DNA of 64,000 nucleotides, from assembly GCA_013374835.1 (NCBI GenBank), contig CP055307.1, positions 146,622 to 210,621 on the forward strand, in the 5' to 3' direction. Below, one piece after another: positions 1-64,000 of this stretch. Positions within the stretch are counted from its first letter, which is position 1, and each line of letters begins with the position of its first letter. Made by a program: the position numbers and the translations under genes. The DNA comes from Candidatus Woesebacteria bacterium (GTDB taxonomy: Bacteria > Patescibacteriota > Microgenomatia > UBA8517). The notes beneath the pieces were generated by a model, which was not told the origin of the DNA, ran no database searches, and was given only the letters and a program-made list of their open reading frames with translations.

Positions 1-966
1 ATTTTTTTTCCGGTAGCAGTTAACGATCTCAGTTCTGAATCCGGTTTTTTAGGTATACCGCTTATGTACGACGGATTAGGCTTGTTTATTAATGAAGAAA
101 TATTCTCAACTTATGCAAGACCGACACCCGAAACCTGGGATGAATTAAGAGATACTGCCGTAGCATTAACTATAAAAAACGAAAATGGATTTATAACACA
201 GGCTGGAGTGGCTCTGGGAAATGCAAAAAATGTCGATCACTGGCAGGAAATCCTAGCGTTAATGATGCTTCAAAATGGAGCAGATTTGAATAAACCGGTT
301 GATCAAAGAACTCAAGGAGCAATCGACTGGTTTGTTTCTATCTCAAGAGATTACAAAATTTGGGACGATACGCTCCCGCCCTCTACTGTTTATTTTGCCA
401 GCGGTAAACTTGCAATGTATTTTGGTCCGTCTTGGCGTGCCATTGAAATTATCAACCAAAATCCAAATCTCAAATTTAGAGTTGTCCCTGTTCCACAGCT
501 TCCCAAAAGCGATCCGTCCGAAAAAGACACGACTTATGCGACATATTGGATAGAATCCGTGTGGAATGAAAGTAAAAATCAAGATGAGGCTTGGAAATTC
601 ATAAAATACCTATCCGAAAAAGAAACTTTACAAAAATTCTACCAGAGTGCAACACAAAGCTCTGCCGCAAGAAGGTTTGGCGAACCATACCCAAGGCGTG
701 ATATGTATGAATCACTTCTAAACGATCCTGTTTTGGGTGGAATAATCAAACTAGCCCCAGACGCAAAGAGCTGGTACTTAGCCTCACGAACATTCGACGG
801 CAAAACTGGGATAAATTCTCGATTAAGCGGATACTTCGAAGATGCAATAAACAAAGCTCTTTCATTACGATTAACAGACAAAGATATGCAAACTTTGTCA
901 ACAGGTGTACAAACGGTACTTTCAGATTATCAATTAATAGCCCCGCCCGTTATCCCAGCAAATTAA
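1..966 (+). CDS. Extracellular solute-binding protein of an ABC transporter (family 1, sugar-type). It is 5'-truncated by the window edge.
   Basis: The frame is open from nt 1 and the ORF track picks it up at 64..966. Length and composition fit the C-terminal two-thirds of a periplasmic substrate-binding protein (for example FASGKLAMYFGPSW). Confidence 0.6.
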   Translation: MFFPVAVNDLSSESGFLGIPLMYDGLGLFINEEIFSTYARPTPETWDELRDTAVALTIKNENGFITQAGVALGNAKNVDHWQEILALMMLQNGADLNKPVDQRTQGAIDWFVSISRDYKIWDDTLPPSTVYFASGKLAMYFGPSWRAIEIINQNPNLKFRVVPVPQLPKSDPSEKDTTYATYWIESVWNESKNQDEAWKFIKYLSEKETLQKFYQSATQSSAARRFGEPYPRRDMYESLLNDPVLGGIIKLAPDAKSWYLASRTFDGKTGINSRLSGYFEDAINKALSLRLTDKDMQTLSTGVQTVLSDYQLIAPPVIPAN

Positions 967-970
967 AAAA

Positions 971-1780
971 ATGCTGTCTCAAAAAAAGCTTTTCTCGCTT
1001 CTTTATCACGATATCTTTGATTATCCGCTAACTAGCGAAGAACTCAACAAGTGGCTCGCCGGAAGTATTATTTCCAAAAAAGATATCGATATAGATTTCT
1101 CGGACGGCTATTACTTTCTTAAAGGACGAAAAAAACTTGTTAAAAAAAGGCTCAAAAGAGCAAGGTATTCGAAAAAAAAATTTTCAATTGCTCAAAAAAA
1201 AGCTTTATTAATAGCAAAAATACCGACAGTAAAATTTGTCGGTATTACTGGATCTCTTGCTATGGATAATTGTAAAATAGATTCCGACATAGATTTTATA
1301 CTTATAACAAAATCACACACGCTTTGGATAACAAGACTGTTTGTTTATCTGCTGCTTCTAATTACGCGCACAAAAGTAAGACACCCAAAAGATAGTATTG
1401 AAAACAATAAGCTTTGTTTAAATATTTGGATGGACGAATTAAATCTAAAAATAAATAAAAAAAATATATATACGGCCCACGAGTTAGCTCAAATTAAGCC
1501 ACTTGTTGACAAAGACAATGTCTTCTCTGAGCTTATTTATGCCAATAGTTGGATATTAAAATATTGGCCAAATGCAGTTAATTTAAGCAAAACTTTTTCT
1601 GGTAAATCCGAATTAAACAAAAAAAATACCTGTTTCTTAATTAAATTTTTAAATAAACTATTTTTTAAAGCCCAACTCTTTTATATGAAACCAAAGCATA
1701 CAAACGAAAAAACTACTCTTTTTCAAGCATTTTTTCATCCGAACGACCTGTCAATAAAAGTGCTTAAAAGACTTAGCTAA
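971..1780 (+). CDS. Nucleotidyltransferase-fold protein (Pol-beta / MNT-like motif G[S]x10DxD: GITGSLAMDNCKIDSDIDFILI).
   Basis: NTase signature GS...DID followed by a helical C-terminal region. There is no obvious partner gene. Confidence 0.45.
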   Translation: MLSQKKLFSLLYHDIFDYPLTSEELNKWLAGSIISKKDIDIDFSDGYYFLKGRKKLVKKRLKRARYSKKKFSIAQKKALLIAKIPTVKFVGITGSLAMDNCKIDSDIDFILITKSHTLWITRLFVYLLLLITRTKVRHPKDSIENNKLCLNIWMDELNLKINKKNIYTAHELAQIKPLVDKDNVFSELIYANSWILKYWPNAVNLSKTFSGKSELNKKNTCFLIKFLNKLFFKAQLFYMKPKHTNEKTTLFQAFFHPNDLSIKVLKRLS

Positions 1781-1795
1781 AAAAGGAAGTAACTC

Positions 1796-1824
1796 TTGAC
1801 AACACAGACACCCTTTTTTAAAAT
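1796..1824 (+). promoter_or_regulatory. sigma70-like promoter P1 of groES-groEL (TTGACA, 17 nt spacer, TAAAAT).
   Basis: TTGACA at 1796-1801 and TAAAAT at 1819-1824, both read directly from the sequence. Confidence 0.5.
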
Positions 1825-1832
1825 AGCCTTCG

Positions 1833-1859
1833 TAAGCACTATCAAACAAAGAGTGCTAA
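1833..1859 (+). promoter_or_regulatory. CIRCE operator (HrcA-binding inverted repeat) upstream of groES.
   Basis: TAAGCACTA-N9-GAGTGCTAA versus the consensus TTAGCACTC-N9-GAGTGCTAA. The right half is a perfect match, the left half matches 7 of 9, and the spacer is 9 nt. Confidence 0.8.
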
Positions 1860-1866
1860 AAAAACA

Positions 1867-1894
1867 CTTGACAAGTGTTTTTTTATTAATATAA
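1867..1894 (+). promoter_or_regulatory. sigma70-like promoter P2 of groES-groEL (TTGACA, 16 nt spacer, TATAAT).
   Basis: TTGACA at 1867-1872 and TATAAT at 1889-1894, about 14 nt before the groES ATG. Confidence 0.5.
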
Positions 1895-1907
1895 TTCAAA
1901 AATAGTT

Positions 1908-2234
1908 ATGGCAAAGAAAAGAGAAATAAAAAAAGTTAATCTTAATCTTCAACCAACCGCAGGGTATCTTATAATTGAGCCCTTTGAAGCAGAAACCAAA
2001 ACAAGCTCGGGTATATATCTTCCTGATTCTGCAGAAGGTGAAAAACCCCAAAAGGGTAGAGTGTTGGCAATTGGTCCTGATGAAATAACAGACTCCGGGG
2101 TTAAAAAAACATCACCGGCAAAAATAAACGACATTGTTATTTATAAAAAATGGGGTGGAACGGAAGTTAAAATAAACTCAAAAGAATATCTTTTTGCAAA
2201 ATTCGAAGACATTCTGGCAATAGAAAAAAATTAA
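1908..2234 (+). CDS. groES: Co-chaperonin GroES.
   Basis: 108 aa with a typical GroES sequence ([21 protein letters not shown]...), immediately upstream of groEL. Confidence 0.95.
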
Positions 2235-2236
2235 TT

Positions 2237-3865
2237 ATGGCAAAACAACTAAAATTTGGCGACGAAGCAAGAACATCCCTAATGAAGGGAATAGACATAG
2301 TGGCAAAGGCAGTAGTAACAACTCTTGGACCAAAAGGAAGAAACGTAGCTTTGGATAAAAAATGGGGTGCTCCAAACATTGTTCACGACGGCGTCTCTGT
2401 GGCTAAAGAGATAGACCTTGAAGATCCTTTTCAAAATATGGGAGCGCAAATAGTTAAAGAAGCGGCAAGTAAAACCAACGACGCAGCAGGCGATGGAACA
2501 ACAACTTCAACTCTTCTTGCACAGGCAATGTCACGGTCTGGGATGAAAAATATCGCCGCAGGAGCAAATCCAATGATAGTTAAAAAAGGCATGGAAAAAG
2601 CAATATCCGAAACGGTTAAGGAATTAAAAATGATGGCTAAACCCATTAAGAATAAAGAAGAAATCGAACAAGTTGCAACGGTGTCTGCAGGAGACGAGAA
2701 AATCGGTAAAAAAATTGCTGAAGCTCTCGAGAAAGTAGGTAGGGACGGTGTTGTTACCGTAGAAGAAGGCAGAGGATTAAGTATAGAAATAGAATATAAG
2801 GAAGGAATGGAATTTGATAGGGGCTACGCGAGTGCATACTTTGTAACAAACCCTGAAAAAATGGAGGCGGAAATAGAGAATCCCTACATTTTAGTTACCG
2901 ATAAAAAAATTTCTTCGATTCAAGAATTATTGCCGTTTCTTGAAAAATTTGTAAAAGTAAGTAAGGATTTGGTAATTATAGCCGACGAGATAGAAGGTGA
3001 AGCCCTGGCTACGTTAGTAGTAAACAAGCTACGCGGTACATTCAATGTTTTAGCTATTAAAGCACCGGGATTTGGTGATAGAAGAAAAGAAATGTTGGAA
3101 GATATCGCCGTTTTAACAGGAGCAGTTGTGATATCCGAAGATACCGGAAGAACATTTGAGTCAATAGAGGTAACTGATCTTGGGCAAGCCGATAAAGTCT
3201 GGGCAGATAAAGATAACTCAAGAATTATTGGGGGTAAAGGGGCTTCGGAAAACATCAAAGCAAGGATAGCTCTTATTAAAAGACAAATTGAAGAAACAGA
3301 CAGCGATTTTGACAAAGAAAAACTTGAAGAAAGGCTGGCAAAATTAACAGGTGGAGTAGCACAAATTAACGTAGGAGCTGCTACAGAAGTGGAGCTCAAC
3401 GAGAGAAAAGAACGGGTTAAAGACGCTGTTGGAGCTACAAAAGCCGCAATCGAAGAGGGAATTGTGCCCGGCGGAGGAATTGCGTTTTTAAGAGCAAGAA
3501 AAGCACTTTCGAACTTAACAAGTAATATTAAAGATGAGCAAACAGGTATTGAAATAGTTAAAAACGCTCTTGAGGAGCCGCTTCGTTGGTTGGTTAAAAA
3601 CGCAGGAGAAGATGACGGTTACGTACTTAAAAAGGTTGAAGAAAATAAAAACGTTGATTATGGCTACAATGTACTCACCGGGGAGTTTGGTTCAATGATT
3701 GACTTTGGTCTTCTAGATCCTCTTAAAGTTGCCCGCTCAGCGCTCCAAAACGCTGGCTCGGTAGCCATGATGGTTTTAACCACAGAGGCACTTGTTACAG
3801 ATATTCCGGAAGAAAAAAAGGAAAGTTCATCTTCCCCCGGAATGCCAGACATGGGTGGCATGTAA
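2237..3865 (+). CDS. groEL: Chaperonin GroEL (60 kDa).
   Basis: 542 aa containing [16 protein letters not shown] and a C-terminal MPDMGGM repeat. Confidence 0.97.
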
Positions 3866-3890
3866 CTTCTCTTTGATATAAAATAGGTTA

Positions 3891-4490
3891 ATGCCCGATA
3901 AACAAAAGCGTAAAAAAAGAATTAGGCCAATTATCGAAGAAGAAATTTTAATAAAAGAGCCTACTCCCGAGCCTTTACAGCAACAATACCCAGAAAAAAC
4001 AAATCTCAAACTAATTTTTTTTCTTACGGTTATAACAGCACTTGTTGTCGGTTTTGTTTCAGGTGGTGTTTATGTTTATTTTTCCGGAATTTCTGCTGTG
4101 CAGGATTCTGAAAAATCAACACCCATACCGTCTCCGACAATTACCCCCGAACCAAGCGCTACTCCCAAGCAAACTCCGGAATCCGAAGAAATTGACCTTT
4201 CTCAATATAAAATAAGCGTGCTTAATGGAAGCGGAAAAATTGGCGAGGCATCCAAAGTAAGTTCTCTTCTGGAAGAAAATGGTTTTAAAGTCGAAAATAT
4301 TGGTAACGCAAGTAGGTACGACTTTGAAAACACTGTTTTACAAACAAAAAAGCAGACCCCGCAAAGCGTTGTTGTATTGCTCAAAAAGGCACTTAGCTCA
4401 ATTTACTTAGTTGAAATAGACTCTAAAAACCTTCCCGAGAGTAGCGAATTTGATTTTATAATTACTGTTGGCTCAAAACTTGCGCAATAA
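3891..4490 (+). CDS. Membrane-anchored LytR_C-domain protein (C-terminal domain of the LytR/CpsA/Psr cell-envelope family).
   Basis: N-terminal TM helix, a Pro/Thr-rich linker and a C-terminus with ISVLNGSGKIGEASKVSSLLEENGFKV, typical of LytR_C. Confidence 0.6.
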   Translation: MPDKQKRKKRIRPIIEEEILIKEPTPEPLQQQYPEKTNLKLIFFLTVITALVVGFVSGGVYVYFSGISAVQDSEKSTPIPSPTITPEPSATPKQTPESEEIDLSQYKISVLNGSGKIGEASKVSSLLEENGFKVENIGNASRYDFENTVLQTKKQTPQSVVVLLKKALSSIYLVEIDSKNLPESSEFDFIITVGSKLAQ

Positions 4491-4492
4491 AA

Positions 4493-5176
4493 CTATTTTT
4501 CGATTTCAGGCAAAACAGTTAAAGGATTAATGTTTTTCCCATCTTTTCTTAACTCGAAATGTAAATGGTCGCCAAAAGCCCTTCCTGTTGCGCCAATTTC
4601 ACCAATCTTTGTACCCATTTCTACCCGTTGGTCTCTTTCAACCTCAATTCTAGATAAATGAGCATAAAGGCTTACCAAGCCGTTTCCGTGAGAAATTAAC
4701 ACGGCATTTCCGTAAGCAAATCTTGAATATTGAATCTCAAGCACCTCGCCCCTCATTATCGAAAATATGGGGTCTCCGGTTTTTCCGTCGAAGTCAATAG
4801 CTTGGTGAAAAAAGTGATACCCTTGGCTTATTACAACACTCTCTACGGGAAAAATTAAACCTCTTTGTGTCTCAAAATTTATCTTATCTTCAACAGTAAC
4901 AATGCTGTTTTGAGTTTCAGCCACAGCAATGCCGGATGCTGGAAAAACAGAGCTTGCCATTGCAAACAATGCAAGATTGGTCCCCAAAATACTCCTCGTT
5001 CTTTTGTGCTCAAAGATATGCCTGAAAAACCGGCTTATTTTATTCCCACGTCGAACTCTCCGAATCTTGGAAAAAGATGGAATAATTGGTTCGGTCAAAC
5101 TCTCCCCCCTACGCCGTTTCACTAAACATAGATCCAGGCGATATCTCGGGGACAGGTTAATGGATAGCTTATTCAT
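4493..5176 (-). CDS. M23 family metallopeptidase (LytM/lysostaphin-like peptidoglycan endopeptidase).
   Basis: HxxxD and HxH motifs are present (FHQAIDFDG...GDHLHFELR). Confidence 0.85.
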   Translation of the reverse strand: MNKLSINLSPRYRLDLCLVKRRRGESLTEPIIPSFSKIRRVRRGNKISRFFRHIFEHKRTRSILGTNLALFAMASSVFPASGIAVAETQNSIVTVEDKINFETQRGLIFPVESVVISQGYHFFHQAIDFDGKTGDPIFSIMRGEVLEIQYSRFAYGNAVLISHGNGLVSLYAHLSRIEVERDQRVEMGTKIGEIGATGRAFGDHLHFELRKDGKNINPLTVLPEIEK

Positions 5177-5220
5177 AGTTCCTTGGCATTTAAGTTAAAA
5201 ACTTATTCCAAGGTTTTATA

Positions 5221-5252
5221 AACAAAAAAATCTCGCTTAATTTAAGCGAGAG
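5221..5252 (-). terminator. Rho-independent terminator acting on the minus strand.
   Basis: A 10-bp perfect stem, TCTCGCTTAA/TTAAGCGAGA, at 5231-5251 with a T-run on the minus strand at 5221-5230. It lies just outside the IS left end. Confidence 0.55.
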
Positions 5253-5282
5253 AACATATTATATCCTAATTGTCAAAAACTT

Positions 5283-6245
5283 TCAATTTTTTGTACAGGA
5301 TCGTAACATATTCGACATACCTCCTTCCTGGATGAGATAGTCTGTTGGTGTCATATTACCTAGGGATTCATGTACTCTCTGGCAGTTGTAGTATATCAGG
5401 TACTTTGCAAGACGTTGATTGTAAGCTTTCTGGTTGTAGATAAGGTGGAGGTTGGGGTCAATAAAATCTTCCTGGATGGTCCTGTTGAAGCGCTCTACCA
5501 CCCCCTGGATCTTGGACATTCTGGGGTATATAAAAATGTGTTTGATGTTTTGTTTTTCTAGGTAAACCCTGAATTGTTTGAGAAACTCTTTACCATTGTC
5601 AGTCTGGACTGTGTGGATTTTGTAGGGAATAAGTGTTTGGAATTTCTTGAAGAAGTCCACAGTGTTAACTGAATTTAAGTGTTTGTAGGTCAGGGAAAGG
5701 GCAGACTTTCCCTTCACATCAATTGCCTGGTACATATACCACCTAATGCCATCAATGATTTTCTCCACAGTATCAGCTTGGATGTATCCCAGAGTTTCTG
5801 GTTTGGGTGCATATTTAATTCTGTTCTTCTTGCTCTTAGTCTTGTTTTGAGCCCATTTAGAGGCTGGATTGTGGTATACTCTGCCTGTTTTGTAATAAAA
5901 TAGATTGTTTCTTGAGATAATCCTCCCAATGGTAGCCTCTGATACTGTTAGGAGATTATTTTCTCTGCAGTATGCATCAAGTAAGGGTTTAAGCTTCTTC
6001 TTGCTCATTCTGGGGACAAACTCTCTTTGGGATTTAATATAATCAACAATTTTAGGATCCACTACTGACCTTCTTACCCCCCTTGGAGCTGTGGAGTCTG
6101 GAACTAACCCCTGGATACTCTTTCTCTCTAGTACTCTTTTCTTCCAGGTGAAGATAAGCTTGCGATCTACTCCAAAGGCCTCTTTTGTGGCAACCTCTCC
6201 ATGTTTGGCATAATACTTAATTATTCTTAGTCTTTCCTGGGCCAC
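5283..6245 (-). CDS. IS481-family DDE transposase (integrase core / rve domain).
   Basis: 320 aa with an N-terminal HTH. The DDE core shows YIQADTV...QTDNGKEF...VERFNRTI..., the pattern of retroviral-integrase-like IS481/IS3 transposases. The stop codon lies 9 nt beyond IRL. Confidence 0.85.
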   Translation of the reverse strand: MAQERLRIIKYYAKHGEVATKEAFGVDRKLIFTWKKRVLERKSIQGLVPDSTAPRGVRRSVVDPKIVDYIKSQREFVPRMSKKKLKPLLDAYCRENNLLTVSEATIGRIISRNNLFYYKTGRVYHNPASKWAQNKTKSKKNRIKYAPKPETLGYIQADTVEKIIDGIRWYMYQAIDVKGKSALSLTYKHLNSVNTVDFFKKFQTLIPYKIHTVQTDNGKEFLKQFRVYLEKQNIKHIFIYPRMSKIQGVVERFNRTIQEDFIDPNLHLIYNQKAYNQRLAKYLIYYNCQRVHESLGNMTPTDYLIQEGGMSNMLRSCTKN

Positions 6246-6395
6246 CTCACTTTGATCAAATCTTCTCAGTGGGAAATCAAGTTCATCACCTCCTTGGAAT
6301 TCTTGATTTTACCCATTACAAACTCAGATTTCATGCTTACCCCAGTGGATCTTGCCATGCTTACTCAATGTCGAATATGTATCTGATCCTGTGCA
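5292..6395 (-). mobile_element. IS481-family insertion sequence, about 1.1 kb, with imperfect terminal inverted repeats and one DDE transposase.
   Basis: IRL 5292-5318 is TGTACAGGATCGTAACATATTCGACAT. IRR 6368-6395 has reverse complement TGCACAGGATCAGATACATATTCGACAT. Both begin with TG, as is typical of IS481. Flanking T-runs could be the target-site duplication. GC is elevated relative to the surroundings. Confidence 0.8.
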
Positions 6396-6431
6396 TTTTT
6401 TGCTAATATTAATTAAGGGGGTGATTAAATT

Positions 6432-6608
6432 ATGAAAAAAAAGGACTGGAGACTTTTGTCGCAAGTTTTAATTGGGGCATCACTAATAGCAGTAATTCTA
6501 TCGGCAATGGGCTTTATGGGTTCTGATATATGGCTTGCATCAACACAATGGTTGCTTGTCGCGGCCGTCATGGCTTTATTTGGTATCTATAGCCGTCTAA
6601 ATTCATAA
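6432..6608 (+). CDS. Small hypothetical membrane protein (58 aa, two TM helices). It is not in the ORF track because it is shorter than 60 aa.
   Basis: ATG at 6432 sits behind a very strong SD (AAGGGGGTGAT). The hydrophobic sequence reads MKKKDWRLLSQVLIGASLIAVILSAMGF... Confidence 0.4.
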   Translation: MKKKDWRLLSQVLIGASLIAVILSAMGFMGSDIWLASTQWLLVAAVMALFGIYSRLNS

Positions 6609-6631
6609 ACTGCGGAATATATTCGTTAAAT

Positions 6632-6754
6632 ATGCGGAAAAAAAATTATTCAGTTCAAAAATGTCCTGTTTGTGGGTTTGAAATTGGCTCGGTGGCCGGC
6701 TCAAAAGACGCAATTTGCACCAATTGCGGTTTCAAAGACTCCTGTTGTGATTAA
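6632..6754 (+). CDS. Putative 40-aa zinc-ribbon protein (CPVCG...CTNCG).
   Basis: MRKKNYSVQKCPVCGFEIGSVAGSKDAICTNCGFKDSCCD carries two CxxC pairs. It is short, so confidence is low. Confidence 0.3.
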   Translation: MRKKNYSVQKCPVCGFEIGSVAGSKDAICTNCGFKDSCCD

Positions 6755-6789
6755 CATGCTTTCAGTAAAGAACTTTGCTAAAATAATTT

Positions 6790-7503
6790 ATGATTAAAAA
6801 GTTTTTTTCCATTGTTTTCTTGTTCCTGTTTTTTTTCAGCAGCTTCACTGCGTCGGTTGATGCATCTATCATTAAGGTTACAAAGAATGGAAAAATTATA
6901 TGGGGGATTTTATCCTACGAATCCGATAATCAGATAAAGATTAAAAACATAGCAAGTGTTTCAGATAAAAACGAAGCGAATGAAATTTATCTTAAAAACG
7001 AAGGCGATAAATTAATGCTTGAAGTAAACTCCGAAGGTTCCATCAAAAAAGCCGATGTCACCAAATTTGAGGGGAATATACTTGAAATCGAAACTCACAA
7101 AAATCCACAAAATATAATAATTTATGAAAAAGACGGAAGGTTTGTAATCAATCAGCAAAACTATCTGGCAACAACATCTCTTTCAATCATTCTTAATCCT
7201 CAAGATCAAACGCTTTCTATTGGCACAAGCCGGGGCACAAGTAAAATAATTGTTCTTCCTCAAGAAGCGGTTTCAGGATTAATAAGAGCTAATATTATGA
7301 CAGATGCCAATAATTCGATTTTTTTGGATGAGAATGAAACTGGAATGCTAGTCTATAAAATAGATGGCAAAAAAACAATCGAAATTTTTAATCTTTTGGA
7401 AATTAACATTCCTGTTTTCGCCGAAGTATCGCCAACCGACGGAAAATTGGTCAACAAAATTGAACCAAAATGGTTTTCGGTTTTGGGATTTCTTTTTTCG
7501 TAA
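6790..7503 (+). CDS. Secreted hypothetical protein with a signal peptide and a C-terminal hydrophobic tail.
   Basis: N-terminal MIKKFFSIVFLFLFFFSSFTASVDA. I recognise no domain. Confidence 0.5.
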   Translation: MIKKFFSIVFLFLFFFSSFTASVDASIIKVTKNGKIIWGILSYESDNQIKIKNIASVSDKNEANEIYLKNEGDKLMLEVNSEGSIKKADVTKFEGNILEIETHKNPQNIIIYEKDGRFVINQQNYLATTSLSIILNPQDQTLSIGTSRGTSKIIVLPQEAVSGLIRANIMTDANNSIFLDENETGMLVYKIDGKKTIEIFNLLEINIPVFAEVSPTDGKLVNKIEPKWFSVLGFLFS

Positions 7504-7532
7504 GTAATTAATTTTTAAAGGAGGTGATTTTT

Positions 7533-7796
7533 ATGAACATAACAGTTTATACAACAACAACCTGTCCATATTGTAGAATGCTTAAAGAGTATTTTAATCA
7601 AAATTCGATTCCGTTTACTGAAAAACTTGTCGATCAAGATGATCAGGCAAGACAGCAAATGATGCTGGATTCAGGAGGATTTCTTGGGGTTCCGTTTACC
7701 ACAATAGAAAAAGAAGGTCTCCCCAAAGAAACCGTAGTTGGATTTGACAAAGCTAGATTAGATACTATCCTTGGTATTAATAATGATATTCATTAA
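7533..7796 (+). CDS. Glutaredoxin-like protein (NrdH/Grx, CPYC active site).
   Basis: MNITVYTTTTCPYCRMLKEYF... The ATG at 7533 is preceded by the SD AAAGGAGGTGA. The ORF track began at an upstream GTG. Confidence 0.8.
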   Translation: MNITVYTTTTCPYCRMLKEYFNQNSIPFTEKLVDQDDQARQQMMLDSGGFLGVPFTTIEKEGLPKETVVGFDKARLDTILGINNDIH

Positions 7797-8442
7797 TTTC
7801 AAAACTTACAGTCAAGGTACGGGCAAAAACGCCATGGGACTTGCCAAAATTATTAAGCAGGTTTCCGAAGAAACAGAATTTAAACTTATTCCAGTAGTGC
7901 AGGCTGTTGATATAAAAAGCATTGTTCAAGAAACAAAACTCGAGGTGTGGGCGCAACACTCCGACCCCGTTGAGTTTGGGCCCCATACGGGGAAAATTCT
8001 TCCCCAAGGTTTAAACGAGGCAGGCGCCTTAGGAACATTTCTCAATCATTCAGAAAACAAATTCGATAGTTTCCACGATCTCAAAAAAGCAAATGCACTA
8101 TGCCAAAAAAACGGCCTAAAAACACTTATTTTCGCATCAGATCTAAACGAAGCTAAAAGCATCATTTCTTTACGCCCAGATTATTTCGCATACGAGCCGC
8201 CAGAATTAATTGGAAGCAAAGATCTCTCCGTTGCCACCCAAAACCCCGATATTATTAAACAAGCGGCCATTCTTTCCCAAAAAACCAAAACCCCTTTAAT
8301 TGTAGGAGCCGGAATCCATAATAAGCTGGATATTCAAGTAAGTCTTAAACTTGGCGCTGACGGTTTTGCAGTTTCATCTGATATTCTAAAAGCAACAAGT
8401 CCAAAAAAAGAATTATTAGAGTTACTGGAGGGTTATAAATGA
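7783..8442 (+). CDS. tpiA: Triosephosphate isomerase, archaeal-type short form.
   Basis: INFKTY...GTGK, LNHSEN and AYEPPELIG are all very similar to archaeal TIMs of about 220-230 aa. The start could instead be 7771. Confidence 0.8.
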   Translation: MIFINFKTYSQGTGKNAMGLAKIIKQVSEETEFKLIPVVQAVDIKSIVQETKLEVWAQHSDPVEFGPHTGKILPQGLNEAGALGTFLNHSENKFDSFHDLKKANALCQKNGLKTLIFASDLNEAKSIISLRPDYFAYEPPELIGSKDLSVATQNPDIIKQAAILSQKTKTPLIVGAGIHNKLDIQVSLKLGADGFAVSSDILKATSPKKELLELLEGYK

Positions 8443-8894
8443 AAATATATATAGCGTCAGATCACGGAGGTTATTACCTCAAAGAAGAGCTTAAAAACTA
8501 TTTATCTTCAAAAGGTTATTCTGTCACTGACATGGGAAATTCAAAATTTGATAAAAACGACGACTATACAGATTTTATTTTTCCTCTTTCTGAAAAAGTT
8601 GCAAAAGACAAAGGTTCTATGGGAATTGTTTTAGGAAGATCCGGGAATGGCGAGGCAATCGCAGCCAATAAAGTTAAGGGAATAAGGGCAGCACTTTGTC
8701 TAAGCGAACGTCATGCCAAAAAAGCTCGCGACAATAATGATGCAAACACTCTTTGTCTGGGTGCAGACTTTATTTCTTCTACTACGGCCAAAAAAATTGT
8801 TGACACCTTTTTAAAAACACGATTTTCAAGAGCAAAAAGGCACAACAGAAGAGTTTCCAAAATAAAAAAATATGAATCTACCCACTTTAAATAG
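8439..8894 (+). CDS. rpiB: Ribose-5-phosphate isomerase B (RpiB/LacAB family).
   Basis: MKIYIASDHGGYYLKEELKNYL...GIVLGRSGNGEAIAANK. Confidence 0.85.
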   Translation: MKIYIASDHGGYYLKEELKNYLSSKGYSVTDMGNSKFDKNDDYTDFIFPLSEKVAKDKGSMGIVLGRSGNGEAIAANKVKGIRAALCLSERHAKKARDNNDANTLCLGADFISSTTAKKIVDTFLKTRFSRAKRHNRRVSKIKKYESTHFK

Positions 8895-9921
8895 TCTTAA
8901 TTTTGAGGCTAAAAAAGTTATTCTAAGACTCGATCTGGATATTAAGTTAAACAGCCGGGAATTGGAAAAAATACCGCGCCTTCAAAATTCTCTTCCTACA
9001 ATTTCTGCAATATTTTCAAAAGCAGAAAAAATTCTTCTAATAGGTCACGCTGGAAGGCCTGAGGGCAAGTTTGTCTCGGAATTAAGTTTAAAACCATTAA
9101 TTTCTTTTTTTAAAATGAACATGGGTGGCGCTAAATTTATAGAATTCACACCTGAGTCGCAAAATCTCGAGTCTGCAAAAAATGAGTTTTTAAGTTCAAA
9201 AAATAAGCTTTATTTATTGGAAAACCTTAGATTTTGGATAGATGAGGAAAAAAATAGTCTGGAATTTGCTAAACAGCTTGCTGATTTTGGCAACGTCTAT
9301 GTAAATGATTCTTTCGCCTCAAGTCACAGGAGCCATGCTTCGACCAGTACACTTCCGAAGTTAATTAAAAATAAAGGCGGCCTGTGCGCCATCGGAATTA
9401 GATTTGAAGAAGAACTTGTCAATCTTGATAAAGTAATCACAAATCCCAAAAGGCCCGTAATTTCAATAATAAGTGGAGTAAAAAAAGATAAACTCAAATA
9501 CCTCGAAGGAATCAAAAAAATCTCCGACAAAGTGCTTATTGCGGGCAGGTTGCCGGAATATTTTGAGCAACAGCCAGATGACAAGTTAATTGTTGGAAAA
9601 CTCATCCCCGATAAAGAAGATCTTACAGTTCATTCTGTAGAACTTTTCGAAAATGAAATTAGCAACGCAGGAACAATTATTGTATCGGGTCCTATGGGTA
9701 AGTTCGAAGACAATGGTCACAGATTGGCAACAGAAAGAATTCTTAATTCTATAGCCAAAAACATAACGGCATTCAAGTTAGCGGGCGGGGGAGATACTCA
9801 ATGTGCTCTGGATATGTTTGGTTTAAGCGACAAATTTAATTGGATCAGTAGTGGTGGAGGTGCTATGCTTACATATCTTTCAACAGGTACTTTACCGGCC
9901 ATTGAAGCGTTGATAAACTAA
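8872..9921 (+). CDS. pgk: Phosphoglycerate kinase.
   Basis: LLENLRFWIDEEKN, VYVNDSFASSHRSHAS and GGGAML are PGK signatures. Confidence 0.9.
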   Translation: MNLPTLNSLNFEAKKVILRLDLDIKLNSRELEKIPRLQNSLPTISAIFSKAEKILLIGHAGRPEGKFVSELSLKPLISFFKMNMGGAKFIEFTPESQNLESAKNEFLSSKNKLYLLENLRFWIDEEKNSLEFAKQLADFGNVYVNDSFASSHRSHASTSTLPKLIKNKGGLCAIGIRFEEELVNLDKVITNPKRPVISIISGVKKDKLKYLEGIKKISDKVLIAGRLPEYFEQQPDDKLIVGKLIPDKEDLTVHSVELFENEISNAGTIIVSGPMGKFEDNGHRLATERILNSIAKNITAFKLAGGGDTQCALDMFGLSDKFNWISSGGGAMLTYLSTGTLPAIEALIN

Positions 9922-9925
9922 GACA

Positions 9926-11038
9926 ATGGTTAAAGTAGGAATAAATGGTTTTGGAAGAATTGGAAGAATTTCTTTAAGAATTGCCCTTACAAAGGAGAAA
10001 GAAAACGTTTCGGTTTGTGCAATAAATACTTCAGGATCAATGGAGGTTGAGGGTTGGGCACATTTATTAAGCTACGACACAATGTATCGTCAATTTGAAA
10101 AAGAAGTTGTTGCTGAAAAGACAAAAAACGTCAAAGAAGCAACAGACGAAGATCCTCTAATCGGCTATATTAAAATTAAAGATGAAGACATTAAAATACC
10201 CATCCTTGCACAAAGAGATCCTTCAAAAATTCCCTGGAAAAACTACGGGGTAGATGTGGTTATCGAATCAACCGGTATTTTTCGTACCGAAGAAGACGCC
10301 AAAAAACACGCTCTCGGAGGAGCCAAAAGGGTGGTAATTTCAGCACCAAGTAAAGGCGGTAATGTCGGAACCTATGTGTTAGGCGTAAACGAATATAAAG
10401 GCAACGCAGTTGTTTTAAATAACGCAAGCTGCACAACAAACTGTGTCGCCCCAGTAGCGGCTGTAATGCATGCTAAATTTGGTATAGAAAAAGCAGTAAT
10501 GACAACAATCCACAGCTACACTGACGATCAAAATCTTCAAGATAATTCAAATAAAGATCTCCGCCGCGCACGCGCAGCCGCAGAAAACATAATCCCAACA
10601 TCAACAGGGGCGGCAATCGCAACAACCGAAACAATACCAGAGCTTAAAGGGCTTTTCGATGGCGCCGCGCTTCGAGTTCCTACGGCAACAGGTTCAATTA
10701 CCGATTTTACCCTTCTTCTTAAAAAAAATACAACCAAAGAAGAAGTAAATAAAACTTTTATAGATGCATCTCAAAACCCCCTTTATAAAAACATTTTGGG
10801 AGTAACAGAGAAACCGCTTGTTTCCTCAGACATTATAGGAAGAAGCGAGTCAGCTATCGTAGATTTATCTCTAACACAAGTAGTAGCGGGCAATCTGGTT
10901 AAAATTTTTGCTTGGTATGATAACGAGTGGGGCTACGCAACAAGGCTAATAGAACAAGTAATTCGTGTCGGAAATACGCTCGAATCCCAAGTCGCACCCA
11001 CAGATCCGATCACTCTTTCTTTCCAGAAAAATAGCTAA
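9926..11038 (+). CDS. gap: Glyceraldehyde-3-phosphate dehydrogenase.
   Basis: MVKVGINGFGRIGR plus the active-site ASCTTNCVAPV. Confidence 0.95.
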   Translation: MVKVGINGFGRIGRISLRIALTKEKENVSVCAINTSGSMEVEGWAHLLSYDTMYRQFEKEVVAEKTKNVKEATDEDPLIGYIKIKDEDIKIPILAQRDPSKIPWKNYGVDVVIESTGIFRTEEDAKKHALGGAKRVVISAPSKGGNVGTYVLGVNEYKGNAVVLNNASCTTNCVAPVAAVMHAKFGIEKAVMTTIHSYTDDQNLQDNSNKDLRRARAAAENIIPTSTGAAIATTETIPELKGLFDGAALRVPTATGSITDFTLLLKKNTTKEEVNKTFIDASQNPLYKNILGVTEKPLVSSDIIGRSESAIVDLSLTQVVAGNLVKIFAWYDNEWGYATRLIEQVIRVGNTLESQVAPTDPITLSFQKNS

Positions 11039-11048
11039 TTCAGTGTCA

Positions 11049-11690
11049 ATGGAAATCATCCCAGCAGTTTTGACCTCAGACCCAAGCGAACTTAAGCACT
11101 TAATAAAGTTAGCGGAAGGCAATGTTAAAAAAGTGCAAATAGACATAATCGACGGGGTTTTTGAAAAAAACAAAACCGTTAATCCCGAAAGCCTCAAATA
11201 TTTAGAAACAAGCATTTTGTTTGATATCCAGTTGATGGTAAAAGAACCGATTTCTTGGATAGAAAGATGTGTCCTGGCAAATACGGACAGAATAATTGGC
11301 CACATTGAATTAATGTCAGACCAGCTTGAATTTGCAGAAAAAGTCCAGAGCCTAGGCCTAAAAATAGGTTTGGGTTTGGACCTAGATACCCCGATAGAAA
11401 AAATATATCCTCGTTTAATTAATGATATAGACGTAATTTTGCTTATGTCAACAAAAGCGGGTTTTGGTGGACAGAAGTTTCAAAAAAAAGTGTTTGAAAA
11501 AATTAAAAAACTAAACAAAATTCGAGAAAACGACCAATCACCATTCAAAATTTGCGTCGATGGGGGAATAACAAAAGACCAAGTCCCCAGGCTTCAAGAG
11601 CTAAAAGTAGACGAAATTGCAGTAGGAAGGCGTCTACTCAACGAAAATATTACCGATGAACTTAAAAACTTCCAAAAGCTTATTTCTTAA
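11049..11690 (+). CDS. rpe: Ribulose-phosphate 3-epimerase-like (Rpe family).
   Basis: TIM-barrel epimerase pattern (MEIIPAVLTSD...IDIIDG...LMSTKAGFGGQKF...VDGGI). The start is the internal ATG at 11049, after the end of gap. Confidence 0.7.
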   Translation: MEIIPAVLTSDPSELKHLIKLAEGNVKKVQIDIIDGVFEKNKTVNPESLKYLETSILFDIQLMVKEPISWIERCVLANTDRIIGHIELMSDQLEFAEKVQSLGLKIGLGLDLDTPIEKIYPRLINDIDVILLMSTKAGFGGQKFQKKVFEKIKKLNKIRENDQSPFKICVDGGITKDQVPRLQELKVDEIAVGRRLLNENITDELKNFQKLIS

Positions 11691-11711
11691 TGCTAAGTGT
11701 ATAATTTATTT

Positions 11712-12377
11712 ATGATCGAAGACCCAAAAAAAATTCCCGGCAAAAAATCCGTAAAGCTTACAAGGGGAATAATTAAAAATATCGCATTTTTTGGAGACGC
11801 AAATGTATCTAAAACGGATTCGGTATATAAAGACGCTTTTGATATAGCAAAAATTCTTGCTTCCAAAGGTTTCACGATCGTAAATGGCGGCGGCCCTGGG
11901 GTAATGGACGCATCAACGCAAGGAGCCAAGGCAGCGGGCGGAGAAACAATTTCTGTTACTTTCTATCCAAAAGATGCGCCGGGTTTTGAAGGAAAATACT
12001 TAGGCAACATAACAGATAAAGAGGTAGTTACAAGCAATTACATTGAAAGAATGTTTAAACTCATAGAACACGCCGACATGTTTATAGTTTTTAAAGGCGG
12101 AAGCGGTACTGTTAGTGAATTTGGAACGGCTTGGGTATTGGCAAATATTTATTATGGGCACCATAAGCCATTTATTCTATACGGAGAATTTTGGATTGAG
12201 ATAATAGATGTACTGAGAAAAAATCTAAATATAGATAAACAAGAAATGTCTGTTTTTGAAATAGCGGTTAAAAAAGAAGACGTTTGTGCTATTATCGAAA
12301 AATTTGAAAACAAGCTTCAAAAAATGCACTCAAAAAAATACACAGAGGGAAAACGCTACATCAACAATGGCAAATAA
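11712..12377 (+). CDS. LOG-family protein (TIGR00730; cytokinin riboside 5'-monophosphate phosphoribohydrolase-like Rossmann protein).
   Basis: GGGPGVM and GGSGTVSE motifs (PGGxGTxxE). Confidence 0.75.
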   Translation: MIEDPKKIPGKKSVKLTRGIIKNIAFFGDANVSKTDSVYKDAFDIAKILASKGFTIVNGGGPGVMDASTQGAKAAGGETISVTFYPKDAPGFEGKYLGNITDKEVVTSNYIERMFKLIEHADMFIVFKGGSGTVSEFGTAWVLANIYYGHHKPFILYGEFWIEIIDVLRKNLNIDKQEMSVFEIAVKKEDVCAIIEKFENKLQKMHSKKYTEGKRYINNGK

Positions 12378-13197
12378 TAAAAAGCCCGACTTAGAAAAAA
12401 TATCTCGGAAAATTAGGATTGATATAATTAAAATGATCTCCAAAGCAGGCTCGGGTCATCCGGCTGGATCTCTAGGTATGGTGGAGGTTTTTGTCACACT
12501 ATACTTTGATATTCTTAATCACGATCCTAAAAATCCCGATTGGCCAATGCGCGATAGGCTAATTTTATCAAACGGGCATATATGTCCGGTTCTTTACGCT
12601 TGCTTGGCGCATAGCGGGTATTTCTCTCCCAAACAGCTCTCTTCACTTAGAAAATTCGGATCGCCTCTGCAGGGTCATCCCGAAAGAACCAAGCTTTCAG
12701 GAGTAGAAATAACATCGGGTCCTCTGGGTAGTGGTCTTGCCCAAGCAGCAGGCATAGCCTTGGCTGCTAAGATGGACGGAATGCGTTTTCGTGTTTTTGC
12801 CATCACAAGCGACGGTGAACACAACGAAGGCAGTCATTGGGAAGCAATAATGTTTGCATCTAAATATCGCCTTACAAATCTTACCCAAATTATCGACAGA
12901 AATAAAATCCAGCTTAGCGGCAACACAGAAGATATTATGCCAATAGAGCCTTTTGTCGAAAAATACAAAAGTTTCAATTGGCACGTAATTGAGATTAATG
13001 GCCATGATTTTGATGAGATTAAAGATGCAATTTCACAAGCACGGAATGAATATCAAGCTCCGACAGCAATCATTGCGAACACCATCCCTGGGAAAGGCGT
13101 AAGTTTTATGGAAAATCGTTACGAATGGCACGGAAAAGCGCCTAATAAAATCGAAACTAAAAAAGCGCTAAAAGAATTGGTCTCGCATGATAAATAA
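12367..13197 (+). CDS. tkt: Transketolase, N-terminal subunit (split tkt, thiamine-diphosphate-binding half).
   Basis: GSGHPAGSLGMVEV, DRLILSNGH and GPLGSGLAQAAGIALA. Confidence 0.9.
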   Translation: MANNKKPDLEKISRKIRIDIIKMISKAGSGHPAGSLGMVEVFVTLYFDILNHDPKNPDWPMRDRLILSNGHICPVLYACLAHSGYFSPKQLSSLRKFGSPLQGHPERTKLSGVEITSGPLGSGLAQAAGIALAAKMDGMRFRVFAITSDGEHNEGSHWEAIMFASKYRLTNLTQIIDRNKIQLSGNTEDIMPIEPFVEKYKSFNWHVIEINGHDFDEIKDAISQARNEYQAPTAIIANTIPGKGVSFMENRYEWHGKAPNKIETKKALKELVSHDK

Positions 13198-14161
13198 AAC
13201 AATTAAATTATCAAAAAAATTAAATTCCTGCCGTGATGCTTTTGGCAAAGCTTTAATTGAAGCAGGGGAGAAAGATCAAAACGTCGTTGTCCTTACAGCA
13301 GATTTGGAAGAATCCACCCGTGTCCACTATTTTAAAAATCGTTTTCCTGAACGCTTTTTTGATGTTGGTGTTTCTGAACAGGCACTTGCAGCCATAGCAT
13401 CAGGATTGGCAAATTACGGAAAAACTCCGGTTATAACTAGTTTTGCAACCTTTTCCCCGGGAAGAAATTGGGAGCAGATAAGAACAACAATTTGTATTAA
13501 TAAAGTGCCTGTAAAAATAGTCTCAACACACGCAGGTATAAATGTAGGCGAAGACGGAGCAACCCACCAAGCGCTTGAAGATATAGCTCTTATGAGGGTA
13601 CTTCCCAATATGGTTGTTATATCCCCGTCAGATGCAGAGGAAACCCGAAAAGCAATCTGTGCGGCACTAAAGACCAAAACGCCAGTTTATATCCGTCTCC
13701 CAAGATACGAAACCAAAATGTATACCACCCCAAGGACTCCATTTGAAATAGGTAAGGCGGTTTGCTTGTGGCAAGGCAAGGATCCCAAAGTAGCAATCAT
13801 GGCAGCGGGTCCCAGTGCAGTCAAGGCTCTTAAAGCTGCTCAAACTCTTTCAAAAAACGGCATCGAAAGTCTAGTTTTAAATAATCACACAATTAAGCCG
13901 ATCGATCAAGAAGCAATAGTAAATGCGGCAAAACTTACAGGCTGCGTTGTCACAATCGAAGACCATCAAATTAAAGGAGGCTTTGGCTCGGCAGTTGCTG
14001 AAACACTGTCAGAATTATTCCCTGTACCAATAGAATTTATCGGAATCAACGACAGTTTTGGTGAATCCGGAAAACCAAAAGAGCTTCTCACAAAATTCGG
14101 CCTTACGGCTGAAAACATAGTTGAAAAAGCTCTAAAAGCAATAAAAAGAAAAATGATTTAA
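13187..14161 (+). CDS. tkt: Transketolase, C-terminal subunit (pyrimidine-binding and C-terminal domains).
   Basis: FFDVGVSEQA, EDGATHQALEDIALMRVLPNM. It overlaps the N-terminal subunit by 11 nt. Confidence 0.9.
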   Translation: MINKTIKLSKKLNSCRDAFGKALIEAGEKDQNVVVLTADLEESTRVHYFKNRFPERFFDVGVSEQALAAIASGLANYGKTPVITSFATFSPGRNWEQIRTTICINKVPVKIVSTHAGINVGEDGATHQALEDIALMRVLPNMVVISPSDAEETRKAICAALKTKTPVYIRLPRYETKMYTTPRTPFEIGKAVCLWQGKDPKVAIMAAGPSAVKALKAAQTLSKNGIESLVLNNHTIKPIDQEAIVNAAKLTGCVVTIEDHQIKGGFGSAVAETLSELFPVPIEFIGINDSFGESGKPKELLTKFGLTAENIVEKALKAIKRKMI

Positions 14162-14162
14162 C

Positions 14163-15053
14163 CTACATCTGCCCCTCAAGATTTTGTTCTACCGGCATTT
14201 GTTCCCCCCGAACCTCATCCGGCTCAGAAGTATAGGCTTCTTTACATTCAATAAAATCAGGCGTTTCTGTAAAACCGCACTCGCCATTAGCCTGTCTTTC
14301 GCAGACCGTCGAATTATAGCAAACATAATAATTTTTATATTCGCAACTGGAAGAAAGTTGAGCGCCCTTTTCTATACAAAGTTCACCATTGCACCCTGAA
14401 ACAACACAGTCGCTGTTATTAGCTAAAGTGTTTTTCCCGGAGTCAACAAATCTAATTGTTGAAATTATATCTTCAATTTGAGCCAAATTTTGGCTCTCTG
14501 TATTGGTATAGTAGAAAATCTCGGCGTAAATTTCTTGATCTCCCGGCTTTTTAATTAAATATTTTATAAAAGAAATGTCGTATTCGCTTCCCTCAAGTTT
14601 TATTCCGTTATACCCTGCAATCTCGACTGAAGAAACACTCATGCTTTCGTCCAAATAAACAGGCCTGGTGCTTTGAAGAAATATTGAAATTCTTGCCTCA
14701 TCATTCCCACTGCTTGATAAGCTTTTAACTAAATCAAATGAATAAGATCCATTATCTCCATTTCCGTCGGGAACGACCTCAACCCACTCGCTCGGATGCT
14801 CGATTATAAATCCAAAATAATCATTGCTATATTTAATCCATCCTGAAGTGTCAACATCTTTTTCACCCGTAGACCTTAAAGAAGTATCTGAATAAAGCCC
14901 CGTTAGATAGTTGTAAATCAAATAACCGGTAGCTCCCAAAAAAAGAGCGGTCACAAAACCGAAAAGAATAATTGCAGCATAAACAACCAAGCTTCGTTTC
15001 TTACTCTCTTTCTCCCTCTGTTTTGATACAAACACCCCATTTTCTTTGGTCAT
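14163..15053 (-). CDS. Membrane-anchored hypothetical protein with a C-terminal Cys-rich module (about 9 Cys in the last 60 residues).
   Basis: N-terminal TM helix. The extracytoplasmic domain ends CVVSGCNGELCIEKG...SCEYKNYYVCYNSTVCERQANGECGFTETPDFIEC. I recognise no family. Confidence 0.5.
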   Translation of the reverse strand: MTKENGVFVSKQREKESKKRSLVVYAAIILFGFVTALFLGATGYLIYNYLTGLYSDTSLRSTGEKDVDTSGWIKYSNDYFGFIIEHPSEWVEVVPDGNGDNGSYSFDLVKSLSSSGNDEARISIFLQSTRPVYLDESMSVSSVEIAGYNGIKLEGSEYDISFIKYLIKKPGDQEIYAEIFYYTNTESQNLAQIEDIISTIRFVDSGKNTLANNSDCVVSGCNGELCIEKGAQLSSSCEYKNYYVCYNSTVCERQANGECGFTETPDFIECKEAYTSEPDEVRGEQMPVEQNLEGQM

Positions 15054-15132
15054 AAATTAATTATTACATTTTTTTTGAAAACCCACAACCTTGACTGTTT
15101 TTAAACTTGTAAGTAAGATAAAAATTAACGAA

Positions 15133-15603
15133 ATGAAGTATCTACTGCCCGTTTTTTTAATAATTACTCTCTTTTTTCCCGCCTTATCCAAAGCCAGTGG
15201 TTTTTATTTGGAAGCAATAGGCGACCTAGCTGTTGAAGGAGGTGGCCATGCTCATTACTGGTATACAGGATCAAATGTCACCTTAAGAGGTATTGCCCCG
15301 GCTAATTCAAGTGTAACTGTTGAAATAGACGGTACTGCCGAGTCCGTAACCGCTTCTTCCTCCGGCAGCTGGTCTTATACAACAAGCCTTGCCGAAGGTG
15401 ATCATGGCGTTGTGCTTTCTGCGCCCTCGGTAGAACCCTATTCGTTTACTCTTACAATAGGCGATATGCCTGAAGAAGTTGGTGCAATATCCAAGCCGGA
15501 TAGTCCACCTGCTGGCAACATAACACCAACACTTTTGGGCTTGATTATTGGTACAGGACTTATTTTTACCCCTCTTTTGGTTGGCAAAGTCTTTATAAAA
15601 TAA
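15133..15603 (+). CDS. Secreted hypothetical protein with a signal peptide and a C-terminal TM anchor.
   Basis: MKYLLPVFLIITLFFPALSKASG signal, a Thr/Ser-rich beta-like middle, and C-terminal PPAGNITPTLLGLIIGTGLIFTPLLVGKVFIK. Confidence 0.5.
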   Translation: MKYLLPVFLIITLFFPALSKASGFYLEAIGDLAVEGGGHAHYWYTGSNVTLRGIAPANSSVTVEIDGTAESVTASSSGSWSYTTSLAEGDHGVVLSAPSVEPYSFTLTIGDMPEEVGAISKPDSPPAGNITPTLLGLIIGTGLIFTPLLVGKVFIK

Positions 15604-15606
15604 TCT

Positions 15607-16620
15607 ATGTCTCAAAAAACGCTTTCGGAAATAGCCGACAAACTGGTTCTTCCTCCAAAGGGTATTTTGGCGGCAGACGAATCGGAAGGCACAATTAAAA
15701 AACGCTTCGACGATATCGGTATAGAATCAAATATTGAAAATAGGTGTAACTACAGAGAAATGCTTTTTACCACCCCTGAAATTGAAAAATACATAAGCGG
15801 GGTTATACTTTTTGACGAAACAGTCTGGCAAAAGATAAACAAAGTAGTTTTAATCCCAAGCTATCTATCTCAACGAGGAATACTGCCGGGAATAAAAGTA
15901 GACGAAGGCAAAGAGCCTTTTTCAGATTCTCCCAATGAGTTTGTCACAAAAGGATTGGATGGTTTGTCCGACAGACTGCCAAAATATGTAAAGGCCGGGT
16001 GTGTTTTTACAAAATGGCGTGCCGTCGCCACAATAGGAGACAGTATTCCGACCGACGAAGCTATCCAAATAAACGCTGAAAAGTTAGCCGAATTCGCATT
16101 AATATCTCAATCGCACAAATTAGTGCCCATTGTCGAGCCCGAAGTTCTTATGGATGGAAATCATTCAATAGAAAAATGCGAAGAAGTAAGCATAAAATTT
16201 TTATCTAGTGTTTTTTCAAATCTCAAAAAAAAGAAAGTTAATCTTAAAGGAATTCTTTTGAAAACAAATATGATTGTCCAAGGAAAAGATCTGGGGGATG
16301 CGGACGCAAACTTGGTGGCAATTAAAACGCTAAGCGTACTTAAAAAATGCGTACCGGAAGAAATTCCCGGAATTGTTTTTCTTTCAGGCGGATTAAGCCC
16401 AGAAACTGCAACTCTTTATCTTAACGAGATTAACAAAAACAAAAATCTGCCCTGGCGGCTTAGCTTTTCTTTCGGCCGGGCTCTTCAAAAACCGGCACTT
16501 TTTGCCTGGTCGGGAGATTCCAAGAATGTTATTTTAGCACAAAACAGATTTAAAAAACGGGCTATGTTAAACTCTCTTGCAACACAAGGGTTGTACCGGA
16601 CGGAAATGGAAAAAGAATAA
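15607..16620 (+). CDS. Fructose-bisphosphate aldolase, class I.
   Basis: GILAADES, GIKVDEG, EPEVL and LLKTNMI are class I FBA motifs (Schiff-base Lys region). Confidence 0.9.
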   Translation: MSQKTLSEIADKLVLPPKGILAADESEGTIKKRFDDIGIESNIENRCNYREMLFTTPEIEKYISGVILFDETVWQKINKVVLIPSYLSQRGILPGIKVDEGKEPFSDSPNEFVTKGLDGLSDRLPKYVKAGCVFTKWRAVATIGDSIPTDEAIQINAEKLAEFALISQSHKLVPIVEPEVLMDGNHSIEKCEEVSIKFLSSVFSNLKKKKVNLKGILLKTNMIVQGKDLGDADANLVAIKTLSVLKKCVPEEIPGIVFLSGGLSPETATLYLNEINKNKNLPWRLSFSFGRALQKPALFAWSGDSKNVILAQNRFKKRAMLNSLATQGLYRTEMEKE

Positions 16621-16622
16621 AA

Positions 16623-17612
16623 ATGGAGAACAATCTAAACCTTTTGTCAATAGGAGACGCTTCTTTGGATGTTTTTATTACACCAACGGAAACGGAAACC
16701 TACTGCAAAATCGACGATAAAGAATGTTTTATTTGTTTTAGCTATGGCGATAAAATTCCCGCCAAAGATTTGGAATTTAGTATAGGCGGAAATGCGGCAA
16801 ATAACGCAGTGGGAGCAAGAAGGCTGGGCATTAATTCCTCGGCTGTTATCACGCTCGGAAGCGACAATATAGGAAATCAAATAATCGAAAAACTCAAAAA
16901 AGAAAACGTAGATACGCGCTTTGTATTTCAAAAAGAAGGAATCCAATCAAATTATTCAACAATCATAAATTACCTAGGCGAACGCACAATCTTTACTTTT
17001 AAAGATGATTTTGACTACTCCTTGCCGGAACTACCCCACGTCCCCTGGGTTTATTTAACCTCAATGGGAGATTCCTTCCGTCCGGCATATGCTCAAATTG
17101 CAAGTTTTATTAGGGAAAATCCCGATATCAAGTTGGCATTTAACCCAGGGTCAAGGCAGCTTAGAGCAGTTAAGGATTTGGATGAAATTTTGTCGCTCAG
17201 TCACATTATATATATAAATAGAAAAGAGGCGGAAATAATTACAAATTTCGAAGATTCTCACGGCCGGGAAAAAGATTTGCTTAAATCCGTTGTAGAAAAA
17301 GGCCCCAAAACAGCCATTATTACAGATGGCGGAAATGGTTCTTTTGCTTTTGATGGATCGACTTTCTTTAGAGCACAAGCTATGCCGATAGATGCATATG
17401 AAAGAACTGGAGCAGGGGACAGCTTTGGAGCGGGTTGTCTAGCAGCATTGATTAAAGGAAAACCGCTAAGCGATGCGCTTTTGTGGGGTACGCTTAATTC
17501 TGCATCTGTCATTGGTTTCGTCGGTTCTCAAAAAGGTCTCTTAAGAGAAAACGAAATGCCCAAGTGGATAGAAAGAGCAAAATCGTGTAATCTTAAAGTT
17601 GAGCAATTTTAA
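16623..17612 (+). CDS. PfkB-family carbohydrate kinase (ribokinase-like). It may be the 6-phosphofructokinase of this pathway.
   Basis: GAGDSFGAGCLAALIKG is the PfkB C-terminal signature, and the gene sits immediately after fba. Confidence 0.75.
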   Translation: MENNLNLLSIGDASLDVFITPTETETYCKIDDKECFICFSYGDKIPAKDLEFSIGGNAANNAVGARRLGINSSAVITLGSDNIGNQIIEKLKKENVDTRFVFQKEGIQSNYSTIINYLGERTIFTFKDDFDYSLPELPHVPWVYLTSMGDSFRPAYAQIASFIRENPDIKLAFNPGSRQLRAVKDLDEILSLSHIIYINRKEAEIITNFEDSHGREKDLLKSVVEKGPKTAIITDGGNGSFAFDGSTFFRAQAMPIDAYERTGAGDSFGAGCLAALIKGKPLSDALLWGTLNSASVIGFVGSQKGLLRENEMPKWIERAKSCNLKVEQF

Positions 17613-17624
17613 GCTCTTTAACTT

Positions 17625-18611
17625 ATGAAAATTTTTGTATCTAGAAAAATACCGGGAAATTCGCTTGATCCTCTTTTAAATTCCGAACACGAGGTTTTGG
17701 TATCGGAGTTTGACCGTCCGCTTAGTGCTGAGGAATTTTTAGAAAGAGCAAAAGGATCAGACGCAATAATTACGCTGCTTACAGACAAGATTGATAAAGA
17801 TGTAATCGACGTAATCGGTCCGCAGTTAAAAATAATAAGCAACTACGCAGTCGGGTTTGACAATATAAACATAGACGATGCGACAGAAAAGGGTGTGGTT
17901 GTAACAAACACTCCATCAGACGAAGTAAACGAAGCTGTAGCAGAGCATACATGGGCGCTTATTCTTTCATTGGCACGAAGAATTGTCGAAGCTGATGAAT
18001 CAACAAGAAGAGGCTCCTACAAAGGTTGGGAACCCGGAATTTTTTTGGGATCAAGTCTGGTTGGAAAAACTCTTGGTATAATAGGCCTTGGAAGAATAGG
18101 TCTAATGGTAGCCCGACGAGCAAAAGGCTTTAATATGCGTGTTCTTTATAACAAACGAAGCCGGGATGAAAAAGCCGAAAGCGAATACGCCGTTGAATTT
18201 AAAGATTTGGACTCTCTTTTGGCAGAATCAGACGTTGTAAGCCTTCATGTTCCTTTAACGGATGAAACCCGCCACATGATGAACAAAAGCACGTTTTATA
18301 AAATGAAAAAAGGCGCAATTCTTGTAAATACGGCACGCGGACCAATCGTTAATGAAAGAGAATTAGTAGAAGCAATAAGGCAAGGCCAAATTGGAGCAGC
18401 AGGGCTTGATGTTTTTGACAACGAGCCAAACATCAACCCAGAGCTGATAGCCATGGAAAACGTAATACTAACGCCGCATATTGCATCAGCTACCTGGGAA
18501 GCCAGAAACAAAATGGGGGCTCAAGCGGTACAGGCAGTTTTTGACTTATTTGAAGGCAAAAAGCCCGAAAATTTAGTAAACGAAGCTGTTTGGGAAAAAC
18601 GCCGCACCTAA
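17625..18611 (+). CDS. D-isomer-specific 2-hydroxyacid dehydrogenase (glycerate/hydroxypyruvate reductase or PGDH-like).
   Basis: NAD-binding GIIGLGRIGLMVARRA; catalytic region ARGPIVNE...TPHIASAT. Confidence 0.85.
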   Translation: MKIFVSRKIPGNSLDPLLNSEHEVLVSEFDRPLSAEEFLERAKGSDAIITLLTDKIDKDVIDVIGPQLKIISNYAVGFDNINIDDATEKGVVVTNTPSDEVNEAVAEHTWALILSLARRIVEADESTRRGSYKGWEPGIFLGSSLVGKTLGIIGLGRIGLMVARRAKGFNMRVLYNKRSRDEKAESEYAVEFKDLDSLLAESDVVSLHVPLTDETRHMMNKSTFYKMKKGAILVNTARGPIVNERELVEAIRQGQIGAAGLDVFDNEPNINPELIAMENVILTPHIASATWEARNKMGAQAVQAVFDLFEGKKPENLVNEAVWEKRRT

Positions 18612-18639
18612 AATTAATTTACTTCTTAGAATAGCTTTT

Positions 18640-19653
18640 ATGAAAATAATCAGAAAAGAAGAAGACGTATCCAATAAAGAAAGCACTTTTTCAAAAAAGA
18701 AAAAGCAAAAAAAGAACCCTTGGGGGAAAAAAGAAAGATTTGTTATTATCGGAATACTTTTTCTAACAGCGTTTTCATCGGCTATTTTGGCAATATCGGC
18801 AAGAAGCTGGAAACTACCCGGATTTCCAAAACTCAAAGCACCGTCTTTTGAATTTGAAAAAACCTACGTTTATGAAAAAGATATAATCAAAAAATCAGAT
18901 GAAAATATCGAAAAAATTAAAGAAATCTTTAAAAAAGAAACAAACAAACTCTCTGGAGTATATGCCTTTGAGGTGGTACTTCTTGATACAAACGTTGTTT
19001 TTGGTGTAAACGAACAAACAAAACTCCAAGCAGCCTCGTTAATTAAGTTACCCGTTATGGCTCTTTTATATGAAAAAGCGCAAACCGGTAGTCTAGATTT
19101 AGATTATACTTACACGCTTAAAAATTCAGATAAAAAAGCTGGATCCGGAAGTCTATATTCTAAGCCAGAAGGAACAAAAATAACATATAGGAATTTAGCT
19201 CAATTAATGGGTAAAGAATCCGATAACACAGCATTTGCTATAGCGGTAGATATTCTTGGCGAAGAAGAAATAGAAAGCTTTATAAAAAGAGTTGGCATGT
19301 ACGAGACTAGTTTAAGCGAAAATACCACAACCCCCTATGATATCGGCATTTTTTTTAAAAAGCTCTGGAGCGGGGATATCCTCAATCATCAATATAAGGA
19401 AGAATTATTAAATTCTCTAACAGATACAATCTACGAAGACTATTTGCCAAAAGGTATTCCTGAAGAAATTGATGTTTCCCACAAATACGGCCGAGAACTT
19501 CATGTGTTAAACGATGCTGGAATCGTCAGAAGTGAGCCCCCATTTGTTTTAGTTTTAATGAGCGAAGGAATCGTTGAATCCGAAGCTGAAAAAATCTTCC
19601 CAATATTATCAAGAAAGCTTTATCAAGAAATTACATCCCTTTATAAAATTTGA
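18640..19653 (+). CDS. Membrane-anchored class A beta-lactamase-like serine hydrolase (PBP-related).
   Basis: SxxK (ASLIKLP), SDN (KESDNTA) and a KTG-like HKYG motif behind an N-terminal TM helix. It is adjacent to two PBP1A genes. Confidence 0.65.
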   Translation: MKIIRKEEDVSNKESTFSKKKKQKKNPWGKKERFVIIGILFLTAFSSAILAISARSWKLPGFPKLKAPSFEFEKTYVYEKDIIKKSDENIEKIKEIFKKETNKLSGVYAFEVVLLDTNVVFGVNEQTKLQAASLIKLPVMALLYEKAQTGSLDLDYTYTLKNSDKKAGSGSLYSKPEGTKITYRNLAQLMGKESDNTAFAIAVDILGEEEIESFIKRVGMYETSLSENTTTPYDIGIFFKKLWSGDILNHQYKEELLNSLTDTIYEDYLPKGIPEEIDVSHKYGRELHVLNDAGIVRSEPPFVLVLMSEGIVESEAEKIFPILSRKLYQEITSLYKI

Positions 19654-21827
19654 GGTCCATTTTCACCTTCTTTTTTTTCAATAAAAGAGTTTGGGCTGCA
19701 GTGTTTGGTTGGTTTGTTCTCTTGCAAAAACCATTCTGAAATAGTAGGACATCCGGTACACGGCAAAGTCCCTAGAGTTTTGCATATCTCAAGCCGCACA
19801 AGTCCGTTTGGCACCCTCCATTCCACACTTTCCCTGCCAGAGAGTAGATGAATCATAATCTTATTCCATATCGGCGAAGCGCCTGTTACGCCTGAAGCAA
19901 TACTGCTCATTGGAGAGTTGTCGTTATTTCCAACCCAGGTAGCCACAAGGTAGTCTTGATTAAATCCGACAGTAAGATTATCTCTCAAATTATTACTGGT
20001 TCCGGTTTTTACAGCCACTTCGGGATGATTTGGTATTACAAGCATGCTGTTTATCCCAAAAGCAGGAGCTCTTGCAGAGTTATCTCGTAAAATATCAATA
20101 AGCATAAATGCAACTCTTTCGTCAAGCACTCTAATAAAACCGCATTTCTCCTCCGAGCCCTCCTTTGCGCTAACTTCTGCAAGAAATTGTTTGCAACCCT
20201 TAGAATATATGATTTTCCCCTCGGCATCGTATATTTTCTCTATGGAGCTTAAACTTGGACGCATTCCATAATTTGCAACCGTTGCGTAAGCAGTCGCAAG
20301 TTCGATAATTCGCACATCACCACCACCCAAAGTTAAAGATAATCCATAGTCCGATGCATCCTTCCAAGTTGAAATTCCCATTTTTTTTCCCAGCTCCACC
20401 ATTTTATCAACGCCGTATGAAGCAAGCGTTCTTACGGCAGGTACATTTCTTGACTCAGCAAAAGCACTTCTTAAACTAATATTCCCCCTAAATTTTCCGT
20501 CATAATTTTTAGGGGAATAAGGTTCAGTCCCTGCAACACGGAAAGTTATTGGTGAATCCTTTAGCAAAGAAGCGGGAGTATATCCATTTTCAAGAGCATA
20601 GGCATAATTTATAAGTTTTATCGAACTGCCTGGTTGCCTAAGCCTCAAAAGTACGTTTACGTTTCCATCCATTTCTGTATCAAAGTAATCCTTAGATCCG
20701 ACCATCGCCAAAATGTCACCATTTTTGGGATTAAGAACAATAGCAGCCCCATTTGATACATTTAAGTGTCGTATCGACTCTACTTCATTTTTTACTATTT
20801 CCTCCACCCTTTTTTGGAGCTTATAGTCAAGCGTTGTTACGATTTTAAGTCCGCCCTTAAGAACCATCGATTCGCCATATTTGTTAACCAGTTGATCTTT
20901 TACATACATAACAAAATGAGGTGCTTTTATCTCGGTTTTGTTTTTTGAAAATACAAGTTTTTCCTTTTTAGCCTTTTCTGCCTCCTCAAAAGTAATAAAT
21001 TCGTTCGAAACCATAAGATCAATCACTTCGTTTTGCCTTTGAATCGAAAGCTCGGGATTATTTCCAAAAGGGGAAAGCAGCGTTGGGCTTTTGGGCAATC
21101 CTGCCAAAAGCGCTGCCTCTGAAAGCGTAAGCTCGGAAACGTCCTTATCAAAATAAACTCTTGACGCTTCTTTAATCCCGTAAATACTACCTCCGTATGG
21201 AACCTCGTTTAGATACATTTCCAAAATTTCATCTTTTGAATATTTTCTCTCGACATCTATTGCAAGCAAAATCTCTCGCGCCTTTCTTTTTAAGGTTTTC
21301 TCTGGTGTAAGCAAGGCGTTCTTTACAAGCTGCTGTGTAATAGTCGAGCCGCCAGTAACTTTTCCTTCGTCTAAAAAAATACCCAAAGCACGGGTTATGC
21401 CCTTTATAGAAAAACCATGGTGTGAATAAAAATTAGCGTCCTCAGCAGCAAGAGTTGCAAGTTTTACGTTAAGCGGTATTTCAGTTAGCTTTACCCTGCT
21501 TCTGTTTTTGTCTTTATATATTTGATATAAAAGCACGCCGTTTCTATCGTAAATTTTGGTCGAGAGTTCAACATCCCTTTGTATAAGATCCTCGGCCCTA
21601 GGAAGATTGTGAAACAAAAAAGCCCACAGACCAAAAAAAACAAATACCAAAGTAAAATACAAAAAAGTTATCAAAAAAAGCAGTCTTTGAATGCCGCAAG
21701 ACAAGATTGTCCTCGGTAAAATAAAAAATGCCGAAAAAATTTTTCGCAACAGTAACAAAGCCAAATAAATTGTTTTATAAACAGGTTTTCCAATAAAGAC
21801 GAGGATGTATGCTGGTTTTGAAACCAT
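19641..21827 (-). CDS. Class A penicillin-binding protein (PBP1A family; GT51 transglycosylase + transpeptidase).
   Basis: GT51 region ATLAAEDANFYSHHGF; transpeptidase motifs SSIKLINYAYALE (SxxK), SRN and KTGT. Confidence 0.92.
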   Translation of the reverse strand: MVSKPAYILVFIGKPVYKTIYLALLLLRKIFSAFFILPRTILSCGIQRLLFLITFLYFTLVFVFFGLWAFLFHNLPRAEDLIQRDVELSTKIYDRNGVLLYQIYKDKNRSRVKLTEIPLNVKLATLAAEDANFYSHHGFSIKGITRALGIFLDEGKVTGGSTITQQLVKNALLTPEKTLKRKAREILLAIDVERKYSKDEILEMYLNEVPYGGSIYGIKEASRVYFDKDVSELTLSEAALLAGLPKSPTLLSPFGNNPELSIQRQNEVIDLMVSNEFITFEEAEKAKKEKLVFSKNKTEIKAPHFVMYVKDQLVNKYGESMVLKGGLKIVTTLDYKLQKRVEEIVKNEVESIRHLNVSNGAAIVLNPKNGDILAMVGSKDYFDTEMDGNVNVLLRLRQPGSSIKLINYAYALENGYTPASLLKDSPITFRVAGTEPYSPKNYDGKFRGNISLRSAFAESRNVPAVRTLASYGVDKMVELGKKMGISTWKDASDYGLSLTLGGGDVRIIELATAYATVANYGMRPSLSSIEKIYDAEGKIIYSKGCKQFLAEVSAKEGSEEKCGFIRVLDERVAFMLIDILRDNSARAPAFGINSMLVIPNHPEVAVKTGTSNNLRDNLTVGFNQDYLVATWVGNNDNSPMSSIASGVTGASPIWNKIMIHLLSGRESVEWRVPNGLVRLEICKTLGTLPCTGCPTISEWFLQENKPTKHCSPNSFIEKKEGENGPQIL

Positions 21828-21918
21828 ACCCTATATTATATCAATCACAACAGCCATTTTGGAGTAGGAATTTAAACGAATTGAACACAAAAATATGTCT
21901 ATAGTTGTAGAATAAGAA

Positions 21919-24171
21919 CTACTTTAGCGGGTAACTAACATTTACGCGATTCATCGGAAAAGGACACGTCAGACATATCATTGTGCCAAGAGGATCATAT
22001 ATTACCAAATGATTTTGCATTTCAATATTTTCAGTCGGAGTATCGGAAGAAGCAAGCGTTTGATTTATTCTATCTATTTGAACATCCTGCCTAGTAGCTA
22101 GATTTTTCTTTGGCAAATTATCTTTAAGAAAATATTCAAATCTTTTTGGACAATCAGCAGATTCGTTTTCGGGTAATCCGCCACTATCGGCACACACGCT
22201 AAGCCCGACAACTTCATCCGGCTTTGTCGGCCAGCCGTGTCCTTTATCCGAAGAATTATAAAATCCTTCTTCTGCTTTATCCAATACCTTTTTCATTATT
22301 CTGTTCCAAATAGGAGAGGCTCCGGATACGCCCGAAACAGCACCGCTCATAGATGTATAGTCGTTGTTTCCCACCCAAGTTAAAACCAAAGCATGTGATG
22401 TGTATCCGACAGTCCAGTTATCTCGAAGATCGTTAGTTGTTCCCGTTTTTACCGAAACCTCGGGATGGCCGCTTACATTAAGATACGAAGAGGCTCCAAA
22501 AGCAGAGGAACGCGCATTGTTGTCGTGAAGGATATGAGAAATTATAAATGCAACACCAGAATTAAGAACCCGTACGCCCTCGGCCTCATCTCTATCATAT
22601 TCAAAAAGTACTTTTCCCTTCCAATCCTCAACTTTAAGGATAGAAACAAGATCTTGTTTTATGCCTTGGTTGGCGAGCACTCCGAACGCAACTGCCATGT
22701 CATAAGGCATCACCTCTCCTCCGCCTAAGGTTAGAGACAGCCCATAATTTTCTGGATCTTTAAAAGTGGTTATGCCCATCTGTGTCGCAAAATCAATAAA
22801 ATTCTCTAAACCGTTAAGCGCAAGCACTCTGACGGCAGGAATGTTATAGGAATTTCCAAGTGCGAATCTTGCTTGTATAGCACCGTGAAATTGCCAGTCA
22901 TAATTTGAAGGACAATAAGGTTTCTGTCCTGCCACTAAAAAACAAGTTGGAACATCTGCAAGTGGTGTGCTGGCAGTTATCTTACCGTCTCTTATGGCCA
23001 GTGCATAATTTAAGGGTTTTATAGAACTTCCGGGTTGTCTTTTTGCGAAAATAATATTTACCTTACCGTCTTCATCCTCTGCGTTATAATTTTTTGAGCC
23101 GACCATAGCAAGTATTTCACCACTTTTAGGTCTTGTTACCAATGCGGCTCCATTACCGACATTTTGATTTTTGAGTTTTTCAACCTCATCGAGCACGATC
23201 TCCTGTGCATACTCTTGTAGCTCAAGATCAAGAGTGGTTGTTACACGAAGCCCCCCTTTCTCAACAACGTTGTCACCATATTCTTTTGCAAGTAATTCTT
23301 TAACCCAAAGCGCAAAATGTGCTGCCTTTAGATCTTTCGCTTCAGCATACTTAAGCTCCTCACTAAGAGCTTGTTCCGCTTCTTCCTCAGTAATATATTT
23401 ATCTTCAACCATCCTTTTTAAAACAAGAGCTTGTCGCTCTTTTGCATATTCGGGATGGGCTCCAAAAGGAGAGTAAAGAGTTGGGGCCGCAGTTAGTCCT
23501 GCTAAAAGTGAAGACTCAGCCAAGGTCAAATCCTCTGCATTTTTGCCGAAATAAAGCTCGGATGCCGACCCGATGCCGTAAGCTGTTGATCCATAAGGGA
23601 CCTGGTTTAAATACATCTCCAATATTTTATCTTTCGGATATCTAAGCTCAACAAGTACGGCCAAAACAAACTCACGGACCTTTCGCTTAATTGTTCTCTC
23701 TGGCGTTAGAAGAGAATTTTTTACAAGCTGCTGCGTAAGAGTGGACCCGCCCTCAAGCTTTTTCCTGAAAATAGTTTTGTATAAAGCTCTGCTCATCCCG
23801 CTAATCGAAAACCCGGGGTGTTTATAAAAATCTTTGTCCTCAATGGCTATCGTGGCTTTTTTAACATGATCGGGAATTCTCTCAAGAGGTATTGGATTTC
23901 TTCTTTGATCGGTATATATTTCATAAATTAATTTCCCTTTTCTGTCATAAAGCTTAGTGGAAATGGCTTGGTCCTTAGAAATATCACCAGTGAAGGGTAT
24001 ACCCCAAAAAAACCACAAACTGAGAATTAAAAAAACAAAAGTTGCCCCTGCAATAACTTTTTTCTTTTTTGAAAGGCTAATTTTTAACAAACGTTTTTTT
24101 TTCTCAAACTGTTGGCCTTGACGCTTTTTGCGCTTCGAATCGGATTTTGTCATGAAGAAATTATACCTCAA
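21919..24171 (-). CDS. Class A penicillin-binding protein (PBP1A family), a paralogue of the previous gene.
   Basis: ATIAIEDKDFYKHPGF, GSSIKPLNY and KTGTTND. The start may be the internal Met at about 24153. Confidence 0.92.
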   Translation of the reverse strand: MRYNFFMTKSDSKRKKRQGQQFEKKKRLLKISLSKKKKVIAGATFVFLILSLWFFWGIPFTGDISKDQAISTKLYDRKGKLIYEIYTDQRRNPIPLERIPDHVKKATIAIEDKDFYKHPGFSISGMSRALYKTIFRKKLEGGSTLTQQLVKNSLLTPERTIKRKVREFVLAVLVELRYPKDKILEMYLNQVPYGSTAYGIGSASELYFGKNAEDLTLAESSLLAGLTAAPTLYSPFGAHPEYAKERQALVLKRMVEDKYITEEEAEQALSEELKYAEAKDLKAAHFALWVKELLAKEYGDNVVEKGGLRVTTTLDLELQEYAQEIVLDEVEKLKNQNVGNGAALVTRPKSGEILAMVGSKNYNAEDEDGKVNIIFAKRQPGSSIKPLNYALAIRDGKITASTPLADVPTCFLVAGQKPYCPSNYDWQFHGAIQARFALGNSYNIPAVRVLALNGLENFIDFATQMGITTFKDPENYGLSLTLGGGEVMPYDMAVAFGVLANQGIKQDLVSILKVEDWKGKVLFEYDRDEAEGVRVLNSGVAFIISHILHDNNARSSAFGASSYLNVSGHPEVSVKTGTTNDLRDNWTVGYTSHALVLTWVGNNDYTSMSGAVSGVSGASPIWNRIMKKVLDKAEEGFYNSSDKGHGWPTKPDEVVGLSVCADSGGLPENESADCPKRFEYFLKDNLPKKNLATRQDVQIDRINQTLASSDTPTENIEMQNHLVIYDPLGTMICLTCPFPMNRVNVSYPLK

Positions 24172-24192
24172 GCTGGTCTATTCGTGTAATAA

Positions 24193-24711
24193 TTGTTAAT
24201 ATATAATTTAAGTTCAATGAATACACTAACTTCAAAACCGTGGTGGAATTATTTGCAAAACGATATTAAAGACTTGCTTGGTGAATCCTTTCTCCTTCTT
24301 GAAAAATCCAAAACGTGGAGAAAAAAGTTTCATGACTATTCGTTTGTAGTATTTCCCGCATCCAAAGCCTATGAGGGATTTTTGAAAATATTACTTCTGG
24401 ACATGGGTCTTATTACGAAAAAAGATTATTTCGGCAAGCATTTTCGCATAGGAAAATCTCTTAATCCGAGTCTAGATGTTAAGTATCGAGATGAAAGCTG
24501 GGTATACGACAATCTTGCTAATTTTTGTAAAAGCGAAAAATTGCCCCAAAAATTATGGAAAACATGGAAAACGGCAAGGAATTTAGTCTTTCACTGGTTT
24601 CCGAACGAAGTAAATGCAATTACACTGCCCGAGGCCGAAGACAGAATAAGGCTCATAATAGAATCAATCGATTTAGTCTATACGGAATGTGGTGTAAAAT
24701 TAATTAGATGA
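24193..24711 (+). CDS. Hypothetical protein with a HepT-like HEPN signature (R-N-x3-H-x-F).
   Basis: TARNLVFHWFPNE matches Rx4-6H / RNxxxHxY-like. The predicted protein is about 170 aa, alpha-helical and small. It overlaps the next gene by 4 nt. Confidence 0.35.
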   Translation: MLIYNLSSMNTLTSKPWWNYLQNDIKDLLGESFLLLEKSKTWRKKFHDYSFVVFPASKAYEGFLKILLLDMGLITKKDYFGKHFRIGKSLNPSLDVKYRDESWVYDNLANFCKSEKLPQKLWKTWKTARNLVFHWFPNEVNAITLPEAEDRIRLIIESIDLVYTECGVKLIR

Positions 24712-25349
24712 AGCTTGACAAATTCAAACACACAATAGCCCTTTATGCATTTCTGCTTGTCGCTTGGGGTTTTTATAGGCTTCTTTTCCAATTCCCCGAA
24801 GAAATTGAAATTCTAATAATTAAACCGCTTGTTTGGCTCGTACCCACATTCTACTTAGTTAAAAAAGAAAAAGAAAAGATTCAAAGCTTAGGTGTTACTA
24901 CCAAAAATTTATTTCCAACGCTTTATTTTGCAATTTTCTTGGGTGCAGTGTTTTTAATTGAAGGCTTGTTTGTTAACTATCTTAAACACGGAAGTTTGTC
25001 TTTTGGAGCAAACATAGGCAGCATTCCTATTCTTGAGGCTGTCTTTCTATCCTTCGCGACAGCTCTCTCGGAAGAAATTACATTTAGGGGCTTTATATTT
25101 ACACGCATTTGGCAGAATCTTAAATCCGAGTGGACCGCAAATATTCTCACCAGTGTAGGATGGACGCTAATACATCTTCCGATAGCTGTACTTGATTGGA
25201 AACTTGCATTATCAGAACTTCTTATATACTCTTTATTGGTAATGTCTTTTTCTTTAGGGGCTTCCTTTATTTTTGCACGCACAAGAAACGTTTTCGCTTC
25301 GGTTTTTCTCCATGTTTTATGGCAGTGGCCGATTATACTATTTAGATAA
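24708..25349 (+). CDS. CPBP-family intramembrane glutamic endopeptidase (CAAX protease / Abi domain, PF02517).
   Basis: Multi-TM protein with an EExxFRG motif (LSEEITFRGFIF) and downstream conserved His residues (LIHLP, FLHVLWQ). Confidence 0.75.
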   Translation: MKLDKFKHTIALYAFLLVAWGFYRLLFQFPEEIEILIIKPLVWLVPTFYLVKKEKEKIQSLGVTTKNLFPTLYFAIFLGAVFLIEGLFVNYLKHGSLSFGANIGSIPILEAVFLSFATALSEEITFRGFIFTRIWQNLKSEWTANILTSVGWTLIHLPIAVLDWKLALSELLIYSLLVMSFSLGASFIFARTRNVFASVFLHVLWQWPIILFR

Positions 25350-25392
25350 TTTGACTATTTGTATCACTATGATCTATTATGATTAGGCTTTT

Positions 25393-26016
25393 ATGCTTCG
25401 GCGTTTAACAATATTATCACCAGTAGTGGTTTTTGCAACGATTATTCTTTTGGCATCTATATTTCGTTCGGCATCGGTTAAATATTCGTTTCATTTACCT
25501 CCTTCAAGCGAGACCATAATTACGGTAAATACTCCAAAAATTGATTATTCTCTTCCCTCGGTTGGAGCAGTTGGTCCAAAGCATCCACTTTGGCCTCTTG
25601 AGGTGGGTCGGGACAAAATTTGGCTTTTTATAAATAGAGATTATCTCAGAAAGGCTGAAATTGCGCTTCTGCTTGCTGATAAAAGGCTTTCTTATGCTGA
25701 TCATTTAATGGGTGAAGGTAACGTTGAATTTAGCATGTCCGTAGCGAGAAAATCGGAGATGTACCTTGAAGAATCCTGCAAATATTTGGAGAAGGCGGAA
25801 GAACACGGAGCAAATGTGCTCGATTTTACAGAAAAATTGTCGCTTGCATCACTTAAACATCGCGAAGTTTTGGAAACAATGCTTACTCATGCTCCAGAAG
25901 ACGCAAAACCCATTCTTATACAAATCCTTAATATTTCAAAAGGAGTTTACGAAAAGACAACTCATCTTCTTAATAAATACCAAAGAAGTCTTTATACAAA
26001 CCCCTTTAAAAGTTGA
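25393..26016 (+). CDS. Membrane-anchored hypothetical protein.
   Basis: N-terminal TM helix and a helical C-terminal region. I recognise no motif. Confidence 0.45.
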   Translation: MLRRLTILSPVVVFATIILLASIFRSASVKYSFHLPPSSETIITVNTPKIDYSLPSVGAVGPKHPLWPLEVGRDKIWLFINRDYLRKAEIALLLADKRLSYADHLMGEGNVEFSMSVARKSEMYLEESCKYLEKAEEHGANVLDFTEKLSLASLKHREVLETMLTHAPEDAKPILIQILNISKGVYEKTTHLLNKYQRSLYTNPFKS

Positions 26017-26077
26017 GTAATTACTGAATTTTTCTTAATTCTGACATTTTTTGACATATTTATTAATAGTTGACATC

Positions 26078-26142
26078 ACACATTTAGTGTTAGAATATTG
26101 TGAATATCACTGGAAATAGTGTTTTTCTATTTCACAAGTGAA
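26078..26142 (+). promoter_or_regulatory. Cluster of CAC/GTG palindromes upstream of nrdR-nrdJ, candidate NrdR boxes and promoter.
   Basis: ACACATTTAGTGT (26078-26090), GTGAATATCAC (26100-26110), CACTGGAAATAGTG (26108-26121) and TTCACAAGTGAA (26131-26142). The 2nd and 4th palindrome centres are about 31.5 bp apart, as in tandem NrdR boxes. A possible promoter is TTGACA at 26070 and TAGAAT at 26091. Confidence 0.45.
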
Positions 26143-26146
26143 ATAT

Positions 26147-26593
26147 ATGAAATGCCCTTTTTGCAATGCAGACGAAACCCACGTACTGGAATCAAGAGCA
26201 ATAGAAGATGGGCGGGTTATAAGAAGAAGGCGGAAATGCATTAAGTGCAAAAAGCGCTTTACAACATACGAAAGCATAAAAAAAAGCGTCCTTTGGGTTG
26301 TCAAAAAGAGTGGTAACAGAGAGCCTTTCGATAAAGAAAAAATTAAAAGAGGTATTTTAAGAGCAATTGAAAAAAGACCTGTATCTCTTGATCTCGTAAA
26401 CGATATCGTAGATCAGGTAGAAAGAGAAATGCTCAAAAAAGAAAAAGAAGAAGTCCCATCCCGCTGGATAGGGAACGAAGTTTTAAAAAGGTTGATAAAA
26501 ATCGACAGAGTAGCCTGGCTTAGATTTGCAAGCGTATATTTGGAGTTTGAGGAACTCAAAGATTTTGAAAACGCAATAATCAAAAAAAAGTAA
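26147..26593 (+). CDS. nrdR: Transcriptional repressor NrdR (zinc ribbon + ATP-cone).
   Basis: MKCPFCNADETHVLESR...CIKCKKRFTTYE followed by an ATP-cone. The ORF track started at an upstream GTG. Confidence 0.93.
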   Translation: MKCPFCNADETHVLESRAIEDGRVIRRRRKCIKCKKRFTTYESIKKSVLWVVKKSGNREPFDKEKIKRGILRAIEKRPVSLDLVNDIVDQVEREMLKKEKEEVPSRWIGNEVLKRLIKIDRVAWLRFASVYLEFEELKDFENAIIKKK

Positions 26594-26594
26594 T

Positions 26595-29045
26595 ATGGTA
26601 ACAAAAAAGAAGCAGCTTAATTTAGAGAGCCTAACATTTCCTTCATATGAGGAAATCAAAACTATAACAGAAAAAAGAGTAGGCAAGATGCCGAAGTTGC
26701 CAAAGGCTCTTCCAAAAGGAGATTGGTCCGAGCAGGCACTAAAAGTGCTGGAAGAAAGATATCTGCAAAGAAATATTAATAACGAAGTGAACGAAACCCC
26801 TGAAGAAATGATCTGGAGAGTTTCCTGGGAAATAGCTTCCGCGGAAGCGATCTGGGGTAAAAAAAGGTCAGAAGTTAGAAACAAAGCAATAGAATTCTAC
26901 AAGCTTCTTATAAGCCGCGAGTTTCTTCCGAATTCGCCAACCCTTATGAACGCCGGTACCGGAAACATGCTTCAATTTTCAGCGTGTTTTGTTCTTCCCG
27001 TAGACGATTCAATGGAGGGAATTTTTGACGCACTCAAATTCCAAGCATTAATACACAAAAGCGGGGGCGGAACCGGCTTTTCCTTCAGCCGCTTAAGACC
27101 TAAAGGATCCTTAGTTAAAAGTAGCAAAGGTACGGCATCGGGTCCAGTTTCGTTTATGAGGGTGTTCGACGCGGCAACGAATGAAGTAAAGCAGGGGGGG
27201 AAAAGAAGGGGGGCAAACATGGGTATCTTAAGAGTTGATCATCCGGACATTTTAGAATTTATCCACTGTAAAGAAGAGGGCGGAATTACAAACTTTAATA
27301 TATCAGTTGCAATTACGGACAAATTTATGGAAGCTTATGAAAAAGACGAAAACTACGACCTTTTAGATCCGAGAACACAAAAAAAGATAGGATCTCTTTC
27401 GGCGCGAAAAGTATTTACACAGATTGCTGAAGCTGCATGGAGAACGGGCGATCCGGGATTAATCTTTATAGATAGGATAAACATGTCCAAAGCAAATCCC
27501 GTACCATCACTTGGTCCTATCGAATCAACTAATCCATGTGGTGAACAGCCTTTATACCCCTTTGACTCCTGCAATCTTGGGAGTATTTTTTTAAGCTATT
27601 TTGTAAAAGAAGATAATAGTGGAGCAAAATCGGTAGATTGGGATAAATTAAAAAAAGTAACAAGACAAGCTGTGAATTTTTTGGACAACGTAATCGAGCT
27701 AAATCCTTATCCACTTGAGGAAATTAGAAGAATTTCCCTTGCAATAAGAAGAATAGGTCTTGGTGTAGGCGGATGGGCTGATATGTTAATCGATTTGGGC
27801 ATACCCTACGATTCTGAGCAAGCTCTCAGACTGGGAGAGAAAATTATGAAAACAATTAGCGAAGAAGCAGTAGCGGCTTCCGAGGATTTGGCTAAAAAAC
27901 GAGGCCCTTTTCCTCTTTGGCCGATTAGTATCTATAAAAACGATAAACCAAGAAGAAATTCAACAGTTACAACAATTGCTCCAACAGGCACAATTTCTAT
28001 AATTGCAGGCACATCAAGTGGTATAGAGCCGATTTTTGCAATAGCATTCCAGCATATTGTAAAAGATAAACATTTAGAAAGAACGCTAAATTTCATAAAT
28101 CCAAAATTCGAAGAAATAGCACGAAAACAGGGGTTTTGGTCCGAAGAAATAGAAAAAAAAGTATCAGAACACGGCACAATTAGAAGTATTGAAGAAATAC
28201 CCGAAGAAGTAAGAAACATATTTGGTACCGCCCACGAAATCCACCACGATTGGCATATAAAAATGCAGTCAGCCTTCCAAAAATATACGGAAAATGCAGT
28301 AAGTAAAACTATAAACCTAAGAAACGAAGTAACTCCTGAAGATGTAAAACAATCTTATGTTCTAGCTTGGAAAACGGGCTGCAGCGGAATCACTGTTTTC
28401 AGAGACGGCTGTAAAAACGCTCAAGTATTAAATCTCGGCATCAAAGAAGAAAAAGAGGGAGAAAAAGGCAATGGAATTATAAAACCAACAGAAGAACGCC
28501 CATTCAAAGTATCAGGTGCCACATACAAACTCAAAACTCCGGTAGGCACGGCCTTTATTACCATAAATGAGGACGACAAAGGCGAACCGATCGAAATATT
28601 TATAAACGTAGGCAAGGCCGGCAGTGATATTACAGCAGTCGCAGAAGCGCTCGGGCGCACGGTTTCAACAGCGCTTAGATTTAAAGGTGTGCTTAGCCCA
28701 AGACAAAGGGCGATAGAAATAGCTAGTCAGCTTTCTGGGATCGGAGGAAGAAGGTCTGTCGGCTTCGGTCCCAACAAAATTCGCTCTCTTCCAGATGCTG
28801 TTGCTGTTGCTCTTTCAAACCATCTTGGTTTTAAGATAAATGGAACTTATCACGAACAGGTAACAGACTCCGAAAAGCTCTATTTGAACAACAAAGAAGG
28901 TCAAGCATATAATTTTACTCAAACACAAGCTGCTTTGGAAATTGTATCGATTAAAGCGGATATTTGCCCTGTTTGTGGAGCAAACGCTTTAGTTTATGAA
29001 GAAGGGTGTGAAAAATGTCACGTCTGTGGTTATTCGGAATGTTAA
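26595..29045 (+). CDS. nrdJ: Class II (adenosylcobalamin-dependent) ribonucleotide reductase.
   Basis: 816 aa with LMNAGTGNMLQFSACFVLPVDDSMEGIF, NPCGEQPL and a C-terminal Cys zinc finger (CPVCG...CEKCHVCG). Confidence 0.9.
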   Translation: MVTKKKQLNLESLTFPSYEEIKTITEKRVGKMPKLPKALPKGDWSEQALKVLEERYLQRNINNEVNETPEEMIWRVSWEIASAEAIWGKKRSEVRNKAIEFYKLLISREFLPNSPTLMNAGTGNMLQFSACFVLPVDDSMEGIFDALKFQALIHKSGGGTGFSFSRLRPKGSLVKSSKGTASGPVSFMRVFDAATNEVKQGGKRRGANMGILRVDHPDILEFIHCKEEGGITNFNISVAITDKFMEAYEKDENYDLLDPRTQKKIGSLSARKVFTQIAEAAWRTGDPGLIFIDRINMSKANPVPSLGPIESTNPCGEQPLYPFDSCNLGSIFLSYFVKEDNSGAKSVDWDKLKKVTRQAVNFLDNVIELNPYPLEEIRRISLAIRRIGLGVGGWADMLIDLGIPYDSEQALRLGEKIMKTISEEAVAASEDLAKKRGPFPLWPISIYKNDKPRRNSTVTTIAPTGTISIIAGTSSGIEPIFAIAFQHIVKDKHLERTLNFINPKFEEIARKQGFWSEEIEKKVSEHGTIRSIEEIPEEVRNIFGTAHEIHHDWHIKMQSAFQKYTENAVSKTINLRNEVTPEDVKQSYVLAWKTGCSGITVFRDGCKNAQVLNLGIKEEKEGEKGNGIIKPTEERPFKVSGATYKLKTPVGTAFITINEDDKGEPIEIFINVGKAGSDITAVAEALGRTVSTALRFKGVLSPRQRAIEIASQLSGIGGRRSVGFGPNKIRSLPDAVAVALSNHLGFKINGTYHEQVTDSEKLYLNNKEGQAYNFTQTQAALEIVSIKADICPVCGANALVYEEGCEKCHVCGYSEC

Positions 29046-29049
29046 TTAT

Positions 29050-29589
29050 ATGTCTATCTACACCAAAAAGGGGGACAAAGGAACAACATCGCTTTTTAAC
29101 CCCGCACTTTACAAAGAAAAAAGAATTCCAAAAAGTGCCCAAAGAATAAGAGTAATAGGCGAAATAGATGAACTAAATAGCTTTCTTGGTATTATTTCAT
29201 CCAAAATTAGAAATAAAGATACTAAAAAATTTATTATCAAAATTCAAAAAAATTTATTTACCATAAACGCTGTTATTGCAGGTGCCAAATTGTCTTTCAA
29301 AAACGAAGAAACAAAGTTTTTGGAAAAAAAGATTGACAAAATCGAAAAATTGCTTCCGCCGCTCAAAAATTTCATAATACCGGGCGGAGACACTCTGGCC
29401 AGCGAAGTTATGTACGCTCGCACAATAGCAAGAAGGGCAGAAAGAGAGCTTGTTGCTTTGAGCAAAAAGGAAAAAGTCAAACCAAGCCTGCTCAAATACA
29501 TTAACAGACTTTCTGACGCTCTCTTTATGGTCTCAAGAAACATAAATTTTGCAAAAGGCAAAAAAGAGACTCCTTGGAAGCCTCGCTAA
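29050..29589 (+). CDS. PduO-type ATP:cob(I)alamin adenosyltransferase.
   Basis: MSIYTKKGDKGTTSL matches the PduO consensus YTRTGDKGTTSL. About 180 aa. It makes functional sense next to the B12-dependent RNR. Confidence 0.85.
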   Translation: MSIYTKKGDKGTTSLFNPALYKEKRIPKSAQRIRVIGEIDELNSFLGIISSKIRNKDTKKFIIKIQKNLFTINAVIAGAKLSFKNEETKFLEKKIDKIEKLLPPLKNFIIPGGDTLASEVMYARTIARRAERELVALSKKEKVKPSLLKYINRLSDALFMVSRNINFAKGKKETPWKPR

Positions 29590-29608
29590 AGGTGTTAAAA
29601 TAAGCTAT

Positions 29609-29944
29609 ATGGTTGTACCCCCCGAGAAGGAATCGGTTCTAAAAGAATTTGAAATACCCGACGAGCCTGAAATTGGCGAAGGCGCAAGAGAAGCGGGTGT
29701 TTCTGTGCGTCCAGTGTATCCCAGGGTGCCTCCACCTCTTACGCCAAGTAGCGGAGCAACGACCCTTCAAAGAAGAGAAAAAAATGTTCGAAGCGTTGAA
29801 TTTGCTTATCCACAAAATGTATATGAAGATATGTCAAAAGGTTCAGCGTCTGATTCTAAGACCTGGTACGGTGTATTTAATTTAAGAAGAATCAAAAAAG
29901 CACTATTAAAAGGTTTAAGAGTAATTTTAAAAGCAGAAAAATGA
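29609..29944 (+). CDS. Hypothetical Pro-rich small protein in a locally GC-rich segment. The coding status is uncertain.
   Basis: About 50% GC versus about 36% in the flanks, with two overlapping ORFs in different frames (29549..29944 and 29649..29885). Confidence 0.3.
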   Translation: MVVPPEKESVLKEFEIPDEPEIGEGAREAGVSVRPVYPRVPPPLTPSSGATTLQRREKNVRSVEFAYPQNVYEDMSKGSASDSKTWYGVFNLRRIKKALLKGLRVILKAEK

Positions 29945-32283
29945 ATACTTCCACACTCACCCAAAGCATTACAGTTTTTTTCATCTTTTTGTTTTTGTTG
30001 ACATTTTTTTTCATTTTATTTGGCTTTATTGCTTGGTCAATAGCTCTTTATTATCGGCAAAAAGAAAGAGAAAAAAAGTCTCTTGAAGCAGTTCTTCTTC
30101 AGGTTGCCACTCCTAGAGGAAATGAAATAAAGCCGGACGCAATGGAGCAGTTAATAGGGGCTCTCCATTCTATAAAAAAAAGTGGTTGGAAAACACGAAT
30201 CTATGGCCAACCATGTATATCTTTTGAAATAGTAGCCAAACGGGAGGACATTAGATTTTATGTTTGGACGTTTAAAAACCAAAAAGATCTTTTAGAAAAA
30301 CAAATCCACGGCGCTTATCCCGATGCACAAATAACAGAAGTTCCCGAATACAATATATTTTCAGAAAACGGAAAGGTGGCATATAAAGCACTTCAATTAA
30401 AAAAAGATAATTTTTATCCGATAAAGACATTTAAAGAACTGCCCACAGATCCGCTCGCATCAATCACTTCTTCTCTGGCAAAAATGGGGGAAAATGAAGC
30501 CGCATCAATTCAAATCCTTATTTCTCCCGTCGATTCGTCCTGGCAAACCCAAGGCAAAAATTACATTTCACAAACAAAAAAACAGGAATCCGATCCAGAA
30601 AAAGCAAAATATTCTGTGCCAGTCAAAACCCTAGAGGCTGTAGAGAATAAAATCTCAAAGCCCGGCTTTGAGGTTTCAATTAGGCTGGTAGTGGTTTCGG
30701 AAACAGAGGATTCCGCTAAGGCGCACCTAGGAAATGTAGTAAGCGCTTTTTCACAATTCGATGGAGACTTAAACGGCTTTGGTTCAAGAAAAATAAGAAA
30801 CAAAGGGGCATTTATCGAAGATTTTATTTACAGATATCACCCCCTTTTCCATTTTGGCAAAAATAGAATATCAATCCTAAACGCGGAAGAAATCGCCACA
30901 ATTTTTCATTTTCCAAACAAACTTATAACAACACCGCATATCTACTGGCTTAACGCAAAGCGCGCTCCGGCACCAGCAGAAATACCTACACAAGGACTCT
31001 ATCTTGGCATAAGTAGCTATAGAGGCGTAAAACGTGAAGTCTTCATTTCGGATCCGGATAGATTAAGGCACATGTATATAATTGGACGCACAGGTACGGG
31101 TAAATCCGAGTTTCTCAAAAACATGATCAGGCAGGATATAAACGAAGGAAAGGGTTTGTGTTTTATGGATCCTCACGGAGATGCAGTAGAAGACATTCTA
31201 AATTTTATCCCACCAGAACGCGCAGAAGACGTTATTTATTTTCGCCCGTCCGACTCAGAAAGACCAATGGGACTAAATCTTCTGGAAGCTAAAACAGAAG
31301 ACCAGCAGCATTTTGCAGCAACAGCGGTTATTAATATGATGTACAAGCTCTTTGATCCCTACAAAACCGGAATAGTAGGTCCTAGATTTGAACATGGTGT
31401 AAGAAATGCAATGCTTACAGTAATGCAGGGAATGGAAGGGGGAACATTTATAGAAGTAATGAAAGTAATGACAAACTCACGTTTTGTCCAGGAACTTTTG
31501 CCGAGAGTTAAGGATCCAATAGTCAGAAGTTATTGGCAAGACCAAATTGCTCAAACTTCAGATTTTCATAAATCCGAAGTTCTTGACTATACTGTTTCTA
31601 AATTTGGCCGCTTCGTGACAAACAGAATGGTACGCAACATAATCGGTCAATCAAAATCTTCCTTCTCATTTAGAGACATAATGGATAACGGCAAAATCCT
31701 GCTTATCAACCTTTCCAAGGGAGAGCTGGGCGAGGAAAACAGTAGCTTTCTGGGTCTGGTTCTTGTACCAAGAATACTTATGGCCGCTATGAGTCGATCG
31801 GATATTCCTGAAGAAAATAGGCGTGACTTTTATCTTTATGTAGACGAGTTTCAGAATTTTGCAACGCCCGATTTTGCTCAGATTTTATCCGAGGCAAGAA
31901 AATACAAGTTAAGCTTGACTGTTGCAAACCAATTCATAGGTCAAGTTGATGAGGAGGTAAAAAACGCTGTATTTGGAAACGTTGGAACCCTAATTTCATT
32001 TAGAGTTGGGGTTAATGACGCAAACTACTTAACCCACGAATTTAGCCCTGTTTTTGGCGAAGATGATCTCTTAAACATTGAGCGCTATCATGCTTTTGTC
32101 AAAACAATTGTTAACAACGAACCCGTACCTCCTTTTTCAATGGATACAACAATGAATTTGGAAGAAATCGCAAAAAAAAGAAACATCAAAGTAGCCGAAG
32201 TTATCAAAGAAATGAGCAGACTAAAATACGGTAAGGATGTAAGGTTGGTAGAATCGGAAATAAATTCAAGAGCAAAGCTTTAA
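29941..32283 (+). CDS. Membrane-anchored HerA/FtsK-superfamily P-loop ATPase (DUF87 / VirB4-VirD4-TraD-like conjugation-type ATPase).
   Basis: N-terminal hydrophobic hairpin. Walker A GRTGTGKSEF is followed by CFMDPHGD (the DPHGE motif of the HerA/VirB4 family), and Walker B is LYVDEFQNF. The 330-aa N-terminal domain is of unknown type. Confidence 0.65.
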   Translation: MNTSTLTQSITVFFIFLFLLTFFFILFGFIAWSIALYYRQKEREKKSLEAVLLQVATPRGNEIKPDAMEQLIGALHSIKKSGWKTRIYGQPCISFEIVAKREDIRFYVWTFKNQKDLLEKQIHGAYPDAQITEVPEYNIFSENGKVAYKALQLKKDNFYPIKTFKELPTDPLASITSSLAKMGENEAASIQILISPVDSSWQTQGKNYISQTKKQESDPEKAKYSVPVKTLEAVENKISKPGFEVSIRLVVVSETEDSAKAHLGNVVSAFSQFDGDLNGFGSRKIRNKGAFIEDFIYRYHPLFHFGKNRISILNAEEIATIFHFPNKLITTPHIYWLNAKRAPAPAEIPTQGLYLGISSYRGVKREVFISDPDRLRHMYIIGRTGTGKSEFLKNMIRQDINEGKGLCFMDPHGDAVEDILNFIPPERAEDVIYFRPSDSERPMGLNLLEAKTEDQQHFAATAVINMMYKLFDPYKTGIVGPRFEHGVRNAMLTVMQGMEGGTFIEVMKVMTNSRFVQELLPRVKDPIVRSYWQDQIAQTSDFHKSEVLDYTVSKFGRFVTNRMVRNIIGQSKSSFSFRDIMDNGKILLINLSKGELGEENSSFLGLVLVPRILMAAMSRSDIPEENRRDFYLYVDEFQNFATPDFAQILSEARKYKLSLTVANQFIGQVDEEVKNAVFGNVGTLISFRVGVNDANYLTHEFSPVFGEDDLLNIERYHAFVKTIVNNEPVPPFSMDTTMNLEEIAKKRNIKVAEVIKEMSRLKYGKDVRLVESEINSRAKL

Positions 32284-32310
32284 AAATTTTGCTAAAATAC
32301 CCTAAGTTTA

Positions 32311-32383
32311 GGATGCGTAGCTCAGTGGTTAGAGCACCGATCTTATAAGTCGGGGGTCGATGGTTCAAATCCATCCGCATCCA
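32311..32383 (+). tRNA. tRNA-Ile with anticodon UAU (TAT).
   Basis: Manual fold: acceptor GGATGCG/CGCATCC, D-arm GCTC-AGTGGTTA-GAGC, anticodon stem CCGAT/GTCGG with loop CTTATAA (U33, anticodon TAT, A37), T-arm GATGG-TTCAAAT-CCATC, discriminator A. Confidence 0.8.
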
Positions 32384-32429
32384 CCCTATAAGCCTCGGAA
32401 TTGAAAGAACATGCTAGCTTGATTATATA

Positions 32430-32681
32430 ATGGTGATTAAACTCCAAAGATCGTTTCTTGATTTAAACTACAATTATTCAATGCCAAATAGAAAATCGAG
32501 GCCTTTAGGTAGATCGAGAAGTACTTGTTATTTGAGCGTGGTATGCCCAAACAATATCAGAAATATTGTTTGGGATTATCTTGCATCAGGCACTCTCGAC
32601 ACTGATACAAGATTGTCCCTGCATTCAGAAGAAAACTTTGCCGATGCTTTGGAAAAGATGAATATCCTGAAGAATATATAA
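32430..32681 (+). CDS. Doubtful small ORF (83 aa) between tRNA-Ile and the recombinase. It may be non-coding and could contain an att-like region.
   Basis: Odd composition (S/R/N/C-rich) and no recognisable motif. Confidence 0.15.
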   Translation: MVIKLQRSFLDLNYNYSMPNRKSRPLGRSRSTCYLSVVCPNNIRNIVWDYLASGTLDTDTRLSLHSEENFADALEKMNILKNI

Positions 32682-32691
32682 CAAAACCATT

Positions 32692-33555
32692 TTAGAGCTC
32701 CTCAAGCTGCTGCTTTTTTCCGGGTTCTTTAATTTCGGCAAGCTCCAAATAACGCTCTGTAGTAGAAAGTCTCTTATGTCCTACAGCGTGAGATATGGTT
32801 ACCAGGTCGACATTTCTTTTAAGATTCTCAACTATAAAAGTAGTTCTAAGATCATTAACGGAATATTCCGGTATTTCGGCCTTTTGCATATACCTATCAA
32901 TTGCAGCACGTATATTTCGAACAGCTAAAGGCTTCCCGTTTTTGCTGACAAAAAGATATTCGGACTTAGTGTTCGGCCTTATTCTTATATATTCTTCAAT
33001 TGCAACCAAGGCGGCTCTGTTAAGTTGTACCGTCCTTTCGGGTTGTGTGGCGTAGGATTCAATAACTACGCGATCCTTTTTGATATTGTTAAACTTTAGA
33101 TTCGCAACCTCGGAAATTCTCATTCCCGTCTGGAGAATAAGCTCAACAATAGCGGCAATTCTGGGATCCGTTCTAACAACGTCTCTTAGAGCCCTATACT
33201 CAAGTTGAGACAAAAATTTTGGCAAAGAAGTCTTAATTTTAGGGTGGTCAACATCTTGTGAAGGATCGCTCGAAATAATTTTTTTATCCTTAATCCATCT
33301 AAAAAAGGTTTTTATCGCATTAAGCTTTCTGGATACGGTTTTGGGAGTGTATTTTTGATTCAATAGAAAATCGCGAAATCCCTCAAGATCACCTTGCTTA
33401 ATGTGGCTTGGGAGGACCTTGTTGTGTTGTGCAAGAAAGTCAACAAGCTGCTCAAGATCAGATTTATAGGCTAAAATCGTAGAAGGTGAACGGCCTTTTT
33501 CCTTTAAATCATCTATGAATTTTGGCAGAAGAGATTTTAGCGATTCCTCATTCAT
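32692..33555 (-). CDS. Tyrosine site-specific recombinase (XerC/XerD-like or integrase).
   Basis: N-terminal SAM-like domain (TILAYKSDLEQLVDFL); catalytic GMRISE (Arg) and HAVGHKRLSTTERYL (H-x-x-R ... Y). Confidence 0.85.
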   Translation of the reverse strand: MNEESLKSLLPKFIDDLKEKGRSPSTILAYKSDLEQLVDFLAQHNKVLPSHIKQGDLEGFRDFLLNQKYTPKTVSRKLNAIKTFFRWIKDKKIISSDPSQDVDHPKIKTSLPKFLSQLEYRALRDVVRTDPRIAAIVELILQTGMRISEVANLKFNNIKKDRVVIESYATQPERTVQLNRAALVAIEEYIRIRPNTKSEYLFVSKNGKPLAVRNIRAAIDRYMQKAEIPEYSVNDLRTTFIVENLKRNVDLVTISHAVGHKRLSTTERYLELAEIKEPGKKQQLEEL

Positions 33556-33665
33556 TTTAATTCTTATTTTATTTGTCTATCTATAATAACACAAATGTCA
33601 TTTCCGTCAATATTATAAGATACATTTTGGGCCTCAATTTGTGATTCAAACTCGATTAATCTAAG

Positions 33666-34052
33666 ATGTGTTATATGAATTATCTTTTTTCAAAACTCGG
33701 CTCGTTTCGCAAGGTTGTTTTTTTTCTTCTTGCTGTTTTTTTGGCACTATCCCTAGTTAGAAATATTCAAAAGATCCGTAAAGCAAACGAAAAAATCGAT
33801 AACGCAGAAAAAAAACTTGAAGATTTAAACAAAGAAAGTCTGCTGTTGCAAAAAAAGCTTAAAGAAGTGGAAAGCACTAATTTTATAGAAAAAGAAGCCC
33901 GAGATAAGCTCGGATTGGCAAAAGAGGGAGAAATCGTTTTAATTCTTCCTGAAGATGAAGTTCTTAGAAAACTTTCACCCAAGGAGGGAAGTGAAGAAGA
34001 AATTTTGCTCACAGAAGAAAACTGGAAAGAATGGTTTAAACTTTTTTTCTAG
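33666..34052 (+). CDS. ftsB: Septum formation initiator (FtsB/DivIC family).
   Basis: TM helix plus coiled coil with IEKEARDKLGLAKEGEIVLILPED, the classic FtsB/DivIC motif. Confidence 0.75.
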   Translation: MCYMNYLFSKLGSFRKVVFFLLAVFLALSLVRNIQKIRKANEKIDNAEKKLEDLNKESLLLQKKLKEVESTNFIEKEARDKLGLAKEGEIVLILPEDEVLRKLSPKEGSEEEILLTEENWKEWFKLFF

Positions 34053-34063
34053 AACGCATTTAT

Positions 34064-34092
34064 TTGAATCACAAGGGTATAATTGATATAGT
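34064..34092 (+). promoter_or_regulatory. Possible promoter for the tRNA pair (TTGAAT, 17 nt spacer, TATAGT).
   Basis: TTGAAT at 34064-34069 and TATAGT at 34087-34092, 9 nt upstream of the tRNA. Confidence 0.3.
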
Positions 34093-34101
34093 ATCAATAC
34101 G

Positions 34102-34171
34102 TGCGGGGTAGTGTAGGGTTGCACGGAAGGCTCATAATCTTCCAGACCGGGTTCAACTCCCGGCCCCGCAA
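34102..34171 (+). tRNA. tRNA with anticodon CAU (Met elongator, or Ile2 if lysidinylated).
   Basis: Manual fold: acceptor TGCGGGG/CCCCGCA, anticodon stem GAAGG/TCTTC with loop CTCATAA, T-arm CCGGG-TTCAACT-CCCGG. The D-loop and variable loop are short, and pair 1-72 is U-A. Confidence 0.6.
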
Positions 34172-34206
34172 CAAGATAGCGCTAATAGCCAGCAAGTTTA
34201 GTATAG

Positions 34207-34279
34207 GCCAGGGTAGCTCAGTCGGCAGAGCACAGGATTCATAAACCTGCGGTCGTGGGTTCGATCCCCACCCCTGGTA
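34207..34279 (+). tRNA. tRNA with anticodon CAU (Met, fMet or Ile2 cannot be distinguished).
   Basis: Manual fold: acceptor GCCAGGG/CCCTGGT (G1-U72), D-arm GCTC-AGTCGGCA-GAGC, anticodon loop TTCATAA, T-arm GTGGG-TTCGATC-CCCAC, discriminator A followed by CC. Confidence 0.7.
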
Positions 34280-34282
34280 CCG

Positions 34283-35287
34283 ATGAATAAAACGAGAGTA
34301 CTTGCTGGTATGAGATCAAGCGGCAGGCTTCATTTAGGCAACTATTTAGGCGCGGCCAAAGGTATGATTGCACTTCAAAACAAGAATAATAACGAGTGTT
34401 TCTATATGGTTGCTGATCTTCATACTATGACCACACCCTTTGATAAAAAGACCATAAGAGCTCAAAGCATAGACGTGATTCTAGATTACCTTGCAGCAGG
34501 CCTGGATCCGAACAAATCAACTATTTTCATCCAATCGGAAGTCCCTGAGCACATAGAGCTCTCCTTTTATTTTTCAACTGTCGTTTCATTGGCAAAGATG
34601 ACGCACCTACCTACGTTTAAAGAAAAGGTGCGCGAAAATCCGGATTTCGTATCCATAGCGCTTGTTAATTACCCCGTCCTTATGGCAGCGGATATTCTAA
34701 TTTATAAAGCGGAACTAGTGCCTGTCGGTATTGACCAAGAACCCCATCTTGAAGTAGCACGCGACATAGCCAAAAAGATGAATGGGACTTTTGGTACAAA
34801 TTTCCCCGAGCCCAAAAGATTTACCACAAAAGGCGAATATATCCCCAGCCTGACCGGTGAGGGTAAAATGAGCAAATCAATAGAAGGTAGTTATATCCTC
34901 CTGACAGATAATTACGAACAAATTAAAAGTCGTTTGGCAAAAGTGCCTACAGATAGCGGAAGAGGAAACAAGATTCCTGAAAGTGGTGGAGTGGCGGTTC
35001 TTTTTAAAGCTGTCGAAATTTTTGAAGGTAAAGAAAAAGCTGAAGAATATAAAAAAGCATATCTTGGTAAAGGGATTCAATATAAAAATCTTAAAGAAAA
35101 TCTCGCCAAAGCAATCTATTCTGAGCTCAAGCCAATTCAAGAGAAAAGAAAAAAACTGGAAAAAAATACAGATTATGTTGAACAAATTTTAGTTAGCGGT
35201 GCCCAAAAAGCACGTACCGAAGCACAAAAAACCATCTCGGAAGTACGGTCCAAACTGGGTCTAAATCCTTCTGGTGTTTTATCATGA
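34283..35287 (+). CDS. trpS: Tryptophanyl-tRNA synthetase.
   Basis: HLGN (HIGH-type) and KMSKS motifs; class I Trp/Tyr-RS size (334 aa). Confidence 0.9.
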   Translation: MNKTRVLAGMRSSGRLHLGNYLGAAKGMIALQNKNNNECFYMVADLHTMTTPFDKKTIRAQSIDVILDYLAAGLDPNKSTIFIQSEVPEHIELSFYFSTVVSLAKMTHLPTFKEKVRENPDFVSIALVNYPVLMAADILIYKAELVPVGIDQEPHLEVARDIAKKMNGTFGTNFPEPKRFTTKGEYIPSLTGEGKMSKSIEGSYILLTDNYEQIKSRLAKVPTDSGRGNKIPESGGVAVLFKAVEIFEGKEKAEEYKKAYLGKGIQYKNLKENLAKAIYSELKPIQEKRKKLEKNTDYVEQILVSGAQKARTEAQKTISEVRSKLGLNPSGVLS

Positions 35288-35631
35288 TATCAATCAAAGA
35301 TTTTCAAAAACTGGATTTAAGGATCGGAACGGTAATCAAAGCAGAAGTGCCCTCCTGGAGCCATTGGGTAACCAAACTTACGGTTGATTTTGGACAAGAA
35401 GTGGGTAAAAAAACCATCTTTGCAGGAATAATGCATTTTTACAAACCGAAAGATTTGGAAAAAAAGCAGCTACCCTTCCTTATCAACATAGAGCCCAAAA
35501 AAATTGGCCCCGAAGGTGATTTTTCTGAAGGAATGCTCCTTGCGGCAACACACAAACTCAAAACCCCAATGGAAAAGCCGACCCTTCTTGTAGTAGAATC
35601 AAAAGTTCCAAACGGCACCAAAATTAGGTAA
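35284..35631 (+). CDS. tRNA-binding domain protein (EMAP/Myf/CsaA-like, PF01588).
   Basis: DLRIGTVIKAE motif of the OB-fold tRNA-binding domain. It overlaps trpS by 4 nt. Confidence 0.75.
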   Translation: MISIKDFQKLDLRIGTVIKAEVPSWSHWVTKLTVDFGQEVGKKTIFAGIMHFYKPKDLEKKQLPFLINIEPKKIGPEGDFSEGMLLAATHKLKTPMEKPTLLVVESKVPNGTKIR

Positions 35632-35681
35632 ATAAAAGATTGGCAATCCGAGAATCTGAGTGATATAATCCCTCATAGCTT

Positions 35682-37517
35682 ATGAAAAATAAAAAGAAAG
35701 TCGAGCTTAAATTCAAATTCAATCTGGGCAAAATAATAATTGTCGCACTTTTAATTCTTTTTATCGCACCCTTTTTCCTTGCACTGCTTCAAGAAGGGAT
35801 AGACCAGGGTAAAATCGACGTCTCTCAAGGCTTAAGCGATATCAAAAACGGTCTTATTGAAGAAGTCGAAGTCGAAGATGAAAGATTAACTTTCAAATAC
35901 AAAAACGAAGATGTAAAAATAGCCATAAAAGAAAGCGGGATAAGCTTTCCTGAGCTTCTTGAAGCCTATCAGATTGATCCGGCTACGATAAGTTATCGCG
36001 TCGTAGATAACACTCTGATTCGTCTGGTAGGGGAAATTGCAAGCATCCTGCTTCCTTTAATCTTAATGGCTGCCTTTTTTTATTTTTTAATAAAAATGCA
36101 AAGCCGTGGAGCCCAGGATATTTTTTCGTTTGGTCGAAGTAAGGCGAGACTGTTTGCAAAAGGAAAACAATCGGTTAATTTCGCCGATGTAGCAGGAGTT
36201 GATGATGCTAAAAAAGAGCTGGAGGAAGTAGTGGATTTTCTAAAAAATCCTGTTAAATATAGAAAAATAGGCGCAAGAACGCCAAAGGGTGTGATTCTGG
36301 TTGGCCCTGCGGGTGTCGGTAAAACCCTTCTTGCAAAAGCAGTTGCAGGAGAAGCCGGAGTCCCGTTTTTTTCAATGGCTGGATCCGAGTTTATGGAAAT
36401 GCTCGTTGGAGTAGGTGCAAGCCGTGTCCGCGACCTTTTTGCAAACGCAAAGGCAGCAGCCCCGTCAATAATTTTTATAGATGAAATAGATGCAATAGGT
36501 CGCCAGAGAGGAAGGGGAATCATGGGAGGTCACGACGAGCGCGAGCAGACGCTAAACCAAATTCTCGTTGAAATGGATGGATTCACACCCAACGACAATG
36601 TTATCGTTCTAGCAGCCACAAATAGGGGAGATCTTTTAGATCCGGCACTACTAAGACCCGGTAGGTTTGACAGAAGGGTATTGCTAGATATGCCGGATAA
36701 AGAAGGAAGAGTGGCTATTCTTAAAATTCATGCCAAAGGTAAAAAGTTCAAAAAATCTATAGATTGGGAAAAAGTTGCAGACAGAACAGTGGGCTTTTCA
36801 GGAGCCGATCTAGAAAACATGCTTAACGAAGCAGCAATTCTTGCAGCAAGAGAGGACAAAAAAGAAATAGCTCTCGAAGACATAGAGGAAGCGGCAACTA
36901 AAGTAAAGCTCGGTCCTGCCAAAAAGAGACTTCAGTCAGAAGAGGATAGGAAAATTACGGCGTATCACGAGGGAGGACACGCAATTACAGCTCATTTTCT
37001 TGAAAAGACAGATCCGGTCCAAAGAGTATCTATTGTCGCAAGAGGAGCAAGTCTTGGCCACACTTTTATTCCGCCGGCAGCGGACAGGACACACGAGACC
37101 CGTTCTCGACTAAAAGAGCAAATAACCGCAATGCTTGGTGGACGGGCTGCGGAAGAGCTAATTTTTGGTGAAATGACGGCCGGAGCGGCAAACGATATAG
37201 AAAAAGCTACCGAGCTCGCACGCGCCATGGTGATAGAACTCGGCATGAGCTCCCTTGGTCCTATTAATTTTTCGACCCAGCTTGACGAAGAGTCTCAAAA
37301 AAGATTATTTATGGGAGAAAATGTAGTCTCCGAAGATACTCAAAAACAAATAGACAAAGAAATTAGATTACTTATGAACCAAGCATATAAAAAAGCCCTT
37401 GAAATAATTAAGAAAAACAAAAAGACTCTCGACATTATTGCAAAAGAGCTTCTGGAAAAAGAAACCCTATCTCGCGAAGAGTTTGAGCGCATAGTTGGCA
37501 GAAAAAAAAGATTATGA
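35682..37517 (+). CDS. ftsH: ATP-dependent zinc metalloprotease FtsH.
   Basis: AAA module [23 protein letters not shown] and the zinc site HEGGHA. Confidence 0.95.
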
Positions 37518-38440
37518 AAAAGCTCGTGCTTATAGATGGAAATGCGATTATGCATAGAGCATTCCACGCGCTTCCGCCGCTAACTACCCCCAAAAACGAA
37601 CCCATTGGAGCGGTCTATGGCTTTACATCAATGCTTCTGAAGGTAATCGAAGACCTAAACCCCGATTATATTTTCGTTTGTTTTGATAGAAAAGAACCGA
37701 CATTTAGAAAAAAACTTAGCAAAGATTATCAGGCTCATCGCCCCGAAACAGACACAAATTTGATACCTCAATTTACAAAGGTAAAACATCTTCTCAAAGC
37801 TTTAAATATTCCCGTTTACGAAAAAAAAGGGTTCGAAGCAGACGACCTTATCGGCACCATTTCCCACTCCGTTATTAGTCATCGATCATTAGCCATCAGT
37901 CATCAGTTAATCGATGAGGTTATAGTTGTCACCGGCGACCGCGACCTTCTTCAGCTTGTGAACGATAAAGTTAAAGTTTATCTCCCCATAAAGGGATTGT
38001 CACAAGCAAAGCTGATGGATAAAAAAGATGTGTTTAAGATGTTTGGGGTTACCCCCAAACAAGTTGTTGATTATAAAGCCTTGATCGGAGACCAGTCGGA
38101 CAACTACAAAGGAGTAGGTGGCATAGGCCCGAAAATAGCCTCAAATCTACTTCAAAAATACAACTCGCTGGAAAATATTTATGAACATTTAGATGAATTA
38201 CCAAAAGGTATTAAACAAAAGCTTAAAAAAGATAAAAATTCGGCATTGCTTTCCCAAAAACTTGCGCAAATTGTGAATGATGTACCAATCAAAATAAAAA
38301 AATTCCAAAAATGGGATCCATGTTCTTCCGATGTTAAAAAAATCCTAGACGAATTTGGTTTTAAAACGCTTGAGCAAAGAATATCAAAACTGTCAAAAAA
38401 GCAAATCTCAGAAAATCAAAAAAAACTTTTTAATATCTAA
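37514..38440 (+). CDS. Stand-alone 5'-3' exonuclease (Pol I N-terminal / FEN-like nuclease domain + H3TH).
   Basis: LIDGNAIMHRAFHALPP, GFEADDLIGT and TGDRDLLQLV. It is 308 aa with no polymerase domain. Confidence 0.85.
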   Translation: MKKLVLIDGNAIMHRAFHALPPLTTPKNEPIGAVYGFTSMLLKVIEDLNPDYIFVCFDRKEPTFRKKLSKDYQAHRPETDTNLIPQFTKVKHLLKALNIPVYEKKGFEADDLIGTISHSVISHRSLAISHQLIDEVIVVTGDRDLLQLVNDKVKVYLPIKGLSQAKLMDKKDVFKMFGVTPKQVVDYKALIGDQSDNYKGVGGIGPKIASNLLQKYNSLENIYEHLDELPKGIKQKLKKDKNSALLSQKLAQIVNDVPIKIKKFQKWDPCSSDVKKILDEFGFKTLEQRISKLSKKQISENQKKLFNI

Positions 38441-39559
38441 ATGAAAGTTGCTCTTGTCCACGATTATCTTAATGAATTCGGGGGGGCAGAGCGTGTTTTG
38501 CTGGCAATAAGCGAAATTTATCCCAATGCCCCCATCTATACAATTTACGCCAAAAAGGATTCACCGGCCGTTAAGCAAATGGGTAATGTAACCATCAAAG
38601 AGTCTTGGTTTTCTTATCTTCCTTTTGCTCATAAAATTATCTCCCCTCTTCGCTTTTTAATACCTCTTATTTGGTCTTCGTTTAATTTCAAATCCTATGA
38701 TTTGGTTATAACCTCCGCCTCCTGGGCCGTCACCAAGGGCATGCGTGGCGCCAAGAGAGAAATCTGTTATCTTCATTCTCCTCCTCGTTATCTTTATGGT
38801 TACGACACCTCTAGAAATTGGCAGGGCAAATGGTTCAGTGGAGCAATCAAGGCCTACGCTCTTGTCGTTAATCACTTCATGCGTATATACGACTTTAAAC
38901 AGGCGCAAAAAGTTTCTTACTTTATCGCCAATTCACAAAACGTTGCCAAACGAATTGAAAAATTCTACCGCCGTACTGATTACAAAGTAATTTACCCCCC
39001 AGTAGATGTTAGTAAATTTAAACATAAGCCAATTATAAGTCATAAGTCAGATTACTATCTAACTGGAGGTCGCATGACTGCTGCTAAAAATTTTGATTTA
39101 ATTATCAAAGCTTGTAAAAAGATCCGTGTTAATCTTAAAATCTTCGGCACTGGAGTAGAGGAGAAAAATCTTAAGAAGCTTTCAAAAAAACACCCACCCG
39201 CCGATAGTAAGGTTGAATTTTTAGGAAATATTTCGGATTCTGATTTAATTAATTACTATAAAAACGCACGTGCATTTATCGTCGCGCAAAAAGACGAAGA
39301 TTTTGGCATCACCCCCATAGAAGCCGCCGCCGCTTGTTGCCCGACTATTGCTTATCGTGGCGGTGGGTATCTTGAATCCGTAATCGAAAACAAAACGGGT
39401 ATTTTCTTCGATGAACTGACTGTAGACTCCTTAGTTAAAGCAATTGAACGATTAAACAGGACAACAATCAAACCGTCAGTTCTTGTTAGCCATGCCCGAA
39501 AATTTAGTAAAGAAAGATTTCAAAAAGAATTCATTAAATTTATTAATTCAAATGCCTGA
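38441..39559 (+). CDS. GT4-family glycosyltransferase.
   Basis: N-terminal MKVALVHDYLNEFGGAERV and the C-terminal GT4 EX7E region (GITPIEAAAACCPTIAY). Confidence 0.8.
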   Translation: MKVALVHDYLNEFGGAERVLLAISEIYPNAPIYTIYAKKDSPAVKQMGNVTIKESWFSYLPFAHKIISPLRFLIPLIWSSFNFKSYDLVITSASWAVTKGMRGAKREICYLHSPPRYLYGYDTSRNWQGKWFSGAIKAYALVVNHFMRIYDFKQAQKVSYFIANSQNVAKRIEKFYRRTDYKVIYPPVDVSKFKHKPIISHKSDYYLTGGRMTAAKNFDLIIKACKKIRVNLKIFGTGVEEKNLKKLSKKHPPADSKVEFLGNISDSDLINYYKNARAFIVAQKDEDFGITPIEAAAACCPTIAYRGGGYLESVIENKTGIFFDELTVDSLVKAIERLNRTTIKPSVLVSHARKFSKERFQKEFIKFINSNA

Positions 39560-40400
39560 GCTACCTGAAGTAGAAAATATAAGAATTGGCCTTGAAAAAT
39601 ATCTAGAAGGCCATAGTATCAAAAGAATTAAGGTTCTAAATCGCCGCATATTTCAAGGAGATGAAAAAAAATTAATAGATACAAAATTTGAATCAGCCGA
39701 GAGATTTGGAAAAATGATAGCGATTAATTTTAATAACGGCTTTTCACTTCTGACTCACGTCAAACTCACAGGACAGTTTATCTATCGTGGTCCAAACCTT
39801 CCCAAACCGCCGAAACTTTCCAGAAAAGTGGTTGGGGGTCTTGGGGGAAAGCATACTCACGTTATTTTTCATCTAAGCCAAGGCGGTGTGCTGTACTACA
39901 ATGATATAAGAAAATTTGGCTGGATTAAGTTAGTTGAGACTAAAAAGATAAAAAACGAATCAGTTTCAAAATTAGGTCCTGAGCCTTTAAAGGATCTTAC
40001 ACTTAATCTTTTTACTAAAATCATTTCTTCTTCAAAGCGACCTGTAAAAGCGGTTCTTATGGATCAATCAAAAATAAGCGGTGTAGGTAATATCTATGCA
40101 AATGATGCTCTTTGGCTTTCACAAATAGTGCCAACTCGTCCATCTCAAAGTCTTTCAGGAGAAGAGATAAAAACTCTTTACAAGGCAATTAAAAAAGTTT
40201 TAAGAAAAGGATTAAAGCAGGGTGGAGCAAGCGAGCTGGCATTTGTCACACCTGATGGAGCAGAGGGAAAGTACCAAGATCATACCTTGGTTTATGGTCG
40301 GGAAGGCGAGCTTTGCATTAGATGCAAAAAGGCTAAAATAAAAAAAATATTTCTCTCAGGTCGCGGTACATACTTTTGTCCAAATTGTCAACATGATTGA
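39552..40400 (+). CDS. mutM: Formamidopyrimidine-DNA glycosylase (Fpg/MutM).
   Basis: N-terminal MPELPEVE with the catalytic Pro2, and a C-terminal zinc finger CIRCK...CPNCQ. Confidence 0.9.
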   Translation: MPELPEVENIRIGLEKYLEGHSIKRIKVLNRRIFQGDEKKLIDTKFESAERFGKMIAINFNNGFSLLTHVKLTGQFIYRGPNLPKPPKLSRKVVGGLGGKHTHVIFHLSQGGVLYYNDIRKFGWIKLVETKKIKNESVSKLGPEPLKDLTLNLFTKIISSSKRPVKAVLMDQSKISGVGNIYANDALWLSQIVPTRPSQSLSGEEIKTLYKAIKKVLRKGLKQGGASELAFVTPDGAEGKYQDHTLVYGREGELCIRCKKAKIKKIFLSGRGTYFCPNCQHD

Positions 40401-41457
40401 GCAAATAACCCTTACCGATTTTAGGAATTTTAAAAAAAAAGCTTTTAGCTTTTCTCCTCAAATAACTGTATTAATAGGACCAAACGCAGCAGGTAAAACA
40501 AACATTCTCGAGTCAATTTATCTTCTTTCAACTGGGAAATCCTTCAGAGCAAAAGTAGAAGAAGAAATGATAAATTACGAAAAAGAAATTGCACGCGTCA
40601 AAGGTAAAATACTAAAAGACGAAGAAGTTAAAAATATAGAAATAGCGTTAACCAGAGGACAAATCTCTCTTAGCGCTACACGAATCGAAAAAGTAGCGAG
40701 AAAAAGACTGCTAATAGATGGTTCTGGTAAACGTCTTGTCGATTTCGCCGGTCAGTTAAAAGCGGTTTTATTTACTCCTGCCGATCTTGATCTGGTTACC
40801 CAGTCCCCAAGCACAAGGCGCCGTTTTCTTGATTTTGTTATTTCTCAAGTGGACCGAGAATATCGTCGTTCAATCCTTTCATACGAAAAAGGCCTCCGTC
40901 AAAGAAATCGACTTCTCCTAAGAATCCGTGAGCAAGGGATCTCACGCTCCTACCTCCATTTCTGGGACAGACTTCTAATAAAAAACGGAGATTATATAGC
41001 AAAAGCGCGTCAAAATTTTATCGAATTTGTTAATTCAACACCTGATTTTAACGGTCAGGATTTTAGCTTGGAGTACGATAGAAGCGCAATTTCTGAGTCT
41101 CGTCTTAATGAATATAAAGAAGAAGAGGTGGCAGCGGCAACAACCCTTGTAGGTCCACATAGGGACGACTTTTGTATAAAACTCAAAAAAAACGGACAAC
41201 CTAGAGAGCTTGCCAGATTCGGCTCCCGTGGAGAATCAAGAATGGGTGTTCTCTGGCTCAAGCTTGCAGAGCTTGCCTTTATAAAAAAGCAAACAGGAGA
41301 AAAGCCCACTCTTTTGCTTGATGATATATTCTCGGAGCTAGACAGCAAACATAAGGAAATAGTTATAAATTTAGCCCACGCCCAGCAAACAATTATAACA
41401 ACCACAGATCTAAACTTTTCTAAAGAAAAGAGTATTGAAATAGTATTCTTAAAGTAA
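40393..41457 (+). CDS. recF: DNA replication and repair protein RecF.
   Basis: Walker A GPNAAGKTNILESIYLLSTGKSFR; SMC-like signature and LLLDDIFSELD. Confidence 0.9.
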   Translation: MIEQITLTDFRNFKKKAFSFSPQITVLIGPNAAGKTNILESIYLLSTGKSFRAKVEEEMINYEKEIARVKGKILKDEEVKNIEIALTRGQISLSATRIEKVARKRLLIDGSGKRLVDFAGQLKAVLFTPADLDLVTQSPSTRRRFLDFVISQVDREYRRSILSYEKGLRQRNRLLLRIREQGISRSYLHFWDRLLIKNGDYIAKARQNFIEFVNSTPDFNGQDFSLEYDRSAISESRLNEYKEEEVAAATTLVGPHRDDFCIKLKKNGQPRELARFGSRGESRMGVLWLKLAELAFIKKQTGEKPTLLLDDIFSELDSKHKEIVINLAHAQQTIITTTDLNFSKEKSIEIVFLK

Positions 41458-41469
41458 TATACTATAGGT

Positions 41470-41667
41470 ATGAAAGAAAGATCAAATAAAGAGCAGAACC
41501 CTCTGATTCAGCAACCACTTTTTGAGCTGGATGAAGATGGAAATATTATTGTTCCTTGGGCAGTTGAGACGAGTAGGTCACCTTTTTATACTCCCAAGGA
41601 AATTGAAGATCTTTTTGCACCCGATGATAGTTGTGATATTGATTGGGTAACCAAAAAATGGGGATAA
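41470..41667 (+). CDS. Small hypothetical protein (65 aa).
   Basis: ORF only. Confidence 0.3.
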   Translation: MKERSNKEQNPLIQQPLFELDEDGNIIVPWAVETSRSPFYTPKEIEDLFAPDDSCDIDWVTKKWG

Positions 41668-41671
41668 TTTT

Positions 41672-41938
41672 TTAATCTTTTTTTACAAATTTTGTCAAAT
41701 TATAAGTTACTAGTACAGCGAGCGCGGTAACAATAACAGCATAAATAAATAAAGATATGATCCCCGACGATTTGCCGGCAATGGGCTCAATATAAGCTCT
41801 TACAAGCTCTTTTATCAGTTCATTCCAAGAAAGAGCTGCCACAAGTCCAAAAGCGTTTGTAGAAAGCCTGAGCATTTCGTTAAGCATCTCCTGCCTGATA
41901 TTTTTTGCCTTTATATCACCCCTTTTGATCTTTGCCAT
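41672..41938 (-). CDS. Small membrane protein (88 aa, C-terminal TM).
   Basis: Hydrophobic SGIISLFIYAVIVTALAVLVTY. Confidence 0.4.
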   Translation of the reverse strand: MAKIKRGDIKAKNIRQEMLNEMLRLSTNAFGLVAALSWNELIKELVRAYIEPIAGKSSGIISLFIYAVIVTALAVLVTYNLTKFVKKD

Positions 41939-41952
41939 ATATTTATTATAGC

Positions 41953-42336
41953 TTAAATTTTATCGTCTGAACTAAAAACATAGATAGACTCAACGTATAA
42001 AAGATTAAGCCCACTGTCGTATTTGACTTTTACATTCTCAAATTTGCCCTTGTGTTTATTGGCCAGCAGGTTGCAGTATATTAAAAATTCGGCTAAAGCA
42101 TCCGAATCATCGCTTATCCCTCTTATTGATATGTAATATTTAAAAGCCGATTGAACATCGCATCTGTATGCCTCCCAAAAGTTTTTGCGAAAGTTTTCCA
42201 TCCCTTGAATTGTAAGATTAACAAAAGAAAAAGAAATAGCAGGGTATCTAGGCAAACCATCCATGATCTCTCCCAAAAAACGCTCAGAATTAACTTCATG
42301 TGGCGGGTTTGATATTAATAGATCGAACTCTCTCAT
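41953..42336 (-). CDS. Hypothetical protein containing an isolated DLLISNPPH (N-methyltransferase motif IV-like) segment.
   Basis: FDLLISNPPHEV resembles an NPPY/F/H motif but I recognise no other MTase motifs. The start is set at the internal Met to avoid the nnr overlap. Confidence 0.35.
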   Translation of the reverse strand: MREFDLLISNPPHEVNSERFLGEIMDGLPRYPAISFSFVNLTIQGMENFRKNFWEAYRCDVQSAFKYYISIRGISDDSDALAEFLIYCNLLANKHKGKFENVKVKYDSGLNLLYVESIYVFSSDDKI

Positions 42337-42364
42337 TATTAATTTTTCCGATATAATATTATAT

Positions 42365-43243
42365 ATGTCTATGGAAGACTTTGACCCAAACTTGCTTAAA
42401 GAATTATACCACCCCAGCAAAAATTCAAGCGGAGAAGATAACGGTCAGATAGTAATTATAGGGGGGTCAAAGCTCTTCCACGGTGCACCCATTCTTTCTC
42501 TGAAAGCTGCCTCAAGAGTAGTCGATATGGTCTTTTTTGCCTCACCGGAAAAGAGTATAGAAAAAATTGCCGCGCGAATAAAATCCGAATTATCTTCATT
42601 TATTTGGATTCCTTGGGAAGAAGTGGAATTATACATAAAAAAATCAGACGTAGCGCTCATAGGCCCGGGGTTTATGCGCTATTCAGCTGAGAAAAATAAG
42701 TACCATGTCAAAAACGGGAATTGCGACGAAGCCTGCGTTTTAACAAGAGATATTACAAAGAGCCTTCTTTCAAAATTCTCAAACAAACGCTGGGTGATAG
42801 ATGCGGGCTCGCTACAATCAATGGAGGCAGAGTGGATCCCGCCCAACTCAATTATCACCCCAAACCGTAAAGAATTCGAAATGCTCTTTAAAGAAAATTT
42901 GGATTCCGATTATAAAGCATTGGTTACTAAATATTCAAGAAAGCACAATTGTACGATAGTTTTAAAAGGTCCAGAGACAATCGTCGCCTCTTCAGAAAAA
43001 GCCGTTATAGTAAAAGGGGGGAACGCAGGTCTTACAAAAGGAGGCACAGGAGATGTTCAAGCAGGTTTGACAGCAGCTTTTTATGCTAAAAACGACGCTT
43101 TTTTGTCAGCTGCGGCAGCATCCTATCTAGTTAAAAAAGCAGCCGAAAGCTTGTTCAAAAAAGTAGGGTTTCATTATAACGCCGACGACCTCGCCAATAG
43201 GATCCCGAAAGAATATAATAATATTCTTAAAATTACCGCATAA
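42365..43243 (+). CDS. nnr: ADP-dependent NAD(P)H-hydrate dehydratase (YjeF C-terminal / Nnr2 domain).
   Basis: IIGGSKLFHGAPILSLKAASR and GGTGDVQAGL. Confidence 0.85.
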   Translation: MSMEDFDPNLLKELYHPSKNSSGEDNGQIVIIGGSKLFHGAPILSLKAASRVVDMVFFASPEKSIEKIAARIKSELSSFIWIPWEEVELYIKKSDVALIGPGFMRYSAEKNKYHVKNGNCDEACVLTRDITKSLLSKFSNKRWVIDAGSLQSMEAEWIPPNSIITPNRKEFEMLFKENLDSDYKALVTKYSRKHNCTIVLKGPETIVASSEKAVIVKGGNAGLTKGGTGDVQAGLTAAFYAKNDAFLSAAAASYLVKKAAESLFKKVGFHYNADDLANRIPKEYNNILKITA

Positions 43244-43288
43244 TTTGCAGAAATTTGTGATATACTTAATTGTTATTATCCTTTCGGT

Positions 43289-44356
43289 ATGTACGAGCCT
43301 AGATATACTATTACAAATAAAATTCTAAAAGGAATAGGACAAATCGAAGCTGCAAAAGAAATAATTGAAGAAGCACCTTTAGTACCTGATTTTGAAAGAG
43401 AATTTAGGGGAGACGCAATAATTCGCCAGATTTACCATGGCACACACATAGAAGGAAACGATTTAACACTCACCCAAACCAAACAAATCCTCGAAGGAGA
43501 AGAAATCTATGCTAGAGATAGAGATATCCAAGAAGTTATAAATTACAGAAACGTTGTTAAGTTAATAGATATTCTAAGCCAAAAAAGAGGTGGGTACGAT
43601 TTAGATATGCTCCTTGAAATACACAAAGAAACAGTAAACAAAATCGTACCTGAAGAAAAATCCGGGCGTCTTAGAAACACACAGGTAATCATCCGCGAAG
43701 AAGGAACAGGTCGTGTAATTCTAAAACCTCCTCCTCCTCACGAAGTGCCGTATCTGCTTCGTGACTTTTTCGATTGGCTCAATTCGGATCCTGCACGGGA
43801 TATCCATACAATTTTAAGAGCGGGGATAGTCCATTACGTATTAGTAGCTATTCACCCTTTTGTTGAAGGTAACGGGCGCACAGCTCGCGCTTATGCAAAC
43901 CTTGTCATGTTAAAAGAAGGCTACGATATTAAAAAATTTTTTGCAATAGAAGAGCATTTTGATAGGGATCTTGCCGGTTATTATCACTCCTTTTTTGAGG
44001 TGGATAAACAGTCCCCCGATATATCTCAAAGGGAGCTAACCCCTTGGCTTGAATATTTTACCGAAGTCGTTGCCGTTGAGTTGACAAAAATAAAAGACAA
44101 GGTAAAAAGCTTATCAATTGATTCACGGCTTCGTCTTAAAATAGGCGAGCAGGTAGCGCTTTCGGCAAGGCAGGTTAAATTAATAGAATATCTGTCGGAG
44201 CACGGAGCTGCCGTAATGAAAGACCTTTCAAAAGTTTTGCCTATGGTATCGGAAGATACTATATTGCGGGATCTTAAAGATTTACAAGATAAGAATATAA
44301 TTGAAAAAGAAGGGAGCACAAAAGCAAGTAGATATGTAATCAAAACCAAAAGTTAA
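43289..44356 (+). CDS. Fic-family protein (AMPylase-type) with an N-terminal inhibitory IEGN helix and a C-terminal wHTH-like region.
   Basis: Fic motif HPFVEGNGRTAR; N-terminal GTHIEGNDLT resembles the [ST]xxIEGN inhibitory motif. Confidence 0.85.
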   Translation: MYEPRYTITNKILKGIGQIEAAKEIIEEAPLVPDFEREFRGDAIIRQIYHGTHIEGNDLTLTQTKQILEGEEIYARDRDIQEVINYRNVVKLIDILSQKRGGYDLDMLLEIHKETVNKIVPEEKSGRLRNTQVIIREEGTGRVILKPPPPHEVPYLLRDFFDWLNSDPARDIHTILRAGIVHYVLVAIHPFVEGNGRTARAYANLVMLKEGYDIKKFFAIEEHFDRDLAGYYHSFFEVDKQSPDISQRELTPWLEYFTEVVAVELTKIKDKVKSLSIDSRLRLKIGEQVALSARQVKLIEYLSEHGAAVMKDLSKVLPMVSEDTILRDLKDLQDKNIIEKEGSTKASRYVIKTKS

Positions 44357-44365
44357 AATGAAATA

Positions 44366-44566
44366 ATGTTACCAACAGATCCACAATTTTTATATATGGT
44401 ATTAATTCTGCCAAGCCTTTTTGGTCTGACTTTGGTTGGAGAGGGTCTAAATAAAATTGTCCACCACGAGTGGCATGGGTTAATAAGTTTATTTTTTGGA
44501 ATAGCATTTATAGGAGTTGTAATCTTTGCATATTTTTTCTTTTCCTCCTTCGTCTCAAATGTATAA
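44366..44566 (+). CDS. Small two-TM membrane protein.
   Basis: Hydrophobic 66-aa ORF. Confidence 0.35.
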   Translation: MLPTDPQFLYMVLILPSLFGLTLVGEGLNKIVHHEWHGLISLFFGIAFIGVVIFAYFFFSSFVSNV

Positions 44567-44579
44567 AGAAAATTAATCC

Positions 44580-46295
44580 ATGAAATTTTCAAAATTGGCA
44601 ATCTATTTAGAAAATCTTGAAAAAACCGCCTCGAGAATTAAAATAACCAAAATTTTAGCAGAGCTTTTCAAAAATTCGGATAAAGAGGAAATCGACAAAA
44701 TCGTCAATTTAATTTTAGGCCGGCTAGCCCCAAGCTACGAAAATATAGTCTTTAACTTTGCAGATCGTTTAATGCTGCATTCAATATCAAAAGCTTATAA
44801 CCTGGATATCCGCAAAGTGCGCACTCTTTATAAACAAAAAGGCGACTTAGGTGACGTAGTAGAAACACTCGCCTCAAAAGATATAAAAGGAACCATAAAC
44901 GTAGCTCGGGTTTACAAAGAGCTTGTTATAATCGCAAAAGAGCAAGGCGAAGGAAGCCAAGAAAGAAAAATAGAAGAAACTGCTGATTTATTAAAAAAAC
45001 TGGATCCCAAAAGCGCTAAATATACGGCAAGAATAATCTTGGGTAAACTAAGGCTTGGATTTTCGGATAAAACAGTTCTCGACGCACTCTCTTGGATGCT
45101 TAAAAACGACAAATCAATTAAAAAAGATCTCGAAAAACTCTATTACATCACGCCAGATGTAGCGCATCTTGCAAAAAGCATAAAAACTCAAGGTCTCCAA
45201 AAAACGCTTATAAATACAACGGCAAGGGTGGGAATTCCAATTCTCCCCATGCTCGCTCAGCGCCTTAAATCTCCAGAAGAAATGATTGAAAAAATGGGTA
45301 GAGTAGCAGTGGAGCCGAAATTCGACGGCCTTCGCATTCAAATTCATTTTCAAAATAATCCGAGAATAGTCAAAGCCTTTACTCGTAACTTAAACGAGGT
45401 CTCATGGATGTTTCCTGAACTGGAAAAAATAAAGGATTTCGTTAGCACCAAAAGCGCTGTCCTTGATACAGAAGCAATAGGAGTGAGCGAAGACAGGAAA
45501 AAGCTCGCTAATTTCCAGACAACAATGACAAGAAGGAGAAAGCACGAAATAAATAAATTTATGAACAAAGTACCCATCAGATTTTATGTTTTTGATATTT
45601 TGGTTAAAAACGATAAAAGCCTTCTTGATCTGCCTTATATCAAAAGGCGGGAAGCATTAAATGCCGTAGTATCAAAGCAAGGCCTTCTGGTAATTGACGA
45701 TTTTGTTCTAACGTCAAACCCAAATGATATCCGAAAAGAAATGAAAAAAAGTCTGAATCTCGGACTCGAAGGCATAATAGTCAAAAAAGCCGACAGCTTT
45801 TATATACCCGGGCGTACAGGTTGGCGCTGGGTGAAAATGAAAGAAAAAGAAGACTCACGCGCCAAGTTGGCAGATACCGTCGATTGCGTGATTATGGGTT
45901 ATTCACTTGGAAAAGGGAAAAGAGCAAGTTTTGGCATAGGACAATTTTTGGTTGGTATTCAGGATAAAGATCAAATTAAAACAATCACAAAAGTTGGCAC
46001 TGGCATAACAGATGAAAAATTTTATTATCTTAAGAAATTGTTAAAGTCCTTGAAAACAAAAAATAAACCTAAAAGTTATCTACTAAATGATAAAAATCTT
46101 ATGCCGGACTATTGGGTTGAACCGAAAATTTTGGTGGAGATTGCGGCCGATGAGATTACAGTTAGCCCCACCCACTCATCCGGCTTTGCCTTAAGGTTTC
46201 CCCGTATGGTTAAAATAAGAGACGACAAGCCGCTCGAAGAAGCAACAACCATTAAAGAAATAAAAGAGCTTTATAAAATGCAAAACAAAAGATAA
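44580..46295 (+). CDS. lig: ATP-dependent DNA ligase (archaeal/eukaryotic Lig I-like).
   Basis: Adenylation motif I AVEPKFDGLRIQIHF (KxDG); about 570 aa. Confidence 0.85.
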   Translation: MKFSKLAIYLENLEKTASRIKITKILAELFKNSDKEEIDKIVNLILGRLAPSYENIVFNFADRLMLHSISKAYNLDIRKVRTLYKQKGDLGDVVETLASKDIKGTINVARVYKELVIIAKEQGEGSQERKIEETADLLKKLDPKSAKYTARIILGKLRLGFSDKTVLDALSWMLKNDKSIKKDLEKLYYITPDVAHLAKSIKTQGLQKTLINTTARVGIPILPMLAQRLKSPEEMIEKMGRVAVEPKFDGLRIQIHFQNNPRIVKAFTRNLNEVSWMFPELEKIKDFVSTKSAVLDTEAIGVSEDRKKLANFQTTMTRRRKHEINKFMNKVPIRFYVFDILVKNDKSLLDLPYIKRREALNAVVSKQGLLVIDDFVLTSNPNDIRKEMKKSLNLGLEGIIVKKADSFYIPGRTGWRWVKMKEKEDSRAKLADTVDCVIMGYSLGKGKRASFGIGQFLVGIQDKDQIKTITKVGTGITDEKFYYLKKLLKSLKTKNKPKSYLLNDKNLMPDYWVEPKILVEIAADEITVSPTHSSGFALRFPRMVKIRDDKPLEEATTIKEIKELYKMQNKR

Positions 46296-46318
46296 TTTTT
46301 CTTGTATTAATAAAATTA

Positions 46319-48757
46319 ATGAGAAAAGATAAGGCAGGATTAAGTGAAAAAGAAGCAAAAAAAAGACTTCAAATATATGGGTCAAACGTTCTACCCGAAA
46401 AACCCCCGCCTAGTGCAATAATCGTATTTCTTTCACAGCTTAAAAACCCATTGGTTTATATTCTCCTCGCCGCAAGCTTGATCACCTTTTTCTTGAGAGA
46501 ATTGGCCGATACCTTTATCATTCTTGTTGCCGTATTTATAAATACGATTTTGGGCTTTGTGCAAGAAGAAAGAGCAAACAAAGCTCTCTATTCCCTTAAA
46601 AAATTAATAGAGCCTCATGCAAAAGTAATCCGCAGCAAAATGCTAAAAGAGCTACCTGTTGAAATGATTGTTCCCGGCGACTTGGTCATCCTCGAACAAG
46701 GAATGAAAATTCCCGCCGACGGAAGACTGATCAATGCAAACAGATTTTTTGTATCGGAAGCGGTTCTTACAGGCGAGTCTGTCCCTGTTCAAAAATCGGC
46801 AGGTAAAGATGTGTTTATGGGCACAATAGTTACATCAGGTAGAGGAGAAATGATAGTTGAAAAAACAGGCAGAAACACCGAGATTGGCAAAATTGCCCTT
46901 GATATTCAAAAGGAAAAAGAAGATACGCCCCTAAAAAAACAGCTCTCGATTTTCAGCCGTCAACTAACAATTCTGGTTGTTATCCTTATATCCTTCGTTT
47001 TCTTAATAGGGGTCTTAAGGGATAAAGAGATAAGTGAACTCTTTACTACCTCCGTAGCACTTGCAGTTTCTGCAATTCCCGAGGGGCTTCTTGTGGGTCT
47101 GACTGTAGTGCTGGCGATTGGAATGCAAAGAATATTAAAAAAGAAAGGTCTAGTTAGAAATTTGGTTTCTGCCGAAACCTTGGGTGGGGTAACAACCATT
47201 TGTGTGGACAAAACAGGCACTCTTACAAAAGGCAAAATGCAGGTCGTAGAAGTTTATGGAGATGAAGAAGGCTTAAAAAAACAAGCAATTCTAGCCAACG
47301 ATTTAGACGATCCCTTGGTTATAGCAGCCTGGGAATGGGCAGTAAAAAAACAAAAAGCTTCACCGGGCAAACTAAGAAAGTTGTACCCGAGAATTGACAG
47401 CATACCATTTTCATCCAAAAGCAGATTTTTTGCAAGTCTTAACAAAGATCAAAAAACATCAACCCTTTTTGTCAACGGTGCTCCGGAGTATCTGCTCTCC
47501 TGGTCAAAAATAAGCTCTCAAAAAAAAGAAAAAACAGAAGAAAAAATAAAAAAACTTACACAATCAGGCTATCGCGTCATAGGTTTTGCAAGAAGAACAA
47601 ACCTAAACTTTAAAAGCATATCTGAAAACGATGTCAAAAAAGATCTTGAATTTATAGGACTATTGGCCTTTTCGGATCCCGTGCGTCCGCAAGTAGAAAA
47701 AGCGCTCGAAAAGACACAAAAAGCAGGCATAAAAGTGCTAGTCATAACAGGTGATTATCCAGAAACGGCAATGTCAGTAATGAAAAGAATCGGACTTGAT
47801 GTTGATATTCAAACAACAATCACAGGTTCAAAGCTTGCCAATATTTCACCTAGAGAACTACAAAAAAAGTTGAAAAATAACGAAGTAAAACTTTTTGCAA
47901 GAACAACGCCGGATCAAAAATTAAAAATCGTAGAAGCTCTCAAAAATAACGGCGAAGTAGTAGCCGTGATGGGGGACGGGGTGAACGATGCACCTGCACT
48001 TAATGAATCCGATATAGGAATTGTGGTGGGTAACGCCACAGATGTGGCTAAAGAAACAGCAGATTTAGTGCTCCTCGACAGCAATTTTGCAACAATAGTA
48101 GAAGCCATTGAAGAGGGGAGAGGTATCTTCGATAACATAAGAAAAATAATTCTTTATTTAATGAGCGATGCGTTTGAGGAAATAATAGCAGTGATAGCAG
48201 CAATTATTTTTGCTCTCTCTCTTCCTGTAACAGCGGTACAAATACTTTGGATAAATCTGGTTTCAGACGGCTTACCAAACCTCGCTCTTACAATAGATCC
48301 TAAGTCGCCCGGGATAATGAATCGTCCACCAAGGTCTCCGCAAGAAAACGTCGTCTCGGCCTGGATGAGAGAGCTTATAGTAATAGTTTCTTTGGCAGGC
48401 GGACTAGTAGCTTTTTTGCTCTTTTATATAACCATAATAAAAACAAACAATATTGCACTTGCAAGATCTATTGCTTTTGCCACCCTTGGAGTCAATTCGC
48501 TTGTTTATGTATATTCGGTTAGAACCCTTAGAAATCCATTTTGGAAAGAAAATGCCTTTAGTAACAAATGGCTTAATATATCAGTAATAGCAGGGTTAAT
48601 ACTCCAATTTATTCCATTTTCAACGCAATCACTAAGGCACTTTTTCGAACTTGAGCAGCTGTCCCCTCTGCATCTTGCTTTAATTTTCTCAAGCTCTTTA
48701 TTTATGTTTATTATTATAGAATTAGGAAAAATTTACTTTAGGTTCAAAAAAATATGA
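46319..48757 (+). CDS. Cation-translocating P-type ATPase (Ca2+/Mg2+, type II).
   Basis: CVDKTGTLT phosphorylation site, TGDYPETA and GDGVNDAPAL. Confidence 0.9.
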   Translation: MRKDKAGLSEKEAKKRLQIYGSNVLPEKPPPSAIIVFLSQLKNPLVYILLAASLITFFLRELADTFIILVAVFINTILGFVQEERANKALYSLKKLIEPHAKVIRSKMLKELPVEMIVPGDLVILEQGMKIPADGRLINANRFFVSEAVLTGESVPVQKSAGKDVFMGTIVTSGRGEMIVEKTGRNTEIGKIALDIQKEKEDTPLKKQLSIFSRQLTILVVILISFVFLIGVLRDKEISELFTTSVALAVSAIPEGLLVGLTVVLAIGMQRILKKKGLVRNLVSAETLGGVTTICVDKTGTLTKGKMQVVEVYGDEEGLKKQAILANDLDDPLVIAAWEWAVKKQKASPGKLRKLYPRIDSIPFSSKSRFFASLNKDQKTSTLFVNGAPEYLLSWSKISSQKKEKTEEKIKKLTQSGYRVIGFARRTNLNFKSISENDVKKDLEFIGLLAFSDPVRPQVEKALEKTQKAGIKVLVITGDYPETAMSVMKRIGLDVDIQTTITGSKLANISPRELQKKLKNNEVKLFARTTPDQKLKIVEALKNNGEVVAVMGDGVNDAPALNESDIGIVVGNATDVAKETADLVLLDSNFATIVEAIEEGRGIFDNIRKIILYLMSDAFEEIIAVIAAIIFALSLPVTAVQILWINLVSDGLPNLALTIDPKSPGIMNRPPRSPQENVVSAWMRELIVIVSLAGGLVAFLLFYITIIKTNNIALARSIAFATLGVNSLVYVYSVRTLRNPFWKENAFSNKWLNISVIAGLILQFIPFSTQSLRHFFELEQLSPLHLALIFSSSLFMFIIIELGKIYFRFKKI

Positions 48758-49728
48758 TAGCTCTGCGTTTAACAATAATATTTATCTTTTCCTTTTTATT
48801 AATTAAATCATCGGAACTTGTTATAATCTCACTCAAAAAAATTAGCGCCAAAACAAAAACAGGTGTTTTCGCCCTCTCGGCAATCATTATGGCAATAGGG
48901 ACATCTCTTCCCGAGCTTTTTTTGGGAATAACTGCGGCTCTCGACGGCTCACCAAATTTATCTCTTGGAAACGTAATTGGGGCAAATATAGCAAACATAA
49001 CCCTTGTCGCAGGTATCTCTGCTCTAGCCTTTGCAAAAAGCGTTCACATACGCAAAGACTATCTTCACAAAGACGTTGGCATCGCACTAATTGCCGGTAT
49101 AGCACCGATAATTCTAATATTTGATAAATCCCTTAGCAGGGTTGATGGGCTTGTTCTCCTTTCGGTTTACGGCATATACGCAACAAGCATTTTCAAAAAG
49201 CGCTACGTCGAAATAGCTAAAGGTAACGAAGTTAGCGACTATTTTCACAAAATTCTGCGAAGTATTCCCATATTCGACGGCAAAAACACAAAAGAATTAG
49301 GAAGATTATTCTTAGGAATAGCCCTTCTTTTGTTTTCTGGAAATATTATAGTAGAAAATGCAGAATGGATAGCTCATGCCACAAATATACCAATCTTTCT
49401 TGTGGGCTTGATAATACTCTCAATAGGCACAACGCTTCCCGAAATCGCATTTTCCGCCAAATCCCTGCGCGACCACGAGCCCTCAATGTTTCTCGGCAAT
49501 CTTCTGGGCTCAATAATTGCAAATTCAACCTTTGTGATAGGCTTGGTAGCGGTAATCTCACCCATAAAAATACAAGCATTTCAAGACTACACCGTCGCGG
49601 CATGCACATTTTTATTAGTTTTTCTGCTTTTTTGGTTCTTTATTAAAAGCAAGCATCGCCTTGACCGCTGGGAAGCCTTCCTCCTTTTAACTCTTTACAT
49701 AATATTTGTTTTTTTGGAATTCATGTAA
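48754..49728 (+). CDS. Ca2+/Na+ antiporter of the CaCA family (YrbG-like).
   Basis: Two alpha-repeats, GTSLPELF and GTTLPEIAFS. It overlaps the ATPase stop by 4 nt. Confidence 0.8.
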   Translation: MIALRLTIIFIFSFLLIKSSELVIISLKKISAKTKTGVFALSAIIMAIGTSLPELFLGITAALDGSPNLSLGNVIGANIANITLVAGISALAFAKSVHIRKDYLHKDVGIALIAGIAPIILIFDKSLSRVDGLVLLSVYGIYATSIFKKRYVEIAKGNEVSDYFHKILRSIPIFDGKNTKELGRLFLGIALLLFSGNIIVENAEWIAHATNIPIFLVGLIILSIGTTLPEIAFSAKSLRDHEPSMFLGNLLGSIIANSTFVIGLVAVISPIKIQAFQDYTVAACTFLLVFLLFWFFIKSKHRLDRWEAFLLLTLYIIFVFLEFM

Positions 49729-49737
49729 AATAAACTA

Positions 49738-51081
49738 ATGGAGAATAGTTTACCCGGCGAGACAGTGATTCCTCAATCAACTCAAAACCTGGGAAATACT
49801 GAACAAGGTGCGGGTTCCAGCAAAAAAGAAGCCTTAAACAATCTAAAAAAAGCGCTTGAAAATTTAAAAACAAATAATAATGAAGTCGACGCTTATCTAG
49901 AAATATGGAAAGCACAAAGGGGTATAGAAGAGATTTATCAAAGAGAAAGTCTGGGAATAAAAAGTCCTCTTTCTCCAGAAAAAGAAAAAAAAAGGATTGA
50001 AGAGTTTAATAACGAAATAGATTGTCTTAGGCAAGAATATACAAATAACCCCGATAAGTATGAGTCCTTCAAGAAAATTGTAGATGAGCGCTCAAAAAAA
50101 ATGATCGCAAGGCTCGAAAACGACCTTAATAGGATGCCGGAAAAGAATTTTCAACAGGAAGCAAGTATCTTCTTAAGAGAAAATTTTGAGACAGCCTTAA
50201 GGCGTGCACAAGCTATTTCACCAAACCATAGTCTTAAAGAAAATATAAACAATATTGAAATGAGTTTATTAAGGCTTTTTGCAGAAAACAAGCTTGATCG
50301 TTACACAAAGCTTCTTGCCAATATTAACAAAGGTAATAATGTTGATGAAGACGATCTTAGCAATGCCCGCAGTAGTGTAGAGCAATACCTGCAAGAAAAT
50401 AATGAATTTGCAAAAATGTTTATACGTCGCTTAAGAGCTCTAAATAAACTATTTGATGAAGCCGAGAAGGAAAGCCAAGAACAAAGTTCCAAGAGCTATG
50501 GACCCCCCAGATGGTTTTCCGAAGTAAGAGAAAAACCAACCCCTCAGCCTTCATCTCAAACACCTGCTCCAAAGCCTCAAATTCCGGACATCGGCGCGCC
50601 AAAACATAGAGCCGATGAAATAACCGAGGAAGAAGCACGTTTTGATCAAGAAGTAGCAAAAATAATAGAACAAGAAAAAGGCAACGCCAAAGCCATTGCC
50701 AAAAAGCTTCAAAAAGCTTCTGAAAAAGTTGACCGGTTCATGTTTTCAAAAAATTCCCAAAAAAGGCAAAAAGCACTTAATGAGCACCTGGTGCTTCTGG
50801 AAGCTTTTAGAAGTCTAAACTTTACTCACGAAAATTATAATAACACTGATATTTCATCTTTTCTCAAGTTGCACGCTGATCTTCATAAATTTGTCGCAGA
50901 TTTTAACCACCTCAGAATTACCAAAAAAGACGTGCGAAAATTTTTTCCAAGGCTCAAGATATTAAGAAGTAAGCCCAAACCCAGCGAACAAGATAAACTA
51001 ATAAAAATATCCTATTACATTCAAAATAAAAAAGCACGAAAAGATAAAGCGAAAATTGTTAAAAATTTAAAAGAAAAGTGA
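49738..51081 (+). CDS. Large hydrophilic coiled-coil hypothetical protein (447 aa).
   Basis: Charged, K/E/N-rich with heptad-like segments. No TM or signal peptide. Confidence 0.5.
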   Translation: MENSLPGETVIPQSTQNLGNTEQGAGSSKKEALNNLKKALENLKTNNNEVDAYLEIWKAQRGIEEIYQRESLGIKSPLSPEKEKKRIEEFNNEIDCLRQEYTNNPDKYESFKKIVDERSKKMIARLENDLNRMPEKNFQQEASIFLRENFETALRRAQAISPNHSLKENINNIEMSLLRLFAENKLDRYTKLLANINKGNNVDEDDLSNARSSVEQYLQENNEFAKMFIRRLRALNKLFDEAEKESQEQSSKSYGPPRWFSEVREKPTPQPSSQTPAPKPQIPDIGAPKHRADEITEEEARFDQEVAKIIEQEKGNAKAIAKKLQKASEKVDRFMFSKNSQKRQKALNEHLVLLEAFRSLNFTHENYNNTDISSFLKLHADLHKFVADFNHLRITKKDVRKFFPRLKILRSKPKPSEQDKLIKISYYIQNKKARKDKAKIVKNLKEK

Positions 51082-51110
51082 TATTATAAATTAAGGGAGG
51101 TGATTAGTTA

Positions 51111-51437
51111 ATGGCAGCAAAAGAAACTCAAACAGGCTTGAAAAAAGAAACAGCCGCGGCACTATCCTACGTTTTAGGGCCAATTACAGGTGTAATTTTT
51201 TTGATAATGGAAAAAGATCCATTTGTTCGCTTCCATTCAATGCAATCTATAGTTTTTAGCGTTGCAGTTTTGATTATCAATACTCTTTTAACGGTTACCG
51301 TGGTACTTGCTCTTTTACTTCCCGTCCTTTTTCTTTTAGAGTTTGCTCTTTGGTTAATGCTTATCTATAAAGCTTCACAGGGAGTAGAGTGGGAATTGCC
51401 GATTTTAGGTACATATACCAAAAAGTTTCTGAAGTAA
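51111..51437 (+). CDS. DUF4870-like small membrane protein.
   Basis: YVLGPITGVIFLIMEKDPFVRFHSMQS. Strong SD (TAAGGGAGGTGAT). Confidence 0.65.
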   Translation: MAAKETQTGLKKETAAALSYVLGPITGVIFLIMEKDPFVRFHSMQSIVFSVAVLIINTLLTVTVVLALLLPVLFLLEFALWLMLIYKASQGVEWELPILGTYTKKFLK

Positions 51438-51465
51438 ATTGGCAAAAAAGTGCTAAAATTGCTCA

Positions 51466-51933
51466 ATGAAACTTTTAATAGGTCTTGGAAATCCCGGTAA
51501 AAAATATGTACTAAATCGTCACAATGTAGGTTATATGGCAATTGACTGGCTAAAAAGGAATAATCTGTCAAGCAGTTTCATTCTCAAAAAATCAGGAGTT
51601 TTTATGAATTCCTCCGGAACGGCAGTCAAAAAACTAATCAATTATTATTCATTAGACACCAATAATTTATACGTTGTTTACGACGATCTTGATATCCCCC
51701 TCGGAAAATTTAAAATACAAAAAGGAACAGGTCCCAAAAACCATAAAGGTTTAAACTCAATCTATAGCACTCTTAATACCAAAGATTTTTGGCACATAAG
51801 AATAGGGGTGGATAATAGAATTCCCTCCCAAAAAGTACCGGGTGAAGATTATGTTCTTTCGGATTTTACAAACGAAGAAAAACTTTTACTTAATAAAACT
51901 TTTACCAATCTCAGTAAAGAATTGGCCAAATGA
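51466..51933 (+). CDS. pth: Peptidyl-tRNA hydrolase.
   Basis: LLIGLGNPGKKYVLNRHNVG and the D..D region VVYDDLDIPLGKFKI. Confidence 0.88.
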   Translation: MKLLIGLGNPGKKYVLNRHNVGYMAIDWLKRNNLSSSFILKKSGVFMNSSGTAVKKLINYYSLDTNNLYVVYDDLDIPLGKFKIQKGTGPKNHKGLNSIYSTLNTKDFWHIRIGVDNRIPSQKVPGEDYVLSDFTNEEKLLLNKTFTNLSKELAK

Positions 51934-52232
51934 GCGACAAAACTTTTACAAAACTCAAAGACATCCTTAAAGATTATAAAACCGAAGAAGATAAATATAT
52001 ATCCCGTGAGTTTCAAAAATATGGTTATGACTTGGCAGAGGAGCTTGGAGACCTAAAACACAAAGCCCTCTACATAAAGCTCGCCAAAGAAACTCCAAGA
52101 GGGCTTTTAGAGGCAGCAAGAAGCTTTGTCAAAGATGCCGAAAACGCCAAAAACAAAGGAGCACTTTTTATGTGGAAACTTGCTGAATTGAAAAAAAGCG
52201 AGTTTACACATAAAAGGAGCGCAGGTGATTAA
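51930..52232 (+). CDS. Hypothetical helical protein (100 aa).
   Basis: Translationally coupled between pth and the MGMT gene. Confidence 0.45.
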   Translation: MSDKTFTKLKDILKDYKTEEDKYISREFQKYGYDLAEELGDLKHKALYIKLAKETPRGLLEAARSFVKDAENAKNKGALFMWKLAELKKSEFTHKRSAGD

Positions 52233-52536
52233 AAATAATCTTTATCAAAAAGTATATGAAACAGTAAAAAAAATTCCGCCCGGAAAAGTGGTAACCTATG
52301 GTCAAATAGCAAAAATGTTGGGAACACGGGACGCAAGGCGGGTAGGCCACGCTCTTCATGCAAATAAAGATCCGCTTGTTCCCTGTCACAGAGTGGTGGA
52401 TAAAAGCGGTCGTTTAGCGGCAAACTTCGCCTTTGAAGGATCTAAAGAACAAGCAAGAAGACTAATAAAAGAGGGTGTAGCGCTAACTGATGAAATGCAC
52501 GTAGATTTAAATCTTTATTTATGGAAAAAGCTTTAG
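52225..52536 (+). CDS. Stand-alone methylated-DNA-protein-cysteine methyltransferase domain protein (MGMT family).
   Basis: Active-site PCHRVV together with a YGQIA HTH. It is only 103 aa and has no N-terminal domain. Confidence 0.8.
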   Translation: MIKNNLYQKVYETVKKIPPGKVVTYGQIAKMLGTRDARRVGHALHANKDPLVPCHRVVDKSGRLAANFAFEGSKEQARRLIKEGVALTDEMHVDLNLYLWKKL

Positions 52537-52805
52537 CATCCAAAAAATTATTAATTAAAGGCAGAGTTCAGGCTGTCTTCTATCGAGCTTGGCTCAAAAA
52601 AAACGCCGAAAATGCAAAAATCACCGGTTGGGTTAAGAATCTTTCCGACGGCAGCGTAGAGGCAGTTCTCCAAGGAGATAAAGAAAAAGTAGATAATCTT
52701 ATTAAAAAATGCCGTCAAGGCCCGCCTCTGGCAAGAGTTGACGAAATTATTATTAAAAAAGCACGCTTGGACAAATCCTTGAAAAGTTTTAGAGTGAAAA
52801 GTTAA
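52521..52805 (+). CDS. acyP: Acylphosphatase.
   Basis: GRVQAVFYR and GWVKNLSDGSVEAVLQG. Confidence 0.85.
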   Translation: MEKALASKKLLIKGRVQAVFYRAWLKKNAENAKITGWVKNLSDGSVEAVLQGDKEKVDNLIKKCRQGPPLARVDEIIIKKARLDKSLKSFRVKS

Positions 52806-52807
52806 AT

Positions 52808-53101
52808 TTATTTTTTTCCAAAAATTCGAGCAAAAAGTCCAACTCTTTTTGTTTCTGTTGACCCAGCAACTGGTTTTTCGGGCTGATTAGAACTTCCGGG
52901 GACATGACGATAGGTATTTGCAGGTGGTTGATTACTTAAATCAGGCCTGCTTCCCGGCGGTTCTACAACCCCTCGTTCCCTATCAGCCCATTCATTAATT
53001 ATTGTATTGGGAGATCTGGGATTACCAGGTTTTTCGGCTAAATAGCCATTTTCTATAGGAGGAGCTCCTCCAGGGGTAGAGGATTGGGATTCTTCTTCCA
53101 T
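52808..53101 (-). CDS. Doubtful Pro-rich low-complexity ORF (97 aa).
   Basis: Opposite strand to all neighbours, disordered composition, and it fills an otherwise empty 390-bp gap. Confidence 0.25.
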   Translation of the reverse strand: MEEESQSSTPGGAPPIENGYLAEKPGNPRSPNTIINEWADRERGVVEPPGSRPDLSNQPPANTYRHVPGSSNQPEKPVAGSTETKRVGLFARIFGKK

Positions 53102-53194
53102 ATAATTACTTAATCACAATTGCCCAACTATTGTCAACTAATCCTTGAATCTTGCCTCCGAAAAGTTTAAAAATAATTAAGGCGTCTAAAACAC

Positions 53195-53734
53195 ATGTTG
53201 AAAAAAGAAATCACCTTCCACTTGCTTTTTTTATTAATCTTTTTCGCAATCACGACGCTTATTAAGCGTTGGTTCGTAAGCCCCGTGTTTTTACTCTTTT
53301 GGCTCGGGGGAATATTTGGTACATTTCTACCTAATCTGGACCATGCTATCTATGCATTTTTCTTACGCCCGCACGAGCTTACTAGTCAAAGATTTGTAGC
53401 TTTTATCAAAAACCGTAAATTTATCGAAGCTTTAGCGCTCATGCAAACCACAAGAGACGAAAGGCAAAAATTAATTTTTCACTCAAGCCTTTTTCAGATA
53501 TTTTTTGTTATATTTGCATTCTGGGTTATCAGCTCCTCGGGAAGTTTGTTTGGAAGGGGTTTGGTAACGGCATTTTTAATACATCTTTTTGTCGATCAGG
53601 CGCAGGATTTCCAAAAAAGAGGCAATATTAAAAATTGGTTTCAGGGTATAAATCTTAACCTCACAAAAGATCAAGAAGTATTGTATCTTGTGTCTAACCT
53701 TCTCATCATCCTTGTCGTGAGCTTTCTTTTCTAG
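53195..53734 (+). CDS. Polytopic membrane hypothetical protein.
   Basis: 4-5 predicted TM helices. Confidence 0.5.
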   Translation: MLKKEITFHLLFLLIFFAITTLIKRWFVSPVFLLFWLGGIFGTFLPNLDHAIYAFFLRPHELTSQRFVAFIKNRKFIEALALMQTTRDERQKLIFHSSLFQIFFVIFAFWVISSSGSLFGRGLVTAFLIHLFVDQAQDFQKRGNIKNWFQGINLNLTKDQEVLYLVSNLLIILVVSFLF

Positions 53735-53811
53735 CGCAAGTGGTCTATATTAAGTTAAGGTCATAATTTGCATTTGGCCTAAGGTATTAAATGAAATAAA
53801 TTTAGCTCTAT

Positions 53812-55020
53812 ATGAAAGTCTTGATGTTCGGCTGGGAATTTCCGCCCCATAATAGCGGCGGTCTTGGAGTAGCCTGTCAGGGTCTTGCAAAGGCTCTTGG
53901 ACAATACGCTGATTTAATTTTCGTTTTACCCAAAAAGCTAGATATAAAACCAAATGGAAAATTTAAATTAATTAGCGCGGACATAGAAAACATCTCCCTA
54001 AAATTTATTAATAGTACGCTTATTCCTTATATTACATCGGAAAAATACTACGGATTGAATCGAAACAAAAAATTAGTTTACGGACAAACGCTTTTCGAAG
54101 AAGTAGAAAGGTACGCGGAACTAGCCGGAGAAATTGCCAAAAAAGAGAACTTTGATATAATACACGCGCACGATTGGCTAAGCTTTGGTGCAGGAATAAG
54201 TGCCAAAAAGGCAAGCGGCAAGCCCTTTGTTGCTCACATCCATGCAACCGAAATAGACAGAACAGGTGGAAACATAAATAAACAAATCTACGAAAAAGAA
54301 AAAGAAGGCTTGGAATACGCAGACCGCATAATTTCTGTAAGTGAATTTACCAAAAACATTCTTCTTAATCACTACCAAATACACCCTGAAAAGATAGAAG
54401 TTGTACACAACGGTATCGACTTGGCAAATTATAACCTTTCTGTAAATACAGACTTAGGCTTGAAAAAGCTCAAAAGTTTAGGTTTCAAAATAGTCCTTTT
54501 TGTAGGGAGAATAACAATTATGAAAGGACCGGACTATTTCGTCCGCGCAGCGCAAAAAGTATTGAAGTATAACCCCAAAACACTTTTTGTCATGGTCGGA
54601 TCAGGGGATATGGAAGGCCAAATTATTGATCAGGTGGCAGATCTTGGAATTTCGGATAAATTCTTCTTTACGGGCTTTCTAAGAGGCGCTGATTTATCAA
54701 AAGCGTTTAAAGCAGCGGATCTCTTTGTTATGCCTTCAATTTCCGAGCCGTTTGGTCTTACCGCTCTTGAATCGCTTATTCACAAAACCCCAGCAATTGT
54801 TTCAAAGCAATCCGGAGTATCGGAGGTATTAAACCAGGTAATGAAAGTTGATTTTTGGGATACTGATGAAATGGCAGATAAGATTTTATCCGTTCTAAAA
54901 TACAAAAGCCTGCATAAAGAAATGAGCAAAAATGGTGAAAAAGAAGCGAGCTTTTGTTCCTGGGAGAGCGCTGCGCAAAAATGTATTACTATTTATAATA
55001 GATTAGTCATTAATCATTAG
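53812..55020 (+). CDS. Glycogen/starch-synthase-like glycosyltransferase (GT4/GT5, archaeal-type).
   Basis: MKVLMFGWEFPPHNSGGLGVACQGLAKAL, with the C-terminal Glyco_transf_1 region GRITIMKGPDYF...ISEPFGLTALES. Confidence 0.75.
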   Translation: MKVLMFGWEFPPHNSGGLGVACQGLAKALGQYADLIFVLPKKLDIKPNGKFKLISADIENISLKFINSTLIPYITSEKYYGLNRNKKLVYGQTLFEEVERYAELAGEIAKKENFDIIHAHDWLSFGAGISAKKASGKPFVAHIHATEIDRTGGNINKQIYEKEKEGLEYADRIISVSEFTKNILLNHYQIHPEKIEVVHNGIDLANYNLSVNTDLGLKKLKSLGFKIVLFVGRITIMKGPDYFVRAAQKVLKYNPKTLFVMVGSGDMEGQIIDQVADLGISDKFFFTGFLRGADLSKAFKAADLFVMPSISEPFGLTALESLIHKTPAIVSKQSGVSEVLNQVMKVDFWDTDEMADKILSVLKYKSLHKEMSKNGEKEASFCSWESAAQKCITIYNRLVINH

Positions 55021-55038
55021 TCATTAATTATTTAAGCT

Positions 55039-56235
55039 ATGAGCTCAATCTGCATTTATTTCCAAGTCCACCAGCCAAGAAGAATCAAAAGGTTTAGAAT
55101 TTTTGATATCGGTAAAGAGGAGGATTACTTTGAAGACGATTCTGACACAAACCTAAACAATAAAAAAATTATCGAAAAAGTAGCTTCAAAGTGCTATATC
55201 CCCACAAATTATTTGCTCCTTAATCTTTTAAATAAATATCCTGATTTCAAAGTATCCTTTTCCTTTTCTGGCCTTGTACTCGAGCAGCTAAAAGAGTATT
55301 CACCCAAAGCACTAAGTTCCTTTCAGGATTTAGTGGCCACAAAAAAAGTGGAGCTTTTAAGCGAAACATATTATCACTCTCTCTCTTTTTTGTTTTCAGA
55401 AGAGGAATTTAAAAGCCAAGTTGTTCTCCACAAAAATATTATTAAAAAATTTTTTGACGTAACACCCAAGGTTTTTAGAAATACAGAGCTAATTTACAAT
55501 AATGACCTTGCAAAACTCGTAGAAAAGATGGGTTATAAAGGTATCTTGGCGGAGGGTGCGGATAACATTTTAGGCTGGAAAAGCCCGAATTTTATATATA
55601 AGCCAAAGGATGCAGATATCGCGCTTCTTCTTAAAAACTATCGTCTCTCGGACGACATTGCGTTCAGGTTTTCCGAAAAATCTTGGAAAGAATATCCGCT
55701 TACAGCAGAAAAATTTGCGAGTTGGATAAATGCAGTTAATGGTAACGGAGAAGTAATAAATCTTTTTATGGATTACGAAACTTTCGGTGAACATCAATGG
55801 GAAGACACGGGCATTTTTAAATTTCTAGAGAAACTTCCCTCAGAAATTCTAAAACATCCGGACAATGACTTTGTAACGCCTAGCGAAGCGATCAAAAGAT
55901 ACAAACCCAAAGACGAGCTTGATATACAGGAGTTTATATCTTGGGCAGACGTAGAAAGAGATCTCTCCGCCTGGCTTTCAAACTCAATGCAAAAAGACGC
56001 TATCGACAAGCTCTATTCTTTAAGGGAAAAGGTAATGAATTCGAAAAACGAAAGTTTGATCAGAGATTGGAGACTGCTTACGGCTTCCGACCACTTCTAT
56101 TATATGTGCACCAAATGGTTTGCGGACGGAGATGTACATAAATATTTTAACCCCTACGATACTCCGTATGACGCGTTTCGCTATTTTATGAACGTTTTTA
56201 CCGATCTAAAGCTTCGTGTTAATAAAAAACAATGA
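55039..56235 (+). CDS. Glycoside hydrolase family 57 protein.
   Basis: N-terminal IYFQVHQPRRI (the HQP motif) and WADGD. Confidence 0.75.
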   Translation: MSSICIYFQVHQPRRIKRFRIFDIGKEEDYFEDDSDTNLNNKKIIEKVASKCYIPTNYLLLNLLNKYPDFKVSFSFSGLVLEQLKEYSPKALSSFQDLVATKKVELLSETYYHSLSFLFSEEEFKSQVVLHKNIIKKFFDVTPKVFRNTELIYNNDLAKLVEKMGYKGILAEGADNILGWKSPNFIYKPKDADIALLLKNYRLSDDIAFRFSEKSWKEYPLTAEKFASWINAVNGNGEVINLFMDYETFGEHQWEDTGIFKFLEKLPSEILKHPDNDFVTPSEAIKRYKPKDELDIQEFISWADVERDLSAWLSNSMQKDAIDKLYSLREKVMNSKNESLIRDWRLLTASDHFYYMCTKWFADGDVHKYFNPYDTPYDAFRYFMNVFTDLKLRVNKKQ

Positions 56236-58187
56236 GTAGATCACTAGTACTTGGAAACGGCAGCATCCTGGTAGGAATCGATAATTACGCCCGGATAAGG
56301 GATTTCTATTTCGATTATGTTGGACTTGAAAATCACATGGGAGAAAATTCGCTTAATAAGATCGGGGTTTTTGTGGACGAAAAAATAAGCTGGCTTGATT
56401 CCGGAGAATGGGAAATAATTATTGACTACAAGCCGGAAACACTGGCAGGAAGCATTACAGCAATCAACGAATCATTGGAAATAGAGCTTTATTTTCTCGA
56501 TGTTGTTTATAACGAAAAAAATATTTTTCTGCGCGAAATAACTGTTAAAAATCTTGCCAAAAGGGCAAGAAACATTAAAGTTTTTTTAAACCATCAATTC
56601 AGGATGTACGGAATCGAAAAAAAAGACACGGTTTATTTTGATCCCGAAGACGAGGTAATTATCCACTATAAAGGCAGAAGAGTTTCTTTAATTGGTGGAG
56701 TAATGGATGATAAAAATGGTTTTTCCGATTATAGTGTAGGTCTTTCTGGTATAGAGGGCAGGGAAGGAACATGGATGGACGCGGAAGATGGGTCTTTACA
56801 AAAAAACGGAATAGAGCACGGCTCTGTAGATTCAACAATAGCCTTTGAAAAAAACGCGGATTCAAACGCAAGCTTTTCGTTTATAGTCTGGGTAGCTTTT
56901 GCAAAAACCCTCGATAGTGTCAAAAAAATCAATCTATACATTCTTAAAAAAACTCCCGAACACCTTCTTGAATCAACCCAAGACTTCTGGCATGCATGGC
57001 TGAACAAAACAAATTTTGACTTTTGTGACCTTGATAAAGAAATAGTCGATCTTTTTAAAAAATCTCTCCTTATTATGCGCACACACGTTGACAATACAGG
57101 TGCAATAATTGCATCAGGAGACTCAGAACTTCTTCGATACGGTCGGGATAATTATTCATATGTCTGGACTAGAGATGCGGCACAAGTGGCTTTAGCCTTC
57201 GACATGGCTGGTTATCAGGAAGTATCAAGAAAATTTTTTGAATTCGCAAACGAGGTAATAAGCGAGGAGGGTTACTTCTTCCATCGCTATCGCTGCGACA
57301 AATCATTAGGCAGCTCATGGCATCCATGGATTTCGGACGGTCGCCGCCAACTTCCTATCCAAGAAGACGAAACAGCTCTTGTAATCTACGCACTCTGGAA
57401 GCACTATGAGAATACAAAAAATCTTGAATTTATAGAAAGCATTTACAATTCACTTATCAAAAAAGCATCAAATTTTATGCTCGGCTTTAGGAATGAACTT
57501 AAATTACCCTTTCCAAGCTACGATCTCTGGGAAATGAAATACGGAATAAACACCTTCACATCAGCCTCGGTTTATGCTGCCTTAACAGCAGCCTCAGAAT
57601 TTGCAAAACTTCTTGGTAAAGAAAACGATGAAAAGTTATTCCGTCAAGGTGCCGATGAGCTAAAAGGGGCGATTGCTAAATATCTTTATAACGATAATAC
57701 CAGCTACTTTTATAAACTTATAGACATTGTAGAGGGAAATATAATCCACGATGAAACCATTGATTCAAGTAGCCTTCACGGAATATCTTTTTTTGAAGTC
57801 CTTCCAATAAATGACAGCAAATTAGAAGAAGCATACAAGGTTTTTAATTCACACCTAAGTTGTAACAGCGGGGTGGGTGGCATTGCCAGGTTTGAAAACG
57901 ATGAATATTTTAAAGATCCAAACACCCCCTGTCCGGGCAATCCTTGGTTTATAACTACGCTTTGGAAAGCACAATACGAAATCAAAAAAGCACAAAGCAA
58001 TAAAAATCTCAAAGAAGCTAAAGAAATTCTAAAATGGGTTACAAATAAAGCGCTTTTTTCAGGTATTCTTTCCGAACAAATTCATTGGGCAAACGGCAAC
58101 CAGCTTTCAGCTTCTCCTTTAGTTTGGAGCCATGCGGAATTTGTAATAACTATATTAATGTATATAAATAAATATGACAAAACTTAA
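56232..58187 (+). CDS. GH15-family glucoamylase/glucodextranase-like protein (COG3387).
   Basis: YSYVWTRDAAQVALAF and the catalytic (alpha/alpha)6 region. Confidence 0.75.
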   Translation: MSRSLVLGNGSILVGIDNYARIRDFYFDYVGLENHMGENSLNKIGVFVDEKISWLDSGEWEIIIDYKPETLAGSITAINESLEIELYFLDVVYNEKNIFLREITVKNLAKRARNIKVFLNHQFRMYGIEKKDTVYFDPEDEVIIHYKGRRVSLIGGVMDDKNGFSDYSVGLSGIEGREGTWMDAEDGSLQKNGIEHGSVDSTIAFEKNADSNASFSFIVWVAFAKTLDSVKKINLYILKKTPEHLLESTQDFWHAWLNKTNFDFCDLDKEIVDLFKKSLLIMRTHVDNTGAIIASGDSELLRYGRDNYSYVWTRDAAQVALAFDMAGYQEVSRKFFEFANEVISEEGYFFHRYRCDKSLGSSWHPWISDGRRQLPIQEDETALVIYALWKHYENTKNLEFIESIYNSLIKKASNFMLGFRNELKLPFPSYDLWEMKYGINTFTSASVYAALTAASEFAKLLGKENDEKLFRQGADELKGAIAKYLYNDNTSYFYKLIDIVEGNIIHDETIDSSSLHGISFFEVLPINDSKLEEAYKVFNSHLSCNSGVGGIARFENDEYFKDPNTPCPGNPWFITTLWKAQYEIKKAQSNKNLKEAKEILKWVTNKALFSGILSEQIHWANGNQLSASPLVWSHAEFVITILMYINKYDKT

Positions 58188-59013
58188 TTTGCCGTATCTT
58201 CTGATTGATATAGGAGGATCTTATACAAGACTTACGGTGAGCAAAAACAGCATAAGTTTTGTTGAGCCGGAAGTTTTTAAAACGCCCAAAAATTTCAGCA
58301 AAGCCGTTAAAAAAATAAAATTGCATGCCGATAAATGTTTGGGAAATGAAAAACCGGGCATTGTTGTCGTGGGAGTAGCAGGTCCGTTAAACTCGGATAA
58401 AAGCGCTCTTACAAACCCCCCAAATCTTAAGGCCTGGAGCGGTAAACCCCTTCAAAACAAACTTTCAAATATATTTGGTACACAGGTATTTCTAGAAAAC
58501 GATGCAGCAATAGTTGGCCTTGGCGAAGCGTCAAAGGGAGCAGGAGTAAATTACTCAATAGTTTCATATATTACCGTAAGTACAGGAATAAATGGAGCAC
58601 GAATAATTGATAAGAAAATAGACAGAAACGCTCAAGGGTTTGAAATAGGCCACCACATAATAGACGTTGATAAATCTATTCTTAAAAAATCCAAAGGAGA
58701 ACTTGAAGACTTTATCTCAGGCCGGGAAATTAAAAAAAGATTTGATAAAGACCCTTTTGAGATCGAAGATAATACCGTTTGGTCCGAGGTGGCAAAATTT
58801 TTAGCTGTTGGTATCCATAACACGATTCTTTTTTGGTCTCCCGAAGTTGTAGTTCTCGGCGGAAGCTTAATGAAAAAAATTAGCTTAAGTGAAACAAAAA
58901 AGGAATTAGAAAAAGTTATGAAAATACACCCTAAGCTACCCGAAATTAAAAAAGCCCAGCTAGGAAATTTCGGAGGACTCTGGGGTGCGCTTGAATACGC
59001 CAAATCCCTATGA
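58174..59013 (+). CDS. ROK-family sugar kinase (glucokinase-like).
   Basis: N-terminal LLIDIGGSYTRL (ATP-binding DxGGT), then VGVAGPL and NDAAIVGLGE. Confidence 0.75.
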   Translation: MTKLNLPYLLIDIGGSYTRLTVSKNSISFVEPEVFKTPKNFSKAVKKIKLHADKCLGNEKPGIVVVGVAGPLNSDKSALTNPPNLKAWSGKPLQNKLSNIFGTQVFLENDAAIVGLGEASKGAGVNYSIVSYITVSTGINGARIIDKKIDRNAQGFEIGHHIIDVDKSILKKSKGELEDFISGREIKKRFDKDPFEIEDNTVWSEVAKFLAVGIHNTILFWSPEVVVLGGSLMKKISLSETKKELEKVMKIHPKLPEIKKAQLGNFGGLWGALEYAKSL

Positions 59014-59648
59014 TTTTTAAAAACAGGTTAAAGTTTATAAAAATTATCTATTTCATTTTTCTTTTGATACCGGCATTTTTAGTACTTTCTCCCGAGAAAA
59101 AGACGTCTCTATCCTATCAAATGGGGCAATTATCAGGAGCCCTTGCAATTACAATGATTTCAGTCCAGTTTGTACTTTCATCAAGGTTTAGATTTTTAGA
59201 AAAATCCATAGGCTACGATAAATTAATTAGACTCCATTCCCAAAATGCGAGGTTTATACTTCTTTTTGTACTGCTGCATCCGCTTTTCCTTTTTTCGGCA
59301 ATAACCCCTTTCACGCTTGATTATTGGCAAGGCAAGCTTGCCCTAACACTTATTTTAATAGTAGCCATTACAAGCATTTATTCCGATAAGCTTAACTACG
59401 AAAAGTGGAAAGTTATTCATAAATTAACCTATCTTATAGTTTTTTTAGGTTTCTTACATAGCTTTACCGAAGGATCCGATATCGTTTCTCAAAGCCCGTT
59501 TTACTATTGGTGGCTTTTTCTTATGTTCTTAGTCGTAGTCTCCGTCACACACAGATTTAAAAAGCTTTATTTTAATAAAAATATTTATGAAGTAGTTGAT
59601 ATTAGAAAAGAAACAAACTCGGGCGGACTATCAGTCTTAGACCCCTAA
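59010..59648 (+). pseudogene. Ferric-reductase-like bis-heme transmembrane domain (NOX/FRE family). This is the N-terminal part of a frameshifted gene.
   Basis: His pairs are spaced 14 residues (LHSQNARFILLFVLLH) and 13 residues (IHKLTYLIVFLGFLH) apart, as in gp91phox. The ORF ends where the FAD-binding domain should begin. Confidence 0.7.
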
Positions 59649-60250
59649 ATGGCAAATTATTCAATTACAAGCCTGCCCAATTCGCTTTCGTTACTTTTTA
59701 CTCCTATGCTTTGCCGAAAGAAGAGCATCATTTTACAATAACATCCATGCCTAGGGAGGAGACTCTTTCCTTTACCATCAAAGAATCGGGAGATTTTACT
59801 TCAAAGCTCGGACTTCTTAAAAAGGGAGATAAAGCAAAGGTCGACGGTCCCTACGGAGCATTAAGCGAAAGCCTTGGAGAAGATAGCGCGCTTTTTATAG
59901 CGGCAGGGATTGGGATAACTCCAATCAAAAACCTCCTTTCTAAAGGCTCAAAGCTTATCTACGCCGTCAAAAATGAAAAAGAAATAGTCTTTAAGGATTT
60001 TTTGGAAAAAAAAGCTAAAAAAAATGAAATCGATCTTGTTTACGTTTTTTCTCGTAAACTATCCCCAAACAACGAATTCAAAGCCTACAAAGGTCATATA
60101 GATAAAAAAATTCTTGAAAAAGAAATCAACGGTTTTAAAAAGGTGGTTTTGGTAGCTCCTCCTGCGTTAGTTAAAGCTTTAAAAAAAGATTTAATATCTC
60201 TCGGGGTCAAAAAAACAAATATCTTCATAGAAATATTCTCCCTAAAGTAA
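59606..60250 (+). pseudogene. FAD/NAD-binding dehydrogenase domain of the same NOX/FRE-like gene, in a different frame.
   Basis: In frame +2, open from 59606: ...ISLRPLNGKLFNYKPAQFAFVTFYSYALPKEEHHFTITS (the HPFT-type FAD motif), then ALFIAAGIGITP (NAD binding). There is no in-frame ATG before the motif. Confidence 0.7.
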
Positions 60251-60302
60251 GTGCTTGTTGACTTATTCGTATTTTTCTTTGTATAGTGGGAAGCGTCAAC
60301 CT

Positions 60303-60623
60303 ATGGCATTAATAGACATAACGGATCAAGATTTTCAGGAAAAAGTATTAAATTCAGATACTCCAGTATTGATAGATTTCTGGGCTCCATGGTGCGGACC
60401 GTGCAAAATGGCAGCTCCCGCCCTCGAAGAACTTTCCGAGACCTATAAAGATAAAGTCAAATTCTTGAAAATAAATGTTGACGAAAACCAAACAAATGCG
60501 TCAAGCCTTGGCGTCATGTCTATTCCCACAACCATTTTGTTCAATCAAGGAAAAGAGATAGGAAGACAAATTGGCTTTGCAGGCAAGCAAGCATTCGAGG
60601 ATTTACTAAAGAAAATAAATTAA
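60303..60623 (+). CDS. trxA: Thioredoxin.
   Basis: WAPWCGPCK active site. Confidence 0.92.
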   Translation: MALIDITDQDFQEKVLNSDTPVLIDFWAPWCGPCKMAAPALEELSETYKDKVKFLKINVDENQTNASSLGVMSIPTTILFNQGKEIGRQIGFAGKQAFEDLLKKIN

Positions 60624-60657
60624 ATCTGTTAATATAAAATCAAAGGGGGTGATAAAA

Positions 60658-60966
60658 ATGGTATACGACGATACTCAAAATCCAACCTCTCCAGCATCGA
60701 ACATAGGTAGTGGAGTGCCTCAGTCGACAGAACCGGCTGCACAAACCCCACAATACCCATCTCAAGCAAGTCAGACTCAAGTAATGGCAGATGAGCCAAC
60801 GGCGCCGGAAGTGCCTGTTACTGGCTCCGCAACCACACCCGAGCCAACACAGCCAGTTGAGCCGCAGCCAACTGCGAACATGGGTGGTTCAATGCAGGAA
60901 CCCACAATGCCTTCTCAAAGTAGCGATGAAGACACAAACACGGGAGGTACGGGTTCGCAAGCATAA
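60658..60966 (+). CDS. Intrinsically disordered P/T/Q/S-rich acidic small protein.
   Basis: Strong SD (AAGGGGGTGATAAAAATG). The sequence is MVYDDTQNPTSPASNIGSGVPQSTEPAAQTPQYP... Confidence 0.45.
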   Translation: MVYDDTQNPTSPASNIGSGVPQSTEPAAQTPQYPSQASQTQVMADEPTAPEVPVTGSATTPEPTQPVEPQPTANMGGSMQEPTMPSQSSDEDTNTGGTGSQA

Positions 60967-61026
60967 ATGGCAATTTTTGTTTATTAAACGAAGCGGGCAA
61001 GTTTGCTCGCTTCGTAAACTACAATT

Positions 61027-62001
61027 ATGAATGATTTTTTTGCACCAAAACCTAAAGAAAATGAGCCCTGGGACACTGCTATTATAGGTTCAGGCCCTGC
61101 TGGATTAACAGCCGCAATCTATTTAACGCGCGGCGCAGCCTCAACCATTCTTTTTGCCGGAGATCAATGGGGAGGCCAATTAATGCTTACAACTCAAGTT
61201 GACAATTATCCGGGCTTTCCTGAAGGAATTCTGGGGCCGGATCTCATGAGTAAAATACGCTCTCAAGCCGCTCGTTTTGGTACCGAAATAATCGAACAAA
61301 ACGTTACTTCTTTAGAAAAAAAAGACAAAATTTTTATTATCAAAGCCGGCGAAAAGAATTTTTTTTCCAAATCAGTCATAATTACAACAGGCGCTAAAAC
61401 ACGCTGGCTCGAGGTACCGGGCGAAGAGAAACTAAGAGGAAGAGGTGTGAGCTCTTGCGCTCCCTGTGATGCACCTTTTTTTAAAGACAAAAAAGTAGCA
61501 GTAATCGGGGGAGGAGATTCAGCAATGGAGGAAGCCTTGGTTCTTACAAAATACGCATCTGAAGTGACCATAATCCACAGAAGAGAAGAATTCAAAGCTT
61601 CCCAGGCAATGCAAAAAAAAGTAATGAGTAACGAGAAAATCAAAATAGTTTGGAATAGCGAAGTAGTGGAATTTATAGGCGAAACGAATCTGGAAAAAAT
61701 TAAAATAAAAAACACATTAACACAAAAAGAAAAAGAAATTGATTTTGAAGGAGCTTTTGTGGCAATAGGCCATGATCCCGCAAGCGAAATATTCAAGGGA
61801 CTACTTGAGCTCGATGAAAAAGGCTATATCAAAAAATTTGAAAAAAATGGCTTCAAAACCGCAACAAGTCAAAAGGGTATCTTTGTTGCAGGAGACGTGC
61901 ACGACTCTCATTATCGTCAGGCAATAACAGCAGCAGGCTTTGGCTGTATGGCAGCAATGGATGCGCTAAATTATTTAGATAAAGATACTCCGTCTTGGTA
62001 A
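61027..62001 (+). CDS. trxB: Thioredoxin-disulfide reductase.
   Basis: FAD site AIIGSGPAGLTAAIY, the redox-active GVSSCAPCDAPFF, and NADPH site AVIGGGDSAMEEA. Confidence 0.9.
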   Translation: MNDFFAPKPKENEPWDTAIIGSGPAGLTAAIYLTRGAASTILFAGDQWGGQLMLTTQVDNYPGFPEGILGPDLMSKIRSQAARFGTEIIEQNVTSLEKKDKIFIIKAGEKNFFSKSVIITTGAKTRWLEVPGEEKLRGRGVSSCAPCDAPFFKDKKVAVIGGGDSAMEEALVLTKYASEVTIIHRREEFKASQAMQKKVMSNEKIKIVWNSEVVEFIGETNLEKIKIKNTLTQKEKEIDFEGAFVAIGHDPASEIFKGLLELDEKGYIKKFEKNGFKTATSQKGIFVAGDVHDSHYRQAITAAGFGCMAAMDALNYLDKDTPSW

Positions 62002-62007
62002 GAAAAA

Positions 62008-62538
62008 TTAGTTTAAATTTTCAAGAATTTTATAAGAAACTACCGCAGCACTTCCCCAGACGTTAAATGATTTATTAATCCCAAGCATAGGAAGCTCCAC
62101 TATCATATCAGCCATTTGAAGAATCTTACCTGAAATACCCCTTGATTCATGCCCGAGAACAAGGGCAACTGGAAAGTCTAGCTTTAAATTTTTGTAGCTA
62201 ACAGATTTTGGATCTTGCTCAATCGCAATTATTTGGTATTTATTATTTTTAAGCTCGGTTATTACTTCTATCGAACTATCCCGTTTTTCCCAAGGAACCC
62301 AGTTTTCAGTACCTACCGCTGCTTTATGAATTCTTGTAGATGGCGGGTACTCCATCTCGCCACAAAGATACATTTTTCTGGCGGCGATAGCATCCGCAAG
62401 CCTAAATAAACTTCCTATATTATATGTATCAAGTATTTCATCCAGCACAAAAACGATCGGATTTCTCTTGATCTTTTTTATATCTTTCTCGCTTGGCAAA
62501 GAAATTCTAAGCTCTGCTGCATTCTTTTTTTTCATCAC
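62008..62538 (-). CDS. TrmH/SpoU-family RNA 2'-O-methyltransferase.
   Basis: LVLGHESRGIS and ELPMLGINKSFNVWGSAAVVSY (SPOUT knot motifs). Confidence 0.8.
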   Translation of the reverse strand: MMKKKNAAELRISLPSEKDIKKIKRNPIVFVLDEILDTYNIGSLFRLADAIAARKMYLCGEMEYPPSTRIHKAAVGTENWVPWEKRDSSIEVITELKNNKYQIIAIEQDPKSVSYKNLKLDFPVALVLGHESRGISGKILQMADMIVELPMLGINKSFNVWGSAAVVSYKILENLN

Positions 62539-62588
62539 GCTATTATATCAGACTTCAATAATTTTGCGCTCGTGTATAATAATACTTT

Positions 62589-63533
62589 GTGATGCTGGAA
62601 AAGATAATAGAAGTAAAAAAACTTGTCAAAAAATATAAAAAAGCAAACAAACCGGCTGTAGATAGTATAACCTTTGACGTCAAAAAGGGAGAATTTTTTG
62701 CGCTCCTGGGTCCAAACGGGGCAGGAAAAACAACGATAATCTCGATTCTTACAACGATTCTTAATAAATCTGGCGGAGAAGTAAAAATAGTTGGTTTTGA
62801 TATCGATAAAGAGGCCGATAAAATTAGAAAAAATATAGGAATAATTTTCCAAAACCCTAGTCTTGATTTAAATCTTACAGCAGAAGAAAATATTCGTTTT
62901 CATGCCCTTATATACGGTCTTTACCCATTCCGCCCTTCTTTTTCTCTGATGCCCGAAGAATATCGCCGAGAAGTTTTCAAACTCGCAGAAATAATAGGTA
63001 TTAAAAAAGATATTGTAAAACCGGTCAAAACATTTTCGGGCGGCATGAAAAGAAAACTGGAAATTGTAAGAAGCCTGATTCACAAACCCAAAATACTCTT
63101 TCTTGACGAACCAACCTCCGGTCTCGATCCGGTAAGCAGAAGAAATCTTTGGAAATACCTTCAGGATATTAGAAAAAGATATAAAACAACTATTTTTCTC
63201 ACAACGCACTATCTGGAGGAAGCGGAGGATGCGGATAGGATTTTAATTATTGATCGCGGAAAAATTGTAACTCTTGGAACTCCGGCCAAAATAAAAAAAG
63301 AATTGATAGATAGTTCAATCATACTAAATGCGAAAGACAAAGCTGCTTTAAAATCCGAGCTAGATGCTATGAAATTAGATTATGAAGGACACGGACCTTT
63401 CAAAATCAAATTGAATGGGAAAAATCCCCAAAAAATAATCAAATCCATAAGGTCAGATCTTACTTATCTTGATATTAATAACCCAAAGCTTGAAGACGCA
63501 TATCTTAAATTAATAGCAAAAGGAATCAAATGA
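62589..63533 (+). CDS. ABC transporter ATP-binding protein (ABC-2 / DrrA-like exporter).
   Basis: Walker A GPNGAGKTT, signature LSGGMKRKLEI, Walker B LFLDEPTSGLD. Confidence 0.9.
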   Translation: MMLEKIIEVKKLVKKYKKANKPAVDSITFDVKKGEFFALLGPNGAGKTTIISILTTILNKSGGEVKIVGFDIDKEADKIRKNIGIIFQNPSLDLNLTAEENIRFHALIYGLYPFRPSFSLMPEEYRREVFKLAEIIGIKKDIVKPVKTFSGGMKRKLEIVRSLIHKPKILFLDEPTSGLDPVSRRNLWKYLQDIRKRYKTTIFLTTHYLEEAEDADRILIIDRGKIVTLGTPAKIKKELIDSSIILNAKDKAALKSELDAMKLDYEGHGPFKIKLNGKNPQKIIKSIRSDLTYLDINNPKLEDAYLKLIAKGIK

Positions 63534-64000
63534 TTAATCAAATTACAGCTATTCTTACAATCGCACAAAGAGATTTTACAAAGCTTTTGAGGGACCGTGC
63601 CCGTATTTTGGCAACATTTATATTTCCATTTCTTTTTATAGGAATTCTTGGCACAAGCCTTGAGTCAAACCTCCCACCGAATATCGGTTATAGCTTTAAA
63701 GTGTTCGTATTTACGGGTGTTCTTGCCCAAACTCTTTTCCAATCAACCGCTTCAGGAATAATTTCTTTAATAGAGGATAGGGAAAACGACTTTTCTCAGG
63801 AGATCTTTGTTTCTCCAATATCAAGATATTCAATAATTATTGGAAAAATATTGGGCGAAACAGCAGTTTCAATGGCGCAGGGTTTAGGTATAATTGCCTT
63901 TGGCTTACTAATAGGTATACCGCTTTCTTTGGAAAAGCTTACTTTCATGTTCCCAGCGGGGTTAATGGCATGTCTTTTTGGCGGTGCATTCGGGATTTTA
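63530..64000 (+). CDS. ABC-2-type transporter permease. It is 3'-truncated by the window edge.
   Basis: MINQITAILTIAQRDFTKLLRDRARIL... is hydrophobic and overlaps the ATPase stop by 4 nt. The frame is still open at nt 64000. Confidence 0.7.
   Translation, partial: MINQITAILTIAQRDFTKLLRDRARILATFIFPFLFIGILGTSLESNLPPNIGYSFKVFVFTGVLAQTLFQSTASGIISLIEDRENDFSQEIFVSPISRYSIIIGKILGETAVSMAQGLGIIAFGLLIGIPLSLEKLTFMFPAGLMACLFGGAFGIL

Follow-up and report, generated by a model that had tools for sequence, protein, structure and literature searches.

The window analysed here is a stretch of 64,000 nucleotides from Candidatus Woesebacteria. It contains an insertion sequence with its transposase gene on the minus strand, and beyond the distal end of the element lie a host promoter, a hairpin and an M23 peptidase gene on the same strand (Table 1). 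The edges of the element were located by alignment: the alignments with three other insertion contexts break off exactly beyond TG(C/T)ACAGG...CCTGTACA, and the empty site described below gives the same borders, in agreement with the original prediction of about 5292-6395. Terminal inverted repeats of 27/28 bp, also predicted, were found at both ends. They have an 11-nt and a 13-nt block in common, with a 1-nt indel between them, and IRR also codes for the last residues of the transposase, MSNMLRSCT. A minus-strand terminator had been proposed at 5221-5252. The hairpin and its T7 tract were confirmed (-11.4 kcal/mol, z = -4.3), and the informative neighbour proved to be the promoter between the element and the hairpin. 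Past the other end, where genes with strong Shine-Dalgarno sites had been expected, a 58-aa gene with such a site starts at 6432. No convincing -35/-10 pair that could form a junction promoter was seen by eye across the abutted ends. A 21-nt match at 19834-19854 was considered as a second, degraded copy in the window; it lies inside a 728-aa PBP1-type gene and was dismissed as chance.

Table 1. Coordinates of the insertion sequence and the neighbouring host features in the window
Feature	Position	Strand	Basis or remark
Insertion sequence, 1104 bp (1105 bp in undamaged copies)	5292-6395	-	alignment with copies in other contexts and empty site
IRL (transposase-proximal; "right" repeat of the original prediction), TGCACAGGATCAGATACATATTCGACAT	6368-6395	-	
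IRR (transposase-distal; "left" repeat of the original prediction), ...ATGTCGAATATGTTACGATCCTGTACA	5292-5318	-	
Target-site duplication, copy 1, TTTTT (+ strand)	5287-5291		empty site L005
Target-site duplication, copy 2, five of the six T at 6396-6401	6396-6400		empty site L005
Promoter-like site of the transposase gene within the element, ATGAAA-17-TAAAAT	6306-6334	-	consensus scan only, 9/12
Shine-Dalgarno of the transposase gene, AAGGAGG	6289-6295	-	
Family-conserved start TTG (M of M-I-S-H-L-R-R-F), then premature stop: TTG ATT TCC CAC TGA	6266-6280	-	
320-aa remainder of the transposase ORF, GTG start, without a good ribosome-binding site	5283-6245	-	
Catalytic codons D158, D216, E251	5772-5774, 5598-5600, 5493-5495	-	
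Transposase stop TGA, bases 2-4 of the host -35 hexamer, target-supplied	5283-5285	-	
Host promoter TTGAAA-17-TATAAT (11/12), 5 bp from the element, toward the M23 peptidase gene	5258-5286	-	
Host hairpin (9-bp stem, 3-nt loop) and T7 at the predicted transcript start	5224-5251	-	outside the element; in empty site
M23 peptidase gene, downstream of the targeted promoter	4493-5176	-	

The minus-strand ORF carries rve, rve_3 and HTH_32 domains (Pfam) and the residues D158, D216 and E251 at a spacing of 58/35, which bears out the 320-aa DDE transposase of the original prediction. D196, D254 and E289 of the full-length transposase are invariant in 123 relatives. Several properties of the IS481 family were found here: an rve-type DDE domain with D..D(35)E spacing and an N-terminal HTH, one uninterrupted frame in the undamaged copies L011 and L016, and 5'-TG(T)...ACA-3' tips (TGCACAGG... 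and ...CCTGTACA) on repeats of 27/28 bp. The target duplication, 5 bp at the empty site and four further junctions, falls within the 2-15 bp of the family and differs from the 6 bp of most members (PMC10045372). The element also resembles IS481 members such as ISKpn28 in its single HTH plus DDE (rve) transposase, its length of ~1.1 kb, its TG..CA ends with 27-28-bp repeats and its short duplication. NF033577 (IS481, NCBIfam) was the top insertion sequence profile for the window protein and all 123 relatives (best E = 1.3e-56). The window protein matched profile positions 2-283 of 284 with 151.8 bits, below the curated cut-off of 224 bits. The second-best profile was that of IS3, with 63 bits against the 160 bits set for NF033516, which does not place the element in IS3. 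The best annotated tblastn matches were IS481/ISKpn28 transposases with 34-37% identity. By profile and tblastn, then, the element is an insertion sequence with IS481 as its closest family, as had been predicted; its score stays under the NCBI cut-off, and its host belongs to CPR/Patescibacteria.

The search returned 782 homologues at E <= 0.001, and the few with a source name come from Patescibacteria or Woesebacteria; for this family, the earlier remark on the scarcity of insertion sequences in CPR does not hold. When the repeat pattern was searched in viral contigs, no match was found, and a phage vector was rejected. About half of the relatives start at M-I-S-H-L-R-R-F. The N-terminal extension in gene calls of 356-365 aa was not accepted as real protein, as it more likely represents the promoter and Shine-Dalgarno region. 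The conserved 'KEV' of these longer gene calls corresponds to AAGGAGGTG and appears because the Shine-Dalgarno AAGGAGG of the transposase gene is translated there.

The element had been described as intact, which holds for its ends and catalytic core. Its gene carries a one-base frameshift relative to the 1105-bp copies: one T is missing between 6270 and 6269 (TTTCCCA-CTGAG vs TTTCCCATCTGAG), and the copies L001, L011, L016 and L029-L033 are identical to it at every other base. With the transposase start placed by family alignment and Shine-Dalgarno spacing, the deletion falls at codon 4/5 and breaks the family-conserved reading frame, of which the 320-aa ORF is the remainder. Production of transposase from the window copy is therefore probably low or absent, and this copy would have to rely on others in the genome. 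There is a sizeable chance, short of even, that the T was wrongly dropped in the assembly or polishing of repeated sequence and that the window copy is fully functional. Three gene calls of the cluster lie on the same NCBI contig (901,682 nt) as the window's ORF, and the cluster members there include two products that are each explained by one single-base deletion, with no amino-acid substitutions, a spectrum that resembles errors (in the other truncated copy, AATCAACG became AATAACG). Repeats are hard to polish, and the same-locus copy in UBA1430 has the T. Against an error, 11.5 kb of unique flank are 100% identical, with zero indels, to the independent short-read contigs L004 and L007, neither of the two deletions falls in a homopolymer, and inactivated insertion sequence copies are common. 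The two frames of the window copy differ by -1, and with the IS3 profile in second place (63 bits) they might be taken for an IS3-family pair joined by programmed -1 frameshifting. This is highly improbable: copies identical at every other base have a single uninterrupted frame (L011, L016), a slippery heptamer is absent at the site, the upstream frame has only 4-30 codons, and the IS481 profile scores 152 bits vs 63.

The T-runs beside the element had been offered as a possible target duplication, to be checked at an empty site. Only one empty site was recovered (L005), and it proves a 5-bp duplication of TTTTT: it has six T, and the occupied site has five T, the element and six T. Duplications of 5 bp were also found at L020 (TTGAG), the L021/L023 pair (CGACC), L035 (AAATA) and L045 (AAAAC). 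Because every context retains the final A of ...GTACA, a 6-bp duplication was rejected. A duplication is lacking in several metagenome contigs, and these are probably chimeras of different copies, as the L021/L023 pair hints. The flanks of the empty-site strain are 99.7-99.97% identical to the window, and the proposed check for additional copies revealed copies at least 99.8% identical at no fewer than five other sites. Judged from these comparisons, the insertion at the window locus is recent. Recent acquisition had been predicted from a GC content clearly above the flanks, and this basis did not hold. The element has 40.7% GC, against a window mean of 38.2% (sd 2.2% for same-size windows); it lies at the 88th percentile of such windows, and the left 3 kb have 39.4% GC. 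GC was rejected as a sign of recent arrival, as the difference is within normal window-to-window variation.

The transposase stop had been predicted to lie outside the repeat and was left unexplained. It was found 7-9 nt beyond the element, and it is the TGA of the -35 box of the M23 peptidase promoter. This promoter is unchanged in the empty site L005 and is thus host DNA. The same arrangement was observed in most of 16 DNA junctions, comprising the first 13 unique IRR-side junctions and three predicted from protein tails: elements of the clade precede a -35-like hexamer by 5 bp, and it is always the same end of the element that faces the hexamer. The promoters at the other sites are predicted, as consensus matches. 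Positions +6 to +11 matched TTGACA at 5/6 or better in seven of the 13 IRR-side junctions (background 0.6%, P = 6e-13), and a -10 hexamer with a match of at least 5/6 was found at 16-18 nt in eight of the 13 (background 2.8%, P = 4e-10). At the mirror position on the IRL side, such hexamers occurred in 0/18. An ORF-opening ATG lies 6-9 nt past the -10 in seven loci, as if these promoters served leaderless genes. Five of the 16 junctions (L001, L002, L003, L013, L016) have neither a TTG nor a TTGACA-like -35 hexamer at +6; of these, L002 and L013 retain a good -10 at a spacing of 17 nt. At L021 the hexamer is weak (4/6) and the -10 perfect. The five duplicated bases showed no consensus among sites. 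Many insertion sequences carry outward -35 elements, and the -35/-10 motifs could in principle belong to this one as an outward-facing mobile promoter. We regard this as next to impossible, since the whole promoter is present in the empty site, and the spacers and downstream genes differ at every site.

The same rule was detected in the proteins. A tail past the last Thr coded by the element is present in 112 of 123 relatives, and in 74 of these it has exactly two residues (background 4.6%; P = 1e-70). A further 17 relatives have Cys or Trp as the third tail residue (TGY/TGG). K, E, Q, M and W do not occur as the second residue, in keeping with an NNT codon. The transposase ORF has no stop of its own and reads ACA-NNN-NNT-TGA, ending on the TGA of TTGACA. 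Protein tails alone served to predict three further junctions, each of which fits in DNA: GAAAG|TTGACG|17|TATAAT (L034), AAATA|TTGACA|17|TATAAT (L035) and AAAAC|TTGTGA|17|TAATAT (L045).

A lineage whose flanks have diverged by ~5% has the same locus occupied, with an element identical at every base except the missing T, which is further evidence of a recent insertion. Movement of the element between lineages by homologous recombination was rejected, as flank SNPs begin 8 and 38 nt from its ends. It is unlikely that, instead of two independent insertions, the element is ancestral to both lineages and was homogenised by gene conversion, the empty site having arisen by precise excision. Common ancestry is favoured by the fact that the element occupies a single locus in both lineages, at an identical base and in an identical orientation, and the three cluster gene calls of the source contig would offer conversion templates. 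The history would require end-to-end conversion, with 0 differences in 1104 nt in both lineages, next to flank SNPs at 8 and 38 nt, plus a precise loss. Under the target rule, a near-consensus promoter with an A-tract could plausibly be hit more than once, and 'KN' tails (AAA AAT TGA) recur among other relatives.

The best overall explanation, which we hold to be likely, is that the locus carries an IS481-like insertion sequence of Candidatus Woesebacteria, 1105 bp long in its complete form and here short of one T, that inserts in one orientation against a -35 hexamer and borrows its stop from the target. The element would most likely move by copy-out/paste-in, as in its IS3 relatives, a mechanism that we infer. 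The clade would integrate in a single orientation, with the duplication abutting the upstream edge of a sigma-70-type -35 hexamer. The transposase gene would then point into the promoter, and the core promoter and the gene behind it would be left intact. In a gene-dense genome, a site upstream of a promoter may be a low-cost landing place. The transposase may read the hexamer directly, or it may sense a promoter that RNA polymerase has bound or bent. Part of the pattern must come from selection against insertions within genes. That survivorship accounts for all of it, with near-random insertion and persistence only of copies just upstream of promoters in a genome that is almost all coding, is very unlikely. 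CPR genomes are gene-dense, all the sites are survivors in assembled genomes, and the five duplicated bases lack a consensus, as this reading would have it. It explains the intergenic location, but not the fixed 5-bp register to the -35 hexamer, and it cannot account for the single orientation (0/18 on the IRL side) or for the loss of the own stop across a clade spanning ~50% identity.

As in the CPR clade, a TTG-type hexamer follows the 5-bp duplication at copies of ISKpn28, whose ORF exits through IRR. It seems to us an evenly balanced proposal that a branch of IS481, comprising the CPR clade as well as the ISKpn28 group of enterobacterial plasmids, targets promoters in one orientation, with a 5-bp duplication against the -35 hexamer and the stop taken from the target. 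Transposases of this branch would read TTGNNN directly or recognise a promoter held by RNA polymerase/sigma, and the own stop may have been given up because the target always supplies TGA. IS481 itself is reported to target NCTAGN. Under colistin selection, ISKpn28 was reported inside mgrB at +91 (PMC6101004); real promoters are therefore not an absolute requirement.

Several known systems share parts of this behaviour. The ISAba32 subgroup of the IS1202 family targets XerCD sites, always in one orientation and at a distance equal to its 5-6-bp duplication, for which a safe haven has been proposed (bioRxiv 10.1101/2022.12.17.520857). This subgroup, a distant IS481/IS3 relative, has in common with the element the distance set by the duplication and the fixed orientation. 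It differs in that IRL abuts the xrs/dif site, whereas here IRR abuts the -35 hexamer, and the transposases of the IS1202 family are larger (IS1202 54 kDa, vs 332-356 aa here). With -35/-10 promoters rather than xrs sites in its flanks and a protein of 332-356 aa, the element does not belong to the ISAba32 subgroup. In IS870 of Agrobacterium, the transposase stop is generated by the CTAG target. The preferred target thus supplies the stop of the ORF, as here; the family and the target are different, and there is no link to promoters. The yeast integrases of Ty3, Ty1 and Tf1, members of the rve superfamily, insert at fixed positions near promoters, which they find by recognising bound factors or the transcription machinery; in compact genomes this strategy provides a safe haven. 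These are eukaryotic LTR elements with RNA intermediates, and a role of RNA polymerase/sigma for the CPR element is hypothetical. IS911, of the IS3 family, inserts beside IR-like sequences when OrfA is absent and is a related DDE element that can choose targets like its own ends. The inner repeat core here, ACATATT(C/A)GACAT, contains TTNGACA, which is close to TTGACA. The geometry differs from IS911-type targeting, as the motif lies 21 nt from the tip in the repeat and 6 nt in the target.

The element alone is an ordinary new IS481-like element, and the target rule is the part without a description in the literature searched, where nothing relevant on promoter- or -35-targeting insertion sequences or on IS481 target specificity was found beyond ISAba32/xrs. 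Few DDE insertion sequences are known for a precise and oriented target choice, and the way in which such targets are chosen is under active study. If its register is locked to the -35 box, the element would represent a new type of landing site, one that spares both the gene and the core promoter. The rule accounts for the open-ended transposase gene and for the occupation of one promoter in two lineages with ~5% diverged flanks. In practice, gene callers misplace both ends of these transposase genes, and each copy interrupts short-read assemblies. The same rule seems to hold for ISKpn28 in Klebsiella and E. coli, which makes the idea directly testable in the laboratory. The rule also points to a way in which mobile elements survive where genomes are very compact. 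If true, it would be a bacterial counterpart of Ty3/Tf1 promoter targeting and would explain the persistence of insertion sequences in streamlined CPR genomes.

Imperfect inverted repeats delimit an IS481-like insertion sequence at 5292-6395. The transposase-distal repeat (IRR) is TGTACAGGATCGTAACATATTCGACAT at 5292-5318, the proximal one (IRL) is TGCACAGGATCAGATACATATTCGACAT (reverse complement) at 6368-6395, and they have blocks of 11 and 13 nt in common with a one-base indel between. The original prediction described these repeats and a 320-aa DDE frame mostly correctly. The minus-strand frame runs from GTG at 6245 to TGA at 5283-5285, so its stop lies 7-9 nt outside the repeat. The protein matched Pfam rve_3, rve and HTH_32, and its catalytic D158, D216 and E251 (320-aa ORF numbering) have the classical 58/35 spacing, with motifs QAD, TDNGKEF and VERFNRT. 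The top NCBIfam match was the IS481 transposase model (151.8 bits, positions 2-283 of 284), followed by IS3 with 63 bits. The proposed IS481 assignment is reasonable, but as the score falls below the model cut-off of 224 bits, we regard the element as an outlying clade. On architecture (a single HTH-DDE frame, TG..CA tips, about 1.1 kb and duplication size) it belongs with the IS481 family, in which target duplications span 2-15 bp (PMC10045372). By kinship with IS3, transposition would proceed by copy-out/paste-in. The nearest annotated relatives, in a plasmid collection, were IS481-family and ISKpn28 transposases (34-37% identity). A protein search gave 782 relatives at E <= 0.001, and further copies were sought by a repeat-pattern scan of genome and metagenome collections; the few named homologues and the genome records with the repeat pattern came from Woesebacteria, Microgenomates or Patescibacteria. 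The window contains no second copy; the 21 nt that matched at 19834-19854 lie inside a PBP1-type gene and were dismissed as chance. The claim of clearly elevated GC was not supported (40.7% against a mean of 38.2%, sd 2.2%, for same-size windows; 39.4% in the left 3 kb).

In copies from other contexts, the flanks part company exactly beyond TG(C/T)ACAGG...CCTGTACA. The orthologous locus was traced in other assemblies through the neighbouring 58-aa protein and M23 peptidase. Contigs of SRR6186653 matched the window flanks at 100% identity and broke at both element ends, Candidatus Woesebacteria UBA1430 (GCA_002329465.1) carried the element at the identical base in identical orientation, and SRR5506739 contained an empty site. 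Unoccupied, the locus reads ctttcaa-TTTTTT-gttaat, whereas the occupied sites read ctttcaa-TTTTT-[IS]-TTTTTT-g; the target duplication is therefore 5 bp, and the flanking T-runs represent it, as had been suspected. A 6-bp duplication was ruled out, since the terminal A of ...GTACA was found in every context. Short-read assemblies (L004, L006-L011, L029-L033) break exactly at the element tips, and in some contigs the left and right flanks stem from different copies (as in the L021/L023 pair, duplication CGACC). An absent duplication in a metagenome contig is therefore uninformative. The element is recently active: copies at least 99.8% identical occupy at least five other sites, contigs regularly terminate at its tips, and the UBA1430 lineage holds occupied and empty alleles within flanks 99.7-99.97% identical. 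No copies were found in viral contigs. Downstream of the element, the gene for the 58-aa membrane protein is followed by a 40-aa ORF (6632-6754) whose product contains two CxxC pairs, a zinc-ribbon-like mini-protein. Elsewhere in the window, ARAGORN identified a tRNA-Ile with anticodon TAT (32311-32385), which is unusual because bacterial AUA codons are normally decoded by a modified CAT tRNA.

The element had been called intact, a claim that was not supported. Copies matching it at all other bases (L001, L016, L029-L033 and L011, which is UBA1430 at the same locus) are 1105 bp long, and the window copy lacks one T between 6270 and 6269 (TTTCCCA-CTGAG versus TTTCCCATCTGAG). The true transposase start is most likely the TTG at 6280-6278, because about half of the gene calls in the family alignment begin with M-(I/V/L)-S-(H/S)-L-R-R-F, and longer calls run upstream through a conserved 'KEV' that corresponds to the Shine-Dalgarno sequence AAGGAGGTG, itself closely preceded by a promoter-like ATGAAA-17-TAAAAT. 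From that TTG the window reads TTG ATT TCC CAC TGA, with a stop at codon 5. What is left is the 320-aa ORF, which starts at codon 13 of the natural frame with a GTG that lacks a usable ribosome-binding site. Re-initiation downstream of the five-codon ORF is possible, since the 320-aa ORF retains everything the IS481 profile covers. An NCBI contig of 901,682 nt, apparently the chromosome of origin, holds three gene calls of the element's protein cluster (P0124, P0126, P0127), including the window ORF. The second product (356 aa) is uninterrupted to the last IS-coded residue, and the third (320 aa) is truncated near the C-terminus, an outcome expected from a one-base deletion at another position. 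Two single-base deletions at different places would fit these products, in which amino-acid substitutions are absent. Such a pattern could reflect leftover assembly errors in a repeat, although the unique window flanks agree perfectly with short-read contigs; real inactivation of the copies could equally explain it.

The flank of the transposase-distal end reads ...GTACA, AAAAA, TTGAAA, 17 nt, TATAAT. Scoring 11 of 12, TTGAAA-17-TATAAT is the top promoter-like site of the region. It faces the M23 peptidase gene, and the empty site contains it unaltered; the transposase stop is the TGA within TTGAAA. Of the adjoining terminator noted originally, the hairpin with T7 is present, but the neighbour that matters is the promoter. 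Within 5224-5263 (minus strand; 5909-5941 in L005, the empty site) this perfect palindrome (9-10 bp) with T7 directly follows the promoter, at the predicted transcript start of the peptidase gene, and is older than the insertion. It may act as a leader attenuator, stabilise the 5' end as a hairpin or serve as the operator for a repressor.

The same layout was found in relatives at only 50-70% identity (see table), and where the -35 is weak (L013, L021, L002) a good -10 is still in register. The first 13 unique junctions were compared with 259,000 random positions of the same sequences. TTGACA was matched at 5 or more of 6 positions in 7/13 junctions (background 0.6%, P = 6e-13), and TATAAT at 16-18 nt in 8/13 by the same threshold (background 2.8%, P = 4e-10). 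At the mirror position outside the IRL end, a TTGACA-like hexamer occurred in none of 18 junctions. In L030 (2395-2440; right flank absent) TTGACA stands directly against the IRL tip rather than 5 bp away from IRR, which is either an exception or chance. In seven loci (L017, L020, L021, L022, L023, L025, L027) an ORF opens with ATG 6-9 nt past the -10, 40-43 nt beyond the IS end, without Shine-Dalgarno, which suggests leaderless mRNAs in these Microgenomates-type genomes.

Sequences beyond the IRR end at related loci
Locus	Protein tail	5 bp	Hexamer	Spacer (nt)	-10	Remark
L020		TTGAG	TTGACA	17	CAAAAT	
L022		TCAAA	TTGACA	17	AATAAT	
L023		CGACC	TTGACA	16	TATTAT	
L024		ATCAC	TTGACA	17	TATAAT	
L025		AAAAA	TTGACT	17	TACTAT	
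L017		AAATA	TTAACA	16	TATATT	
L027		AGTAC	TTGAAC	16	TAATCT	
L013			TTTTTT		TATAAT	weak hexamer
L021			TGGAGA		TATAAT	weak hexamer
L002			TTCTTT		TAAAAT	weak hexamer
L034	ES	GAAAG	TTGACG	17	TATAAT	left flank absent
L035	KY	AAATA	TTGACA	17	TATAAT	other-side duplication AAATA
L045	KTC...	AAAAC	TTGTGA	17	TAATAT	other-side duplication AAAAC
L036		GGGGC	TTTACA	17	TATCCG	duplication matching
L037		AGTTC	TTGAAA	17	TATCAT	left end cut by IS26
L038		TCTCC	TTGCCT	17	TACTCT	duplication matching
L039, L040		TCTCC	TTGCCT	17	TATCCT	duplication matching
L041		AAACT	TTGACC	18	TACAAT	duplication matching
L042		TCCAC	TTTTCT	17	TAAACC	weak hexamer; duplication matching
L043		CAGCA	AACGCA			exception
L044		CCTCC	TTGCAA	17	CATACT	duplication 4 of 5

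If this target rule is true, the ORF must read ACA-NNN-NNT-TGA, that is, end two residues past the last IS-coded Thr, the second from an NNT codon. The Thr was present in 122/123 aligned relatives. Eleven had no tail beyond it, presumably mostly on contigs stopping at the element tip. Exactly two tail residues were found in 74 of the 112 tailed relatives (background 4.6%, P = 1e-70), and the second was never K, E, Q, M or W (0/74). In 17 longer tails the third residue was Cys or Trp (TGY/TGG), which indicates a TTG hexamer without the A; altogether the third codon was TGN in 81% (background 4.9%, P = 1e-97). Three distant members (L034, L035, L045) were then picked from the tail alone and their DNA was retrieved; all three fitted. 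As read from these sequences, insertion is oriented and locked to the promoter, and the stop codon is borrowed; this reading is well supported statistically and was confirmed by prediction.

Among known elements, the ISAba32 subgroup of the IS1202 family (distant IS481/IS3 relatives) behaves most similarly: it always inserts in one orientation, at a distance from XerCD sites equal to its own 5-6-bp duplication. ISKpn28 and its relatives on enterobacterial plasmids displayed the CPR-clade pattern in most contexts sampled and, like the CPR clade, have an ORF that exits through IRR. These classical IS481-family elements (L036-L044; plasmids of Klebsiella, E. coli, Salmonella, Serratia and Enterobacter) show a 5-bp duplication, then a hexamer of the TTG type and, 17-18 nt further on, a -10. 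Many copies adjoin hok at one orthologous site on diverged plasmid backbones, the site common to L038, L039, L040 and L044. Under colistin selection, ISKpn28 was reported within mgrB (PMC6101004), which means that a genuine promoter is not strictly required. The window copy would be ordinary if it were no more than a new IS481-like element. The literature, incompletely covered, yielded no account of insertion directed to promoters or -35 boxes, whether by IS481 or by any other bacterial insertion sequence, and promoter-locked insertion with a borrowed stop appears undescribed.

Selection surely purges insertions within genes, but survival of harmless insertions alone would not give a fixed 5-bp register, a single orientation and clade-wide loss of the internal stop; these features indicate that the transposition machinery chooses its target. 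The machinery may read TTGNNN directly; each repeat has an inner core, ACATATT(C/A)GACAT, that includes TTNGACA. Alternatively, it may recognise a promoter to which RNA polymerase has bound or whose DNA the polymerase has bent. Both options fit the data; sites with a poor -35 and a well-placed -10 make us lean toward the polymerase-bound promoter. Target choice also bears on the locus common to the window and UBA1430 lineages, whose flanks are 94.5-94.9% identical and whose elements are identical but for the missing T. Differences between their flanks begin 8 and 38 nt from the ends, which leaves no recombination tract. The target rule readily explains how one near-consensus promoter came to be occupied in both lineages, with flanks diverged by about 5%; an ancestral insertion homogenised by gene conversion is also possible. 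Landing just upstream of the -35 spares both the core promoter and the gene.

Follow-up and report, generated by a model that had tools for sequence, protein, structure and literature searches.

The protein encoded at 24217..24711 of the window, a 64,000-nucleotide stretch of a Candidatus Woesebacteria genome (contig CP055307.1), is, by sequence and profile comparison, a genuine HEPN domain, probably of the RNase LS (RnlA/LsoA) class, in which every position of the active site is occupied by a conserved residue. So far, RNases of this kind have been known as anti-phage toxins of sporadic occurrence; in the present case the domain is encoded by a conserved core gene of a whole class of ultrasmall CPR bacteria. 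The reading that we favour, with a probability of about 0.55, is that of a stand-alone RNase LS-class HEPN RNase docked at the membrane via the adjacently encoded CPBP protein, within a core envelope cluster of Microgenomates. Because of the conserved PBP cluster and the SpdC-like character of the CPBP half, a role in cutting RNA near the membrane, connected with the biogenesis or homeostasis of the envelope, is more likely than a toxin/immunity role. The locus comprises the following features, in window coordinates.

19641..21827, reverse strand: second class A PBP (Pfam)
21919..24153, reverse strand: class A PBP (PBP1a), divergent from the HEPN gene; PF00912 206 bits, PF00905 58 bits
24154..24216: short divergent intergenic region between PBP1a and HEPN gene, an arrangement kept in related loci
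24193..24711, forward strand: alternative HEPN ORF from a TTG start at 24193, 172 aa
24217..24711, forward strand: HEPN gene, ATG start, 164 aa
24364..24375, forward strand: codons of K50-A-Y-E53, aligned with LsoA R243/E246 and equivalent to RnlA R255/E258
24577..24594, forward strand: codons of R121-N-L-V-F-H126 (HEPN R-x4-H), aligned with LsoA R305/H310
24708..24711, forward strand: ATGA stop/start overlap of 4 nt between the HEPN and CPBP genes (TGA 24709-24711, ATG 24708-24710)
24708..25349, forward strand: CPBP/Rce1-like polytopic membrane protein, 213 aa, PF02517 match
25071..25091, forward strand: codons of EEITFRG (CPBP motif 1, residues 122-128), at the predicted cytoplasmic end of the fourth hydrophobic segment
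25393..26016, forward strand: DUF5667 protein (PF18915, marginal at 27.5 bits against a cut-off of 27), third conserved co-directional gene
26138..26593, forward strand: NrdR repressor (Pfam), at the downstream end of the conserved block
26595..29045, forward strand: ribonucleotide reductase large-chain homologue (RNR; Pfam), at the downstream end of the conserved block

The internal ATG at 24217 is the likely start of the HEPN gene because homologues begin there; one of them, P0001 (164 aa, 93% identical to the window protein), begins MNTLTSKPWW. The string RNLVFHWF, which the preliminary description had pointed out in the longer frame 24193..24711, is indeed present, encoded at 24577..24600 within the probable gene. 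The promoters of PBP1a and of the HEPN gene probably both lie in the intergenic region 24154..24216; no consensus sigma-70 site was found in this region, and the counts returned by promoter and terminator scans were not above those of shuffled sequence. A contig of Candidatus Woesebacteria bacterium UBA1430 matches the window over 8.5 kb at 94.7% identity, which places the window among Microgenomates/Patescibacteria (CPR) genomes.

Among the 54 long ORFs of the window, 20 contain a bare R-x4-6-H signature, which is uninformative alone; the stricter RNxxxH is found in one of the 54, the HEPN ORF itself. What places the motif above chance is its invariance across the family, together with matches to LsoA at the profile level and to the HEPN fold. 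All 81 of 81 sequences compared have K50, E53, R121, N122 and H126 unchanged. When 26 family members were combined in a profile, it reached one solved protein, the toxin LsoA (E=0.006), with K50-A-Y-E53 aligned to R243-A-I-E246 and R121-x4-H126 to R305-x4-H310. It was the family profile alone that reached LsoA, as a single-sequence search of PDB sequences with the HEPN protein gave nothing meaningful. RnlA depends on each of the equivalent residues R255, E258, R318 and H323 for its RNase activity and its toxicity (PMC8266594). Where the catalytic set of RnlA/LsoA begins with R, that of the window family begins with K; one HEPN-CPBP fusion protein has R at the K50 position. The structural check proposed in the preliminary description, on the fold of the ORF at 24193..24711, returned a four-helix up-down HEPN fold. 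Against Pfam, the window protein matches PF19034 marginally (28.0 bits, cut-off 27) and scores 22.4 bits with PF18869, under the cut-off of 29, while most of its homologues carry precomputed PF18869 matches. The domain assignment is therefore not new, since such automated matches already tag many homologues HEPN_RnaseLS. PADLOC and NCBIfam gave no useful match for the HEPN protein, and a Foldseek search of viral structures returned nothing significant, its best relevant match being an 'RNaseLS-like protein' at E 0.76.

The protein had at first been described as a HEPN domain of HepT flavour. The HEPN part of this description stands on the fold, the LsoA profile and the invariance of the motif residues, and the HepT part gives way to the RnlA/LsoA kind. 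HepT/MntA pairs (DUF86, type VII toxin-antitoxin) have the HEPN fold and the R-N-x3-H string in common with the window protein. We nevertheless reject a HepT assignment, given the lack of a DUF86/HepT Pfam match, a string that departs from RX4HXY, and the absence of an adjacent MntA nucleotidyltransferase. The ORF at 971..1780, earlier taken for an MNT-like nucleotidyltransferase, has no Pfam match at E<=0.001.

Several properties set the window protein apart from RnlA and LsoA, the E. coli RNase LS toxins. These carry N-terminal TBP-like NTD/NRD domains, whereas the 164-aa window protein is a HEPN domain alone, with neither TBP-like nor RNase H-like domains at its N-terminus. They are partnered by RnlB or a Dmd-type antitoxin; the window protein has neither, no family match to an RnlB-type antitoxin being found among the flanking genes (PBP1a, CPBP, DUF5667), and its partner is instead the CPBP membrane protein. 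Their tetrad begins with R and that of the window protein with K, and they are sporadic defence loci as opposed to a chromosomal core gene of a CPR class. No hydrophobic segment is present in the HEPN protein, which is predicted to be cytoplasmic. Its active-site residues predict a metal-independent endoribonuclease, in which K50, E53, R121 and H126 would cleave RNA and which, in common with other HEPN enzymes, would be active as a dimer, formed via the R-x4-H face as in RnlA.

The genomic setting of the HEPN gene is that of a core gene. When one genome per species was scanned, 174 species came up; 80 loci were kept, 79 of them informative for the CPBP position. The 80 loci have a near-constant order of two PBP1a genes on the reverse strand, followed on the forward strand by HEPN, CPBP, DUF5667, NrdR and RNR. 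PBP1a (21919..24153), which combines transglycosylase and transpeptidase domains, is a conserved neighbour in related loci, and divergent lineages keep the block in the form PBP1a-GH18-PBP1a / HEPN / P-loop kinase / CPBP / DUF5667 / NrdR. The membrane-anchored protein that the preliminary description placed downstream of the pair proved to be the marginal DUF5667 protein, with a single N-terminal hydrophobic transmembrane segment (residues 1-30); in most loci its gene comes after CPBP or straight after the HEPN gene. Median identities to the window proteins are 52% for HEPN, 53% for CPBP, 37% for DUF5667, 47-64% for PBP1a and 70% for NrdR; HEPN is thus close to CPBP and inside the spread of the flanking housekeeping genes. 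The pairwise identities of HEPN correlate with those of the neighbouring proteins at rho 0.51-0.57, much as PBP1a does with NrdR (0.60), and this fits vertical co-inheritance. The HEPN gene thus behaves, in Microgenomates (Woesebacteria, Shapirobacteria, Roizmanbacteria and relatives), as a core gene that is inherited vertically and kept in a single copy.

A functional link between the HEPN and CPBP proteins is well supported. The CPBP gene lies directly downstream of the HEPN gene in 71 of the 79 informative Woesebacteria loci, an adjacency count that is inflated by the stable gene order general in reduced CPR genomes. Of these 71 loci, 13 have a negative gap between the two genes, 35 a gap of 0-30 nt and 23 one above 30 nt; close spacing is typical, and the ATGA overlap itself is not universal. 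Adjacent HEPN and CPBP genes also occur in unrelated contexts without PBP1a (L154, L155 and L166), beside methyltransferase and DsbD/copper-ATPase genes or beside peptidyl-tRNA hydrolase. Furthermore, at least 25 clusters consist of in-frame HEPN-CPBP fusions of 381-393 aa from Shapirobacteria and other Microgenomates. They diverge down to 40% identity with both catalytic motif sets intact. The fusions P0124 and P0408 are found on 11 contigs each, the places shown for P0124 coming from four samples, and the fusion gene remains in divergent orientation to two PBP1a genes, also at places with other genes downstream. Conservation of the pair across genomes, a second check that had been proposed, is thus borne out by the Woesebacteria loci, the other contexts and the fusion clusters. 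NCBI gives names to two of the fusion clusters, which come from Shapirobacteria and from a Microgenomates bin respectively, and one fusion is named 'CAAX amino terminal protease self-immunity'. Fusion proteins have been annotated solely as CPBP proteases, and their HEPN half has been overlooked. In an AF2 model of one fusion, confident over its whole length (pLDDT 91.4, pTM 0.84), the two domains are joined by a continuous helix, the last HEPN helix running almost directly into the first transmembrane helix. The existence of the fusion and the pTM of this model suggest that the HEPN protein may dock physically on CPBP.

The CPBP gene, which as first described overlaps the HEPN gene by 4 nt and encodes an EExxFRG motif (EEITFRG), matches PF02517 at 53.5 bits (cut-off 22.4). 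E122, E123 and R127 of motif 1 (EExxxR) and H156 of motif 2 are invariant in 71/71 orthologues and 25/25 fusions. The EExxxR motif is predicted at the cytoplasmic end of its helix, and the positive-inside charge count predicts that the N-terminus lies inside the cell, a topology compatible with a cytoplasmic HEPN partner. The CPBP half most resembles SpdC (LyrA; SagB-SpdC peptidoglycan release complex), a scaffold for a peptidoglycan hydrolase. However, SpdC works without catalytic residues, whereas the window CPBP keeps E-E-R-H invariant, and the SpdC partner is an extracellular glucosaminidase, whereas that of the window CPBP is a cytoplasmic HEPN domain. An interaction of the window CPBP with PBP1a or GH18 would be hypothetical.

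CPBP is not an invariable neighbour. Eight of the 79 Woesebacteria loci have no CPBP at the position, and all eight keep K/E/R/N/H. On a neighbour-joining tree built from the HEPN proteins these loci are scattered, a pattern that suggests that the CPBP was lost several times independently. Roizmanbacteria and other Microgenomates make up a second subfamily, of about 2,000 proteins, which has an adjacent CPBP in 4/80 loci and none in 76/80, with the HEPN intact; all these counts refer to adjacency at the locus, and those genomes may hold a CPBP copy elsewhere. As most loci of this subfamily have no CPBP beside the HEPN gene, the HEPN protein is able to work without one. The downstream neighbour in the subfamily is a P-type cation ATPase in 36/68 loci, and upstream lies a PF13189 kinase-like gene in 31/65 or ribosomal protein L1 in 15/65.

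The HEPN gene has kinase genes beside it in two different arrangements. Similarity between the two kinase groups was not detectable, and neither group occurs in the window or in the Woesebacteria loci. The PF13189 P-loop kinase was considered as a general HEPN partner in the manner of Las1-Grc3; this was not upheld, and it stays a lead only.

Taken as a mechanism, the favoured reading would run as follows. In the Woesebacteria lineage of the window, the HEPN protein would be co-transcribed, and often translationally coupled, with CPBP, on whose cytoplasmic N-terminal face it would most likely dock. In Shapirobacteria, the presence of both in one polypeptide would hold the RNase domain at the inner membrane face. 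The unit belongs to a deeply conserved cluster of the form PBP1a-(GH18)-PBP1a / HEPN-(kinase)-CPBP-DUF5667 / NrdR-RNR, and this gene neighbourhood suggests that it may be linked to cell-wall synthesis.

The CPBP family includes bacteriocin immunity proteins. The preliminary description proposed, in keeping with this, a toxin/immunity or abortive-infection module. In such a module a HEPN toxin would be restrained by the CPBP/Abi protein and freed on phage attack or membrane damage. We consider it quite unlikely. The nearest solved relatives, RnlA and LsoA, are indeed anti-phage toxins, yet the position of the window gene is fixed and syntenic amid housekeeping genes in about 80 species, its divergence follows that of the neighbouring genes, and an RnlB or MNT partner is lacking. 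PADLOC defence models matched none of the HEPN, CPBP and DUF5667 proteins. Membership of PF02517 is shared by the window CPBP and the CPBP/Abi bacteriocin self-immunity proteins, and one fusion bears the 'self-immunity' name, but the window CPBP has no bacteriocin gene cluster and is conserved, syntenic and core rather than accessory. Tight coupling of the HEPN and CPBP genes, sometimes to the point of fusion, would suit a toxin with its antidote; a covalent toxin-antidote fusion kept down to 40% identity would, however, be atypical. The distant membrane-anchored relatives described below could be part of a conflict system and so lend this explanation some weight. Against it stand the eight scattered CPBP-less loci with K/E/R/N/H intact and the 76/80 loci of the second subfamily, because an obligatory antidote would not be lost so freely.

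A different function for the same unit is that of a non-nucleolytic HEPN, acting as a nucleotide- or RNA-binding regulatory subunit or as an adaptor of CPBP, PBP1a or the nucleotide-metabolism cluster. In its favour, certain HEPN domains bind without catalysing (PMC3710099), the catalytic set has K in place of R at its first position, P-loop NMP-kinase-like genes (in several lineages) and NrdR/RNR are neighbours, and SpdC-type CPBPs serve as scaffolds. The invariance of R121, N122, H126 and E53 in all proteins examined, fusions included, is nevertheless the pattern of an active family, and R-x4-6-H is typically lost from non-catalytic HEPNs (PMC3710099), which makes this function unlikely. It is also conceivable that the HEPN and CPBP genes are neighbours merely through frozen gene order in small genomes. 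The whole 8-kb block, with the unrelated NrdR and RNR, is equally conserved, the gap exceeds 30 nt in 23/71 loci, and CPBP has gone from the position several times. A meaningless adjacency is nonetheless very improbable in view of the old and widespread in-frame fusion with both active-site motifs, the persistence of the pair in other neighbourhoods without PBP1a, and its staying joined where downstream synteny is broken.

Other membrane-anchored bacterial HEPNs have been predicted to degrade RNA at the inner membrane face in response to stimuli, by analogy with Ire1 (PMC3710099). Like the membrane HEPNs of Anantharaman et al. 2013 and Ire1/C6orf70, the window unit would have a cytoplasmic HEPN held by transmembrane segments. 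The three bacterial groups of that study are, however, other HEPN families (DUF4145-like and others), none of them CPBP-paired; CAAX/CPBP partners are unmentioned in it (PMC3710099), and the word CAAX is absent. As a long shot, the HEPN-CPBP unit might signal from the envelope to RNA, as a bacterial counterpart of Ire1. An SpdC-like CPBP beside the two class A PBPs (and, in some lineages, GH18) would then sense lipid-linked peptidoglycan intermediates or membrane state and switch HEPN dimerisation or activity. Transcript stability would thereby be tuned to cell-wall synthesis, in bacteria without most conventional regulators.

Within the literature that could be searched, no paper links HEPN with CPBP or with CPR bacteria. 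A solo RNase LS-type HEPN as a class-wide CPR core gene, the conserved way in which it is coupled or fused to a CPBP membrane protein, and its position in a class A PBP cluster all appear to be undescribed. If the favoured reading is true, it offers an instance in bacteria of a conflict-type RNase that has taken on housekeeping or envelope-linked work. The bacterial homologues of CAAX proteases, which are poorly understood, would also gain a concrete cytoplasmic partner, and a 'hypothetical protein' in thousands of Patescibacteria genomes a testable function.

The family itself is narrow. A word-indexed search returned more than 1,100 close relatives, nearly all of 160-175 aa and either without a name or listed as a 'hypothetical protein' of Woesebacteria or Patescibacteria. 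The narrowness of the family follows from a search in which 1.84 billion cluster representatives were compared exhaustively with an HMM and only 208 clusters were found at E<=0.001. In more distant members, two to four transmembrane helices at the N-terminus precede the HEPN domain, a feature shared with the membrane HEPNs of Anantharaman et al. 2013. These membrane-anchored relatives adjoin an AAA ATPase and an S8 peptidase.

Sequence matches to PF13189 (Cytidylate_kin2) identify P-loop kinase-like genes flanking the HEPN gene in two distinct arrangements. In divergent lineages the kinase-like gene lies between the HEPN and CPBP genes, and in the Roizmanbacteria-type second subfamily it stands divergently upstream of HEPN, as found in 31 of the 65 second-subfamily loci scanned:

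L086:5583-6203, between HEPN and CPBP genes
L176:5631-6269, between HEPN and CPBP genes
L178:5637-6281, between HEPN and CPBP genes
L106:1379-2047, minus strand, example of the divergent upstream arrangement

No similarity between the two kinase-like groups was detectable on comparison, and genes of both groups are absent from the 64-kb window. The association could be a pairing of nuclease and kinase, or merely reflect nucleotide metabolism. At the CPBP position of one Woesebacteria species, an unrelated ORF of ~240 aa (MSVDHEGYLIG...) is found (L016:4487-5483). Also, P0233 (312 aa), a distant relative, has a multi-TM N-terminal region fused to the HEPN domain, and its gene comes shortly after those for an AAA ATPase and an S8 peptidase (L090:1240-5939; L091). 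Members of this HEPN subfamily thus also occur in a different setting, possibly one of the conflict type.

Further, divergent Microgenomates lineages carry a GH18 glycosyl hydrolase gene between two class A PBP genes, adjoining the HEPN/CPBP set:

L086:1308-2477, minus strand, GH18 gene
L176:1306-2499, minus strand, GH18 gene
L178:1152-2363, minus strand, GH18 gene
L179:1062-2294, minus strand, GH18 gene

The two PBP genes of the window have no gene between them. Because CPBP resembles SpdC, the scaffold of the peptidoglycan hydrolase SagB, the GH18 and CPBP neighbourhood of the divergent lineages is reminiscent of the SagB-SpdC hydrolase/scaffold pair.

Downstream of the CPBP gene, the 43-nt gap ahead of the DUF5667 gene contains a sigma-70-like site (25351..25380; TTGACT, 18-nt spacer, TATTAT; 10/12 matches), and the DUF5667 gene might therefore be transcribed from a promoter of its own; sites of this kind are no more numerous in the region than shuffled sequence would lead one to expect. 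Beyond DUF5667, a cobalamin adenosyltransferase gene (28996..29589; PF01923, 170 bits) shares 50 nt with the 3' end of the gene for ribonucleotide reductase; this would make sense as a local adenosylcobalamin supply if the reductase is B12-dependent. In lineages bearing the HEPN-CPBP fusion, NrdD is instead the reductase found at the corresponding position.

At the 5' end of the window, ORF 971..1780, described preliminarily as an MNT-like nucleotidyltransferase, had no Pfam match at E<=0.001, and that assignment was not upheld; the ORF upstream of it (64..966) is a solute-binding protein fragment. Past the adenosyltransferase gene, the stretches 29941..33555 and 34102..34281 may belong to the type IV system of Patescibacteria or to a hotspot of integration, and comprise, in order:

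29941..32283, TraG/VirD4-like coupling ATPase
32311..32385, tRNA-Ile, anticodon TAT
32692..33555, minus strand, tyrosine recombinase
34102..34281, two tRNA-Met genes

Follow-up and report, generated by a model that had tools for sequence, protein, structure and literature searches.

The nrdR, nrdJ, and pduO genes of Candidatus Woesebacteria (Patescibacteria), located within a 64-kb stretch of DNA that was analyzed as a whole (here termed the window), are believed to form an autoregulated operon whose sigma-70-type promoter is overlapped by a predicted pair of NrdR boxes, a reading to which we assign a probability of approximately 85%. This proposal draws on the identities of the three genes, the score and statistics of the box pair, and its positional conservation in orthologous leaders, all of which were directly observed.

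The three genes are arranged head to tail on the forward strand, as described in an earlier note on this DNA, with the 1- to 4-nt spacing given there: the nrdR stop codon (26591-26593) is followed after 1 nt by the nrdJ ATG at 26595, and the nrdJ stop codon (29043-29045) after 4 nt by the pduO ATG at 29050. The first gene, nrdR (26147-26593), encodes the repressor, which clearly exceeds the TIGR00244 cutoff in a profile search (184.7 bits versus 124.65), harbors an N-terminal CxxC...CxxC Zn-ribbon and, after it, an ATP-cone domain (PF22811, 73.5 bits; PF03477, 65.9 bits), and aligns over its full length with the solved E. coli NrdR (E = 1e-40). The product of nrdJ (26595-29045), which carries a C-terminal TSCPD domain and a Cys-rich tail, scores above the equivalog cutoffs for a class II NrdJ (NF006417, 1028.4 bits versus 961; TIGR02504, 702.1 versus 399.95), with matches to PF02867 (447 bits), PF00317 (80 bits), and PF12637 (TSCPD; 47 bits), and comprises reductase barrel and all-alpha domains; its dependence on adenosylcobalamin is predicted from the family. 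The third gene, pduO (29050-29589), encodes a PduO-type ATP:cob(I)alamin adenosyltransferase (TIGR00636, 168.6 bits versus a cutoff of 108.45; PF01923, 170.6 bits), whose true start is the ATG at 29050, position 28996 being a mechanical open reading frame start. The three genes are predicted to be cotranscribed and, because no terminator was found in the sequence 3′ of pduO, the transcript may extend into the genes downstream. The gene order DUF5667 gene-nrdR-nrdJ-pduO is common to relatives whose NrdR proteins share 60 to 99% identity with that of the window.

A promoter scan placed a −35 hexamer, TTGACA, at 26070-26075 (forward strand, as for all leader features unless otherwise stated), of which TTGAC varies little or not at all across 27 orthologous leaders, with 1.73 bits per column. 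The −10 region, TAGAATAT (26091-26098), follows the clade pattern nAnnAT and may be read as TAGAAT (15-bp spacer) or GAATAT (17-bp spacer). Predicted NrdR box 1, ATCACACATTTAGTGT (26075-26090), fills the spacer between these two elements, while predicted box 2, TCACTGGAAATAGTGT (26107-26122), lies directly 3′ of the −10 region and covers the region of the transcription start, which is predicted at approximately 26103-26106. Published NrdR sites consist of two 16-bp boxes with C4, A6, A8, T9, T11, and G13, separated by a linker of 15 to 16 bp (PMC13584703), C4 and G13 being the critical positions. Box 1 matches five of these six positions (A6, A8, T9, T11, and G13), position 4 being A flanked by C3 and C5, and box 2 matches C4, A8, T11, and G13, with G at position 6 and A at position 9. 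When scored with a matrix derived from ten boxes of E. coli and S. coelicolor for which NrdR binding had been shown experimentally, box 1 (7.9 bits) and box 2 (7.85 bits) ranked 17th and 18th, respectively, among 63,985 positions. Their 16-bp linker sets the box centers 32 bp apart, corresponding to approximately three helical turns, and as a pair (26075/26107) they represent the best combination with a 15- to 16-bp linker in the window (15.7 bits versus 10.5 for the runner-up), a score that no shuffled leader reached in 20,000 dinucleotide-preserving trials. A clade matrix, from which the window and its near-identical relatives had been excluded, ranked box 2 first among 127,970 positions. 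The tandem operator with three-turn spacing which the earlier note had anticipated in the leader was, in this form, found. Beyond the pair, no leader position scored above 2 bits in the matrix scan; a third in-phase box 15 to 16 nt past box 2 (GTGAAATATATGAAAT) was considered and discarded, as it lacks C4 and G13.

Individually, the window boxes are weak, the bound reference boxes scoring 11.4 to 18.1 bits. A mutational study found that a C shifted by one position (a 9-bp C-G gap) is tolerated in one box only and that a central AA instead of AT is tolerated; the published A+T requirement between C4 and G13 is at least 63%, and a central AT is usual. In the window, box 1 retains A6, T11, and the central AT, with a C3-to-G13 gap of 9 bp that falls in the class tolerated for one box only; box 2 retains T11, has a central AA, and deviates at G6, and the A+T content between positions 4 and 13 is 75% in each. 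The shifted C, the central AA, and the A+T content fall within the range tolerated in the mutational study; as for G6, a published mutant with A6G in both boxes lost 4- to 10-fold in affinity. Neither of two published regular expressions is matched by box 1 or box 2, and the eight strict pair matches found elsewhere in the window are A-rich, attributable to chance, and outside promoter positions; these expressions were, therefore, rejected as a detector for this A+T-rich genome.

Twenty-nine orthologous Woesebacteria leaders, representing 27 distinct sequences, were scanned with the same matrix. In 26/29 leaders, the best pair begins 5 to 6 nt into TTGAC; of the remaining three, two (L004 and L055) have it at the same position once a shift in box register or a hexamer of the form TTGAT is accepted. 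The linker measures 16 bp in 20 leaders, 15 bp in 4, 17 bp in 2, and 18 bp in 1. Among the orthologous boxes, T11, G13, and G15 of box 1 and C2, T11, and G13 of box 2 are invariant, and C4 is present in 17/26 and 25/26 cases, respectively; the conserved columns (C4, A6, T11, A12, and G13) are those of the NrdR pattern. The resulting logo is biased by the use of the same matrix to find the boxes, whereas the offset from the −35 hexamer and the columns of an independent MAFFT alignment, in which the outer box positions are invariant and the linker is unconserved, do not depend on it. Box pairs with 15- to 16-bp linkers also precede nrdR in other lineages that harbor nrdR-nrdJ, with or without pduO. 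Upstream of the promoter, an element of the form TGAYAT-N3-TTTGA (TGACATTTTTTGA in the window; 26042-26054), in which T26042, G26043, and G26053 are invariant in the 27 leaders, may be a site for an activator or an UP-like element.

The DNA-reading residues of NrdR are Asp15 and Arg17, residue 15 being close to the DNA bases. The window NrdR possesses Arg17 and the backbone-contact motif RRRR at residues 26 to 29, and its residue 15 (codon 26189-26191) is Glu, not Asp. This Glu is shared by 28/28 syntenic relatives and by all 119 nearest cluster representatives with a locatable motif (120 retrieved), as opposed to Asp15 in 66 of 67 other NrdRs. The exact box specificity of this clade's NrdR is, therefore, putative, and the clade-wide change from Asp15 to Glu constitutes a natural experiment in box recognition by NrdR.

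As the operator is followed by nrdR as the first gene, autoregulation is the natural expectation, as the earlier note had also proposed, albeit on the mistaken basis of a palindrome overlapping the nrdR start. Binding of NrdR to the two boxes, and its nucleotide switch, would presumably resemble those of the solved S. coelicolor and E. coli systems. A rise in dATP would lead NrdR, loaded with ATP and dATP, to form a tetramer whose two Zn-ribbon pairs are predicted to bind both boxes, bend the DNA sharply, and exclude RNA polymerase from the promoter, such that less NrdR, class II reductase, and adenosyltransferase would be made. With ATP only, NrdR would assemble into higher oligomers that fail to bind DNA, and the operon would be transcribed; PduO is expected to convert salvaged cobalamin to adenosylcobalamin, the cofactor of NrdJ.

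The precedent for such an arrangement comes from S. coelicolor, in which two NrdR boxes belong to the nrdRJ operon (Borovok 2004; Grinberg 2006; Rozman Grinberg 2022, PMC9110341). Like this operon, the Woesebacteria unit begins with nrdR, directly followed by the class II reductase gene, and two 16-bp boxes (predicted here) with a 15- to 16-bp linker lie over the promoter and transcription start; as a box pair of the S. coelicolor type thus covers the promoter of an operon headed by nrdR, NrdR would be expected to repress its own operon. Unlike the S. coelicolor operon, however, the unit has pduO appended, its boxes are rich in A+T and degenerate (box 1 without C4; box 2 with G6), a central AT occurs in only 15 of the 54 boxes of the clade, the repressor carries Glu15 rather than Asp15, and the host belongs to a Patescibacteria lineage rather than to the actinomycetes. 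Linkage of nrdJ to pduO is likewise precedented by the nrdJ-cbrS-cbrT-pduO cluster of L. delbrueckii (PMC5997447), which also joins a class II reductase gene to that of a PduO-type enzyme making adenosylcobalamin from salvaged cobalamin. In contrast to that cluster, the window unit includes nrdR and has no cobalamin transporter genes between nrdJ and pduO, and no cobalamin riboswitch was found in the 64 kb. The operators of E. coli nrdAB, nrdHIEF, and nrdDG and of Listeria nrdDG have the same geometry as the predicted pair of the window, with two boxes, a linker of 15 to 16 bp, placement over the RNA polymerase site, and a box 2 near the start codon (PMC13584703, PMC12051234). Their boxes, unlike those of the window, pass the expression C.[AT].[AT][AT].[AT].G, which both boxes match in only 1 of the 27 Woesebacteria leaders; screening for NrdR boxes with the published regular expressions would, therefore, overlook nearly the whole clade.

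The unit thus appears to combine the autoregulation of the Streptomyces nrdRJ type with the nrdJ-pduO linkage of the Lactobacillus type, both of which are already known. A literature search on NrdR in Patescibacteria returned no paper, and the sequence evidence suggests that control of a class II reductase by a self-regulating NrdR, which was first described in Streptomyces, extends to reduced Patescibacteria genomes, where coupling to an enzyme that activates the scavenged B12 cofactor fits organisms unable to make cobalamin. The main yield is a clean annotation, by which existing knowledge is not overturned.

The boxes proposed here differ from those which the earlier note had named. The four CAC/GTG palindromes that it reported in the leader are real, namely, CACACATTTAGTG (26077-26089), GTGAATATCAC (26100-26110; no strand), CACTGGAAATAGTG (26108-26121), and (TT)CACAAGTG(AA) (26131-26142), and they are much denser than chance would predict: the leader holds five CAC/GTG inverted pairs, a count reached by none of the other 130-nt segments among 983 taken across the window (mean, 0.13) and by 2 of 5,000 mononucleotide shuffles. 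The second and fourth, centered at 26105 and 26136.5, are 31.5 bp apart, as had been stated, and their designation as tandem NrdR boxes (GTGAATATCAC plus TTCACAAGTGAA, the latter at 26131-26142) agrees with a separation of approximately three helical turns and with the perfect short CAC/GTG palindromes that both form. Such an assignment is nevertheless scarcely credible and was rejected on matrix score, polarity, arm spacing, and lack of conservation. Each member matches only three of the six conserved positions, and GTGAATATCAC scores −16.6 or −23 bits and TTCACAAGTGAA −7.8 bits (sum, −24 to −31 bits). The polarity of GTGAATATCAC, GTG..CAC, is opposite to that of an NrdR box; its left arm belongs to the linker (26099-26106), which retains 0.2 bits per column across the 27 leaders, and its right arm is the start of box 2, so that it is no operator by itself. 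Although TTCACAAGTGAA is conserved, its CAC and GTG arms are 2 bp apart, versus 8 bp from C4 to G13 in an NrdR box, and a gap of 7 bp abolished binding in the single mutant that was tested. The position weight matrix and the orthologous leaders, by which the earlier note had proposed that its pair be judged, hence speak against that pair and for the one at 26075/26107, whose boxes are the two other palindromes, CACACATTTAGTG and CACTGGAAATAGTG, lengthened to 16 bp. That these boxes instead serve a different regulator, or owe their conservation to promoter architecture only, with NrdR exerting no control over the operon, is considered highly unlikely. Their degeneracy and failure to match the published expressions would fit such an explanation, as would the altered residue 15 of the clade NrdR and the overlap of box 1 with the promoter spacer, through which part of the conservation could be promoter related. 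However, spacers between −35 and −10 elements are not normally conserved as a dyad, a matrix derived from species as distant as E. coli and Streptomyces selects this very pair as the best in 64 kb, the linker is kept at 15 to 17 bp in 26 of the 27 distinct leaders, the conserved columns reproduce the NrdR pattern, and nrdR lies directly behind the site.

Alongside the NrdR box pair, a third conserved dyad, TTTCACAAGTGAAA (26130-26143), calls for a separate explanation. With the clade consensus TTT[A/C]CAY-NN-RTGAAA and 1.35 bits per column, it is surpassed in conservation by no other block of the leader except the −35 hexamer, and within 894 kb of DNA it was found only in these leaders and at one other site. 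Its RTG is positioned 14 to 15 nt past box 2 in 25/28 leaders, in 10 of which it coincides with the nrdR ATG, and the spacing to box 2 is kept even where the nrdR start lies 8 to 143 nt away; this RTG is probably the ancestral nrdR start codon. A tripartite operator, in which the dyad provides an extra NrdR contact or is bound by another regulator that works together with NrdR, would account for its specificity to these leaders, its conservation, its fixed distance from box 2, and its location 22 bp (approximately two turns) from the box 2 center, and promoters with three NrdR boxes are known, e.g., those of Thermotoga nrdJ and S. pneumoniae nrdHEF. It is an unlikely solution all the same, as the dyad does not resemble an NrdR box, has one pair broken in 13 of 27 sequences, and corresponds to no known factor, and its fixed position could merely reflect the ancestral start codon. 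A role at the level of RNA or translation appears somewhat less doubtful: the dyad would mark the ancestral, possibly still used, initiation codon of nrdR, and may occlude it by means of a weak hairpin or start a short upstream reading frame. Consistent with this are the coincidence of RTG and nrdR ATG in the 10 leaders, the in-frame window GTG at 26138 (an alternative nrdR start, yielding MKY-MKCPFC), and a predicted 7-bp A/U-rich hairpin of −3.5 kcal/mol. Furthermore, Shine-Dalgarno-like motifs are not enriched before the genes of the window (49% versus a background of 52% in a crude test), and start selection must, therefore, rest on other features; the missing motif was, for the same reason, dismissed as a peculiarity of nrdR. 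Against such a role, RNAalifold gave no consensus structure (0.0; mean z, −0.9), covariation is weak and confounded by relatedness, the upstream peptides are unconserved, and the hairpin is matched or beaten by 18 of 200 shuffles.

Other RNA-based explanations for the leader were rejected. No riboswitch or known RNA reached the gathering score in the leader, an attenuator formed by a box 2 hairpin and U-run lacks an RNAalifold consensus (mean z, −0.9), and long-range pairing between box 2 and the third dyad, at −11.3 kcal/mol in the window (z = −1.8), likewise yields none. It is conceivable, though not probable, that the Woesebacteria (Microgenomates) possess a variant NrdR system, in which Glu15 is fixed, the boxes have conserved outer halves (TCACTA / TAGTGT) and a free center, and the clade-specific dyad TTT[A/C]CAY-NN-RTGAAA, 15 nt past box 2, would serve as an extra control element (operator or start-codon block), kept where the nrdR start has moved; the dyad represents a small, testable lead. 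Its resemblance to a DnaA box, the consensus of which we take to be TTWTNCACA, is weak, with 7 of 9 positions matched in the window and positions 8 and 9 variable in the clade. The leader extensions were also considered as tandem duplications of the nrdR start, for which gapless similarity past RTGAAA is not significant; hints of tandem duplication were seen in L004, L051, and L054 only.

The region from 26040 to 29589 comprises an intergenic leader of 130 nt followed by three plus-strand genes. The first, nrdR (26147-26593), specifies a 148-aa protein with a Zn-ribbon (PF22811) and an ATP-cone (PF03477), which scores 184.7 bits against the equivalog TIGR00244 (cut-off, 124.65). It is followed after 1 nt by the ATG of nrdJ (26595-29045; 816 aa), whose product scores 1028 bits against NF006417 (cut-off, 961) and 702 bits against TIGR02504. 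The third gene, pduO, matches the PduO N-terminal model TIGR00636 with 168.6 bits (cut-off, 108.45); its mechanically called open reading frame (ORF) starts at 28996, within nrdJ, and the conserved N-terminus MSIYTKKGDKG begins at the ATG at 29050, 4 nt past the nrdJ stop codon, which places the gene at 29050-29589. With family scores above cut-offs and gaps of 1 and 4 nt, the gene identities and tight spacing reported in the earlier note proved correct. The closest genome match was Woesebacteria UBA1430 (NrdJ identity, 94%), and the nearest NrdR clusters carry the source labels Woesebacteria, Microgenomates or Patescibacteria.

An NrdR site consists of two partially palindromic 16-bp boxes, 15 to 16 bp apart, with conserved positions C4, A6, A8, T9, T11 and G13; mutational and structural work has identified C4 and G13 as critical and A6 and T11 as important, and the central AT is replaceable where the box centre is at least 63% A+T (PMC13584703; PMC9110341). 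The four CAC/GTG palindromes previously described in the leader are all present, namely, CACACATTTAGTG (26077-26089), GTGAATATCAC (26100-26110), CACTGGAAATAGTG (26108-26121) and TTCACAAGTGAA (26131-26142), and are not attributable to chance, as the leader holds five inverted CAC/GTG pairs against a mean of 0.13 over 983 same-size windows across the 64 kb, a number reached by no other of these windows. The whole window was scanned with a weight matrix derived from ten boxes, from E. coli and S. coelicolor, which bind NrdR in vitro (PMC13584703 Table 1). The highest-scoring pair with a 15- to 16-bp linker in the 64 kb was formed by box 1 (26075-26090, ATCACACATTTAGTGT, 7.9 bits) and box 2 (26107-26122, TCACTGGAAATAGTGT, 7.85 bits), with a combined score of 15.7 bits compared with 10.5 bits for the runner-up. 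When the leader was shuffled 20,000 times with its dinucleotides preserved, this score was never reached. These boxes, the predicted NrdR boxes of the operon, are palindromes CACACATTTAGTG and CACTGGAAATAGTG extended to 16 bp, with centres 32 bp apart. The tandem pair named in the earlier note, GTGAATATCAC and TTCACAAGTGAA, does not represent NrdR boxes: the former, of reversed polarity, reaches -16.6 or -23 bits, and the latter, in which CAC and GTG are separated by 2 bp vs the 8 bp between C4 and G13, scores -7.8 bits. The poor scores and lack of conservation which that note took as arguing against its proposal were thus found for its own pair but not for 26075-26090 and 26107-26122.

Both window boxes fall short of the 11.4 to 18.1 bits scored by the reference boxes, and neither passes the published search expressions. 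Position 4 of box 1 is an A, located between C3 and C5, while position 6 of box 2 is a G; an A6G change in both boxes has been reported to lower affinity 4- to 10-fold (PMC13584703). The centre of box 2 is AA, a central dinucleotide known to be tolerated in NrdR boxes (PMC13584703), and the A+T content of the box centre is 75% in both cases.

A promoter scan identified a perfect -35 hexamer, TTGACA, at 26070-26075. Box 1 starts on the last base of this hexamer and occupies the spacer between the -35 and the predicted -10 element, the latter lying within TAGAATAT (26091-26098); transcription is, therefore, expected to start at approximately 26103-26106, and the start inferred in this manner should be covered by box 2. 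Such placement of the boxes on the promoter is the usual NrdR arrangement. Another conserved block, TGAYAT-N3-TTTGA (26042-26054), is situated upstream of this hexamer; it contains invariant T26042, G26043 and G26053 and could constitute an activator site or UP-like element. In the window, the block and the -35 hexamer jointly give rise to three TGACAT direct repeats (26042, 26052 and 26071), spaced 10 and 19 nt.

Scanning of species-representative genomes and metagenomes yielded 28 additional loci that share the gene order of the window, i.e., a DUF5667 gene, nrdR, nrdJ, pduO and, where the contig extends, a TraG-like ATPase gene, whose NrdR proteins are 60 to 99% identical to that of the window. 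In 26 of the 29 leaders (27 distinct sequences, window included), the top matrix pair begins 5 to 6 nt into TTGAC. Two of the three exceptions are accounted for, namely, the relatives L004, for which a shifted register was selected by the matrix, and L055, where the hexamer is TTGAT; the aligned box position is unchanged in both. Linkers among the distinct leaders measure 16 bp (n = 20), 15 bp (n = 4), 17 bp (n = 2) or 18 bp (n = 1). In a MAFFT alignment, which is independent of the matrix, box 1 is invariant at T11, G13 and G15 and nearly so at A6, while box 2 is invariant at C2, T11 and G13 and nearly so at C4, A12 and G15. The boxes carry a mean of approximately 1.05 to 1.1 bits per column, as against 0.2 for the linker at 26099-26106, which includes the left arm of GTGAATATCAC. 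With a clade matrix built from the Woesebacteria leaders, from which the window and two relatives nearly identical to it were left out, box 2 ranked 1st and box 1 13th among 127,970 positions on both strands.

The box centres were surveyed in leaders L001-L010, L012, L018 and L041-L056 of these relatives, aligned with window positions 26075-26122. Only 15 of the 54 Woesebacteria boxes have the central AT, with the outer halves TCACTA and TAGTGT being kept. Both boxes pass the 2025 search expression in none of the 27 distinct leaders and the 2026 expression in one, so that these boxes would escape the published genome-wide screens. The putative NrdR boxes of the clade are thus recognisable but relaxed at the centre. 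Residue 15 of NrdR (codon 26189-26191) is Glu in the window, in each of the 28 syntenic relatives and in all 119 nearest cluster representatives with a locatable motif (120 retrieved), and Asp in 66 of the 67 other NrdRs of the compared loci. The aligned residue in the solved E. coli NrdR is likewise Asp, as is residue 15 of the S. coelicolor protein, where sequence specificity has been attributed to two residues, Asp15 among them (PMC9110341). A link between Glu15 and the relaxed box centre is possible.

Box pairs with 15- to 16-bp linkers also precede nrdR in unrelated lineages with nrdR-nrdJ, with or without pduO (loci L011, L013, L019, L060 and L070). L060 (558-3756) and L070 (2024-5941) belong to an unrelated lineage in which nrdR, whose product is 52 to 53% identical to that of the window and carries Asp15, is followed by nrdJ; pduO was detected in L070 and not in L060. 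Their boxes match better (ATACAACATATTGTAT in L060, with all six conserved positions, and ATACAACCTATTGTAT in L070) and end 4 nt before the ATG. Some relatives hold a divergent NrdJ (35 to 39% identical to that of the window) between nrdR and pduO, L008 has two nrdJ-like genes, and several loci show an nrdJ match interrupted by 1 to 1.3 kb, possibly by inteins (loci behind these variants: L042, L046, L049, L051, L053-L055; L008; L013, L019, L031, L038).

NrdR of S. coelicolor and E. coli forms oligomers without DNA binding when supplied with ATP alone (PMC9110341; PMC13584703). By analogy with the solved complexes from these species, NrdR with ATP and dATP would form a tetramer which, on both boxes, would bend the DNA and exclude RNA polymerase. 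With nrdR leading the genes that follow the operator, accumulation of dATP would then lower NrdR itself together with NrdJ and the adenosyltransferase PduO, and PduO would provide adenosylcobalamin for NrdJ, the same cofactor-supply logic having been drawn for the nrdJ-cbrS-cbrT-pduO cluster of L. delbrueckii (PMC5997447). Streptomyces-type nrdRJ autoregulation appears here in combination with the known nrdJ-pduO linkage. We infer NrdR binding, transcription control and co-transcription of the three genes from these parallels; the NrdR-regulated, autoregulated nrdR-nrdJ-pduO unit of the earlier note is accordingly retained as a prediction, with different boxes. No publication dealing with the NrdR of Patescibacteria was retrieved in a literature search. 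Beyond annotation, the only leads are Glu15, which is specific to the clade, the relaxed centre of the boxes and a third dyad.

The third dyad (TTTCACAAGTGAAA, 26130-26143; 1.35 bits per column), with the clade consensus TTT[A/C]CAY-NN-RTGAAA, is not an NrdR box, although within the leader only the -35 hexamer is better conserved. In the 894 kb of DNA scanned, the dyad occurs only in these leaders and at one other site, and it precedes the ATG of nrdR in none of 67 genes from other lineages. It may represent a start-codon-occluding structure, an extra operator or a relic of an ancestral start. The predicted hairpin is weak (-3.5 kcal/mol), one pair of the dyad is disrupted in 13 of 27 sequences, the single varying pair covaries only weakly, and no consensus RNA fold was found. 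An extra operator would lie approximately two helical turns from box 2; in 25 of the 28 leaders, the RTG of the dyad starts 14 to 15 nt past that box. As to a former start, this RTG is the nrdR ATG itself in ten leaders (ATGAAATGY, encoding MKC); in the remainder, the nrdR ATG lies 8 to 143 nt beyond, and the RTG opens a short reading frame which is not conserved. In the window and its closest relatives, GTG 26138 is in frame and would add a three-codon extension (MKY-MKCPFC). Duplication of the nrdR start as the origin of the downstream leader was considered and rejected, the similarity not being significant. In a crude test with approximate starts, Shine-Dalgarno-like motifs preceded 49% of the 57 long ORFs of the window vs 52% of random positions (GGAG/GAGG, 19% vs 23%); since such motifs are not enriched before the window's genes, their absence at nrdR is not special.

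No terminator was found after pduO. A small ORF (29609-29944) follows closely and overlaps, at an ATGA junction, a gene for a TraG/VirD4/TrwB-like ATPase (29941-32283; 780 aa), whose position downstream of pduO is kept in relatives; the transcript may, therefore, extend beyond three genes. Three plus-strand tRNA genes lie further on (32311-32383, 34102-34171 and 34207-34279). On the upstream side, an A+T-rich palindrome (AAAAGTTGAGTAAT / ATTACTGAATTTTT, 26008-26033) spans the stop codon of the DUF5667 gene, is followed by a T-run and may be the terminator of that gene. Further upstream, 24193-24711 encodes a 172-aa protein with weak HEPN and RnlA (RNase LS toxin) domain matches, adjoined by a gene for a CAAX-protease-like membrane protein (24708-25349).
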